A stretch of 64,000 nucleotides of DNA from Macrostomum lignano (taxonomy: Eukaryota). The notes beneath the pieces were generated by a model. The model was not told the origin of the DNA. It ran no database searches and saw only the letters and a program-made list of their open reading frames with translations. The position numbers and the translations under genes are program-made. Positions 1-64,000 of the stretch are shown here, in pieces (the first letter of the stretch is position 1; every line of letters begins with the position of its first letter). Location of the stretch: contig NIVC01000984.1 of the NCBI GenBank assembly GCA_002269645.1, positions 186,001 through 250,000 on the forward strand, in the 5' to 3' direction.

Positions 1-176
1 CGCTATCTAAGGGGCGCCACAGGAGCTGAGGAGCATGCACGGAGCGCTATCTAAGGGGCGCCACAGGAGCTGAGGAGCATGCACGGAGCGCTATCTAAGG
101 GGCGCCACAGGAGCATGCACGAAGCGCTATCTAGGGGGCGCCAGAAAGGAGCACGGAGCGCTATCTAGAGGGGCGT
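1..176. repeat. ~44-bp tandem repeat (CGCTATCTAAGGGGCGCCACAGGAGCTGAGGAGCATGCACGGAG), decaying 3'
   Basis: Unit read at 1, 45 and 89, with shortened copies after; truncated by the window edge. Confidence 0.9.
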
Positions 177-2244
177 CAGGGACCACAAAGCAGCTAGATA
201 CAACCCCTAGATATAAGTCTACGGGTTAGAGACCATTAGAGGTTCAAGGCGCCAGACCAGTGCACACAGCTGCTGTTCTTCATCAATCTGCATCAAATAT
301 AGCGCAGCTTCAGAGCTTATCAATCGACTCTTTCACGGTTCGCAGGCCCAAGTAAAACTTTCCCCAATTTTAACTGAGTGATTGATTTTTTTGTATTTTT
401 CAAGGAAGAAAAGCTAAAAAAAGAGCTGTCATCATATCATCATCACCTATCGAAATTAGCATAATTCATTGAAAAACTCCGACATGAATAATTCATCAGC
501 AACTCAATCGAAGTGCTCAGAAAGTCTAATTCAAACTTCCGGCTTGGAGTTGGAGTAGGTGATGATGGAGCTGTGAGCCTGGCGGCTGACGCAAATGTGC
601 TAATACATGTAAAACTATACCCCCTGCCCAATACTTCCAAAGAATTTTCTTTTTATTCAAAGCCAAAAAGCAATGGGATGCCAGGGATAAATTGCCGGGG
701 TGACGTCACGCATGGGGCAAGAATGAGCAGACAAAATTCGAGGTGCAAATGTCAGATCTCCGAGCTGGCAACCCCCCCCCCCGAAATCGCTCTCTGCTCC
801 AACAACCGCACCCGACAGCTCAGGATTTGAGCATCGAACACGTCGATCTTGATTTCCAGCTGACTCCCCTCTATCATCATCCAGTCTCGCTGTGAAATGA
901 AATTTGAGTCGCCGCACTTATCCGAGTTGAATGCCAGGGGGGATTGGGGCGGGGGGGTCGGGAGCGATCAGCTGACTCTGGCGCAACCTTTGGCTGTGGG
1001 ATATAGATAGGCGGCCCTGTGTGAGGCCTCCGGCGCCTCCCCACAGTCTCTCAAGTCCTGCAGCCCTGCCGGGTGACTCAGCGCCCCTGTTCTCAAATGA
1101 GGAGTGGAAGGTTGGGGATCTGGGATATTATATAGGAGCGGCCTATACGCCCCCTTCCATCATCACACATCCATTTAGCAATCCAGCCTCCCGCGCCCCC
1201 GCCTCATCGAAAGCGTTTTTGTCTCCGGGCGTCGAGCGCCCCCTGCCTCCGTCAAAGCCCCTTGCTTCCATTCCTTGCGCATTCAGCCTGAATGGAGAAT
1301 AATGGGGGATTTCTATTAAGCTCTCCCCATCTCTCTGCAGCCGGGGGTTGCGTGCTCAGCAGACCCATATTATGGATTTGGAAATCGAGGCAAAAACTGG
1401 GAAGGCAAAACTATTCAAGCCCGAAGCTGGTCCATTCTTTTTTCTAAATTCCTTGGCTTTTTTATTCAATCCTGCCCCGGTACACTTGGCCAGCTGGGAC
1501 CATTGTTGAGCGGCAGGCGAATGGTTTTCAATGGCTGCAAGGGCCTCTATATATGAAGTTGTCAGTCCTTATGGAACAATGAAGTCCTTAAACAGCACGC
1601 AGTCTTCATCTCACGGGGACTCTAGGATGAATCATTGTTAGATTTATCTTATATAGTTTTGCAGCAAAAGGAATCGTTATAATAGAGAAAAGTGGCCTTT
1701 GTCACATGTCACTGGTCGGTTTGGACCATAGACATTGATGGATTGGAGGTCCCGAGTGTGCCGACTGTGTATTTTAGCTGCATGGCGCAGGAAGTTTCTG
1801 TTAGGCAAGGCATTGGTCTGCCTTCATTTGGATGTTTTTCTCACGGAAACTTGTGCCAGAGAAGGGAACTGCCTGTTGGGGGGCTATACAGGTATCATGC
1901 TGCTTGGGACACTTCCTCCTCGGCCCCCCACTTGTTCAAACACAAGTGTGTCTCCCTACTTTGGAACACGATAGCGCTAGCTACAGCAGGCAGAGAAAAC
2001 GTATCAGATAGTTGTAATCGGAGTACTTACTGGTAGGCTACGTTGCAGGAACTGTTATTAGCAATAATTAGTTGTTTAAAAATAGCGTTGCTATGCCCAA
2101 GCTTCACATCCGCATCTAATCAGCGCTATTCATTTGATCCGAAATTATTCAGGACTGAGATTGCTTTCAGTTTGAAACTGGACTGGCTGGTTACAGCAGG
2201 CCAACAACACACAGCTTTGCATTGTTGCATGGACTCCTGAGAAG

Positions 2245-3145
2245 GAGAGTAGGGTAGGGAGGAAAGAGAGGAGTAGGGGAGAGAGAAAGAAGGAACAGGG
2301 AGACACGGAGAGAGAGAGAGAGAGAGAGGATAGAGCAAGGACAACTAGACTTGACTAGATATAACGAAGTGTTCCTAATGGTCCTTGGGATAGAGATAGA
2401 GAAAGAAAAGAGAGGAGAGAGGGAGAGAGGGAAGGGATGAAGATGGAGAGAGTGAAGAGATGGAGAGGGAGAGAGGAAAGGGATGGAGATGGAGAGAGTG
2501 AAGAGATGGAGAGGGAGAGAGGAAAGAGATGGAGATAGAGAGAATGAAGAGATGGAGAGGGAGAGAGGAAAGAGATGGAGATGGAGAGAATGAAGAGATG
2601 GAGAGGGAGAGAGGAAAGGGATGGAGATGGAGAGAATGAAGAGATGGAGAGGGAGAGAGGAAAGAGATGGAGATGGAGAGAGTGAAGAGATGGAGAGGGA
2701 GAGAGGAAAGGGATGGAGATGGAGAGAATGAAGAGATGGAGAGGGAGAGAGGAAAGGGATGGAGATGGAGAGAATGAAGAGATGGAGAGGGAGAGAGGAA
2801 AGGGATGGAGATGGAGAGAGTGAAGACAGGGAAGAGGGAGAGAGGGAAGGGATGGCGATGGAGAGAATGAAGAGATGGAGAGGGAGAGAGGGAAGAAGGA
2901 GAGATTGAGAGAAAAGAAATGGGGGGAGAATAAGAGGGGAGAGAGTGAGATGATAGATGAGATGCGAGAAAAAGAGCGGGAAGAGTGGGAAAAGGAGAGA
3001 GAGAGTGAGAGAGAGAGGGAGAGAGAGAGAGGGAGAGAGAGAGGGAGAGAGAGAGAGAGGGAGAGAGAGAGAGTGAGAGTGAGAGAGAGAGAGGGAGAGA
3101 GAGAGAGGGAGAGAGAGGGAGAGAGAGAGAGAGAGAGAGAGACTG
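2245..3145. repeat. Purine-rich GA region with a ~46-bp unit and (GA)n
   Basis: Unit GAGAGGAAAGGGATGGAGATGGAGAGAATGAAGAGATGGAGAGGGA repeats over ~2420-2830; (GA)n/(GAGG) over ~2990-3142. Confidence 0.9.
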
Positions 3146-4197
3146 AGCAGGAGGCGGGAGTGCGTCAGCAGCCTGAAGCACCGAGCACCAACGCAATGGA
3201 ACAGCGAGTGCCAACGCTGGGGTAGCGCGAGAGTCGCATATTAAAAGCCCCCAGCTTTTGAAATTTAACAATTGCGCCTCAGGCGGAGGCAGGCATAGTC
3301 GGAGGCCCGGATCCAGAGTCAGCTCAAGCGCCTAGGAGTGAAGGCAGGGGGGGGAAGGGCGCCCCATGGCGCCTTGTCACAACTGCAACCTCCTCACAAA
3401 TTCCAATAGCTTAGCCGATGCCCCAATTCAAAGGCTTCCTTCTCCCATTATCCCGTAATTAGGGAAGGGGCTTTGGTTGAGTTGGCGAGCGAGGGCTTCA
3501 GGATGCGGGGGGAGCGGCTTGAGCACTCCCAGTGAGAGAAGAACTGGGTCAGAAAATTGCTGATGAGACGGACGACGCAACCAAAGGCTGCGCAACTCCG
3601 AGAGCACACAGTCATGCAATTTGTTTGGGGATCCACGCCGGACACCTGGGGGGGGGGGGGGTAGGGAGGGGAGGGCTGAGCCGGCAGAGGGGGTTCGGGG
3701 AATTCCAGTCAGAAAAAATCCCAGCCCCCACGCAGCCCGGGTCCCTCCTGACGCTGCAGATCGTGAGTCAACCAGCTGTTGTGACAGGACTCCAAAGTCT
3801 TCAGCTCCAGATGGAGGATCGGAGCTTTGGAAAGCGGCCCCGCCTGAGGGTCGAGCCACCTGGGGGAGGATTTCTCAAGCACACACGCACGCATAGCATT
3901 GAGTCGGCTGGGGGGGGGGGTGAGGGCAGGGTTCTCTGTTCCCCTTGTCAGGCAAAGCTGCCTCCGGAGCCGCTCCGCTCCGCTAAGCTAAGCCTCCATA
4001 TGTCCGCTGGGGGGAAACCGGGGAGGGCGCCCCACCACCACTGCTCTCCCTGCCTGTCCCTGCCAGGGCCATGGGGCTGTCAACTCAGGAATGGGGCCTT
4101 TACTAAATCGGATACTCCAGTGAGTCAGTCAGCTGGACGCCTCGGGTTAGAAATCTGGACTGGACGGTCATTTTCTAGACATCTTTTAGTTTAGAAT

Positions 4198-4569
4198 CAG
4201 GGACGTCTCGGGTTATAAATCTGGAAGGTCATATTCTTTCATTCATTTTCTCTCTTTGAGGTCCTCGGGTCGGGTCCTCTAAAACTTCACTATTAGCAAT
4301 CCGACCGTTCAAGGTTTGCGTCTCTTCTCAGGTCTCTTCTGTCTTCTCTCCCATCTTCTCTCACTTATCTCTCATCTCTTCTCTCATCACATCCTTCCTG
4401 TTATCTCCTCTCTCACCTTTTGCTCTCTTCTCTTCTCGCTTCTCCTAATCTCTCATCTCTATTCCAACTTCTTTCCTCTCTCAACTGGCCCCGCGCTAGT
4501 GAGGCATGAGCTAGATTATTTATCTGACCCTTGAAGTAAAAAAAACTTTTTGGGGAAAAACTTCCCCTG
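4198..4569 (+). mobile_element. Degenerate copy of hAT-like MITE family
   Basis: Shares blocks CCTCGGGTC..CTTCAC..TAGCAATCCG..TCTCTTCTCAG, a CT-rich core and the end CCCTTGA(A/G)GTAAAAAA..CTG with the MITE at 29973-30352 (opposite orientation). No TSD found. Confidence 0.45.
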
Positions 4570-5334
4570 ACCAGGTGCACGAGGTTGCAGTGTGTGTGTG
4601 TGTATGTGTGTTCTCCTTTTCCGCTTCCTGCCTGCGCACGGCTTCGGGGATTTTTCTCATTGTTTTGTTGAAGTTTTGAAGGCTCGAAGGCTGGCTGTGT
4701 GTTGATAAAACTGGCCCAATTTGTTTGCAGGCCCATCATCATGTCGGCTCACAGCCAGTGCAGACCAGGTGAGGCAACAGCAAACACGTCATGCCTATAT
4801 ACACATAGCTATACTCGTAAGTGTCGAATCGGGCTTGGTAACGGCATAGCAACCCGAAATCCACAATGGCATGAGCTCCCATATCATTGATACCTTAGCT
4901 TCATCCAATCCCTCTGTTGAAACAGGAATCTTATATTATATCCACATAATATCCCAATTTATTGTCCCAGCTCAAACTGAAACCCCGACCCCCTCTGTGC
5001 AGCCAGCAAGCAAGGACCCCCAGCAACTCGTCCCAGGTGCTTTTGTGCGTGCGTGCTTCAGCTTTATCCCCTGATATCAGCTGGGGTTCCCATGCAAGTA
5101 TCTATAGATAGATAGCTATAGGCAAACAAATGTGTTGCAAGCAGTGTATTCTGCCGGCTTGAACATGATAGAATATAGATAATGTATACAGTACATGCTT
5201 ATTCTAATTAGCTGGCTGTGTGAGTTATCCAGAGCTCCATAGAGTCTCTAATGATTTCGAATGAATAGCATATAGTCATATTCACACTGATGCCGATGTA
5301 ATATGGCACCTCGCAGATCCAATAGCGCACCGCC

Positions 5335-6232
5335 TCAGATCCAAAATGACAACCCGTATATCCAAAATGGCTCCTACTCAGACCCAAAATGGTTCCACTC
5401 AGACCCAAAATGGCTCTACTCAGATCCAAAATGGCTCCTACTCAGACTCAAAATGGCTCTACTCAGATCCAAAATGGCTCCTACTCAGACTCAAAATGGC
5501 TCTACTCAGATCCAAAATGGCTCCTACTCAGACCCAAAATGGCTCCTACTCAGACCCAAAATGGCTCCTAATCAGACCCAAAATGGCTCCTACTCAGATC
5601 CAAAATGGCTCTACTCAGATCCAAAATGGCTCTACTCAGACCCAAAATGGCTCCTACTCAGACCCAAAATGGCTCTACTCAGATCCAAAATGGCTCTACT
5701 CAGATCCAAAATGGCTCCTACTCAGACCCAAAATGGCTCCTACTCAGACCCAAAATGGCTCCTACTCAGACCCAAAATGGCTCCTACTCAGATCCAAAAT
5801 GGCTCTACTCAGATCCAAAATGGCTCTACTCAGACCCAAAATGGCTCTACTCAGATCCAAAATGGCTCCTACTCAGACCCAAAATAGCTCCTACTCAGAT
5901 CCAAAATGGCTCTACTCAGATCCAAAATGGCTCCTACTCAGATCCAAAATGGCTCCTACTCAGACTCAAAATGGCTCTACTCAGATCCAAAATGGCTCCT
6001 ACTCAGACCCAAAATGGCTCCTACTCAGACCCAAAATAGCTCCTACTCAGATCCAAAATGGCTCCTACTCAGACTCAAAATGGCTCTACTCAGATCCAAA
6101 ATGGCTCTACTCAGATCCAAAATGGCTCCTACTCAGACCCAAAATGGCTCCTACTCAGATCCAAAATGGCTCTACTCAGATCCAAAATGGCTCCTACTCA
6201 GATCCAAAATGGCTCTACTCAGACCCAAAATA
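5335..6232. repeat. 21/22-bp minisatellite CAGA(T/C)CCAAAATGGCTC(C)TACT
   Basis: About 40 interleaved 21- and 22-bp units; the ORFs here are repeat artefacts. Confidence 0.95.
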
Positions 6233-7435
6233 GCGTTTTTAAGAAGATGCGGCTGCCAGATCTCACGCAAAAACCTCTCATGGTGCTTCCCATGAATTTT
6301 GCACCCATTCTTATCTATCAATTTTGAGTTCCTATTCTTAGTGCAGAAGAAATTTCCGTTTCAGAAATCGCTTTGGAAAGCAAATGTTGAGTAATGAATC
6401 CAGAGCTCAGTGACTCACGCCAGCGCTAAGAAGAGAAGGTCCCCACCAGAAATTTGCTTTGGCTTTGTGAAGCAGCTTTTCATAAGACCAGTATACTACG
6501 AGCGCATATTACAGTTATAATTCTACTAGTAATATAGTTCTAGTTCTTAGTTATAGTAGTTCTAAATTATATTTATACTATAGTATAATTTATTGTAGTA
6601 TATTTACAGTTGTACGAGTAGAGAAGCGAAACCTTTGGCCCTCTTCCCCTGCCTCGTTCACCACTTCAGTCCTGCAGGCGTGGGGGTGGGTATGTTGGAG
6701 ACAGATGAGGATCTGACCAAAAATGAAGGAAAGGCCTGCCTGCAGGATCTTTTCCGCAGCAAGGGTCTGAGAAGCATTTGAGAAGCATTGGGATAGGGGA
6801 GAGGTGAGAGAGATAAAGGAAGGAAGGGGCCAGGGGTTCCCAGGCCCAGTTCCCAGCGAGCCGAGCAGTTCTTCACCCACGCCCGATGACTCAGACGGAC
6901 TTGACCGGGACGGTGGGGGTTGGGGGGCTTCACAATCCTGCTTTGGCATTTACCATGCTGTGTGTTGTTTAGCATGCAGAAATACTGCACTCAGTCAAAA
7001 GGCATACTAGTCAGTCAACTCAGTCAACTGACATGATGATGAGTGCATGATGATGATAAGTTGAGAGCGGACAGATGGCGTAGAAGTATGCATACCGGGT
7101 GAAACTCAGCTGCATTACGGAGCTGGTGGCATTAAATGATCTAGGAAATTTGGTCTAAGATGCCTATCACCTATTTCTCTATATCCACATACAGAATAGC
7201 ACTCAAGGATGAGATGATTGCAAACATAAGCTCGGGCTGAGTGAGCGCATCTGAGAGTTTGTTCAAAACAAACGATGATGTCCGATAAAATAAAATTTAC
7301 GATTTCTATACATAAGAGGTCACAATCTCAATGACAGATTTTGCAGTCTGTGTATATTCTTGTTGACTTTTACGAGTATATTTCAAAGTGATGGTCTGCA
7401 TCTGCACTTGAGCGATGCTTTCTATTGCTTGTAGA

Positions 7436-7580
7436 CTCATTTTAGCGCCGCAAGCCCTCATTTTAGCGCCGCAAGCCCTCATTTTAGCGCCGCAAGCCCT
7501 CATTTTAGCGCCGCAAGCCCTCATTTTAGCGCCACAAGCCCTCATTTTAGCGCTGCGGACACTCATTTTAGCGCCACACT
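7436..7580. repeat. 21-bp minisatellite CTCATTTTAGCGCCGCAAGCC
   Basis: About 6-7 units. Confidence 0.9.
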
Positions 7581-7599
7581 CATTGTTCTAGCGACATAA

Positions 7600-7960
7600 A
7601 GCTTATGTCAGCGCTTATGTCAAATCAGCGCTTATGTCAGTGCTTATGTCAGCTCAGTGCTTATGTCAGCTCAGTGCTTATGTCAGTGCTTATGTCAGCT
7701 CAGTGCTTATGTCAGTGCTTATGTCAGCTCAGTGCTTATGTCAGTGCTTATGTCAGCTCAGTGCTTATGTCAGTGCTTATGTCAGCTCAGTGCTTATGTC
7801 AGTGCTTATGTCAGCTCAGTGCTTATGTCAGTGCTTATGTCAGCTCAGTGCTTATGTCAGTGCTTATGTCAGCTCAGTGCTTATGTCAGTGCTTATGTCA
7901 GCTCAGTGCTTATGTCAGTGCTTATGTCAGCTCAGTGCTTATGTCAGTGCTTATGTCAGC
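7600..7960. repeat. 29-bp minisatellite (TGCTTATGTCAG)2CTCAG
   Basis: 12+17 bp sub-units, ~11 near-perfect copies. Confidence 0.95.
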
Positions 7961-9061
7961 TATATCGGTTCAAATTCGATAAGTGTAATAACTATAGTAT
8001 CGAGATAATTCGGCATGCCGCTGTGACGCCGAATGGAGACAGGCTTCAGCCTTCATGGATGGCTAAACGCGTCTGCGCATAGGGAAGTCCGGGTGACAAG
8101 GGGGTTGGTTCAGGATGGAGGGCCGATTTCTTGTTACCAAGGCGCTAAAAGGTATTAGTATTCTGAGCATTCTACTCGATGCTATGTATAATATTAAGCA
8201 GCTATCACAGAGCATTCTGCACGCACTGGGGCAAACCAATCGAACCACGCCCCCTTTACCCCTCATTTTCCCTTCGTCTGTCCTCACGTTTTGACGACCT
8301 GATGGCAGAGTCGCTAGCCGCGGCAGTATCCAAATAGATAAATTCATATGCATTTATTCCCAAATTTCTTAAAACGCTCGATCCCCCAGTTTTCCATTTC
8401 TTCATTGCTCAATTCTTCTTTCCTTTCGAGTTTGCGCAATTTGCACAGAAATTGGCCAATTTTCGCTTTTATTACGGCGGCTTAATAATAGTACAATAAT
8501 ACGAGTAATAACTCACACCTTGAGCAAACCCCCAAATAATATTTGTTGAATGAATACAACTGCTACCAACACAGGCTGCTGCACAAGCAGTCGTTGCGTG
8601 AATGCATGGCCATATACATTTATAATAGCATAAAATTTCAAGTCATGCAGGTTCCATGAGAACGATCCTATTGTTATACAGTCATGCTGCCTTGCATATG
8701 GGCGACAGTTTGTGTAGCATAATAGCCTGGGGAACTTTTAGTATCCGGGCGACCCCCACCCCCCTCAGTCAGCTGGATCAAATCAGATTTTCACAAATCC
8801 AAATTTAATTAGCTTATAATAAATGCATATGATAAATAGTCGACTCAATGTTATTATCACATCATTTTGCGGAGAACTTTTTCGGCTTATACTAAATTAT
8901 GGAATATAGTATAACCCAAAATATTCCGTCTTGTTAACGGACAACTGGTAATTAATCACTTTAATAAATGACCATCTTTGTCCCTGTGGCGTCTCGAAGG
9001 GGAGTCATGGGATCATTGGGGTCATGACCCCCCCCCCCCCCATAGACGGCCGACTAATCTC

Positions 9062-9560
9062 CCCTCGGCGCTAAACTCTTCCCTTCGGCGCTAAACTTTC
9101 CCCTTCGGCGCTAAACTCTCCCCTTCGGCGCTAAACTCTTCCCTTCGGCGCTAAACTTTCCCCTTCGGCGCTAAACTTTCCCCTTCGGCGCTAAACTCTC
9201 CCCTTCGGCGCTAAACTCTTCCCTTCGGCGCTAAACTTTCCCCTTCGGCGCTAAACTTTCCCCTTCGGCGCTAAACTTTCCCCTTCTGCGCTGAGCTCTC
9301 CCCTTCAACGCTAAACTCTTCCCTTCGGCGCTAAACTCTTCCCTTCGGCGCTAAACTCTCTCCTTCGGCGCTAAACTCTCCCCTTCGGCGCTAAACTCTC
9401 CCCTTCGGCGCTAAACTCTCTCCTTCGGCGCTAAACTCTCCCCTTCGGCGCTAAACTCTCCCCTTCGGCGCTAAACTCTCCCCTTCGGCGCTAAACTCTC
9501 CCCTTCGGCGCTAAACTCTCCCCTTCGGCGCTAAACTCTCACTTCTGGCGCTGAACTAGC
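9062..9560. repeat. 20-bp minisatellite CCCTTCGGCGCTAAACT(C/T)T(C/T)
   Basis: About 24 units. Confidence 0.95.
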
Positions 9561-10507
9561 GCCAAAATCTTCCTCTGGCGCTAAGTTTATCAATAAAAAT
9601 TGTCCAACTGTCAATTGAAAATGATATCAAGGAAAGAAGCCACCCACCCACTGAGTTAATTATTGGATTCTCTAGGCAATCCTAGCAGCACCGAATACAA
9701 TTTCCAGCTAAACTATTGTATATTATATGATTATCGTTTCAATTATATCAATTGGATAATAAATTTGTCTAAATACAATGTAATTAATTATTCAACAATT
9801 CATTCATTTGACCTGGACACTAGTTTCAAGCTAAGGCCATAAGTGAGTGTCAAAAGTTGAGGTGAGAATGGTAAGACGGAACCCCTACTAAAGGGAAGAA
9901 GGCAGGCAAGCCTTCATTTCATGTACATTCATTCCTCCAGCGTTCTGTTGGGCCCTAACTACAGGGGGGGTAACTCTACTTACTTGTGCTTGCAAGCATG
10001 GACCCCAATTCCTGGGAGGGACCAGAGCAGGGGGCTGTGGACGATACTCCAGCCAACCAACCCCTTACACTCAATTTTATTACCCCCCCCCCCGAAATTC
10101 CTTTGACGCCACCAACCCTTGAAAAGGCGAAAACCCTTTCTCAACCAATCCAGTCGCGGAGGGGGGTGGGTGCGAAGGGTCCAACGCCCCTACCCCACGT
10201 GGGCAGCCCGGCACAGGCAGTCCCAGCCCCTGCGGGCAGCCCAGCCCCCTGCGTCAGTGAGCAGAAAGAGGGGGGTTGGTGTGGGTGGGGATGGGTGCGT
10301 GCTGGTGGAGGGTTGTAAAAGCTTGGTTTTAACTTCCAAACTGGAGGCTTCCCGTCCTCAAACAGCGCTTTGGCAGCCATATTTTGTGAGATATTGTGAG
10401 AGATATTTATCATTCCGCGTGTTAGTTACAACACAGTCCGCCTTCCGTCAGAGCAAATTTCAAAGCAAATTTTCTTAAATAAGTGGCTGCCAGTGACAGG
10501 CAGTATA

Positions 10508-12415
10508 ATGCACTCTAACACAAGCATATTTCAGCAACAGCAACAACAGCAGCAGCAACAACAGCACCAGCAACAGCTGTTATTGCAGGCAGCCGCTTTT
10601 GCGGCAGCAGCTGGCAGCGGCGGAGGCGGCGGCAGCAACAATGCTTCTATTGGCAAATATTCCGTTTTCACAGGTAAGAAGCGACCTGAATACCGTTGTT
10701 TGGGGAATTTTTCTTCTCTTGATTCTAATCTTGGTTTCGTATTCATGTCTGCGCTCTCTTCTACTAAAAAGCCAGTTGTGAATCATTCCATTACGGTAAT
10801 AGTTTTCGAAAGCATCCGGTTTCATGCATATGGTATAGGGAGGGGTGTCCGATCCGATGTTGATACAGAAGTGTAAGTTTAGCTTGTCATAGTCTTTCTG
10901 GTTACAGTGGTGAATGATGGAAGGTAAGTCTTTGTTTCTTTTGGAAAACGGCTGGCTATAGTATAGTAGAATAATAGAATGCACTTTTGACAGAAGCTTC
11001 CCACAGCAGTAATACTCGTACACAACTAACTACTAAATATATAACGGAAACAACCGAGTCAACAGAACATTTTTAAATAGAAAAACTACACAAATTTCCA
11101 TACAATTTGAGTTGCTAAAAAGTCCTGCTCTACTCTTTCTACTTATAATGAGTAGTCTCAACCCCCCTGTTTTTCGGCAGAATAAAAAAATTTAGCATTT
11201 GAGGATGTTCCCAAAAATTGGTTGGTAAAATTTAAATGCGTAGATGCAAGTCACGAAAATCCATGCTCCAGACCGTGTAGACGAGAGGGGCGCCATAATA
11301 TACACGAGAGGGGCGCCATAATATACACGAGAGGGGCGCCATAATATACACGAGAGGGGCGCCATAATATACACGAGAGGGGCGCCATAATATACACGAG
11401 AGGGGCGCCATGATATACACGAGAGGGGCGCCATAATATACACGAGAGGGGGCCAGGGGCGCCAAAATATACACGAGAGGGGTGCCATAATATACACGAG
11501 AGGGGGCCAGGGGCGCCATAATATACACGAGAGGGGTGCCATAATATACACGAGAGGGGGCCAGGGGCGCCATAATATACACGAGAGGGGCGCCATAATA
11601 TACACGAGAGGGGCGCCATAATATACACGAGAGGGGCGCCATAATATACACGAGAGGGGCGCCATAATATACACGAGAGGGGTGCCATAATCTACACGAG
11701 AGGGGGCCAGGGGCGCCATAATATACACGAGAGGGGTGCCATAATCTACACGAGAGGGGGCCAGGGGCGCCATAATATACACGAGAGGGGCGCCATATTA
11801 AGCAAACGGTGAGGAGCTTTTTACCCCCCCCCCTTAAATCAGCCCCTGTAGACTCACTCTAGATGTTCGGCAGCAAGGTTCGGATTGTCCAAAAATGCTT
11901 TAAATTAGAACTCTATTAGAATATAAACATTCTATAGTCTATTAGAATCATAGGTGTCTCAGTCTCACCCTTGACGTGTCTCACCTACAGAGATCACGCA
12001 GCAGCAGCAGCTACAGCGCCAGAATCAGCAACACCGGCGTCACACAATGGGCTGTCCACCGGCCCGCAATCCGCACCAGAGTGTGCAGGATGCGGAGAAC
12101 ATCCCCCCTGGCGGAGTTCAGGACCGGCCAGTCAAGCGGGGCCGCTACGATCAGCCGGGAGCAACAGCCCAGCAGCAGCAGCAGCAGCAGCAACCTTCGC
12201 TGCAGACGCTACACCAACAGCAGCAGCAACAGTTGCCGATGCCTCCGCCAGGCTGGGCTACAGCGGCGGCACAAGCTCTGCGCTTGCAGATGCCGCCGCC
12301 GCCGCAGCCGCAATTGTCGCACGCAATGGGTTCGGCGGGGCCTGTGCCTGGATCGTATGGCATTGTGCAGCCGCTCTATCCGATGCTGCAGCTGTTTAGG
12401 CCCATGCAGCAGCTT

Positions 12416-12447
<32 letters not shown>

Positions 12448-12452
12448 GCAGC

Positions 12453-12510
<58 letters not shown>

Positions 12511-15155
12511 GCACCAACACCAACAGTCGCAGCAGCAGCCTCAGCCTCCAGTCCAGGCGGCTGTCCCCAGTAGCGCAGCGGATTCGCCGCTAGACCTGAC
12601 AATTCCCAAAGCTGCCGTCGCGTCGCTAGCCAAGGCGAACGGACCGGCGACTTTGTCGGCGTCCGTCTGCGGCCCGGTGCCACTGGATTTGTCCTACAAT
12701 TCTGGCAGGTCGACTGGCGCATCGAGGATCGATCGGTCGCGTAAGCAGCGTCGCTCTTTGCCGCCATCGATGCTGACGGCTCCGCAGCAGCAGCGACAGC
12801 AGGGGGTGCCGATACTCAGCCCGCTGCTCTTCCCCAGCCCGACTCTGCCAACAACGACGTCAACGTCTGCAGCAGCTCCGGCTTCGTCCAGCTCAGTCGG
12901 CGTCCATCATCAGCTGGCCGATCATCTGCCCCGTGTGGACGCCTCGCCGGAGCCTCCAGGCGTCCCGGGCTGCTCAGATTCGCAGCATTCGGCGTCAGGA
13001 GCCGTCGACGATCCTAGCGGCGGCCGCGGCGGCCGCCAGCCGGTGACCACCTGCCACCAGTGTGGCCGCGGCTTCGTCTGCCAGGGCGACATGAACGCCC
13101 ACTTCGAGCTGGAGCACCTGGCCGCGCTAATGGGCGAATTCGACCATGGCAAGTCTTGGAAATCCTCCGCCGTGGAGAACAAGGAGCTCAACGTTGAGGC
13201 GACCATGGTGCGGCTGGAGAACGGCGACACAATCGGGTTCAAGTGCCCGAGTGCGACTACTTTGCTAAGTGGCCCACCGAGCTGCAGAAGCACATCATGG
13301 TGCACTCCAGCGCCAGGCCGCACGTGTGCGTCGTCTGCGGCTGCACCTACAAGTGGAAGTGGGACCTCGGCAGACACTTCGACCGATCGCACGAGTCGGC
13401 CGCAATGCCCAATCCGTATAAGAAGAACTCAGCCAGGCCGTCCAGCGGCGGCGGCGGCGGCTACCCGAGCAGCGCATCAGCGGCTGCGACCTCCTCGATA
13501 GGCCGGTCAACTCCAAGGGCGCCGCGTCAAAGTGGCGGCAGCGGCAGTAGCCGTCTGGCTTCTCCATCGGCTGGCGGCTCAACGACGGCCGAGCTGCTGG
13601 CGTACTATTCCACTCCAGCCCGGTCCGCTGCCATGGCTGCCGCTGCTGCGTCTGCCGCTGCCGCCGCCGCCGCAGCTGCCGTCGGTGAGGCCGCTGTGTC
13701 CGCCGCGGCGTCGCCGTCTGAGCCCCGAGAATTGTCGCCTCCGCCTCCGCGGCTGGTGCTGAAGTCCGAGGATGAAGACGGCGTCAATAATGACTCACAG
13801 CTGCAGCAGCAGCTCGCCTGTCCTATCTGTGGCGCACAGGTGAGTACCACTCATTTGGGGGAGGGGGGGGGGTGAAATCCCAAACTTCACAATCCCCAAA
13901 CTTCACAATTCTCCAAACTTCACAATCCCCCAAACTTTACAATCCCTAAAACTTCACAATCCTCCAAACTTCACAATCCCCAGACTTCATAATCCCCAAA
14001 CTTCACAATCCCCAGACTTCACAATCCCCAAACTTCACAATCCCCAAAATTCACAATCCCTAAACTTCACAATCCTCCAAACTTCACAATCCCCAAACTT
14101 CACAATCCCCAAACTTCACAATCCCCAGACTTCACAATCCCCAAACTTCACAATCTCCAAACTTCACAATCCCTAAACTTCACAATCCCCAAACTTCACA
14201 ATCCCCCAAACTTCACAATCCCCAAACTTCACAATCCCCCAAACTTTACAATCGCCAAACTTCGCAATCCTTCAAACTTCACAATTCCCCAAACTTCACT
14301 GTTAGCTCGAATGTACAATATACAATTACGATATACAATATACAACACGTTATCAAATTTGCAGACTCGCTGGCCGGACGAGCTGAAGACTCACGTTGTC
14401 GGGCACAGCGAGTTCCGGCCCTACCGCTGCAGCGGCTGCCCCTTCGCCAGTCGCGAGCGCTCCGAAGTTGTCGCTCACATCGAAGCCTCCTGCTGCGAAC
14501 CCGCTGGCGCCGGGCACCACCCAGCCGACTCGACGGTGCTGTGCGAGCCGCCGCCGCTCCTCGTCGGGGTGTTCGCCGACGGCGCCGAGGTGGCCGACTA
14601 CGCAGAGAGGGCCGCTAGGTGGCAGCGGTTGCAGCAGTTCGATGGCGATGACGAAGAGGACGAAGCAGCAACGGCCGGAGAAGCAGAAGAGGCGAATGAC
14701 GACTCGAGAGATGAAGATGCCAAGGTGAGACTTGGTGAGCCTGTGCACTGTTGCTTCCCTTTATAGCCTTATATCTTCATAAGTGGTTTGATTTCTGCTC
14801 ATGAAGCTCTTCTAGTTTAGATTCATTTCTGCTCATAGAGCTGTTCTAGTTTAGGTTCATTTCTGCTTATAGAGCTGTTCTGTTCATTTCTGCTCATTTA
14901 AATGTTCTACAGTTCCATAGCTAAAAATCGAAGGCTAACATCAAGTTCCGTCACCTTTACCAGGCCACTTCGCTGCTCAAATCAGAGCCCGGCTCGCCAG
15001 CAGAAGCTCCATCTTCCTCGGTCAGGGAGCCGCCTGAGATGCCCCGAGTTGGCAGTCCAACCGTTGCCAAGCGGCTTGACGCGCCGCGGTCTTGTGACAG
15101 CAGCAGCAGCAACAGCGGCAGCGGCGGCTCTAAAGAGCTTGCAAATCAATTTTAA
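10508..15155 (+). CDS. PolyQ C2H2 zinc-finger transcription factor with two CtBP-binding motifs; 4 exons 10508-10673, 11991-13839, 14365-14724, 14964-15155; 1-nt frameshift at ~13247
   Basis: Phase-compatible GT-AG junctions (CAG|GTAAGA 10674, TACAG| 11990, CAG|GTGAGT 13840, TGCAG| 14364, AAG|GTGAGA 14725, CCAG| 14963). One finger is split across intron 2 (CPICGAQ|TRWPDELKTHVVGH). Other fingers: CHQC..HFELEH, CPECDY..HIMVH, CVVC..HFDRSH, CSGC..HIEASC. PLDLT and PLDLS motifs present. Confidence 0.85.
11281..11798. repeat. 23-bp minisatellite GAGAGGGGCGCCATAATATACAC (with GGGCCAGG insert variants) in ZF intron 1
   Basis: About 20 units. Confidence 0.95.
13876..14300. repeat. 16/17-bp minisatellite CCCCAAACTTCACAAT in ZF intron 2
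   Basis: About 26 units. Confidence 0.95.
14791..14900. repeat. ~34-bp repeat TTTCTGCTCATAGAGCTGTTCTAGTTTAGGTTCA in ZF intron 3
   Basis: 3-4 degenerate copies. Confidence 0.8.
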
Positions 15156-16800
15156 CTAGCAAGGCTGCTTGAACAGACAAAAAGACACTGTATGTCCGAT
15201 TCTTTGTTATCTTTTCCCACGGCTTAATATTATTATTTTTGCCCTCAGAAACATTGAAAACTTGTTCTTGCGAATCCTGTCGTTCTTCCCGTCTTGGTTT
15301 GCGCTCTTTGTGCGGCACATACAACCTGTACATACAGGCATGTAATTTTTGTTTCCGAGCAGACTAATTAATTGCTGTATGCTGTAAAAGATGAAAACTG
15401 TAAAACAAATTTTACCGGCGAAATCTGACACGACGTATGCTCACTGTTAAGGTCTTGGCTTCCTTTCCTCCCCCCCGATCCTGTTGCTGGCTGCAGCCGC
15501 ATTCTAGGACGCCCCCCCGATACACCAGAGAACTGTTCCCATTCCCCATCTTTGTTTACATGTGCCTTTTTGCATGTTTACATCTATCAATAGACGCGTG
15601 CGCAGCCTCTGTTTAGCATTGAAACAATTCCGCGAACGTCCGCAACTAGGAAGTTTTTGGTGCTTGCAAAAATATTATATCATTTCTATTCTCTCTTTTT
15701 TGTCCATGCACGCACGTACATGTTATGCAGCCACCCGCTACTGTAGCAATGTGTTTTGCACCTGTGTGTATCCAAAAATACAGTGAAATTGCTTTGCGTT
15801 CAATAGTTTACATGGAAACCATAGATACATATGCAGGCTTAAACAAATATTGATAGTGTTTTTCTCAATTAAATTCATAATAGGTCATCAAAGCACTGAT
15901 ATGATTGCTGCAACACTCATACAAGGTCCAGAGGGGGGAAATAGGAATTGAAAAGGGAGGCCCATTGAAAACGTTACCGTGACAAGAATTGCTAGAGTCA
16001 TTGCTAACAACAATCTATACTAGCGACTCTTGTGACTCAAACGATTGTGTAATGCGACTGTTGAGTCGACACGAGCGCATCACGCGAGTTGAAGAATCGT
16101 AAGAGTGGCGAAAAGGTCATCAAAAATTGTTGTATTAGCGCTTAACTTTCTACTAACTCGAGTAGACTAAATAGACCTGTTATAAATTCAAAATGCGATT
16201 CTAATTTATGATCTGACGCAGATGCGCTTAGCGTATTTGCGACGCCACGCAACTCAGCGATTCTACAGCGACTCTGGCCCCAGAGTCGTGGGGGCGTCGC
16301 CCCGGAGTCAATCTGCATCAATTCAATTGGTTTAAATTGCAGATTAAACGACTTGAAGGCAGCAAGTTTCTTAGAATCAATCACGCACTTTCTCCCAAAG
16401 CCGGAACTGCCGGACTCTGCGCGGCGGTGCTGCCGAGGCTAGCGGGGATCCCTTCAACATCAGTTTTTATTGTTTGTTGAAAAAAGAGAACCAAACACAA
16501 ACGAACAAGTAAACGGTAGGACAAATATGACAGAACACAATAAAAAACATTTAGTAAGCAGAAGCACACAGAACAGTTGAGAAGTCTTACAGACAAGCAA
16601 TTGCTGCTTTTAAAAAGAGAGAATAGAGAACGCACACACTAGTCAAAGCAAAGTGTTAAATAATTAAAGTTTTTTGTCAAAATTACATAGAGGTTTTGCA
16701 CGGGAGACAAACTGAACAAAACAAACTAGAAGCAGAAATCGGAAAAATAAAAAGAAATATTTATTTTGAAAAAACTGAAACAAAACGCGGTTCTGTACAT

Positions 16801-16935
16801 GCAGGGGGATTAATAGATAAGAGCCGGCCCGCGAAGTCTCTCTATGCGGCCCTCAGGTTCTTTGAAACTGCCCAATAGCAATCCGGGTTTTTTCTTCTCA
16901 TCTCAGTTCTCTCCTCTCTCCCCTCTTCTCTCTTT
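16801..16935 (+). mobile_element. Partial copy of hAT-like MITE family
   Basis: CCGGCCCGCGAAGTCTCTCTATGCGGCCCTCAGGTTCTTTGAA and CAATAGCAATCCGG plus a CT-rich tract match the reverse complement of 30030-30330. Confidence 0.55.
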
Positions 16936-16964
16936 TATCTGCCCTCATTGGGGATAGCAGCCAG

Positions 16965-17770
16965 GGTAAAAAACCTTAGAGGGTAGCGACCAGGGTAGAA
17001 CACCTTAGACAGAGGATAGCGGCCTGGGTAGAACACCTTAGACAGAGGATAGCGGCCTGGGTAGAACACCTTAGACAGAGGATAGCGGTCTGGGTAGAAC
17101 ACCTTAGACAGAGGATAGCGGCCTGGGTAGAACACCTTAGACAGAGGATAGCGGCCTGGTTAGAACACCTTAGACAGAGGCTAGCGGTCTGGGTAGAACA
17201 CCTTAGACAGAGGCTAGCGGCCTGGGTAGAACACCTTAGACAGAGAATAGCGGCATGGGTAGAACACCTTAGACAGAGGATAGCGGCCTGGGTAGAACAC
17301 CTTAGACAGAGGATAGCGGCCTGGGTAGAACACCTTAGACAGAGGATAGCGGCCTGGGTAGAACACCTTAGACAGAGGATAGCGGCCTGGGTAGAACACC
17401 TTAGACAGAGGATAGCGGCCTGGGTAGAACACCTTAGACAGAGGATAGCGGCCTGGGTAGAACACCTTAGACAGAGGATAGCGGCCTGGGTAGAACACCT
17501 TAGACAGAGGATAGCGGCCTGGGTAGAACACCTTAGACAGAGGATAGCGGCCTGGGTAGAACACCTTAGACAGAGGCTAGCGGCCTGGGTAGAACACCTT
17601 AGACAGAGGCTAGCGGCCTGGGTAGAACACCTTAGACAGAGGATAGCGGCCTGGGTAGAACACCTTAGACAGAGGCTAGCGGCCTGGGTAGAACACCTTA
17701 GACAGAGGCTAGCGGCCTGGGTAAAACACCTTAGACAGAGGCTAGGGTGGAAAACCAGACAGGGTAGCGA
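16965..17770. repeat. 33-bp minisatellite CTTAGACAGAGGATAGCGGCCTGGGTAGAACAC
   Basis: About 23 near-identical units. Confidence 0.95.
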
Positions 17771-18180
17771 CTTTAATAGACTCATAATTACATTTTTAAA
17801 TACATTGAGCGAGAAGCGAACGACGATAAAAAGTATTATATAATTGCAAACTTGATACTTTATTAATTAAAGTAGATTATGTAATTGTAAAAACAGAGCA
17901 GCAATATACCGGAAACCAACAATGACCATGGGCGCGTGCACACAAAGCGAGAATTTAAAGAATAGTAAAAAATTAAATTTCATACATCAATGTTGGCGAA
18001 TGATTGGGTATTAATGGGGAGTTTATCATTTTTGCTAATCAACTAATACTTAGATAAATTTGGGAATAAACACACACATATACATATATATATATTTCAC
18101 AAATCCACGTACAGATAAGATTACACAACAGAAATCCATAGCTTAGAAAATCTGAATAAGAAAATATAGATTTATTAGTT

Positions 18181-18182
<2 letters not shown>

Positions 18183-18233
<51 letters not shown>
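18183..18233. repeat. (CA)n microsatellite
   Basis: Direct reading. Confidence 0.95.
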
Positions 18234-18235
<2 letters not shown>

Positions 18236-19003
18236 TCAGACATACACGGTGTCAACGGTGGGAAAAAGCGATAGCGTAAAAAATATTGTAATACGAAAAA
18301 GAAGAAACAGGCGCAAAACTGCTAGCAGTAGTAGTAGTAGCAGCGCGTCAACTAAAATTGGGTAGAAAAACAGAAAAAAAAACAAAAAATGTTTTTTTTG
18401 ATCAGAAGCAAAAGATTTTTAATTTTCAGTTTTACACAGAGACGCGCGATTATGTGTAGATCATATTTATAAGGGTAATGCAGCATTGGCCCAAATCAAT
18501 TGGGGCGCATGCGGACCCGCTGAGCTGAGAGTGTCCAACTTATCTAATTTCCGCTACGTTATGTTACTAACAGTAGTCTGTTGAGAAGTAACATAAATTT
18601 GTATAGATTGAAGGCGTTCTGCGTGCGGCAATCTTTATTCTGCTCCCACCAGGCCCAATATGCATATGAAAACAAATTAATGAGTGAAAAAAATAATAAG
18701 ACAAACTATACGAACAACTTCTGATGAAAAAATCAAAATATAACACAAAAGTACAGTTATATGAAGAGAAGAGTTCAACAATCAACAAATAGTTAATATA
18801 ACTGGCATTACAAAATCACACACGCACACACCTAGAGCTCAAAATAGGGACTGCACACTGCCAAATATTTGGTTTTAAACATTTTAGCAAAGAAGAAACC
18901 AATGTAAAGATTAACTTCCATAGTATCCTTACTGATAGTAAGCAGTGCATTCAAATTAAAGATGATATTTAACAAAACTAGTACTAGTTCAAATTCAACA
19001 TAA

Positions 19004-20105
19004 TTAAGAGGGCGAGTTGCCTTCCAGTTCGCGTTTCTCATAGTGACTAAAGTCGTCAAAGATGCTGGTACTGTGCCTATAGGACCTGATGATGCCGAAC
19101 ACCTGGCGGCCCTGCTCAATAGGCACGTTTGTGCAGTCGCGAGAATTAGTCACCGGCTTGTTCTCGTTAGTTGCCACCCGGACGTGGCGCAATTGACTAT
19201 TTGGCACGTCCTTAACGTAAATCCATTTGATTTTGAACTCGCCAAGCCATTTATCCTGGCACCAGACGCCAGCATTTTTATTAACGTCAACCTGCGTTAT
19301 CATCTGGGCTACGCCGCAGAAATGGCCGGACCCGTTCACTGAGAAAAGCAGATAGACTCGGCCGCCACGATTCGCTGTCCGACTGAAAGCGCCGTTGAGC
19401 ACCTCGTTGCCGCGCTTTGTACTGCACCAAATCGAATATTTAATAGCTCGATGAATATCGTCTTCGCTGTAGCTTTTAATAACGTAGAACTCTGAGTTGT
19501 CTGGCACGTCGTGCTTAGCCGGATTAATGTCCTGCTCAAGCTGGCGCAGCTGCTCCTCCGATGCAGCCGGCACGGGCTCCAGCGATTGCAACTGGCCACG
19601 ATTGCCAGATGCTGGCTGCTGCTGCTGCTGGTATTGCGGCACGTAGCCCTGACCTGGAGCCATGGAAGCCGCATTGCCGCGAGCCGGCTGCTGCTGTTTC
19701 CCAGCGGCGTGACCTACAACCAGGCCGCCAGTGCCTTTGCCTAGCGCCTTCGGATTGCCAGCCTTGTTGCCAATAGCAACCGGCACGGCCACTGGCTCGC
19801 CGGGCGCCGAGCCGCCAGACGCCGGTTTTTGAGCACCGCCGCTGGGTCCGACAGGCGCCTGAGAGGCGGCAATTTTGGCCCAAGTTTTTGGAGCGGCAGC
19901 GCCGGCTGTCGACGTGCTCAACGCTGGGAAGTCGACAGCTGAACTGTCGGATTGTTGCTGCTGCTGTTGAACGCTAAGACCGGCGATGCCCTGCTCAAGG
20001 ACCGCCACCGAGTCCGCCGTGCCGTTGTTAGCGGACTGCGCGCCGGCTACAGCGGAGGCGGCTGTAGCAGCGGGCTGGTGCGGCATCGGCGCGTAGCCAG
20101 CAGGA

Positions 20106-20143
<38 letters not shown>

Positions 20144-20506
20144 ATGCGCGTAGCCGGGCCACACAGTCAAGTCGCCACTCTCGAAGCTGTTAGCAGCCGC
20201 GGCGGCTGCGGCAGCTGCAACGGGATTCCACATGCCGCCACCGTATCCGGTCTGATGCGGCGAGGCCTGCATATAGCCGGGGTAGCCGTACGAGTTGCCC
20301 TGATAGTAGCCCTCGGGGCTGTACTGCTGCTGCTGGGCGTAGTCGGCCGCCGGAGCGCCGGTTGACCAAACGGATCCAACGTCGACGCCGATTTGGCCGC
20401 CAGAGTAAGCAAAATTCTGCATCAGATAGGGCGCCTGGTGTTGACTGTAGTCTCCCATGGTCTGCTTGTTTAGCATCCGTTCTGTTAGGTTCAAGTCTGC
20501 ATGCAT
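19004..20506 (-). CDS. ythdf: YTH domain family (YTHDF) cytoplasmic m6A reader
   Basis: C-terminal YTH domain: [92 protein letters not shown] low-complexity N-terminus as in DF-type proteins. Start uncertain (ATG at 20506, 20476 or 20458; frame open to 20590). Confidence 0.93.
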
Positions 20507-21743
20507 TTCATAAAAAGAGTTGCTTAGATGAGACAAACCTTTGAAGCTTGACGGGATGGATGGAAGTCGGCTTGGTCTCCATTCGAACACCCCATAATCA
20601 CAGCAGCAAAATCTTATTGCTTATCTCACTCAGACAAACTTTGCTGGGAAAGTTTGCTATCAAAAACAGCAATTTTACATAGTCACTATCCTATTCTATA
20701 AAATTAGATTTTTTAAAATAGATGCTGTCTCTTGCTAATAATTTTTTTATTTAACTAATTGCAAAGATACATTTTTGTGAATAGTGGTATATAAGTAGGT
20801 GTATAATATATATAGATATGACCAATATACAAATTAGTATAAATAATTTATTGTCCATTGACAACTATACAGTGTATATAGTAAATGCTATATGTAGGTC
20901 TATACATGTGCAATAGCCAGCTGGCTGGCAAGGGGCCAAGCCAAGGTAAGTCACAAAAAATGCCTATCCAAATAATATAGATGTAGCACTAGTTAGATGA
21001 CAAGGCATCTAGCCTTAAGTCAAAGTTACTACTGTTGTTTACCCAAAATTATATTAATTTTTGCTGAGGTTTTTTTATAGGTAAGTCACATTTTTGGTCA
21101 AAGAGTAAGTTGCACTACCAGTATAAATCAGGGGGTTGCACATGTATGTGTTGGTCTAGACCCAAAACTCTTACCCTATGCCTGTGTGAACAATAAACCA
21201 AAAAATGTTGTTCTTTTAGAGTTAAGACCTAGGTCTTTTTAGTCAGTGATACTTGGGGCACAGAATGGCATATTTAGAAAACAAATTTAAATATTTAAAC
21301 AAAAGAGCCAAGCACATCAATAAGATATAATTATTTATCACTTCTATTACTAGACATTAAAGGCAGTGAGAAACTAAAAATTGTAAATAATTTTTGGAAT
21401 GTTTGGAAATTAAATATAAATAATTGAATATAGTATACTTGAAATAATTTGATGTTTTTTCTTTCTGTGATAGGGGGCATAGGCCTCAATTTCTACTTTT
21501 TAGAAAGTTGCATTTTAAAATATTACTATTGTTATATTACACAAATATAAGAAATATTTCTTATATTCAATATATTCAATATATTATTTATATCATTGTT
21601 TGTTTTAAAAAGTTATAGAAAAATTTTACTATAAAAAGAAGCCAGTTGAAAGCCAAGAAAAATAAACTTGTTTTCTGTTCCTCTTCTTGTTTAGTTTTTC
21701 AAAGCTTTTTTACTTTGTATACTCTACTAGATATTCTTGGTCC

Positions 21744-21845
21744 TGCCGCATTTGGCCGCCGCAGCAGTTAAGCGCGGCTCTCCACTCTCACCACGAGGAG
21801 GTAGCGGCATTTATCTGCACCGTGGTGCAAATAAATTAAGACTGC
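21744..21845 (-). ncRNA. HDV-like (delta-like) self-cleaving ribozyme
   Basis: Minus strand: P2 UGCCGC/GCGGCA, P3 ACC/GGU, L3 UCCUCGU, P1 3' strand GAGAGU then GG (P1.1), P4 GCCGC..GCGGC, J4/2 C-AAA (C at 21754), 12-bp J1/2 hairpin. The P1 5' strand pairs only imperfectly. Confidence 0.8.
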
Positions 21846-21911
21846 AAATAAATTAAGACTGCAAATAAATTAAGACTGCAAATAAATTAAGACTGCAAAT
21901 AAATTAAGACT
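21827..21911. repeat. Five exact copies of GCAAATAAATTAAGACT at the inversion junction
   Basis: Copies start at 21827, 21844, 21861, 21878 and 21895. Confidence 0.97.
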
Positions 21912-21917
21912 GCTGTC

Positions 21918-22898
21918 ATGGCGCTGTACCACGGCACGACGGCTGCTGTCTCAACACCGGACGGCCTATCGGATTTCTTCGAGACATCCTCCGGGGTGCT
22001 CCAGGGAGATACGCTAGCGCCGTTCCTATTTATTCTGGTGCTTGACTGGGTGCTACGGACTGCTCTGCCTTCCAACGACGACGGCTTCCTGCTGCGGTGA
22101 CGCGTGGGTCGACGCCAACCGGAGAGACGGCTCAGTGTGCTTGGCTACGCCGATGACCTCGCCCTGCTGTCCTCGACCGTCGAGGGCGCCCAACGACAGC
22201 TGGATAGGCTGGTTGCCGTTGCGGCGAGCGTCGGCCTGGTGGTCAACACGCAGAAGACCGTCGTGCTATGCGTGCCGGACGACACCGAGGCTGCAATCTT
22301 CTGCCGAGGCGCTGACGGACAGGCGAGTGAGCTTCCAAGATGTCAGCAGTTTGTCTACCTCGGCGGTCTGGTTCCCGACGTCCGCGAGGATCTGCGGCGT
22401 CGCCGTGGACTTGCTTGGGCTGCCTTTCGTTCTAAAAGGTCAGTCCTGCAGTCTGAGGCCCTACCGGACCGCCAGAGGGCGGCGCTGTTCCAGGCGGTGA
22501 TCGAGACCGTCCTGTTATACAACACCGAGACCTGGACGCTGACAGACTCGCTCGAGGCTCAAGTCGACGCGGCGCACGCTGGCCTGCTGCGCGCCGCCTT
22601 CAAGATCGGCAATGAGCGAGTCACCAACACGGCGCTCTATCATCGCGCCGGCCTGGCCCGTCCTAGCGATCTGCTGCGCCGTCGGCGACTCCAGCTGGCA
22701 GGCCACGTCATCCGCGCCGAGGCCTACTGTCCGGAGCCGGTGCAGGAGGTGCTGCTACTTACGTTGCAGGCACCCTACCGGCGGGGACAGGCGAGGACTC
22801 GGCGCTACGTCGACTGTCTGCTGGCTGACGCCGGCGCCCCGGACTCTGCCGGCGGTGCGGCTTTTGTTCGCGCCCAAGCTTTGAAGCGCACCATCTGA
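21918..22898 (+). pseudogene. Truncated RTE reverse transcriptase (C-terminal part) with in-frame stop
   Basis: ORFs 21918-22100 and 22104-22898 share a frame, separated by TGA at 22098-22100 (likely CGA>TGA). Confidence 0.9.
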
Positions 22899-25800
22899 CG
22901 GTGCTTTTGTGAACTGGCAGCGTACTCTGTTGTTGTTGTTGTTGTTGTAGATATTCTATTTGGAGACAAAAGTCTAATCAGCTTCAGAGCTTATAATTGC
23001 CATCATGTTACTTATTTCAAGTAGTAGATAGCAACTTAAGAATAGCCCTAAGATTGGGAGAATTCAATCCATTCTCAAAGAATGAGATACCTAGAATTAG
23101 AATCTGAGAAATTGCCTTTAGAAGGCAGAAATCCTACCAAAGAATAGAATAGTCTAGACTCTAAGAAACCTGCCTCAAGGCAGAAAACCTAGCAAGTAAA
23201 CTATGAACCTTTGATCCTAGGAATACCAAAAAATGAGAGAACAAAAATCCTTAGAGGAGTATAAGGATAGAGTAGACAGTGCTATAAGACTGCTTAGGCT
23301 AGAAATATAGTATATATACATACACTATTATATACATGCCCAATACCTGTCCAACCCATATGAACTAGATGGGTGAAATGGTTACCGGCCAAGTTAATTT
23401 CCAAAATCGAAAATACAAAAATGAAAAATTGGGGGAAGAAAGAAAGGAGATGAAGATAAAAGGAGAATAAAAGAATACAAGAGAGAGGGGGAAAGGAAAG
23501 AGAAAAAAAGAGAAGAAAAGAGAAAAAGGCAAGAAAAGTCATATACAAAGTGAAAATTAAGTCACATTCGAGGGAACTAAGTTGCAATTGAGAGGAACTA
23601 GGTCACAAATATGGACAAAACTAAGTCATACTAGACGGGTGAAATTTTGAGGTTAGGCATATATGCACTACCAATAAATTCATACGCTACCAATAAAAGT
23701 ACATAACTAACAGCAGTAAGATCATTTCAGAGGATAGAAAATATCCCTATTACAACATTTGGTATCAGCAACAGAATAATTTAAATAGAGAGCAATCACT
23801 AGTACAACAACTTGGTGATAGATTAATCATTTGGGTGACAAGACATTTTGATAACAGTTGTTTCAGTGATAAGAAAGTCATTTCAATAACAAGAAATATA
23901 CCCTTTGGTGATAGCCATTTCATTTTTAAATAGTAAAATTACTTGCAAATCTTAAGGGATATCAAACCTTACCTTTTTGTAATTTTCTGCAATAGCTGAA
24001 TATTGGTTTATTTAATTTTGTTTATTTACAATTCCAAGTTGTGATCTTTTGAATTTATATGTTTTCCAATCCAATTCCAATTGTGTCTAGTGAATATCTC
24101 TGTTTTTCTTGTAGTCAGCATTTCATTTCATGAAGATTCTCTATAGATCCTTATTGGAATAAGTTGACAAAACGCGGACGACTGTCCATTGCATTTTCGG
24201 ATTCTCCTGGTATTGTATCGCGCAACAATGGTGTCAAATGGTGTGTCGCATTGCGTTACACTGTGGAAACCTAGTGTCATCATGCGTCGCATCGCGCAAC
24301 GCAACAGTGTGGCAACTTGGCGGCTGGCATTGTCATGTGTCGTGTTGCGGCCTGAATCTGTAGCAAAAACCTTGCAAACTGTGTTTCATTGTAATCTGTT
24401 CATGGTTGTTTCTCGGTATTTAAATGTTTTAGACATATTTGATAATAACTAGTTCTTGAATTGTTCTTTTTTATTTTGATAGTAAAGTAACTAATACTTC
24501 AAATATAATGACTATTTGTCACCAAAATGTGTCACTGAAATGACTTGTCACTGAAACAACTTGGTACCAAAATGACTAAGCGTATTTTACCTTTGGTAAT
24601 AGCTATAGAACAATTCTACAACCAAGGCAAAAGGGACTCCTATATCACTTCTTTTGTATATTTATTTTCCATTAAGTGAGATATTTCACTTGAAAACTAT
24701 ACACTGTTTTAGAGTTGTTCACTAAATCAGGATAAGCAAATTGTTATTAACAAATTACAAGTTTATAAGTTTGGCAAGCAAATATTATAGATAGACCTAA
24801 TTCAAATCCTTACGGCAAACTATAACAGGTGTTTATAGGAGGCCTAATCCTATCTAATATCCTAGGTATTTATTATAATATTCTATATAGTCTATATGAG
24901 GTTCTACAAGATATTGGTAAATATAGTGCTAAAACTAAAGAATAGATTATATTACAGTATTTATAATTAAATCATTTTTGTCTTTAAAAATCCAATTTAA
25001 AATCAACCCTGATGCTTAGCTCAATGCTGTCAGCTATTAGGAGCTATTGAAAAACAAAGTGCCACCATGGCTAAATCAGCACTACCCAAGGGACCAATAT
25101 AGATTATATATATAATATTCTAGAAACAGCAAGATGGTGCACTTTCATATACTGCAATAACCAAATAGACCTTCCTGTGAGAAAATACTTTGGCTAATTA
25201 TTAGCCAAAGGACTTCTGGTCATCTTAATCTACTGGAATATTATTTCTAAGTACAAGTAGAGCACAATGTGTTCATTCTTTAGAATGAGCAGTGCAATTA
25301 TACAAAAGAAACGAAAATTCCGAAATATTTGTAATTTTGTGTAAATAAGTACTTTTTAAATTTTATTTAGAATCAGAAAATTAACAAATGCCACGTATGC
25401 AATTTAACGAATAGGAAAAATCAAAATGGTTTCTAGTCTATGGGCATGAAGTTTTATCACCTTCGATGCTCACCGTTCAGTTTTAATTTCGCTTTTTTTG
25501 TTTTTTTGGAATACAAGTTGAAATGAAATTTGCAACGACTCTATAAGAATCTGTCAAAAGTTAATTATTAATTAATAATTTTATTTAATATTATAAAGGT
25601 AATAGTACAGGGGTCCTTGCGTCTAATTTCCTACACCAGTCAACCAGTTTTAGCATTTTACATCATTAGTTTTGACCGTTTGATTCAATAAAACGAATCA
25701 GGCCATGCTCGGTGCTCGCCCATGCAACATTTCGACGTTCTCCGACGTACATGTACATTATCCGACGTACCCGAAGCAGGGACGACTGTACAGTTATATA

Positions 25801-28779
25801 CAGTGGTCCTTGACCCAAAGTTGATGGACGTCGCTGGTGAATAGGTATTTTATAGTGCGCCAGATGACGACGTTTCCCATTTCCCAGTGACATACATATA
25901 TGTACATGTAAGCCGACGTCGGATAGCTGTACATACATGACATCGTCGTCTATTACATGTATGTACATGCATGTAGTTGCACCACTTTAGCATGCAGTCC
26001 TCAATTATGCTAAGCAGAAATTAAAGGCATTAAATATTGATATATGTCTTATATGTACATGTACATATAGTATATATGGGGCCGAGAATATAGAGCCTAT
26101 CTGCATGTAGGCATCATATTTATATGGGTCCAAATAGCAAAATGTTATAGACAAGTTTTAATGCTAAAAGGTTATAGGGAGCTGGCCACATCATCTCATC
26201 TGACGATTGAGGACTTCGCTAAAAAAATTATTGCACGTAACTGTTTTACTACATGTAAATGTACATTTTTAGTTGCTGGCTGCGACAGGATCACAGAAGT
26301 ACACAATGTCTTTTCTCAATACTTGGACATGTACGTATACACTCGTACATGTTCATACTTAATTACAAGAGCAGCCATAATTGAAATAAAAATGTACATT
26401 TTTCATTTACATGTATACTTATCGTTTATTCTCCTCTATAATTTCCTGCTATTTTGAGTCTAGCCTAGTTATACATTATATACGCTACTTGAAAACTGCA
26501 TACAGACTTACATATGTACATAATGTAACATGTACATTAAACAATAAAGCAGGATTAAGAGCATACATTGGTTAGCAAACTTTGACAAGCAAGCTTTTCC
26601 CACAAACAATTGTCGTACTCCGTGTGCGGGCTAAAAGTCTCGCCTGCGACGCCAAAAGGAGTGGGGTGTCCATGTGCATGTACATGCGTAGTCCTAGAAA
26701 ATGGGATCAGTACGCTATATATATGCTCTTTTATTAGTTTCAAGAAATTAGTTAGTTAGTTAATTAGTTTCAAGAATTAGTTTCAAGAAATACTTTTACA
26801 TTTATTTTAATGGCCTCTTCCTACTACGAGTATAAAAGCCATTGCTCTTGTGTTCACCAAAAAGTTCCTCAATATCTTACATGTTACATACTCGTACATA
26901 CGTAACAGTATTTTTATTTAGCTACCGCAACTTGCTCGTAAATCAACCTAATAATAATACTGTGTTTACACAGTGCAACTGTGTTTTTTATTGATTGCTG
27001 CTGTCGTCAGCTGTGACGTGTGTCGATAAACAAGTATTTATATATCATGCAAATGTGAGTTGTCACCCTTGCTCAAGGTGATAAATATCAGATAATGCAT
27101 GTGTTACTCAGAATATGCTGGCTACTTATAGTCGCACACAGCGAGTGAGATTCAAAACGCCATTCTGTCCCATATTACTTGCCTAAGCTGCCTGGTCAGG
27201 CAAGGCGGTTTTCAACATTTTCAACCGGTTATGCTAAAGCAATTAATCAATATACGCTTGTGTGCACTGAAATTCTGCGCGACAGCAAACCGCGTGTCCG
27301 TGGGCGAACAGATCGAAGGGGGTTCCAGGGGTTCCGCAGTCGAACGCCGATGCGTCAGAAAAAATCCCAGTCGAGTTGAAGCTACAGAATCCCCTAGGCG
27401 TGCCCATGGTATATATAAGCTCTCAAAACAGACCGCGCGTAGTCGGAAAAAATCCAGAAGATTTTGAGGAAGTGCCCAGCATTGAACGCTGGCTCCCAGT
27501 TTGGTTGACTGTCTGGTCTATAAAATCCGTTGTTGTTCCCTCCCCGCGGTGGCTGGCTGGGCGGCCAACCCCTGCGGCCATAGACATAGGGCAAGTCGCC
27601 CGCGGCCTATATAATTCTTCAACTGTTTACTCCGCCCCACCGGACCATTGCAGCCCCAATATATTTGCATTCGGCCTTGCAGTTGCACTCGGACTTGAAA
27701 GCCGAGGGACCAAGAGAAAGAGGGGGAGGGGGCGTTATGATGTAGAACAACAACAGAATTCATCAGCTGCTGCGGCGCAACACACACTCTCCTTCCCGTG
27801 ACTTTTGCTTGGAATTTCTTTATATACTTTTTTTCTGCTTTAAGGCGCTGTGTTCAAAACGCGCTTACAGCAAAAATGCAGATAGATAAAGAAGGGAGAG
27901 AGGCATCAACCCCCACGCAGAGCCAACTGGCGCTCTGCAATATAATTTTGACAGGGATTTAGTCCCTTCGGATTCGGGAGATTCTCTGTTTTTCAAAAGC
28001 CACGGAACTGCACTTTAATAGCGCGGCGATCTGTTGGTGGCAGCATCAATTTTTTTACCGATTGTGCAGCTGCGCATTCTTGTTATGCCCGCAGTTGTTT
28101 TGTTTCCCTGCGCAAGTTGATTGACTAAAAAAGGCAAACCTGTGCTAAAGCGATTCAGTTTTGATAGGCATCGGGCTTCGACAAAATCCGAGAAGATTGT
28201 GCAGCAATTTGACTTGTCAGGCTTAGCTAGATCGAACAGCCGATCTTGGATGACTGGCGTCTACTTTACCTGTTGAAGGGCATTTCTAGAATTTTGATGG
28301 TCAAAACCTTTTTGAGACATTTTGATCAAATAAGTTTTGAGGACTACTCCATTGGGAAACTACGTTTCTTAGAAACTGTTTATGACACTGGTTTTCGCCG
28401 AGAAATACACTATGGAGATAGGAAGTTTTTATTTTTTCAGCACAAAAATTGTTATTGCTTTCGATAGGAGGCAGACCCAATGTTCATCTTTAGATAAGTT
28501 GTGCCTTTTTTATAGCTCAACAATTGCATACAATTGCATATGTTCTGTGCCTAAAATCATTAAAATGGCACGGCTCAGCTCATTGGTTTTATGAATATAT
28601 TTTGTCATTCTTAGCTGACTGTAACAATATGTGCATCAGAGATGATAAAATGGATTCATAAACCAAAGAGTCGACCAAAAGTGCCATGCATTTTTATGAT
28701 TTTTAGGTACAGGAATTGTACGTGTGGAATAAAAAATTGACATTGATAATTGATGGAGGACCTTGGCGCAGCAGCACCT

Positions 28780-29070
28780 TCAGCGACATCGTCTCACAAC
28801 CAGTGCTGAGGCAATTCAGCCCATTTCACTGACTCCTGAGCACACACAAGCGCGCCAGTGCTGTACGCAGGCACAGCACTCATGCAAACGCTCACACAGG
28901 GTGTACAGCGGCCCTGGCTTCCTAATCGTCAGGCATGTACACTCTCTGTGCCTTGGTGATGGACCCTCCCATTTTTCGCGCACAAGCCTCAAATGAATGC
29001 GACCGGACACGGAATCAAACCAGGGGGGGGGGGGTTGCGACGCGAGAGTCAAGACGAGGCAAGGCGTTGA
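28780..29070 (-). mobile_element. tRNA-related SINE, copy A
   Basis: B-box-like GGTTTGATTCC (29021-29011); body matches 33285-33512 and 40015-40380. Confidence 0.7.
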
Positions 29071-29378
29071 CAGCCGAGCTGCTCTCTGCCCCTTTGTGGC
29101 CTGGATGAGGGTTTGGCAGATTGAGATCCAGGGGCGGCGGATGTACTGTTGACCAGCTGATGATCAGCGAATTAACTCCGATAACGGTAAGGCCCCCCTA
29201 GAGCTAAGCAGACTTTAGCTTGACAAGATTCTATAGAACCTATAGCTGGACTAAGAGATTACCAAAATCCGACTGTTTTCTTAGAGCCGCGGCAACAAAA
29301 ATTGATTTGCGATTGGCGTTTCGAACACAACGTAGTCTGCCAATAATCCCTCTCGTAAACCGGTTGTAGGGGGTCTAG

Positions 29379-30423
29379 AATTTATTCTTAGCAAAACAGC
29401 GCAGTGCAAACTGTGCAACAGGTTCTGCTGACGAAAATACTATAAATTTTAGTGCAAAAGCGATAGAAGAAACATTGCTAAAGCACCTAAGAGTACTACA
29501 CTTGTCAATGCCTTCCGATTGCTGGCTTTTGGCTTTCAAAATTCGCACTAAGCTTCTACTTGGCATGAAAAAAAATGTTTATTGGCTTCGGCCTTGCGTG
29601 CACTCGTCCCTCTCCTTACAGAAGTTCGATGATGAAGGTTTGCGAAATGCCAACCAACCCGGGACAGCTTCTGATGAAGGAGACTTAACTCACTATAGTA
29701 GGGCAGTGAGTAAAAAATTCCACACATCTCTTCACTGTCTTATTTCTCAGCTTCAAGAAAAGCTCCGTCAGTTCAACCAAGGAGGCCCTGAACCAGAGCA
29801 ACTGTTCAGCTTACGCAACATAGATAAGCGAGCGTCTGGGTCATCTTTTAATAAACGATTTTTTTTCGGGCTAGACATGCATAAATTAGTAAATTATCAT
29901 TTTTTGACTAATTATTTCTACAGTGGCGGATGCAGACAAATTCGTTCGAGAAACATTCCGATTTCTTTAGAGCAGGAGTCCCGCAAACTTTTTTACCTCA
30001 AGGGCAAGATTCACAGAATCGGAGAGGGAGATAGGAGGAGACAGAGGAGAGATGGGAGAGAAGGTGAGGCTCGGGAGAGGAGAGAGAAAAGAAAGAGAGC
30101 TGAGAAGAGATACGGCGGGCCGGATTGCTATTGTGAAGCGGGTAGGTTTCACAAACGCAAAACTGCACAACTGCACAAACACGAAACTTCACAGTCGCTA
30201 AGTTTTTTGCACTTACTTTCATATACGGCAGTCTTTTTAGCGGTTGTGGAGTTTCGCGGTTGTGAAAGCAACCCTTGTGAAGCTTCAAAGGACCCGAGGG
30301 CCGGATAGAGAGATTTGGCGGGCCGCGAGTGACCGGATTTTGCCGACCCTGGCTTTAGAGCTATATAGTCGTCTGCTTCGAAAGACACGGAAACATATAC
30401 GTTCTAAAAGTCTAAACGACTAG
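29379..30423 (+). pseudogene. Unknown ORF or spliced coding segment interrupted by a hAT MITE
   Basis: Frame open from 29379. Removing the MITE and one TSD restores NIPISLE-LYSRLLRKTRKHIRSKSLND*. A clear 45-nt GTGAGT..TTTCTCAG intron-like segment lies at 29706-29750. No recognisable family. Confidence 0.3.
29973..30352. mobile_element. 380-bp hAT (Charlie-type) non-autonomous element
   Basis: 8-bp TSD CTTTAGAG at 29965-29972 and 30353-30360. Imperfect TIRs CAGGAGTCCCGCAAA and (C)CAGGGTCGGCAAAA. CGGCCCGC subterminal motif. Confidence 0.85.
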
Positions 30424-31109
30424 CTCATAGCTTCCAAAAGAGAACAAGTATATGAAAATCTGCTCAACCGAACGCCGACGCAGAAACTGTCTCATCAAAG
30501 AAGAGCATATTTTGTGTGTTAAGTAAAAAGATGCCAGTCAGCCTAAAGCTGTCTGAAAGTGGTAAGGTTTGGAGAAGAGTGGCTACTCCAGATTCTGGTT
30601 CTGGGCCTCCTTGATCCAACGTAAAAGAGGATTTTCAACTCTTGAAAGCCAATGCAGGTCGAAGAGTTCTCTCTCCTCTCTCTCTCCTCCTATGGCCCTA
30701 GCTGAGGCTCCCTCTATGATTAAATTCTGGCCTAAGGTCTTGGCCAATAGGGACAGCCGGGATCCTCTGGCCTAAGTCCGCCTCGATCGCTTTACTTCCT
30801 TTCCATCGAAACTCCTCTCTCGCGTCAAGCGGCGCCCGACTCTTCATAACCACGGCTCACATGCCTCTATCTCCTTCCTAGCGGGAGAATGCCGACTGCA
30901 GTACTGAGCTTACTAAAATCGGGAAGTTGAGCCTCATAATTTGATCCCCTTACACACGCGCACAGACACAGGAACTAAGCTGCACTGTCAAAGGTCCTGC
31001 TTTGTCAACACTTCAGGTAAGACTGGCGCCCACTGATTCAATGCAAGGATAGAGAGACCAATAAAGCTGTTTCAAATAGAAAAATGAACCTTTATCAAGA
31101 CGGAAGACA

Positions 31110-32660
31110 GCGGTGGCTATGGAAGGTGCTAAGAGAGGACAGCGGTGGCTATGGAAGGGGCTAAGAGAGGACACCGCGAAGGATTAGAGAGAGAGAGGAC
31201 AGCGGTGCTCACCGAAGGATTAGAGAGAGAGGACAGCGGTGCTCACCGAAGGATGAGAGAGAGGACAGCGGTGCTCACCGAAGGATTAGAGAGAGAGGAC
31301 AGCGGTGCTCACCGAAGGATTAGAGAGAGAGAGGACAGCGGTGCTCACCGAAGGATGAGAGAGAGGACAGCGGTGCTCATCGAAGGATTAGAGAGAGAGG
31401 ACAGCGGTGCTCACCGAAGGATTAGAGAGAGAGGACAGCGGTGCTCATCGAAGGATTAGAGAGAGGACAGCGGTGCTCACTGAAGGATTAGAGAGAGAGG
31501 ACAGCGGTGCTCATCGAAGGATTAGAGAGAGAGGACAGCGGTGCTCATCGAAGGATTAGAGAGAGAGGACAGCGGTGCTCACCGAAGGATTAGAGAGAGA
31601 GGACAGCGGTGCTCATCGAAGGATTAGAGAGAGAGGACAGCGGTGCTCATCGAAGGATTAGAGAGAGAGGACAGCGGTGCTCACCGAAGGATTAGAGAGA
31701 GAGGACAGCGGTGCTCACCGAAGGATGAGAGAGAGAGGACAGCGGTGCTCACCGAAGGATTAGAGAGAGAGGACAGCGGTGCTCACTGAAGGATTAGAGA
31801 GAGAGGACAGCGGTGCTCACCGAAGGATTAGAGAGAGAGGACAGCGGTGCTCACCGAAGGATGAGAGAGAGGACAGCGGTGCTCACCGAAGGATTAGAGA
31901 GAGAGGACAGCGGTGCTCACCGAAGGATTAGAGAGAGAGGACAGCGGTGCTCACCGAAGGATTAGAGAGAGAGGACAGCGGTGCTCACTGAAGGATTAGA
32001 GAGAGAGGACAGCGGTGCTCACTGAAGGATTAGAGAGAGAGGACAGCGGTGCTCACCGAAGGATTAGAGAGAGAGGACAGCGGTGCTCACCGAAGGATGA
32101 GAGAGAGGACAGCGGTGCTCACCGAAGGATTAGAGAGAGAGGACAGCGGTGCTCACCGAAGGATTAGAGAGAGAGAGGACAGCGGTGCTCACCGAAGGAT
32201 GAGAGAGAGAGGACAGCGGTGCTCATCGAAGGATTAGAGAGAGAGAGGACAGCGGTGCTCATCGAAGGATTAGAGAGAGAGGACAGCGGTGCTCACCGAA
32301 GGATTAGAGAGAGAGGACAGCGGTGCTCACCGAAGGATTAGAGAGAGAGGACAGCGGTGCTCACCGAAGGATGAGAGAGAGGACAGCGGTGCTCACCGAA
32401 GGATGAGAGAGAGGGCAGCGGTGCTCATCGAAGGATTAGAGAGAGAGGACAGCGGTGCTCACCGAAGGATGAGAGAGAGGACAGCGGTGCTCACCGAAGG
32501 ATTAGAGAGAGAGAGGACAGCGGTGCTCACCGAAGGATGAGAGAGAGGACAGCGGTGCTCACCGAAGGATTAGAGAGAGAGGACAGCGGTGCTCACCGAA
32601 GGATTAGAGAGAGAGGACAGCGGTGCTCACCGAAGGATTAGAGAGAGGACAGCGGTGCTC
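31110..32660. repeat. ~34-bp minisatellite (GA)nGGACAGCGGTGCTCACCGAAGGATTA
   Basis: About 45 units with variable GA count and internal palindrome CGGTG-CT-CACCG. Confidence 0.95.
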
Positions 32661-33284
32661 TTAGCTAAAGTCTGAGAGTTTGTAAAAAAGACGAGCTGAG
32701 CAAACAGATGCGGTACGAGTACCTGGGGCGGGGGCTGATGTACAGGGCTGCTTCAGCCAGCCTCAACTCGTATCGGCTGTTTTAGGTCGACTTGAGTCCT
32801 TATCGAACTGTAATCTCGGCTAGCTTAGGTTGCATTTGTACAGGAATTTTTTGGAGGAGAAGAAAATTTACCTGGCAACGAATTCAGGATTTCTTAGAAA
32901 TTGACTGCCTTTTTCTTTACTTTTCTGCCACTCGGGGCAACTGCAAACCACGTGCGGGTGTTCTCCGGTGATCGAGGAGCCATCCTCAAGCTTAGCTCCT
33001 TGCGGTCTGGATGCTTCGGCTTCCCAGACGTATTGATGAAGCGACACTGGGAGGCTGCAGAGGAAGACAGAATGATCAATGGCCTGAGCAATATCCTGCT
33101 TTCTTTCTTCGCTATGCATCATCATATTCTTCCCATATGGGAAATGAACTCATAGACTAGAGGCTTTATCAAGGCTCCTGATGGTCTTTGCTTTATGGGC
33201 GAATGATGCTCGCTCCCTGCGCTTTCCTTACCGGATTTCCCGTGTTTTCCCTCTGCTCTTTGCTGCTCAAATTCGTTGATTATT

Positions 33285-33512
33285 CTCAGTCTTCACTCGC
33301 TCTGATTCTCGCGCGACGACCCTTGGTTCGATTTTGAGTTGAGGCTTGGGCGCGAATATTGGCCGGGGGGGGGTTGTCGTACACGCCTGACGACTCGAAA
33401 GTCAGGGCTGCTGTACACCCTGTGTGAGCGTGTGCATGAGTGCGTGCCTGAGTACAGCATTGGCGCGCTTGTGTGTGCTCAGGAGTCTGCGGAATGGCTG
33501 TGAGGCGACGTC
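33285..33512 (+). mobile_element. tRNA-related SINE, copy B
   Basis: GGTTCGATT at 33325; body CTGTACACCCTGTGTGAGCG..GGCGCGCTTGTGTGTGCTCAGGAGTC matches copy A in reverse complement. Confidence 0.7.
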
Positions 33513-34419
33513 AGCCACATCCATCTCTTGATAATTATGATTATTCCCACCCAGTCTTCAATCCAGTCTCTACCCGCCAACAATTTCGGCAGGGGTCCAT
33601 AAATTTCGGCATCTAACCGTGATAAACCCGTGGCGTCACTCTGATCACATCTGATAAGCAGGTCTTCGCCTCTGCTCATTTGCATATCTGAGCAGGTCGA
33701 CTAGAAAAAGTGACTCAGCCTTCATCTCCAGAATCTTCAGAAGTCGTTGAAGCGTTAAGCTGTGATGGGGATTATTGGGGGCGTGGATTTGAAGGCATTC
33801 GTCATATTGGGGCTTTGAAGGGATTTTAGGCAGAGAGCAGACCGCCCCTGTAACCATGCCAATGAAGCCCGCTTCTGCCTTCATCTCGCAGTAGGCTCCC
33901 ACAGGACCCCAGCTGCCTCGCCTCATCTCCCCTGTCGAGGCATTCGCTTCCTTTTTTATTTTTCTCCCAACAACCCGCTCCCTCCTCTCTCTCTCCTCTA
34001 GCCAGACATTTTACTCTGGTTTCTCTGTCGGCCCGCCCCCTTCCGCCCACTCGACTCTCTTTAACCGGACTGAACCGTCAACGAGGTAAATTGAATTTTT
34101 GAGTCCTCCCCTCGCTGAGCAGACGAGTGACTCACCCGAAGCGTGATTTGATGAGTGCGGGCCTCACTGAGTCAAACTGGCTTCATGTTCTGCGGCTGCA
34201 CTGCCTTATTCTGCAGTGAGCTTTTCTGAGGTCGCTTGACCGCGGGCTTGACGGGGTTTGCGTGAGGCGCTCGACAAACTCGACAGCTTTATTGCCTCGG
34301 GTGAGCGGGGCGGGAGACTTCAGCTGTCCCAGGCGTCAATCCTGATTGCGTAAGAATTCCCATAGTTTAGCGTCACTTTCAACTAGGCTGTGTCTGGTGC
34401 TGGGAATAAAGGAAACCCG

Positions 34420-35462
<1,043 letters not shown>

Positions 35463-35488
35463 AAAGACAAACCCTCACGCCCCCGACA

Positions 35489-38400
35489 ATGATCAGCCAG
35501 GCCGAAGCGATGCGGCGCCAGCTGCCGGGCTTCCCCCTTCGATTTCTCGTCCTCGTCGTCTCGCTGACCGCCGAGGCGGCGCAGCCTCAATTCGAGCTCC
35601 ATCCGGTGGACACAGCCGCCCAGCCGGGCGCTCCGCTGCGCCTCACCTGCAGAGTCGGCCGAGACGAGAGCGGACGATGGCCGGTGATCGTCTGGCATAA
35701 CGCTAGCAGCGGCCTGCCGGTTCCTGGCGGCATTGGGCCGACTCTCGAGTTCTCCGAGTTCGACGCCAGCAAAGTCGGCCAGTACTATTGCAATGCCAGC
35801 TCGGTTGGCGATGAAGGATCAGCGGCCAGTGGAGGAGGCTGGACGGCCAGCCGGACAGCCTGGGCCCGCCTGGCCAGCCTTGGCCGGAAATTCGCAGCCG
35901 ACCCGACCAGCCAGACGGTGGCCAGCGGGCAGGTGGCCGAGCTCTCCTGCCGGCCGCCCGCAGACGCCTTTCCGCCGCCGCGGATCGTCTGGCATCGGAA
36001 CGGCCGGCCGCTGAGCATTGGCGTCGGACTGTCCGACTACGGCAACCAACGGGAAGCCGGCCGGTTCCGCGTCCTCCCAGAAATCGTCGGCGGCGGCGTC
36101 CGGCTTCGCATTGTTGACGCGCGCCCGTCAGACTCCGGCGAGTTCGCCTGCGTGGCGACCAACGAGGCCGGGGCGCTGCACTCGGCCTCGGCACTGCTCA
36201 CCGTCGTCCGCAGTACGCAGCGATCCGACGTCCGACAGCCGGTGGTGATCAGTTCAGCCCCGGACGATCTGTTCGTCCCACTCGGCGATCCGGCCAGCTT
36301 CAACTGCCTGGCCGACGGCCAGCCGGTGCCTGTGATTTCTTGGCAACGCGACGACGGAGTTGCTATGGACGCGAAACGGATTATTGACCATGGCAACGGC
36401 ACGTTGAGCTTTGTTGGAGTGGCCTTCGAGGACGCCGGCAGGTGAGGATGCGGTTCATAAGACATAGTTACTGAGTAAAATTTGTTCAACTGATGGAAAT
36501 CGAATTCAGCATGCGAGCGCAACAAGCATTTGGGTCTTTGGGGTTTCTAACGTTGCCCCTAATGACACTAATAGCCCACTGATAGAGTCTCCAATGCTGC
36601 CTTAATAGCATTCCATTAGCGTTGGTCCATTAGGTGACACAGCATTAGGCCCTGCTCTTCATCGTGGTTTGTGGACTCTTACTTGCTTCGCAGATGCTTG
36701 AGAGCTCGACGTGTCAGACTGGCGATAAGGCCTTCAAGACAGAAGTGCTAATAGTACCCCTAAGTGCTCCTAATAGTGTTCCTAATAGTGCTAATGATCA
36801 CGTGCCCCTAAGTGCTCCTGATAGTGCCCCTAATAGTGCCCCTAATAGTGCCCCTAATAGTGCCCCTAATAGTTCGCCTAATTGTTCCCAAATAGTTCCC
36901 GTAATAGTGTCCCTAAGTGCTGCTAATAGTTCCTGTAATAGTGTCCTTAAGTGCCCCTAATAGTTCCCGTAATAGTGTCCCTAAGTGCTCCTAATAGTTC
37001 CCGTAATAGTGTCCCTAAGTTCTCCTAATAGTGCCGCTAATAGTGCCTCTAATAATGCCGCTAATAGTGCCCCTAATAGCGCTCCAAATAGAGCCCCTAA
37101 GTGCCTCTAATAGTGCTCCTAATAGTTCCCGCAATAGTGCCCCTAATAGTGCCACTAAGGGAACTTTTGTCCTCATATCAAGAAATGGAAATATTTTCTA
37201 AAGTTCAAATTTACCTGAAACTCACACAGGTACATCTGCGAAGCGCTGAGCACGGCCGGCCGGGACTCCGCCTCGGCCACTCTGTCTGTGCAAACTCGAC
37301 CGGAGATCCTGACCGCTCCCGTTGATCTGGCCGTCCCGCTGGGCGGACGAGCCGTATTCAACTGTCGAACTGGCGGCAGGCCGCGGCCGGCCGTGTACTG
37401 GTCCAAGGACTACGGGCACTTCTTGTTCTCCGACGCTGCTGCCGGCGGCGATGCCGACATGACCGTCGGGACTGACGGCAGTCTGACAGTGGAGTCCGTG
37501 AAGCTGCGACACCAGGGTCGCTACCAGTGCCACGCCACCAGCCAGCTCGGCACCGTGGTCGCCTCCGCCCGGCTCAGCGTGCTGCCCGAGCTGCCGACTC
37601 TGGTCCAGGGACCGCAGAGCCAGACTAAAATGCGCGGCCAATCTCTGCAACTGCCCTGTCGTCTGTCCGGCAAATTTCCGGCCAACCGGCTTCGAGTCGT
37701 CTGGCTGAAGGACGGCCAGCCGCTTGTGTCGCTCAGCGGTCGGCAGCACATCGGACTGGACGGCTCGCTGCGCGTGTTCGAGCTCCGAGCCGCGGACAGC
37801 GGCAACTACACCTGCCTGGCCGAGCTGGACGGCCGCCGAGTTGCCCGCTGGCCTCTGCCGGCCCGGGTTCGGGTCGTCAATGTTGGCGCCGAGTTGCCAA
37901 TTCTCTCGCAGTCGCCGCCGCCGGTGTCAATCAACGTAATCGACCGTGGCGCCGGCTGGGTGCTGTTGAATATTGTCGGCGGAGGTGGCAGCGGCTGCAG
38001 GCATCTGGCCGAGTGGGACTGCGGCAGCGGCTGGACAACAAATTTTGTCTGGGATCGACTGGCGGAGTCGTCGCTGGTTCGAGTCGACACCGGAGCGGGC
38101 GGGATCGGCCTGACAGCTCCGACTGGGTGTCGCTTTCTGGCCCGCAGCGTCTGCCCGGCGTCCGAAGGAGGCTTCGTCGGCACGGTTTCGCCTCCGTCGC
38201 CAGTGTCGCCGACTGTTCGGCTGGAGCCACCGACGTTGTCACCTTCCGCTGCGGCGGACCACGCAGCCGCGAGAATCCGGGATCTGAGAGCTGAGGTGAG
38301 CTTTTCTGGCTATTAAAGCTCTCTTTACTGCAGATATAATCTCCAGTGACATTTTTTAATAAAACAATCGTTAGAGCACTCGTTAGAGCACTCGTCAGAG

Positions 38401-41400
38401 CACTCGTTAGAGCACTCGTTAGAGCACTCGTTAGAGCACTCGTTAGAGCACTCGTTAGAGCACTCGTTAGAGCACTCGTTAGAGCACTCGTTAGAGCACT
38501 CGTTAGAGCACTCGTTAGAGCACTCGTTAGAGCACTCGTTAGAGCACTCGTTAGAGCACTCGTTAGAGCACTCGTTAGAGCACTCGTTAGAGCACTCGTT
38601 AGAGCACTCGTTAGAGCACTCGTTAGAGCACTCGTTAGAGCACTCGTTAGAGCACTCGTTAGAGCACTCGTTAGAGCACTTGTTAGAGCACTCGCGCGTC
38701 ACCAATGAGCTACCATAACCTGAACCCTAACCGCCGCACCCAGGCCCTGGACCACGAGACCATCCGCGTTCGTTGGCGCCTGTTCCAGCCGGCGCCCTCC
38801 CGCCTTCGCTATCGCGCGGCGGGTAGGCAAGTCCGCCTGGCCGACTGCCTGACTTCGTCCTCCGCCAGGATGATCGAAAGAACAGCAGCGCCCATGCAGT
38901 TCCGGTCGGCAGCCTCAAAAGCGGAGTTGTGCTCACTAGCCGAGCCCGAAGCTCTTGCTGAACTTCTGCGGGACTATTCAGCACCGGAGACGCTGGGCCT
39001 CCGTGTCGACGGCGATGCACAAACTGCCTTCGCCGACGTTGGCGCCGGTGAGACCGAAGCCTCGCTGCTGCTCAGCGGCCTCTCCGCTTTCTCCTGCTAC
39101 CGCGTCTCTCTGGCGCCGATGATCGGGTTCGACAACGACGACCTGGGTAAGGGCTTCGGCAGCCGGCTGGTGCTCACCGGAGACGCCACGCCCAGCCAGG
39201 CACCCGCCGCAGTCTCAGCCCGTTGGCATGGTAACGGCAGCCTGCTGGTCTCCTGGCTGCCCCCACCGCTGTCAGGCCGCCGCGGCGCGATCATCGGTTT
39301 CCAGCTGAGCCTTCGGGATCTTCGCCGGCGCAAGCCAAGCGGCGTCCTCCGCTCGATCAGCGTTGACGGAGCCAGCGCCCGCTCCGTGCTGCTCGCCAAT
39401 CCGCTGCCAATGTCCGCCTCCTCCGCCTCGCTCGGCGTTCGCGTGGCGGCCCGAAACTGCCACGGCGTCGGGCCGGAGTCCCCTGAGCTGCCAGCGCCGT
39501 CAGCGGGAGACGCTGCCGACGACGATAAGGCGGCTCTGTCGCTGCTGCCGAGGGCCTCCTGGCTGATTGTCGCCCTCGCCGCTGGTGGCGTCGTCTGGCT
39601 CGGCCTCGCTGTCATTGTCGCGTGCGCACTGCGCCGAGCATGGCGCATCAGGAAGAGGCGGCGCCAACCGCCGCCGCCGCCGCATCCAGACGGCAAGCAG
39701 TTGCCGCCGCTGCCTCTTCAACCGCCGCCGCCGCCGCCTCCTCCTTGTTCAACGGCCGGAGCTGTCTGTCGAGCTCCACCCGACCTTCTCGTTGTCGGGA
39801 CGTCTTCCGCAATCGTTCCAGCCGCCACGGCGTCTGGCGCTTCGTTGTCGGCCTCTCCGTACGCATCGGCCAGCGTTGTGCACAGCTTCATCCGGGAGTC
39901 TGCACTGGAAGGGGAGTGCTCTTCCGCTGCACCTCATTTGCTTTCTCATCGCACCTATCGACCTGAGCATCTTCACTTTCAGCAGGCCAGGTGAGTATAA
40001 GATTTTGTTTGCTTTCAGGGTGTACAGTGGCCCAGACTTTCTCATCGTCAGGCATGTGGGTATACAGTGGCCCAGACTTTCTCATCGTCAGGCATGTGGG
40101 TATACAGTGGCCCAGACTTTCTCATCGTCAGGCATGTGGGTATACAGTGGCCCAGACTTTCTCATCGTCAGGCATGTGAGTATACAGTGGCCCAGACTTT
40201 CTCATTGTCAGGCATGTGGGTATACAGTGGCCCAGACTTTCTCATCGTCAAGCATGTGGGTATACAGTGGCCCAGACTTTCTCATCGTCAAGCATGTACA
40301 CTCTGTACACACAGAATGCACGATGATTGCACGGAATCGAACCCAGGGTAGTTATGGCCTGGGACTGAGCTACCCCACTGGTATATCGTATTCCCATTGA
40401 AAAACTCGAGCGGTTAAATTTAAAATCCGCCCAGTGGGTGGCTGGGGAGCCGATCATAAACTTAAGCGATCCCCAGCCCCCCCCCCCAAAAAAAAGCCAC
40501 AAAGCGGGGGAGGACAAACTTGCGAGGAAATTCACGCACGCTGACTGATGGAGTGCCGCAGCAATGCCGGCTGTCTCTATTTTTTGTAGCTCGGCCCACG
40601 TTGGCCAAGCTGTCTAAGAAAGCTCTGTAGTAGTAAGCTCGAACTACTGGGATTAGCGGTGGGCTGGAAATGTCTGAAGCCCCCAACTGAAGGCTGCCCT
40701 GCTTTGAAAGCGAAAGCGGCGGCTACCATGCAGCAGCTGCCGTGACAGCGTTCTTCGCCTGTCACGCCAGCGCCATCAAGGAACAAGGGGAGCTGAGAAT
40801 GCGGTAGGAGAGAGGCTATTAGACTAGTAGCGGTGTTAATGGGGAATCTGCGCGACTTTCCCTTTCCCCACCACCTTGGCTCGCAGTAACTACTGACTAA
40901 CAACAGGCACTGGGAGGCAGCCATCGAACTGATGCGAGAATTGTAGCAATTCTTCTTCTAGTTTTCAGCGCACAAATCGGCTTTTCCCCCGTGTTGATGT
41001 CGGGCCGTGTTCCTTTTCCCTCTCGCCAAACTATCCAGGTGAAAGCAGAGCCGCGGCTTCAAGGCCTCTAATTACGGTCCTAGGAATTTTTCGGCGTCAA
41101 GAGGCGAGGGGAACAACAGGAGCCATCGGGGAAGGGGGATGACTAACCGTAATTGAGCGGTCAAATATTAGCGCTTGGCTGAACTTGCAACGGTGATGGA
41201 TTGGCAGACACCTGGATATTTGAGAAATGCGTCTTTTGGTGGAGAAAAAAACTTTTTTTCACATGTCAAGGATTTCAAGCATGAAGACAGAAGATTTATT
41301 CTCAGTTTTAAACGTCATCATTTTTTGGCGATATTTTTTCGCTTTACAGGCTATGATAGTTTTCTTCAAAACCATTTGGTTGCTTTTTCTGCTCTCCATT

Positions 41401-42750
41401 TTACCTGTGCTCCCCGAGCACTCCCAAAGCACTCCCAGAGCACTCCCATAGCACTCCCCGAGCACTCTCAGAGCACTCCCAAAGCACTCCCCAAACACTC
41501 CATTAGCACTCCCCAAACACTCCATTAGCACTCCTCGAACACTCTCAGAGCACTCCCCGAGCACTCCTAGAACACTCTCTGAGCACTCCGAAAGCACTCC
41601 CCAAGCACTCTCATAGCACTCCTCGAACACTCTCAGAGCACCCTCCAAGCACTCCAAAAGCACTCCCCAAACACTCCCATAGCACTCCTCGAGCACTCTC
41701 CGAGCACTCCGAAAGCACTCCCCAAGCACTCTCATAGCACTCCTCGAGCATTCTCCGAGCACCCTCCGAGCACTCCGAAAGCACTCCCCAAACACTCTCA
41801 TAGCACTCCTCGAGCACTCCCCGAGCACTCCGAAAGAACTCCCCAAGCACTCTCATAGCACTCCTCGAGCACTCCCCGAGCACTCCGAAAGAACTCCCCA
41901 AGCACTCTCATAGCACTCCTCGAGCACTCTCCGAGCACTCCGAAAGCACTCCCCAAGCACTCTCATAGCACTCCTCGAGCATTCTCCGAGCACCCTCCGA
42001 GTACTCCGAAAGCACTCCCCAAACACTCTCATAGCACTCCTCGAGCACCCTCCGAGCACTCCGAAAGCACTCCCCAAGCACTCTCATAGCACTCCTTGAA
42101 CACTTTCAGAGCACCTCCCGAGCTCTTCCGAAGCACTCACCCAGAAACTCCAAAAAACGTTCTACAATAACCAGTGCCAAGCACTCCATAAACATTCTCG
42201 AGCAGTCCATCCCTAAACAATAGCTGAGCAGTCCCTTAGCAGTCCCTGAGCTCAGGCACTCCATTAATTCAATCCCATCCCACACCGCCACCGCCGCAGC
42301 TGTCACTCCCGAGGGGACGCCGGCATTCAGTCCGACGGTAGCGCCGTCTCCGACGTCTCCGACAAGTTAAAAGCGAATCCCGACAAATTCGACAATGACG
42401 ATGCAGCTGACGATGCCGATGTTGACGATGTAGCCTCCATCGCAGCTGACGACGTTGCCAAGCGTCGCCGCCATCAACAGCAGCAGCCGCCGCGCCAGCA
42501 GCAACAGCAGCAGCACCGGCGACCGCTTCTGGGATCGGCCGGAGCCTCCGTCGACAGTCCCAGCTTGACTGACAACGGCTGTCAGCAGCAGGACGTCAGG
42601 CGCGATGAACGTCGGCGCCGACGAAGCAAAGCTCGACGTCAGACCGACCGACCGCTGCCAGCGCCGCCCCCGCCGCCGCCAATGTCAACGACAGTCTCAA
42701 TAGCGCCGGCAGTCAAATTGTCTCAGCCGTTGTTGAGCAAAAAGATCTAA
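35489..42750 (+). CDS. robo: Roundabout (Robo) family axon-guidance receptor; exons 35489-36441, 37230-38295, 38744-39990, 42300-42750
   Basis: Signal peptide, 5 Ig domains (DAGR|YICEA completed across intron 1), 3 FN3 (IRDLRAE|ALDHETIRVRW across intron 2), TM LIVALAAGGVVWLGLAVIVACAL. Cytoplasmic SPYASA (CC1-like) and LPAPPPPP (CC2-like). All junctions are GT-AG and phase-compatible. Alternative ATG at 35510. Confidence 0.9.
36745..37158. repeat. Degenerate 12-bp repeat CCCTAATAGTGC in robo intron 1
   Basis: Direct reading. Confidence 0.85.
38370..38692. repeat. 12-bp minisatellite GTTAGAGCACTC in robo intron 2
   Basis: About 27 almost perfect units. Confidence 0.97.
40015..40380 (-). mobile_element. 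tRNA-related SINE, copy C, with internal 40-bp tandem amplification
   Basis: Minus strand: A-box-like TAGCTCAGTCC (40372-40362) and B-box GGTTCGATTCC (40343-40333). Unit GTATACAGTGGCCCAGACTTTCTCATCGTCAGGCATGTGG occurs ~7 times (40019-40297). Confidence 0.75.
41410..42250. repeat. Degenerate (A/G)AGCACTCC(C)-based repeat with higher-order blocks in robo intron 3
   Basis: Direct reading. Confidence 0.9.
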
Positions 42751-43747
42751 CAATACGCTTTATTTTCTACTCGTCACTGTCAATAAGTAGTCTGTACGAA
42801 TTGTTCTACCATGAGCGAGTTTCATTTTATTTCATTTTATAAGTAACGGGCAAACGAAGGCCCTGCGCTTCAGCCCTGGAAGGGGCTCTTACGCAACTGG
42901 TGTATTTTTGTTCCGATTAGTGTGAGTTCTACCATGAGCGAGTTGAAAAAAAAACGATTCCATTTGAACTCGCAATGTCCAGCTTCTAAATGCAACATTA
43001 TTTTCGTAGAAATCCTTCAAATTTCTTAACATGGAATTCTTGTTTACTGCATGCTCGAACAATCAGAGTTCAAGCCAGACAAACTGCTTCAGGTGACCCG
43101 TCATCTTCCAACGTTTAACCTCTTTAATAAGCAATAGAGCTGTGCAAAGAGAAGTCCTTCTGGGTACAATATTGTTGCACAACGTGAATGCAACAGAGGC
43201 TTTCTTTCAATAAAACAAATTACGACTTTCGATGGACTGCCTACTTACAGCACTAGTAGACAGTTGCTTCTAATGGACATTTCAAGGTCAGCGGACACAC
43301 GATTTTCGATCCTCGAGATCTCTGGGAAAGAAGCTCATGCGACGGCTGCCATGGAAATCTGGGAATCCAGGGATAGGGGAAGAAAGTGTGCTCAATTTTT
43401 CTAAGAAACGACTTTTTCAAGTTTCGATTACAAGGTCACAAAGGACGGCTAGGGTTTGCATGGTTTGAATGGTTTGCAATGAGAGTGCGGTGACCCGAGC
43501 GATCGAAAACAGGATGTGAGCAATTTTGGTTGAACTCGTTCTCGTGAAGTGATGATGGGTTTTAAAAATAGCAGACCCTGGTAATTATAGCCAAAATTTA
43601 GAGAAATTATAGCTTAGAAATATCAGTGTGCTGATAAATAGGACCATATTGTATAATACATGTTTATTTTTCTCAGTTAATGCTGACTGTACGAACAATG
43701 TGAGATGATTCGGGAAAACATCAGGATAATGTCTGTCTGTCTGTGTG

Positions 43748-44278
<531 letters not shown>

Positions 44279-44299
44279 TCCAATAACACTCTCCCAGAT

Positions 44300-45776
44300 T
44301 CAGCGGGCCTCTCTCCCGCCGTTAGCCCTGACCGGCTCGCGGCTGGACGGCCTTCGAGCTGTCAGCCGCCGCAGATGCTCCGGCAGGCCGGTGCGGAAGG
44401 CGGCCCCGAAGGCGTACACCGCGAATCCCAGGCAGTGATTCAGCAGCTTAGCGTACCGGGCCGACGTACACGCGATGGTCAGGATTCGAACTCCGAACGA
44501 CGAGTTGACGAGTTCGGGGCCGGCCAGGGCCGTCGCCAGGCTGTACAGCAGGCCCCCGGTGACCAGGTAGTACGGCAGGTTCAGGCAGAGAAACAGCAGC
44601 AGGATGCGGACGACAGTGCGGCAGAGACGGCGGTTCTGGGCGGCAATCTGCCCGGCCGAGCCGCCGGCGCCGCCGCCAAGCTGGGCCAGCCGGTTTCTGG
44701 CCAGCCTGGCCAGCAGGCAGCAGCTAGTTGCCATGGCAACCAGCGGCGCGGCCGAGAACAGCAGCCAGCCCCACGAGAACCACAGTCGGAGCAGCTCACC
44801 GTCGGCTGGGTCGGAGGAGCGGCACAGCCGGACAGTCGAGCAGCCGCTGCCGTTGCCGACCCGGATGACGGCGAGTTGGCCGGTGGCCAGCGGCACAGAG
44901 TTGGCCAGGCAGGCGAGAGCGACCACCAGCAGGCAGCGAAGGCCGGCGGCCAGGCGGCGTCGACTATGGAGGCTGCCGGCGGCTGGCGCCGTCGGCGGCG
45001 CGCGAAGTCGGCAGTACCACTCCAGGCTGAGTGCGGCCAGCAGGCCGGAGGAAGCGCTGAACGCGCCTAGCGGGATGAAGAACCGGAGTCTGGGGCGAAG
45101 CAACATATAGTTGAGGATATAGATTGGATTGGCATAAGCCTGGTCTTTTGCGGGATAAGCGTGATACATCTAATCCAGTAGCTTCATCGTATCTCATACG
45201 CTCGTATCCCTATCTAATCTCACATCCAAATCCAATCTCACATCCTGATATAATCTCACACCCTAATACAATCTCACATGCCTTATCTAATCTCACATCC
45301 CAATCTAATCTAATGTCTATTATCTAATCTCACATGCCTTGTCTAATCTCACATCCAAATCTAACATCGCATCCTGTATCTAATATCGGATTACTATCTT
45401 ATCTGCCATCATCGTCTGATCCCTCTCACTTGCACTCCAGCTGCGTGGCGGGGTACAGGACCCCCAGAGTGAGGAGAATCTCCCAGCACAGGCTGCCAAT
45501 GGACGCCAGATCCGCCAGGGACAGCGCGAAGAAGAAGGTGAACACCGGCGATCGCCGAAGCGGCTTCGCCCGCAGCATCACCCCGATGCCGAAGCTGTTG
45601 CCTAGCGCGCCAACGACGGCAAGGCAGGACATCGCCGCCACGGCCAGAGGTGCCGACAGCAACTCCGCTTGGGGACAGTCAGGCGGAGAAGTCGATTCGA
45701 GGTCGGCCAGGTCGAACTTCGATGCTAGCGGCGCCGCCGAGGCTGAGGTGCTGGACCTCGAAGTGGGGTTAGACAT
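44300..45776 (-). CDS. Rhodopsin-family orphan peptide GPCR; exons 45776-45430 and 45089-44300
   Basis: TM1 GALGN, TM2 ALSLADL, ECK|LRFF joined by a phase-2 intron (AA|GTGAG ... TTGCTTCGCCCCAG|A), TM3 end SLEWY, TM6 FLCLNLPYY, TM7 LLNHCLGFAVY. N-terminus uncertain. Confidence 0.8.
45190..45395. repeat. Degenerate ATCTAATCTCACA repeat in the GPCR intron
   Basis: Same vocabulary as the 45770-46410 array but in reverse complement. Confidence 0.8.
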
Positions 45777-46410
45777 GGGTTTGAGATTCGATTTTTAGAT
45801 GGGACTAGACAAGGGTGTGAGATTAGATTTGTAGATGGGACTAGACAAGGTTGTGAGATTAGATTTGTAGATGGGACTAGACAAGGGTGTGAGATTAGAT
45901 TTGTAGATGGAACTAAACAAGGGTTTGAGATTAAATTTGCAAATTGAACTAGACATGGGGTGTGAGATTAGATTTGTAGATGAGATTTTTAGTGTATTAG
46001 ATTATACAAGGGTGTGAGATTAGATTTGTAAATGCGACTAGATATGGGTGTGAGATTAGATTTGTAGATGGGACTAAACAAGGGTGTGAGATTAAATTTG
46101 CAAATGGGACTAGACATGGGTGTGAGATTAGATTGTAGATGAGAGTTTTAGTGTATTAGATTAGACAAGGGTGTGAGATTAGATTTGTAGATGGGATTAG
46201 ACATGGGTGTGAGATTAGATTTATAAATGCGACTAGACATGGGTGTGAGACTAGATTTGTAGATGGGACTAGACAAGGGTGTGAGATTAGATTTGTAAAT
46301 GCGACTAGACATGGGTGTAAGATTAGATTTGTAGATGAGATTTTTAGTATATTAGATTAGACATGGGTGTGAGATTAGATTTGTAGTTGGGACTAGTTAA
46401 GGATGTGAGA
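45770..46410. repeat. ~36-bp minisatellite GAGATTAGATTTGTAGATGGGACTAGACAAGGGTGT
   Basis: About 17 degenerate units. Confidence 0.9.
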
Positions 46411-46887
46411 TTTGATGCATTGAAATAGCTAAGTTTTATGTTGACATCATGTCTCTGAATTAAATAATTTAATGTGACTGCATAGTGTAAAAGGTTATGA
46501 TTAGATTACTAGACTAGATTACGAAGCAGAATGAGATCAGATTTTGATCAAATTAAAGAGTAGAGAAAAATGCTGGACAGAACAAATTTTATTTATTTTG
46601 TAAAAAAACTTACCAAATAAAGTTTAATAAACTGGGCATTTCAAAGCCAATGAGTGATGGAATCATTGAGTTATGATGCACATTACATCTAGACACCAAA
46701 AGCAAAACATCAAGAATTTATAGAACTGGAATTCAAAATTAATTCAATTTTTTATTTATCCATTTGCTCTGACAGTCATGTCCAATAAGAAATAGTAAGT
46801 TGACTTTGCTCATACATGTCCTATTTATCCTACTGTCCATGTCAGTAGGTAGACAGGAGTATAGCTGAGTCATTACAGAAATAATTT

Positions 46888-47262
46888 CAAAATCATTGCA
46901 GAATCATTGCAGAATCATTGCAGAATCATTGCAGAATCATTGCAGAATCATTGCAGAATCATTGCAGAATCATAGCTGAATCATAGCTGAATCATAACTG
47001 AATCATAGCTGAATCATTGCAGAATCATAACTGAATCATTTCAGAATCATTGCAGAATCATAGCTGAATCATTTCGGAATCATTGCAGAATCATAGCTGA
47101 ATCATAGCTGAATCATAACTGAATCATAGCTGAATCATTGCAGAATCATAGCTGAATCATAGCTGAATCATTGCAGAATCATAGCTGAATCATAGCTGAA
47201 TCATAGCTGAATCATAGCTGAATCATAGCTGAATTATAACTGAATCATAGCTGAGTCATAGC
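46888..47262. repeat. 11-bp minisatellite AATCATTGCAG/AATCATAGCTG
   Basis: About 33 units of two interleaved variants. Confidence 0.93.
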
Positions 47263-47274
47263 TGAACTCCGAAT

Positions 47275-47610
47275 TCAGTGCTTAGGTTTTGTGCTTTGCG
47301 TCTCGGCTGAAGCCTTGATAGCATTGGCCAGAATCCTGTACCCAGCCTGCTTGGCGAAGATCTCCTGCACCAATTCGAATTCTTCCCAAGGGAAAAATTC
47401 CTCCAAATCGAACACGACGTCATCTCTGAAGACGATGGCGAATCCAATCTGCGGCTGCGACTGGCACCAGTCTACCGATATGTTGAGCGGCAACTCGTAT
47501 TTCTCCATCATGCACTGGAATAGTCGGACCAACTGAGCCGCTTCCGGTATCGTTGGGGAGAAGTACACGTACAGTTTAATTGGCACCAGCAGCTCCGGTT
47601 CCTTCTCCAT
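47275..47610 (-). CDS. Hypothetical 111-aa protein, possible Rdx/SelW/MIEN1-like thioredoxin fold lacking CxxC
   Basis: Non-repetitive ORF with coding-like composition and a strong acceptor (CTTTCTTTTTATCGTCAG) 22 nt upstream. GFAIVFRDDVVFD..FFPWEE resembles the Rdx G-FEI-V-G-LVFS..FP pattern (by eye only). Confidence 0.55.
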   Translation of the reverse strand: MEKEPELLVPIKLYVYFSPTIPEAAQLVRLFQCMMEKYELPLNISVDWCQSQPQIGFAIVFRDDVVFDLEEFFPWEEFELVQEIFAKQAGYRILANAIKASAETQSTKPKH

Positions 47611-48061
47611 GCCGAGCCTAGCAGCGCTTGATCTGACGATAAAAAGAAAGCCCAGTTCACTGCAGCGGAAACTCGGCCTTTCACCCGGCCATAGACTATT
47701 TATAGACTAGAAAAAGTCTTATCTAATATTGTTCTAAAAATAGCTTTTCCATAGACAGTCAAATCGTCAAATGTCAGAGCAAAACTCAAGCAAAATTACA
47801 GACGTTGTCAACTTTTCAAAGCGTTTCGCTTCTCTCGAACACTATCTGTGGTAGGCTAAACACAATTTGACGCAATGCATTCCATGAATCAATTTTGAGA
47901 ACATAGCTCGTACAGTACCTTCAGAAATATTTTTGTTCGTTAAAGGCATTTTAAAACTTTTCTAGTTTTTTAAAAAGTTTTTTAACTAAAGATTCTAGTT
48001 TTTTTAAATAACTAGAAACAAAAAGTTTCTAGTTTTTTTTTAAAAGTTAAACTTTTAAAAC

Positions 48062-52235
<4,174 letters not shown>

Positions 52236-52659
52236 GGACAGACAATAAGAATATCTCTAAGCTGCATTCACTCGCTCCATCGGTAACTGAGATACGCTGA
52301 GCGGCACGCCTGGTTGGTCAAATATAACAAACCACTCACTGCCAGCTCTGCAGCACGCACGACTGCTGCAAAGAATTCGCATAGCGCATCACTAGTTGCC
52401 AAGCAAATTACGATGGGCAGTTATGCCACAGTAGGCTATTTGTGTCTTCAGTAGGGAGCCAGCAGATTGCCATAGTAGAGAAAAAATACAAAAATAAAAT
52501 GGCCTCTATAGCTTCTGAAATGCCTGTCACAGTCACAATGCGAGTATGAGAGCGTTAATTAATTAATTAATTAAACCTATCCGACGAATAACCCTTTGTT
52601 TAGCGAATCAACTATTCAAGTCTTCAGAGCTTTAATAAAAAGAGCTCCAACCCAAAATA

Positions 52660-53320
52660 CTCCGCACTCTAATCCCACACACTCCAATCCTACACACTCC
52701 AATCCTACACACTCCAATCCCACACACTCCAATCCTACACACTCCAATCCCACACACTCCAATCCCACACACTCCAATCCTACACACTCCAATCCTACAC
52801 ACTCCAATCCCACACACTCCAATCCCACATACTCCAATCCCACACACTCCAATCCCACACACTCCAATCCCACACACTCCAATCCCACACACTCCAATCC
52901 CACTCACTCCAATCCCACACTCCAATCCTACACACTCCAATCCCACACTCCAATCCCACACACTCCAATCCCACACTCCAATCCTACACACTCCAATCCC
53001 ACACTCCAATCCCACATACTCCAATCCCACACACTCCAATCCCACACACTCCAATCCTACACACTCCAATCCCACACTCCAATCCCACATACTCCAATCC
53101 CACACACTCCAATCCCACACACTCCAATCCCACACACTCCAATCCCACACACTCCAATCCCACTCACTCCAATCCCACACTCCAATCCTACACACTCCAA
53201 TCCCACACACTCCAATCCCACACACTCCAATCCCACACACTCCAATCCCACACACTCCAATCCTACACACTCCAATCCCACACACTCCAGTCCCACACAC
53301 TCCAATCCCACACTCCAATT
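52660..53320. repeat. 15/13-bp minisatellite CCACACACTCCAATC
   Basis: About 45 units. Confidence 0.95.
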
Positions 53321-53844
53321 CCAAAGTAACTCATAATTTATTGCCTGAATCGCAAAGTCTGCTCAAAGAATTTCCAGCTACAGTCGCCACAGAGAGAAGT
53401 CCCAGCATCGCAGCTCAATGCTAATTCACTAAATGCCTAAATAAAGGCAATTTGATCAGAAGCAGAAAAGATGTAAAGAAACAGAGCAAAGAACATGCAA
53501 AGAATAATCGGGCACAAAGAGTGACTAAATTGAGTCTGTTTGCGTGAACCATTTCTACTCACTCGATTCGGCCACCCTTATACAGAAGATCTCATTACTC
53601 TAGTAGCCTAAGTTTTGCGTTTTCTCAGTAATTATTAGCTAACTGATACTTTGTGTAGTACCGGCAAATTTTAATTATCAGTGCCAGGAGTCTCTCTCTG
53701 AAGCACGGTTGACCTGACCTCAACCGATGAGACAGACGCATCAGACGTATCAGTTTACCAAGTTTACTGCCAAAAATACACATTAGAGTTTCCGGAAACT
53801 CACCAATGTCAGCAGCTTGTTGCTATTACGATATTAGCGAAACA

Positions 53845-53905
53845 AACAACTGACGCTGATTGGCTGAGCCCAGCAGCCAATGCCGGCTGCGGCTTGGGCA
53901 GAATA
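53845..53905 (+). promoter_or_regulatory. Candidate proximal promoter: TGACG half-site plus inverted pair of CCAAT boxes
   Basis: CTGACGCTGATTGGCTGAGCCCAGCAGCCAATG ~110-140 nt upstream of the GPCR ATG. Motif match only. Confidence 0.3.
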
Positions 53906-53993
53906 ATAATGAACTCTGCTTGCCGCATGACTGAGTCAACTTGCTGCACTCAGCTAACCGGCCTTGCCTATTCAACTCCGAACAGCTGTCGAC

Positions 53994-55172
53994 ATGTTTC
54001 AGCTGACTGTACAGCCGGCGAACTGCTCCCTAGGCGACAATTCTGACAACTCAAGCCTGAATTTGGCGCCGGCGCCAGACCTGACCATGGGCGCCATGAA
54101 GTGCGCCTTTGCCGCGCTAGGATTGACTAATTTGGTGCTCAACAGCCTGTCTCTGCTGGTGTTCCTGTGCCACCGTCAGAAGGAGTCCATCATCCGGCTG
54201 CTGCTGCTCATGCTGTCCAGCACCGAGGTGCTCGCCAGCTTCGGCATGACCAGCGTCGCCATCGCCCGCCTCGTACTGGAGGTGGCGCCACATCGGGTCG
54301 GCTACGCGTCGGATGAGGCGGCCAGGCAGCTGGTGCGCTTCCTGTCCATCACCTGGGTGATGGCCAACGCCTTCCTGCTGGCCCGCAACTGGTGTGTGGT
54401 GCTCATCGCAGTCAGCCGGTGCGAGGCGGTCGTCAGGCCGTTCTCGCGCAACACCGGCCGCTGCTGCGGCCACCGCACAGTCAGCGGCATCTTCGTCGGC
54501 ATCCTGCTGCTGGGCCTGGCCTTCGGCATTCCCAAGGCCTTCCAAGAGCAGTACGTGTACTGCGCCGAGACAGGACGCATCGTAGCCAAGGTGCCGCTGT
54601 ATCCGTTCAATTTCTACGGCGAATTCTACCTGAGCTCGATGTTCTTTCAGGCCGTGCTGCCGGTCATTCTGGTCAGCGTAGCCTCCGTCGCCATGACGAT
54701 CGGACTGCGCCGGCATCGCGGCAGCGGTGCAGTCGGCGGCAACCAGGCGCACATGAAGGCAACCCGCATGGTGCAGCTGCTGCTGCTCGTGTTCGTCTGC
54801 ATGGAGATGCCGATGTTCCTCACCGTGCTCATCGGTGTGAAAGTCCCGGACGATAGCCAGGCCTGGGACAGCTTCATGAAGTACGCCATCGAGCTGTCGA
54901 ATTTTTGCATCAATTTGGACTCCACCTGCAACTTCGTCGTGTACATGAAGACCAACAGCACGTTTCGGTCGGTGATTTTACGCCGGCGTCGGCATCAGAA
55001 ACAGCTGACTAGCGGCGTGTGCGTCGGCGGTCACGATGGAGGCGGCGCTGGCAGTGTCCTAAGCGCCGGTAGACACGGCAGGCGAGCGGGCAGCCCGTGC
55101 TCAACAATGCAGCACCAGTACTCAATGCTGCCGAGTCCCAGAATCACCCTGCAAGTCACCAGCTGCGTCTAG
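53994..55172 (+). CDS. Single-coding-exon rhodopsin-family orphan peptide GPCR (flatworm PROF1/Rho-L-like)
   Basis: Seven hydrophobic segments; N-glycosylation sites in the N-terminus; ARNWCVVLIAVSRCEAVVRP (TM3), QAVLPVILV (TM5), FVCMEMP (TM6), NLDSTCNFVVY (TM7). Acceptor AG 8 nt before the ATG. Confidence 0.88.
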   Translation: MFQLTVQPANCSLGDNSDNSSLNLAPAPDLTMGAMKCAFAALGLTNLVLNSLSLLVFLCHRQKESIIRLLLLMLSSTEVLASFGMTSVAIARLVLEVAPHRVGYASDEAARQLVRFLSITWVMANAFLLARNWCVVLIAVSRCEAVVRPFSRNTGRCCGHRTVSGIFVGILLLGLAFGIPKAFQEQYVYCAETGRIVAKVPLYPFNFYGEFYLSSMFFQAVLPVILVSVASVAMTIGLRRHRGSGAVGGNQAHMKATRMVQLLLLVFVCMEMPMFLTVLIGVKVPDDSQAWDSFMKYAIELSNFCINLDSTCNFVVYMKTNSTFRSVILRRRRHQKQLTSGVCVGGHDGGGAGSVLSAGRHGRRAGSPCSTMQHQYSMLPSPRITLQVTSCV

Positions 55173-55179
55173 GCCCGCT

Positions 55180-55675
55180 GAGGACTTTTGGCAACCTGAG
55201 GACTTTTAGCAACCTGAGGACTTTTAGCAACCTGAGGACTTTTGGCAACCTAAGGACTTTTAGCAACCTGAGGACTTTTGGCAACCTGAGGACTTTTAGC
55301 AACCTGAGGACTTTTGGCAACCTGAGGACTTTTGGCAACCTGAGGACTTTTAGCAACCTGAGGACTTTTGGCAACCTGAGGACTTTTAGCAACCTGAGGA
55401 CTTTTGGCAACCTGAGGACTTTTGGCAACCTGAGGACTTTTGGCAATCTGAGGACTTTTAGCAACCTGAGGACTTTTAGCAACCTGAGGACTTTTGGCAA
55501 CCTGAGGACTTTTAGCAACCTGAGGACTTTTGGCAACCTGAGGACTTTTAGCAACCTGAGGACTTTTAGCAACCTGAGAACTTTTGGCAACCTGAGGACT
55601 TTTAGCAACCTGAGAACTTTTGGCAACCTGAGGACTTTTAGCAACCTGAGGACTTTTAGCAACCTGAGGACTTTC
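55180..55675. repeat. 18-bp minisatellite CTGAGGACTTTT(G/A)GCAAC
   Basis: About 27 units beginning a few nt after the GPCR stop. Confidence 0.97.
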
Positions 55676-56694
55676 GCAGCCTGTCCTGTGTTTTTGCATT
55701 TTACTGCGCAATTCATAATGCATGGAAGATGCAGGGCAAGGCGAGCCCCCCAGGCTCGTAATCGCCTCCAGCTGACGCCGGCCTGTCACTTGTCACTGCT
55801 GTCCCCCTGTCTGCTTCTCTGCCCAGACCAGTCACCGTCAGACGCTATCATTACCAGCAACAGGCTCAAGCCTCTCCAGCAATCTTAACCAGAAATGCCT
55901 CCATCACTTCCAGCCGCCGCAGCCTCCGCTTCCGCATCAATCAAGCAGCTGGAATCCCTCTCGTTCGCGGCCCCTCCCCTCTCTCTGTCTCCCGTCTTTT
56001 ACGTCGGAGCAAAAATTCGACACAGAAATATTTGCGGCGGGGAGGCATAAACACTGTATGGGCCGTGTGCTGCTGCTGCTGGCTCTGCTGCGTGTCAAGC
56101 ACAGGTAACTGCCGGACTCGGGCCCTCGAACCCCCTGGAACAGGAAGCCAGGCAATGAAAAAGCTAAGAAAACTTTTCTCTGGCCAGATTTAAACCGAAG
56201 TTGTCTCGCTATAGTAAAGCCAAAAGTGCTTTCTACGATCTTTTTTTATTTAAATCAGATCCAGCACTTTTTCATCGGCCTCAAAGGTCTTAGCAGAAGC
56301 TACAGAGTCGTCTCTCAAGTCCCTTGGCTACCGGGTTTGAGATTGTGAAAGTTTCAAGAGTGACGAGTATTTTTGTTCCGTCCTTGTCAGTTCGCTCGTA
56401 TCATCAGTGTCATTCTAGCAGAGCCGGACGATGCAACTGTTAATTAAGCCATCTACCAATATTCTTGACTGTAAGACAGTAAATAGATTCTCAAGACTGC
56501 TTGAAATACAAATATTGTAATAGTTTATACGCTTTTGTGTCACAACCGTAACTTTTATATGCGTCTGTTGATTTTGAATACTGATCTGATTGATGCGCTG
56601 GTTATGTTTAACTGCTGGGTGTGCGAAAAATGCGTCATATCAACTGATGGTCATAAGGACTGGGATTATGGCAATTTTTTCCACCGGAGGTAAT

Positions 56695-57490
56695 CTGGTC
56701 ATAGAATCATCTGGCCATAGAATCATCTGGTCACAGAATCATCAGGTCACAGAATAATTTGGTCACAGAATCATCTGGTCATAGAATCATCTAGCCATAG
56801 AATCATCTGGTCATATAATCATCTGGTCACAGAATCATCTGGTCATAGAATCATCTAGCCATAGAATCATCTGGTCATATAATCATCTGGTCACAGAATA
56901 ATTTGGTCACAGAATCATCTGGTCATAGAATCATCTAGCCATAGAATCATCTGGTCACAGAATCATCTGGTCATAGAATCATCTAGCCATAGAATCATCT
57001 GGTCATATAATCATCTGGTCACAGAATCATTTAGTCACAGAATCATCTGGTCACAGAATCATCTAGCCATAGAATCATCTGGTCATATAATCATCTGGTC
57101 ATAGAGTCATCTGGTCACAGAACCATCTGGTCATCGAATCATCTGGTCATCTAAAAAGCTGGTCATAGAATCATCCGGTCATATAATCATATGGTCATAG
57201 AATCATCTGGTCATCGAATAATCTGGTCATAGAATAATCTGGTCATCGAATCATCTGGTCGTAGAAACATCCGGTCATAGAATAATATGGTCATCGAATA
57301 AACTGGTCATAGAATCATGTAGTCAAAAAATCATCCGGTCATAGAATCATCTAGTCATAGAATCATCTAGTCATAGAATCATCTAGTCATAGAATCATCT
57401 AGTCATAGAATCATCTGGTCATAGAATCATCTGGTCATAGAATCATCTGGTCACAGAATCATCTAGTCATAAAATCATCTAGTCATAGGC
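56695..57490. repeat. 16-bp minisatellite AGAATCATCTGGTCAT
   Basis: About 48 variably degenerate units. Confidence 0.93.
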
Positions 57491-58159
57491 TCAAAAACCG
57501 GTCAGAAGCTCATCTGGTCATAAATCAATTAGGTCACGGGAATACATAGTCGTCAGGTCATGAAGATTTACATCCAGAACAGACTTTGCGTTACTGTAAA
57601 TGGCAATAGAAATGGTTGGACATAATAGTTTCTAATGCAGATTAAAGCTCCGCGTCATTCGTAACAAATGTTCTGTTTGGTTTCTCATACCTATAATTAT
57701 TTGAACTAGAAATAGTTAAAGTTTGCTTCTTCACAGGCAGCCCATTGCAATCTTGATGAAGGCATCTCTCGAACTCGTCCGAGAGCGAAAGGCAGATCAG
57801 CTTTCCAGGAAAGCCGGGTTCGAGTTTCCTCCAGCGGAAAGCGGAAGGCAGACAGACGGGTGCAAGAAAACGCACCGCTGCTTCTCATCTGCTTGGCGAG
57901 GCGGTGGAAGAATCTTGAAAATGATGGAAATCAAATGATGACGTTGGTGGCAGATAGCGGGACATGGATTCGAGAAGGAATGGGTTAAGAGTGATTGAGC
58001 TGGATAAAAGTAAAAAAATGGTGTAAGTTAAAAATAGATTGGGTCTGAAGTTAAACAGCCAGAGATGGAGAAAGGGATGAGATGGAAAATTTGAAATTTA
58101 AGGTGCAGAAAGAAACGATGGACCAGAGAGCTCCATACTAATTGGGAGCCTGAAACAGG

Positions 58160-58340
58160 AGAGGATTAAGGCAGAGATCTATAGGCAGAAACAGGAGATG
58201 AGTAAGGCATAAATCTATAGGCAGAAACAGGTGAGGAGTAAGGCAGAGATCTGTAGGCAGAAACAGGTGAAGAGTAAGGCAGAGATCTGTAGGCAAAAAC
58301 AGGTGAGGAGTAAGGCAGAGATCTATAGGCAGAAACAGGC
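58160..58340. repeat. 36-bp repeat AAACAGGTGAGGAGTAAGGCAGAGATCT(G/A)TAGGCAG
   Basis: About 5 units. Confidence 0.88.
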
Positions 58341-58829
58341 GAATAAAGAGAATAGAAATTAGACAGTTAGCCACTGCCAAAGAGAGCTCTAAGAAATGAC
58401 ATAAAGCGTAACAGAGGTTTTACATGCGGCTGGAATCAAAGACTCAATCAATCAATCTTGAGAGTCAGAGCCCGAGGATGCCAATTAGTGAAAAAATTCT
58501 GAACTTCAAGAAATCAGTGCCGATATCTGCTTGCACTGCAAGGGGTTCCAAAACCAATCATAATCAATCCAGGCCGGGCACTGCTCCAGGAATTCCAGCA
58601 CGTGAAAGCAGAGAACAAAAATAGCCCGTATTTACATCAAGGCTGCCTCAGCAGCTGCTGCGGATAAAAGACCCTCGCATTTTAGTTCGCCATTCTCATC
58701 CCAGATAAGTCCTCACGGCCTTCCTCGACGCAAAATATGTTTTTTTTCAGATAGCAAACATATTTTTGTTAGTACGTCGAATACTTTTTCTGCAAACAGA
58801 TTCGTTGAAACATTATTGATTTATTAAAG

Positions 58830-59655
58830 GAACTGCGATGGCAGAGGGGAATTGAAGGAGGAACTGAGACTGCAGATGGGGATTCAAGCAAGAACTGGGA
58901 TGGCAGAGGGGAATTGAAGGAGGAACTGGGATGGCAGACGGGAATTGAAGGAGGAACTGGGATGGCAGAGGGGAATTGAAGGAGGAACTGGGATGGCAGA
59001 AGGGAATTGAAGGAGGAACTGAGACTGCAGATGGGGATTCAAGCAGGAACTGGGATGGCAGAGGGGAATTCAAGCAGGAACTGGGATAGCAGAGGGGAAT
59101 TCAAGCAGGAACTGGGATAGCAGAGGGGAATTCAAGCAGGAACTGGGATGGCAGAGGGGAACTCAAGGAGGAACTGGGATGGCAGAGGGGGAATTCAAGG
59201 AACTGGGATGGCAGAGGGGAATTCAAGCAGGAACTGGGATGGCAGAGGGGAATTGAAGGAGGAACTGGGATGGCAGACGGGAATTGAAGGAGGAACTGGG
59301 ATGGCAGAGGGGAATTGAAGGAGGAACTGGGATGGCAGAAGGGAATTGAAGGAGGAACTGAGACTGCAGATGGGGATTCAAGCAGGAACTGGGATGGCAG
59401 AGGGGAATTCAAGCAGGAACTGGGATAGCAGAGGGGAATTCAAGCAGGAACTGGGATAGCAGAGGGGAATTCAAGCAGGAACTGGGATGGCAGAGGGGAA
59501 CTCAAGGAGGAACTGGGATGGCAGAGGGGGAATTCAAGGAACTGGGATGGCAGAGGGGAATTCAAGCAGGAACTGGGATGGCAGAGGGGAATTGAAGGAG
59601 GAACTGAGACTGCAGAGGGGAATTCAAGCAGGAACTGGGATGGCAGAGGGGAATT
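58830..59655. repeat. 31-bp minisatellite GAACTGGGATGGCAGAGGGGAATTGAAGGAG with higher-order duplication
   Basis: About 26 units; the variant order at ~58920-59200 recurs at ~59270-59560. Confidence 0.93.
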
Positions 59656-60164
59656 AGAAGTAGAACTTTCGAAGCGGAAACGACAGCGAGTCAGACGTGG
59701 AAGACGTCAGCTGGAAATGGAATCTATTTTCTAACATTTGATTTGCATCTCCGGCTGTGGCGTCAGCTCGCTGCCCTTTGACTTCTGTCTAGCTATTAAT
59801 TAAGAAATGCAGCTGTTGCTGAGAACTGAGGATGGAAGCCAGTCTCGGTCCCGCGTATTCCCCACAGGATTGGGATTGATTCCAAACAGCACGGAGGCGG
59901 GAGTGATGCGTGTTTTTTTGCCGCAAAAAATATTCTGCATCTTCGTCATCAGATAAGCAAATAGCTATTGCCCCGTTTTTGTCCCGCGCTTACCGAAAGA
60001 AACGAGTGAAAGTTGGTACACAGACGCAGACAGTGCGCGGTAGAGTGACTACAAAATCAACCCAGTCTTCTGCTTTGTAAGCCGTGCAACTTTTTATTAA
60101 CTTCTTCTTTTGCGGAAGTTGGCAGTGCAGATGCTTTTTGTCACTCCAATATTATGCAAGCCAC

Positions 60165-60430
60165 ACATGTGGGTCCTTCGGATCCACACAGGGTCCTTTG
60201 GGTTCACACAGGTTAATTTATGTCCACACAGGGTCCTCTGGGTTCACACAGGGTAATTTATGGCAACACAGGGTCCTCTGGGTTCACACAGGGTAATTTA
60301 TGTCCACAACGGGTCCTTTGAATTCACATAGGGGTCCTTTGGGTCCATATGGGGTGCTTTGGGTCTACAAAGGGTTTTTGGGTCCACACGGGGTCCTTTG
60401 GGTTCACACAGGGTCCTTTGGATCCACATA
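60165..60430. repeat. Degenerate ~20-bp repeat CACACAGGGTCCTTTGGGTT
   Basis: Direct reading. Confidence 0.8.
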
Positions 60431-61004
60431 GGTAGGGGGGTTGATAGAGACGCGATGAGCTAACCGAGCGGGTTCACAGGGGTCATTTTAGGTCAGAGTG
60501 GGGTCACGCTGACGAAAGACGTAACAAAATAAGAGCTTTCTGAATGAATTAATGCTTTCAGAGAGAATAAGCTCAGGATTTTTCCTGAATATTTTATACT
60601 ACTCACATGCTCCGCTGCTGAACGTCAAGAATTCTCGAGAGAAAGTGCTCATTCCGTTAAACAGTGTGTCCTGCTACAGCCTCTGGAATAGAAAGCTAGA
60701 TATAGCTGCTATATGAGTTAGGGGTGTGTAGTCGGGATATCGGATCCCCAATTGCATTGTAATAATCCTACAAGATAATGCCATTATAGGCCACCACTAA
60801 CTGGCAGCCAGCACTGAGCTTGAAGAGCAGCATTGAGAACGGGGAAGAAGACAATCTTGGGATAAAACCTAAGCATTAACTTGAGAGGCTCAGCTAATCA
60901 ATACGGATCAAAGATAGTAGACTGCCAAGTGATCGCAGTGCCGAGGCGGCATTCCAAATCTTCAAGGGTTCTGCATACTGTAGAAAAGCTTTCCCAGACC
61001 GCAA

Positions 61005-61660
61005 CTCCCAATTACACTGCCCCAATTTGACTGCCCCAGTTTGACTGCCCCAATTTGATTGCCCCAATTTGACTGCCCCAATTTGACTGCCCCAGTTTGA
61101 CTGCCCCAATTTGATTGCCCCAATTACACTGCCCCAATTTGACTGCCCCAGTTTGACTGCCCCAATTTGATTGCCCCAATTTGACTGCCCCAATTTGACT
61201 GCCCCAATTTGACTGCCCCAATTTGATTGCCCCAATTTGACTGCCCCAGTTTGACTGCCCCAATTTGATTGCCCCAGTTTGACTGCCCCAATTTGACTGC
61301 CCCAATTTGACTGCCCCAATTTGACTGCCCCAATTTGACTGCCCCAATTTGATTGCCCCAGTTTGACTGCCGCAATTTGACTGCCCCAATTTGACTGCCG
61401 CAATTTGACTGCCCCAATTTGACTGCCCCAGTTTGACTGCCCCAGTTTGACTGCCCCAGTTTGACTGCCCCAGTTTGACTTCCCCAATTTGATTGCCCCA
61501 ATTTGACTGCCCCAATTTGACTGCCCCAATTTGACTGCCCCAATTTGACTGCCCCAATTTGACTGCCCCAATTTGACTGCCCCAGTTTGACTGCCCCAAT
61601 TTGACTGCCCCAATTTGATTGCCAGACATTTGACTGGCCCAACTTGACTGGTTGGCCCAA
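61005..61660. repeat. 15-bp minisatellite TTTGACTGCCCCAAT
   Basis: About 42 units. Confidence 0.96.
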
Positions 61661-62864
61661 ATTGGATCGGAAGTCAATTTGTGGCAGTCAAAATGTCATG
61701 GACCCATGAAAATGTAGTTTGGTGCTTCCAACAACGAGCAAACATTTAAAAAACAAAAAATGGGACGCTCAACACGGATAAGTCTCTGTCCGTGATAAAC
61801 TATCGTGTCAGCCCACCTGAGTTTAGCATTTAGCTACCTTGTAAACAGGGCTCAGATGAACAGAAGAGAAAGTCGCATTTGAGAATCGTTGCGTGATGCG
61901 GGCTTACTTTTTTGCAACGTCCCGACTATTCAGTTTTCATCTACCTTTCACATTCACATCAAACACAGCGGATTATTGCAATAATTTGACGATTCTAGAG
62001 AAAAATTAGATCTAGTTCTCATAACTGGCTTCTGAGGGTTGTTTTTGAGTTCGTTGTTTTTGCTGCTCTTGTCTGTCAGTCTTCGCCAACTGATAGGCGG
62101 CACAGCTAGGTGAGGAGAATTATCCCCCCACCCCATATCCCTCGACGGCGCGGAGGTAGAGTAAAGGGGGAGGGGAGGATGGCGTAAATCACGCGGCCGG
62201 ATGGTCGGGCAACAGCCTCCTTCTGCGCCAGATGATGCTGTTTTTGCAACTTAAGCCCGCTGGTTCCCTAGGGAGAGCGCGGAGTCGTCGCTATCCCCCC
62301 CTAATCCCCTGACTGGACGCGGTGTAAACAGATCGAGCCCAGTCCAGCATCCACAAGCACAATGCGAATACAACAACAACAAACAACAAAATACGCGACC
62401 CCGCATGCACAGTCACAGTCTTTAGTTTTCAATTTATTTGATCAAAAATGCTTGGATTAAGAACTTTTTTGCTGTCCTTAACACCCCAGCGCCTGAATTG
62501 ATTGCTTCATTGTTCAGCTCACAGCCGAAAAGGGTGGGAACTTGTATTCACGCCTTTTGCTTGCTTGTGGATTTTTTGATACAGTGGAGCAGAAATTCTG
62601 CGAAAAAATCAGCCACTGCTTCGTGCGTGAGCGCGAAGGCTATAAAAAGTGCATTGAAAAGTATTATCTCAGCTTTTCACATTGCTGTTGGCTCTGCTTC
62701 AGTCAATCAATTCGTAATCGTGACTGTCAGCGAAGTTCTATGGATCACTTGTTAAAATATGAAAAATAATTAACTATGAGCGTAGTTCTGAGGATTTAAT
62801 TAAATTGAATCAATCAATCAATCAATCGATCGACCAATGAATCATTGGTTGGCAAGAAGCGGAG

Positions 62865-63650
62865 AGATGAGAGTCAGGGGAAGAGATATAGAGAGAGGGG
62901 GGACGAGAGCCAGAGACGAGAGTCAAAGAGTCGAGAGTCAGAGAGACGAGAGTCAAGGAGACGAGAGTCAGAGAGACCAGAGTCAGATAGACAAGAGTCA
63001 AGGAGACGAGAGTCAGAGAGACGAGAGTCAAGGAGACGAGAGTCAGAGAGACCAGAGTCAGATAGACAAGAGTCAAGGAGACGAGAGTCAGAGAGACCAG
63101 AGTCAGATAGACAAGAGTCAAGGAGACGAGAATCAGAAGGACGAGAGTCAGAGAGGCGAGAGCCAGAGAGGCGAAAATCATGGAGAGAAGAGAGTCAAAG
63201 GCGAGAGTCAGAGAGACGAGAGTCAGAGAGACGAGGGTCTGAGAGACGAGAGTCAGAGAGACGAGAATCATGGAGAGACGAGAGTCAGAGAGACGAGAGT
63301 CAGAGAGGCGAGAGTCAGAGAGACGAGAGTCAGGGAGACGAGAGTCAGAGAGACGAGAGTCAGAGAGACGAGGGTCTGAGAGACGAGAGTCAGAGAGACG
63401 AGAATCATGGAGAGACGAGTCAGAGAGACGAGAATCATGGAGAGACGAGAGTCAGGGAGACGAGAGTCAGAGAGACGAGAGTCAGAGAGACGAGGGTCTG
63501 AGAGACGAGAGTCAGAGAGACGAGAATCATGGAGAGACGAGTCAGAGAGACGAGAATCATGGAGAGACGAGAGTCAGAGAGACGAGAGTCAGAGAGGCGA
63601 GAGTCAGAGAGACGAGAGTCAGGCTGACGAGAACCAGAGAGAATCAGTCT
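62865..63650. repeat. 15-bp minisatellite GAGAGACGAGAGTCA with higher-order variants
   Basis: About 50 units. Confidence 0.93.
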
Positions 63651-64000
63651 GACTGACTGTCCCCAATCACTAGCCTTAACCTTAGCTAAAAGGCTTTACC
63701 CGAATCAATGCACTACTAATTGGGTTTCCCATGAGACTTAACGCCATACTCAACTCGGATATTTTTTACAGAGCTTCCTATACGGGCTGATCCTGCCCGC
63801 CTGCACATTCTGCGATATTCCAAGGCCCTAAACTAATTATAGGATTGGGCAGACTAAGCAATTGTAGAGCGATCGCTGCGTTGTGTTGGCTTCGGGATCA
63901 GTTTCGGGGTGGAAGTTTCTGGAGCTCTGATGCGGCCCGGACGATATCGCAGTTCATAATGAAGCTGCTTATCTGCTGGCTTGATTGAGACAATATTTTC

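What the first reader, a model, noticed from the sequence alone, without database searches (positions are those of the whole stretch)
21744..21845. HDV-like self-cleaving ribozyme on the minus strand inside an RTE insertion
Seen in sequence: the minus strand reads GCAGUCUU-A-[AUUUAUUUGCAC CACG GUGCAGAUAAA]-UGCCGCU-ACC-UCCUCGU-GGU-GAGAGU-GG-AGA-GCCGCGCUUAACUGCUGCGGC-GGC-CAAA-UGCGGCA. It contains P2, P3 with the hallmark CCUCCUCGUGG loop, P1.1 (CC with GG), P4 and a C-A-A-A J4/2 with the candidate catalytic C at 21754. P1 pairs only as G1-U, C2-G, a 2-nt bulge, then UCUU/GAGA. Established: HDV-like ribozymes process the 5' ends of R2 and RTE retrotransposon transcripts. Inference: this is the 5' end of a flatworm RTE family. 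No ORF track or gene model shows it.
Basis: partly seen in the sequence, partly recalled or inferred. Interest (0 to 1): 0.85.

Follow-up and report, generated by a model that had tools for sequence, protein, structure and literature searches.

The report
Inverted RTE 5' end with HDV-like ribozyme
The sequence is a real HDV-like ribozyme fold that normally sits at the very start of a flatworm (Macrostomum) RTE jumping gene. Here it was captured upside-down next to the tail of the same element, so it is a new example of a known arrangement, and this particular copy may be catalytically weak.

Summary
Rfam's drz-agam-1 model matches it below threshold (29.5 bits against a cut-off of 37; E 7e-4 in a 601-base search).

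Three related near-complete or 5'-intact RTE copies from metagenome contigs (L001, L124, L131) carry the homologous module in sense orientation, upstream of and in frame with the endonuclease/RT reading frame. Across the four sequences:
- The nested double pseudoknot (P1, P2, P3, P1.1, P4, plus a J1/2 hairpin) is 96.9% paired, against 31-47% in slid controls.
- Five of six P1 pairs change on both sides.
- All three relatives begin exactly at the predicted +1 G.

A Macrostomum lignano protein (A0A1I8G3L1) joins the peptide encoded by the window's ribozyme in frame to an RTE whose RT matches the window's plus-strand fragment.

In the window the module is inverted. One insertion (21738-22947), flanked by a 10-bp duplication (TAGATATTCT), consists of the inverted first ~176 nt of the element joined to its last 1034 nt. 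This is a twin-priming product.

- The conserved J4/2 C is 21755, not 21754.
- The homologous cleavage site is 5' of G21842, not G21845.
- This copy's P1 has only four contiguous pairs.

Cleavage itself is untested. Verdict: a new member of a known kind.

The parts
21728..21737 (+). Left copy of the 10-bp target-site duplication, TAGATATTCT. Its last two bases (21736-21737) overlap element-derived sequence, giving a 2-nt microhomology.
   Evidence: Read directly. It is identical to 22948-22957. The element-derived GGACCAAG runs to 21736, by homology with L131 and P0081.
21736..21743 (-). Element sequence just 3' of the ribozyme, GGACCAAG (codons R-T-K). This is the presumed internal priming site of the inverted cDNA.
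   Evidence: It matches L131 GGACCAAGCGCGG and the M. lignano peptide ...KCGRTKRGQRS.
21744..21750 (-). P2 3' strand, UGCGGCA.
   Evidence: helix 3: 92.9% paired, with two one-sided changes and one two-sided change.
21751..21757 (-). J4/2, GGCCAAA. The column conserved as C in all four sequences is 21755, followed by N-A-A. This is the candidate catalytic C.
   Evidence: Alignment A5: GGCCAAA / UGCAAAC / UGCCAAU / UGCCAAC. The Rfam alignment also places the model's C on 21755.
21758..21778 (-). P4 hairpin, GCCGCGC-UUAACU-GCUGCGGC.
   Evidence: The stem is invariant and the loop differs in length and sequence among relatives.
21782..21783 (-). GG of P1.1, pairing with CC 21798-21797 in L3.
   Evidence: Invariant in all four sequences.
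21784..21789 (-). P1 3' strand, GAGAGU.
   Evidence: In the relatives the homologous six bases pair perfectly with the repeat unit.
21790..21802 (-). P3 (ACC/GGU) enclosing the canonical 7-nt L3, UCCUCGU.
   Evidence: Identical to the drz-agam-1 consensus. It occurs once in the window.
21803..21810 (-). P2 5' strand, UGCCGCU, preceded by an A. AUG 21810-21808 is the start codon of the element's reading frame, so the frame runs through the ribozyme.
   Evidence: the frames are open from this AUG into the endonuclease domain in L001 and L124. The window reads MPLPPRGESGEPRLTAAAAKCGRTK.
21809..21836 (-). J1/2 hairpin (equivalent to the peripheral helix P1.2), 12 bp with loop CACG.
   Evidence: z -5.95; also present in all three relatives, z -5.2 to -6.1. 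(helix 2: 100% paired).
21837..21842 (-). P1 5' strand by homology, GUCUUA, with the predicted cleavage site 5' of G21842.
   Evidence: L001, L124 and L131 each start at the homologous G.
21829..21913 (-). Five perfect tandem copies of the 17-nt unit GCAGTCTTAATTTATTT. Each carries a P1 5' strand and half of the J1/2 hairpin arm.
   Evidence: Homologous arrays with different unit sequences occur in L001 (3 units), L124 (4, plus 1 degenerate) and L128; L131 has a single unit.
21909..21913 (.). Inversion junction. These bases can be read either as the start of the distal unit or as RT coding sequence (S/T-A codons), so they form a microhomology zone.
21914..22898 (+). Sense 3' part of the same RTE. 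It is the C-terminal RT region of the ORF, with one in-frame TGA at 22098-22100 and the stop codon at 22896-22898.
22899..22947 (+). Short 3' UTR ending in (GTT)6G at 22929-22947. This is the element's 3' end.
   Evidence: The same (GTT)n end is seen in L001 and L002.
22948..22957 (+). Right copy of the target-site duplication, TAGATATTCT.

Best explanation
Positions 21738-22947 are one dead-on-arrival insertion of a Macrostomum RTE-type non-LTR retrotransposon, made by a twin-priming-like event.

How the insertion formed (inferred from its anatomy):
- First-strand cDNA, primed at the (GTT)n 3' end, copied the last 1034 nt. This is the sense part, 21914-22947.
- The other end of the staggered break primed inside the RNA, at ...GGACCAAG just 3' of the ribozyme, and copied the first ~176 nt to the RNA's 5' end. 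This is the inverted part, 21913-21736.
- The two cDNAs were joined, and about 2.1 kb of the middle of the element was lost.

What the inverted piece is. It is the family's 5' terminal module: one or more 17-nt units that carry the P1 5' strand, a stable J1/2 hairpin, and an HDV-like nested double-pseudoknot core that contains the ORF's AUG in its P2 strand.

What the module does in intact source elements (inferred). It cuts the element RNA out of read-through host transcripts 5' of the first P1 nucleotide. Cleavage would use the J4/2 cytosine (21755 here) and Mg2+, as in other HDV-like ribozymes. This defines the element's 5' end. The module may also help translation start at the AUG embedded in it.

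Shown:
- the sequence itself;
- the fold's conservation and covariation;
- its position in sense at the 5' ends of relatives;
- the coincidence of element ends with the predicted cleavage site;
- the target-site duplication and the inverted architecture.

Inferred:
- catalysis;
- the twin-priming route;
- the translation role.

In its present place the copy has no retrotransposon to serve. With only four contiguous P1 pairs, it is probably weak or inactive.
For: The fold:
- Rfam drz-agam-1 scores 29.5 bits, E 7e-4.
- In the four-sequence alignment A5 with the pseudoknotted structure, 96.9% of cells pair against 31-47% when slid. The covariation score is 0.292, reached by 0 of 500 shuffles.
- P1 changes on both sides at five of six pairs: GUAUCU/GGAUAC, GACCCA/UGGGUC, GUCUUG/CAAGAC.
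- The P1 3' strand is coding, but its amino acids are not conserved (ES, GY, WV, QD), so the pairing rather than the peptide is what is kept.
- The J4/2 C-N-A-A and the P1.1 CC/GG are invariant.

Position at the element 5' end:
- L001 module at 27-189, then ORF with RVT_1, 3.3 kb in all, ending in (GTT)n.
- L124 module at 1528-1729, then Exo_endo_phos and RVT_1.
- L131 module at 153-265, then the ORF.
- All three start at the predicted +1 G, with unrelated sequence upstream.

The window's own family. M. lignano A0A1I8G3L1 contains SGEPRLTAAAAKCGRTK. That is 100% identical to the translation of 21786->21736 on the minus strand. It lies in frame ahead of an endonuclease+RT whose RT matches 21909-22394 on the plus strand.

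The insertion:
- 10-bp direct repeat at 21728-21737 and 22948-22957.
- Only one RTE copy in the window.
- The (GTT)n end is shared with L001 and L002.
- There is microhomology at both junctions.

Literature:
- HDV-like ribozymes process RTE 5' ends (PMC3774820 and PMC6765202, both citing Ruminski et al. 2011).
- A stable J1/2 helix activates RTE-associated drz-Agam-2 ribozymes (PMC4908430).
Against: - No cleavage assay has been done.
- The Rfam score is below the curated threshold, and the gathering-mode scan finds nothing.
- The window's P1 is poor. In the homologous register, two of six positions do not pair and three are wobbles. The best alternative is four contiguous pairs.
- The three relatives with perfect P1 all have a 19-34-nt insert inside L3, and L131 has G instead of U at the first L3 position. 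These are departures from the canonical active site whose effect on catalysis is unknown.
- Only four full sequences were available, and P2 and P4 hardly vary. Part of their conservation could come from the overlapping reading frame.
- The deletion between the two arms (~2.1 kb) is larger than I recall being typical of L1 twin priming. That comparison is from memory and was not checked.
Confidence: 0.8

Rival explanations
1. The conserved module is a structured 5' leader or coding element that does not self-cleave, for example a binding site for the element's protein or an internal ribosome entry structure. On this reading its HDV-like appearance reflects ancestry or convergence, and the 5' ends are set by transcription initiation at the CAG of each unit.
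For: - The ORF starts inside the module, so part of the conservation is coding.
- The relatives carry large L3 inserts, and one lacks the first L3 U.
- The window copy has a weak P1.
- The unit junction GCA|G resembles an initiator core (my reading of the sequence, untested).
- Rfam is below threshold, and no HDV-like hit appears in L001.
Against: - P1 pairs a non-coding strand with a coding strand and is kept perfect through complete sequence turnover in three lineages. A non-catalytic leader has no obvious need for that particular pseudoknot, together with invariant CC/GG and C-N-A-A.
- L131 lacks the GCA before its +1 G, yet still starts at that G.
Confidence: 0.12
2. There were two separate events. 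A small ribozyme-bearing non-autonomous element (SINE-like, sharing the RTE 5' module) inserted on the minus strand, next to an independently 5'-truncated RTE copy on the plus strand.
For: RTE elements are known to mobilise SINEs (from memory). The two arms are in opposite orientation, with a 2.1-kb gap in element coordinates.
Against: - A single 10-bp duplication brackets the composite, and neither arm has its own.
- The minus-strand arm has no 3' tail of its own. It stops 8 nt after the ribozyme, in sequence that continues as ORF in L131 and in the M. lignano protein.
- The arms abut with no intervening DNA.
Confidence: 0.05
3. It is a chance resemblance to an HDV-like motif in repeat-rich DNA.
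For: There is no hit at Rfam gathering thresholds. Rescaled to the whole window and all families, the E-value is only about 0.07.
Against: Homologous modules with the same architecture and compensatory changes occur in four further contigs from different samples.
Confidence: 0.01
4. The inverted ribozyme has been co-opted to cleave the transcript of the downstream YTH-domain gene. That gene is on the same strand, and its large exon starts ~1.15 kb downstream.
For: Same orientation and proximity.
Against: There is no evidence that the gene's transcript covers 21744-21845. P1 is weak in this copy. The insertion looks young, with one stop codon in 327 codons. No conservation data are available.
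Confidence: 0.02

Closest known systems
HDV-like ribozymes at the 5' ends of RTE retrotransposons (drz-Agam-2 family and others; Ruminski et al. 2011, as cited in PMC3774820, PMC6765202 and PMC4908430)
   Same: - Nested double-pseudoknot core at the extreme 5' end of an APE+RT single-ORF element.
- Cleavage site coincides with the element's first nucleotide.
- A stable helix in J1/2 (P1.2).
- The reading frame is open through the ribozyme.
   Different: - Flatworm host.
- 6-bp P1.
- The start codon lies inside the P2 strand.
- The P1 5' strand lies in a 17-nt unit that is often tandemly repeated.
- Relatives carry a helix inserted in L3.
- The window copy is inverted and detached from its ORF.
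drz-agam-1 (Rfam RF01787)
   Same: It is the best Rfam match. P3/L3 ACCUCCUCGUGGU is identical to the consensus, and P2, P4 and J4/2 align.
   Different: The score is 29.5 bits against a gathering score of 37. The model places the P1 5' strand inside what is here the J1/2 hairpin, where it cannot pair. The 3' strand is one base shorter.
R2 and L1Tc HDV-like ribozymes (PMC3774820, PMC6765202)
   Same: They process the 5' end of a co-transcript, and a role in translation of the uncapped RNA has been proposed.
   Different: They belong to other retrotransposon clades. R2 is specific to rDNA sites and often cleaves upstream within the 28S sequence.
Twister-variant ribozymes of Perere-3, the RTE-clade element of Schistosoma mansoni (PMC8501958)
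   Same: A flatworm RTE-clade element with a 5' self-cleaving ribozyme and non-specific APE-driven insertion with target-site duplications.
   Different: A different ribozyme class (twister against HDV-like). Two flatworm RTE lineages would therefore use different catalytic folds for the same job.
Twin-priming 5' inversions of mammalian L1 (Ostertag and Kazazian 2001; from memory, not checked here)
   Same: An inverted 5' arm joined to a sense 3' arm of one element, flanked by one target-site duplication, with microhomology at the junctions.
   Different: The inverted arm here is the very 5' end of the RNA, and ~2.1 kb is missing between the arms. The element is an RTE with a (GTT)n tail rather than poly(A).

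Membership tests
HDV-like self-cleaving ribozymes | Nested double pseudoknot with helices in the order P1-P2-P3-P1-P1.1-P4-P2. | tested here: met
   All helices are found in order. Across four homologues, 96.9% of cells pair against 31-47% when slid.
HDV-like self-cleaving ribozymes | A stable P1 (6-7 bp) whose first nucleotide is the cleavage site. | tested here: inconclusive
   P1 is a perfect 6 bp in L001, L124 and L131. The window copy has only four contiguous pairs, at -2.4 kcal/mol.
HDV-like self-cleaving ribozymes | A conserved cytosine in J4/2 followed by N-A-A. | tested here: met
   The C column (window 21755) and the AA are invariant in four sequences, and also in the partial L129.
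HDV-like self-cleaving ribozymes | A short closed L3 (about 7-8 nt, U-C-C-...-G) supplying CC for P1.1. | tested here: met
   The window has UCCUCGU, identical to drz-agam-1. This is not met in the relatives: L001, L124 and L131 have 19-34-nt inserts after the CC.
HDV-like self-cleaving ribozymes | A score at or above the gathering threshold of an Rfam HDV-like family. | tested here: not met
   No hit at gathering thresholds. The best is drz-agam-1 at 29.5 bits against 37. L001 has no hit at E<=1.
HDV-like self-cleaving ribozymes | Mg2+-dependent site-specific self-scission that is abolished by mutating the catalytic C. | not testable with these tools
   This needs an in vitro transcription and cleavage assay.
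RTE-clade non-LTR retrotransposon | A single ORF with an N-terminal APE-type endonuclease followed by RT, about 3.3 kb long, with a very short 3' UTR ending in a simple repeat rather than poly(A). | tested here: met
   Exo_endo_phos and RVT_1 in L124 and RVT_1 in L001. The L001 element is ~3.3 kb. (GTT)n ends are seen in the window, L001 and L002.
RTE-clade non-LTR retrotransposon | Phylogenetic placement of the RT within the RTE clade. | not tested
   No reference set of clade RTs was available. The named relatives are only labelled 'Reverse transcriptase domain-containing protein'.
Twin-priming 5' inversion | An inverted 5' arm and a sense 3' arm from one element, bracketed by one target-site duplication. 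| tested here: met
   Arms at 21736-21913 (-) and 21914-22947 (+). TAGATATTCT at 21728-21737 and 22948-22957. Both arms match one M. lignano protein.
Twin-priming 5' inversion | Microhomology at the internal priming site and at the inversion junction. | tested here: inconclusive
   AG at 21736-21737 is shared by the element and the duplication. Bases 21909-21913 are readable as either arm.

The most novel reading that the evidence does not exclude
The relatives with perfect P1 (L001, L124, L131) may be active ribozymes in which L3 is opened by an in-frame 19-34-nt helix. That would give P3, a CC bulge for P1.1, and an extra helix. If so, this is a structural subclass of HDV-like ribozymes that motif descriptors and Rfam models miss. 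It would be coupled to a start codon built into P2 and to tandem arrays of interchangeable P1 substrate strands that set or regenerate the element's 5' end.
Probability: 0.35. Interest if true: 0.65.

Novelty: new member of a known kind. Interest (0 to 1): 0.45.

Why it matters
- It extends HDV-like 5' processing of RTE elements to a free-living flatworm, Macrostomum lignano. The only flatworm RTE studied so far (Perere-3 of Schistosoma) uses twister variants. The same job in one phylum would therefore be done by two different ribozyme folds.
- The family offers natural experiments on the HDV fold: helix inserts inside L3, a start codon inside P2, a coding P1 strand that covaries with a non-coding one, and repeated substrate strands.
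- The window copy is a clear example of a twin-priming-type inversion in an RTE. It happens to preserve the RNA's 5' terminus.
- For annotation, it explains an orphan ribozyme-like motif lying antisense to an RT fragment and upstream of a YTH-domain gene.

Tried and rejected
- **Metagenome DNA scan.** I used a P4/P2 pattern. It returned 120 GC-rich bacterial chance matches, and none was homologous.
- **Rfam on L001-L003**. No HDV-like hit, because of the L3 insert.
- **Contigs L002, L003, L125, L126, L127, L130 and L132.** They are 5'-truncated, start inside the ORF, or (L125/L130 lineage) have a different, longer 5' region with no module.
- **L128.** An L001-like copy with an internal deletion from the L3 insert to P4.
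- **L129.** Keeps only P4, J4/2 and P2 3'.
- **Viral-contig scan**. It gave one hit, L133, on a bacterial or phage contig. P2 and P1 are absent and there is no RTE, so I rejected it as pattern-selected chance.
- **Search of protein representatives with P0078**. It found only five proteins, so no survey of L3-insert lengths was possible.
- **The Rfam model's own placement of the P1 5' strand** (UGCAGAU at 21819). Rejected because it cannot pair with GAGAGU.
- **In-register P1 for the window.** It scores +6.3 kcal/mol. None is convincing.
- **Ruminski et al. 2011** (PMC3308841). Not held in the library, so it is cited only through papers that cite it.

Full report
**Observation.** The elements of an HDV-like ribozyme are all present, in the canonical order:
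- a candidate P1 5' strand in GCAGUCUUA (21845-21837);
- a 12-bp hairpin in J1/2 (21836-21809; -13.1 kcal/mol, z -5.95);
- P2 UGCCGC/GCGGCA (21809-21804 with 21749-21744);
- P3 ACC/GGU around a 7-nt L3, UCCUCGU (21802-21790);
- the P1 3' strand GAGAGU (21789-21784);
- GG for P1.1 (21783-21782);
- the P4 hairpin (21778-21758);
- J4/2 GGCCAAA (21757-21751).

Rfam finds nothing in the window at its curated thresholds. In E-value mode on 601 bases, drz-agam-1 (RF01787) matches 21819-21746 on the minus strand at 29.5 bits against a cut-off of 37, with E 7e-4. The P3/L3 13-mer is identical to the consensus, and that 13-mer is unique in the window.

First, the P1 5' strand sits in a 17-nt unit, GCAGTCTTAATTTATTT, repeated five times without a mismatch (21913-21829). 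Second, the neighbouring reverse-transcriptase coding sequence is on the opposite, plus strand.

**What the insertion is.**
- From 21914 to 22898 the plus strand encodes the C-terminal RT region of a non-LTR element. It has one in-frame TGA at 22098-22100, then a 49-nt 3' UTR ending in (GTT)6G at 22947.
- The 10-mer TAGATATTCT occurs immediately after that tail (22948-22957), and again at 21728-21737, just beyond the 3' end of the minus-strand module.
- The window holds no other copy of this element.
- So one target-site duplication brackets a composite. It is an inverted piece of ~176 nt (21736-21913, minus strand) joined directly to a sense piece of 1034 nt (21914-22947, plus strand).

**Relatives.** The RT fragment's named relatives are all Macrostomum lignano proteins. 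Many unnamed ones lie on short metagenome contigs. Through protein searches and contig look-ups I obtained the following.
- L001 (JGI, 3389 bp). It is a ~3.3-kb element with ORF 447-3263 (RVT_1), ending in (GTT)n.
- L124 (ENA, 4418 bp). It has Exo_endo_phos at 1990-3123 and RVT_1 at 3160-4416.
- L131 (ENA, 537 bp), carrying the start of the ORF.

In all three, a module homologous to the window's minus-strand sequence lies in sense orientation at the extreme 5' end. L128 is a deleted copy and L129 a 5'-truncated one that keeps P4-J4/2-P2. A covariance model built from the four full modules finds only these sequences.

**Evidence for the fold.** I aligned the four modules (A5) and scored the pseudoknotted structure.
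- 96.9% of cells form standard pairs, against 31-47% when the 3' partners are slid by 1-3 columns.
- The covariation score is 0.292, reached by 0 of 500 shuffles.
- P1 carries most of the signal. It is GUAUCU/GGAUAC in L001, GACCCA/UGGGUC in L124 and GUCUUG/CAAGAC in L131. Each is a perfect 6-bp helix, and five of six pairs change on both sides.
- P2 and P3 show one-sided changes: U-A to U.G, G-C to G.U, A-U to G.U.
- The J1/2 hairpin is present in all four (z -5.2 to -6.1).
- The P4 stem is invariant, with different loops.
- The P1.1 CC/GG and a J4/2 C-N-A-A are invariant.

The conserved C corresponds to window 21755.

**Coding overlap.** The element's reading frame starts inside the ribozyme. 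The A that ends J1/2 and the UG that opens P2 form the AUG (window 21810-21808). The frame is open from there into the endonuclease domain in L001 and L124. The window reads MPLPPRGESGEPRLTAAAAKCGRTK.

This overlap means that some of the conservation of P2 and P4 may be coding. However, the P1 3' strand encodes non-conserved residues (ES, GY, WV, QD) and still pairs with a non-coding strand. That argues for selection on the RNA.

**The 5' ends.** L001 begins ...ttattgat|GTATCT, L124 ...ctgttc|GACCCTC and L131 ...cacc|GTCTTG. In each case the first element base is the first base of P1, which is the position where HDV-like ribozymes cut (PMC4908430 for the rule).

**Link to the window's own family.** A search of protein representatives with P0078 found the M. 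lignano protein A0A1I8G3L1. It contains SGEPRLTAAAAKCGRTK, 100% identical to the translation of 21786-21736 on the minus strand. In that protein the peptide continues in frame into the basic region, the endonuclease and an RT. The RT matches 21909-22394 on the plus strand almost residue for residue, outside gene-model gaps. Both arms of the window's insertion therefore come from one element family, in which the ribozyme heads the ORF in sense.

**How the inverted copy arose (inference).** The anatomy is that of twin priming. One cDNA was primed at the 3' tail. A second was primed by the other end of the staggered break, inside the RNA, and extended to the RNA's 5' end. The two were then joined.
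- The element-derived GGACCAAG runs to 21736 and overlaps the duplication by AG.
- At the other junction, bases 21909-21913 can be read as either arm. The RNA's 5' end could therefore have been at the predicted cleavage site of the distal unit, but this cannot be fixed without the source element's DNA.
- About 2.1 kb of the element is missing between the arms.

**Weak points.**
- The window's P1 is poor. In the homologous register, two of six positions do not pair and three are wobbles. The best option is four contiguous pairs, UCUU/GAGA, at -2.4 kcal/mol, against -4.8 to -9.5 in the relatives.
- Conversely, the three relatives with perfect P1 have an in-frame insert of 19-34 nt between the CC of L3 and the P3 3' strand. 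The insert can fold as a helix stacked on P3 while leaving CC free. L131 also has G for the first L3 base.
- I found no description of such L3 inserts, and Rfam does not recognise L001. Whether either form cleaves is unknown.
- Only four full sequences were available.

**Comparison with what is known.**
- HDV-like ribozymes at the 5' ends of RTE, R2, L1Tc and other non-LTR elements are established. So are their proposed roles in releasing the element RNA from co-transcripts and in translation (PMC3774820, PMC6765202).
- A stable J1/2 helix (P1.2) accelerates RTE-associated drz-Agam-2 ribozymes by nearly three orders of magnitude (PMC4908430). The hairpin found here is in the same position.
- In Schistosoma mansoni, the RTE-clade element Perere-3 uses twister variants instead (PMC8501958).
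- No paper linking Macrostomum to such ribozymes was found.

The finding is therefore a new member of a known kind. Several family features deserve experiments: the L3 inserts, the AUG in P2 and the tandem substrate-strand units.

**Verdict.**
- My confidence that this is the inverted 5' end of an RTE carrying an HDV-like fold is about 0.8-0.9.
- My confidence that the family's module self-cleaves is about 0.7.
- My confidence that this particular copy is active is about 0.3.

Noticed in passing
window 19004-20590 (-): A 528-aa open frame with a C-terminal YTH domain (PF04146, E 9e-46) and a long low-complexity Q/P/A-rich N-terminal part. It is a YTHDF-like host gene exon, on the same strand as the inverted ribozyme and ~1.15 kb downstream of it.
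   Followed up: partly
window 21810-21736 (-); L001 88-; L124 1643-; L131 184-: The RTE reading frame starts at an AUG formed by the end of J1/2 and the start of P2, so the ribozyme encodes the first 22-33 residues (MPxPP...GEPR..AAAA(N/K)xG). The L3 inserts of the relatives are multiples of three (+30, +21 and +15 nt).
   Followed up: partly
window 21829-21913; L001 27-77; L124 1528-1615; L128 1-50: There are tandem arrays of a 17-nt unit at the element's 5' end. The unit sequence differs between lineages but always carries the P1 5' strand, and the array starts at unit position 4. L131 has a single unit. How the arrays arise is unexplained. Possibilities are cleavage at a distal unit, RT template jumping, or DNA slippage. 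The GCA|G unit junction also resembles an initiator core.
   Followed up: partly
L001 97-134; L124 1657-1681; L131 199-217: Hairpin-forming inserts of 19-34 nt lie inside L3 of an otherwise HDV-like core, in exactly the copies whose P1 is perfect. The window copy has the canonical 7-nt L3 but a poor P1.
   Followed up: partly
window 48388-52228, 34419-35170 and 43749-44280: Very long simple repeats: (AGAC)n-type over 3.8 kb (AT skew up to 0.93), (GACA)188 and (CTAT)133.
   Followed up: no
window 16952-17745, 31177-32660, 5362-6231, and about 25 other arrays: The window is unusually dense in minisatellites, with units of 11-46 bp and tens of copies each. The 33-bp array at 16952-17745 creates spurious long ORFs on the minus strand.
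   Followed up: no
L124 363-1382 (-): A mariner/Tc1-type transposase gene (Transposase_1 and HTH domains) lies just upstream of the RTE copy on the ENA contig. This fits a eukaryotic, repeat-rich origin for these 'metagenome' contigs.
   Followed up: no
L125 380-1140; L130 1-280: A more distant RTE lineage (56-59% identity in the endonuclease) has a different, longer 5' region. Neither the family model nor inspection finds a module there. Its 5' end may use another solution.
   Followed up: partly
L133 9962-10062: A bacterial or phage contig matched the P4/J4/2 pattern and by coincidence encodes MPRNPPDLDEPRRKAAAAN. P1 and P2 are absent and there is no RTE. I judged it a chance match.
   Followed up: yes
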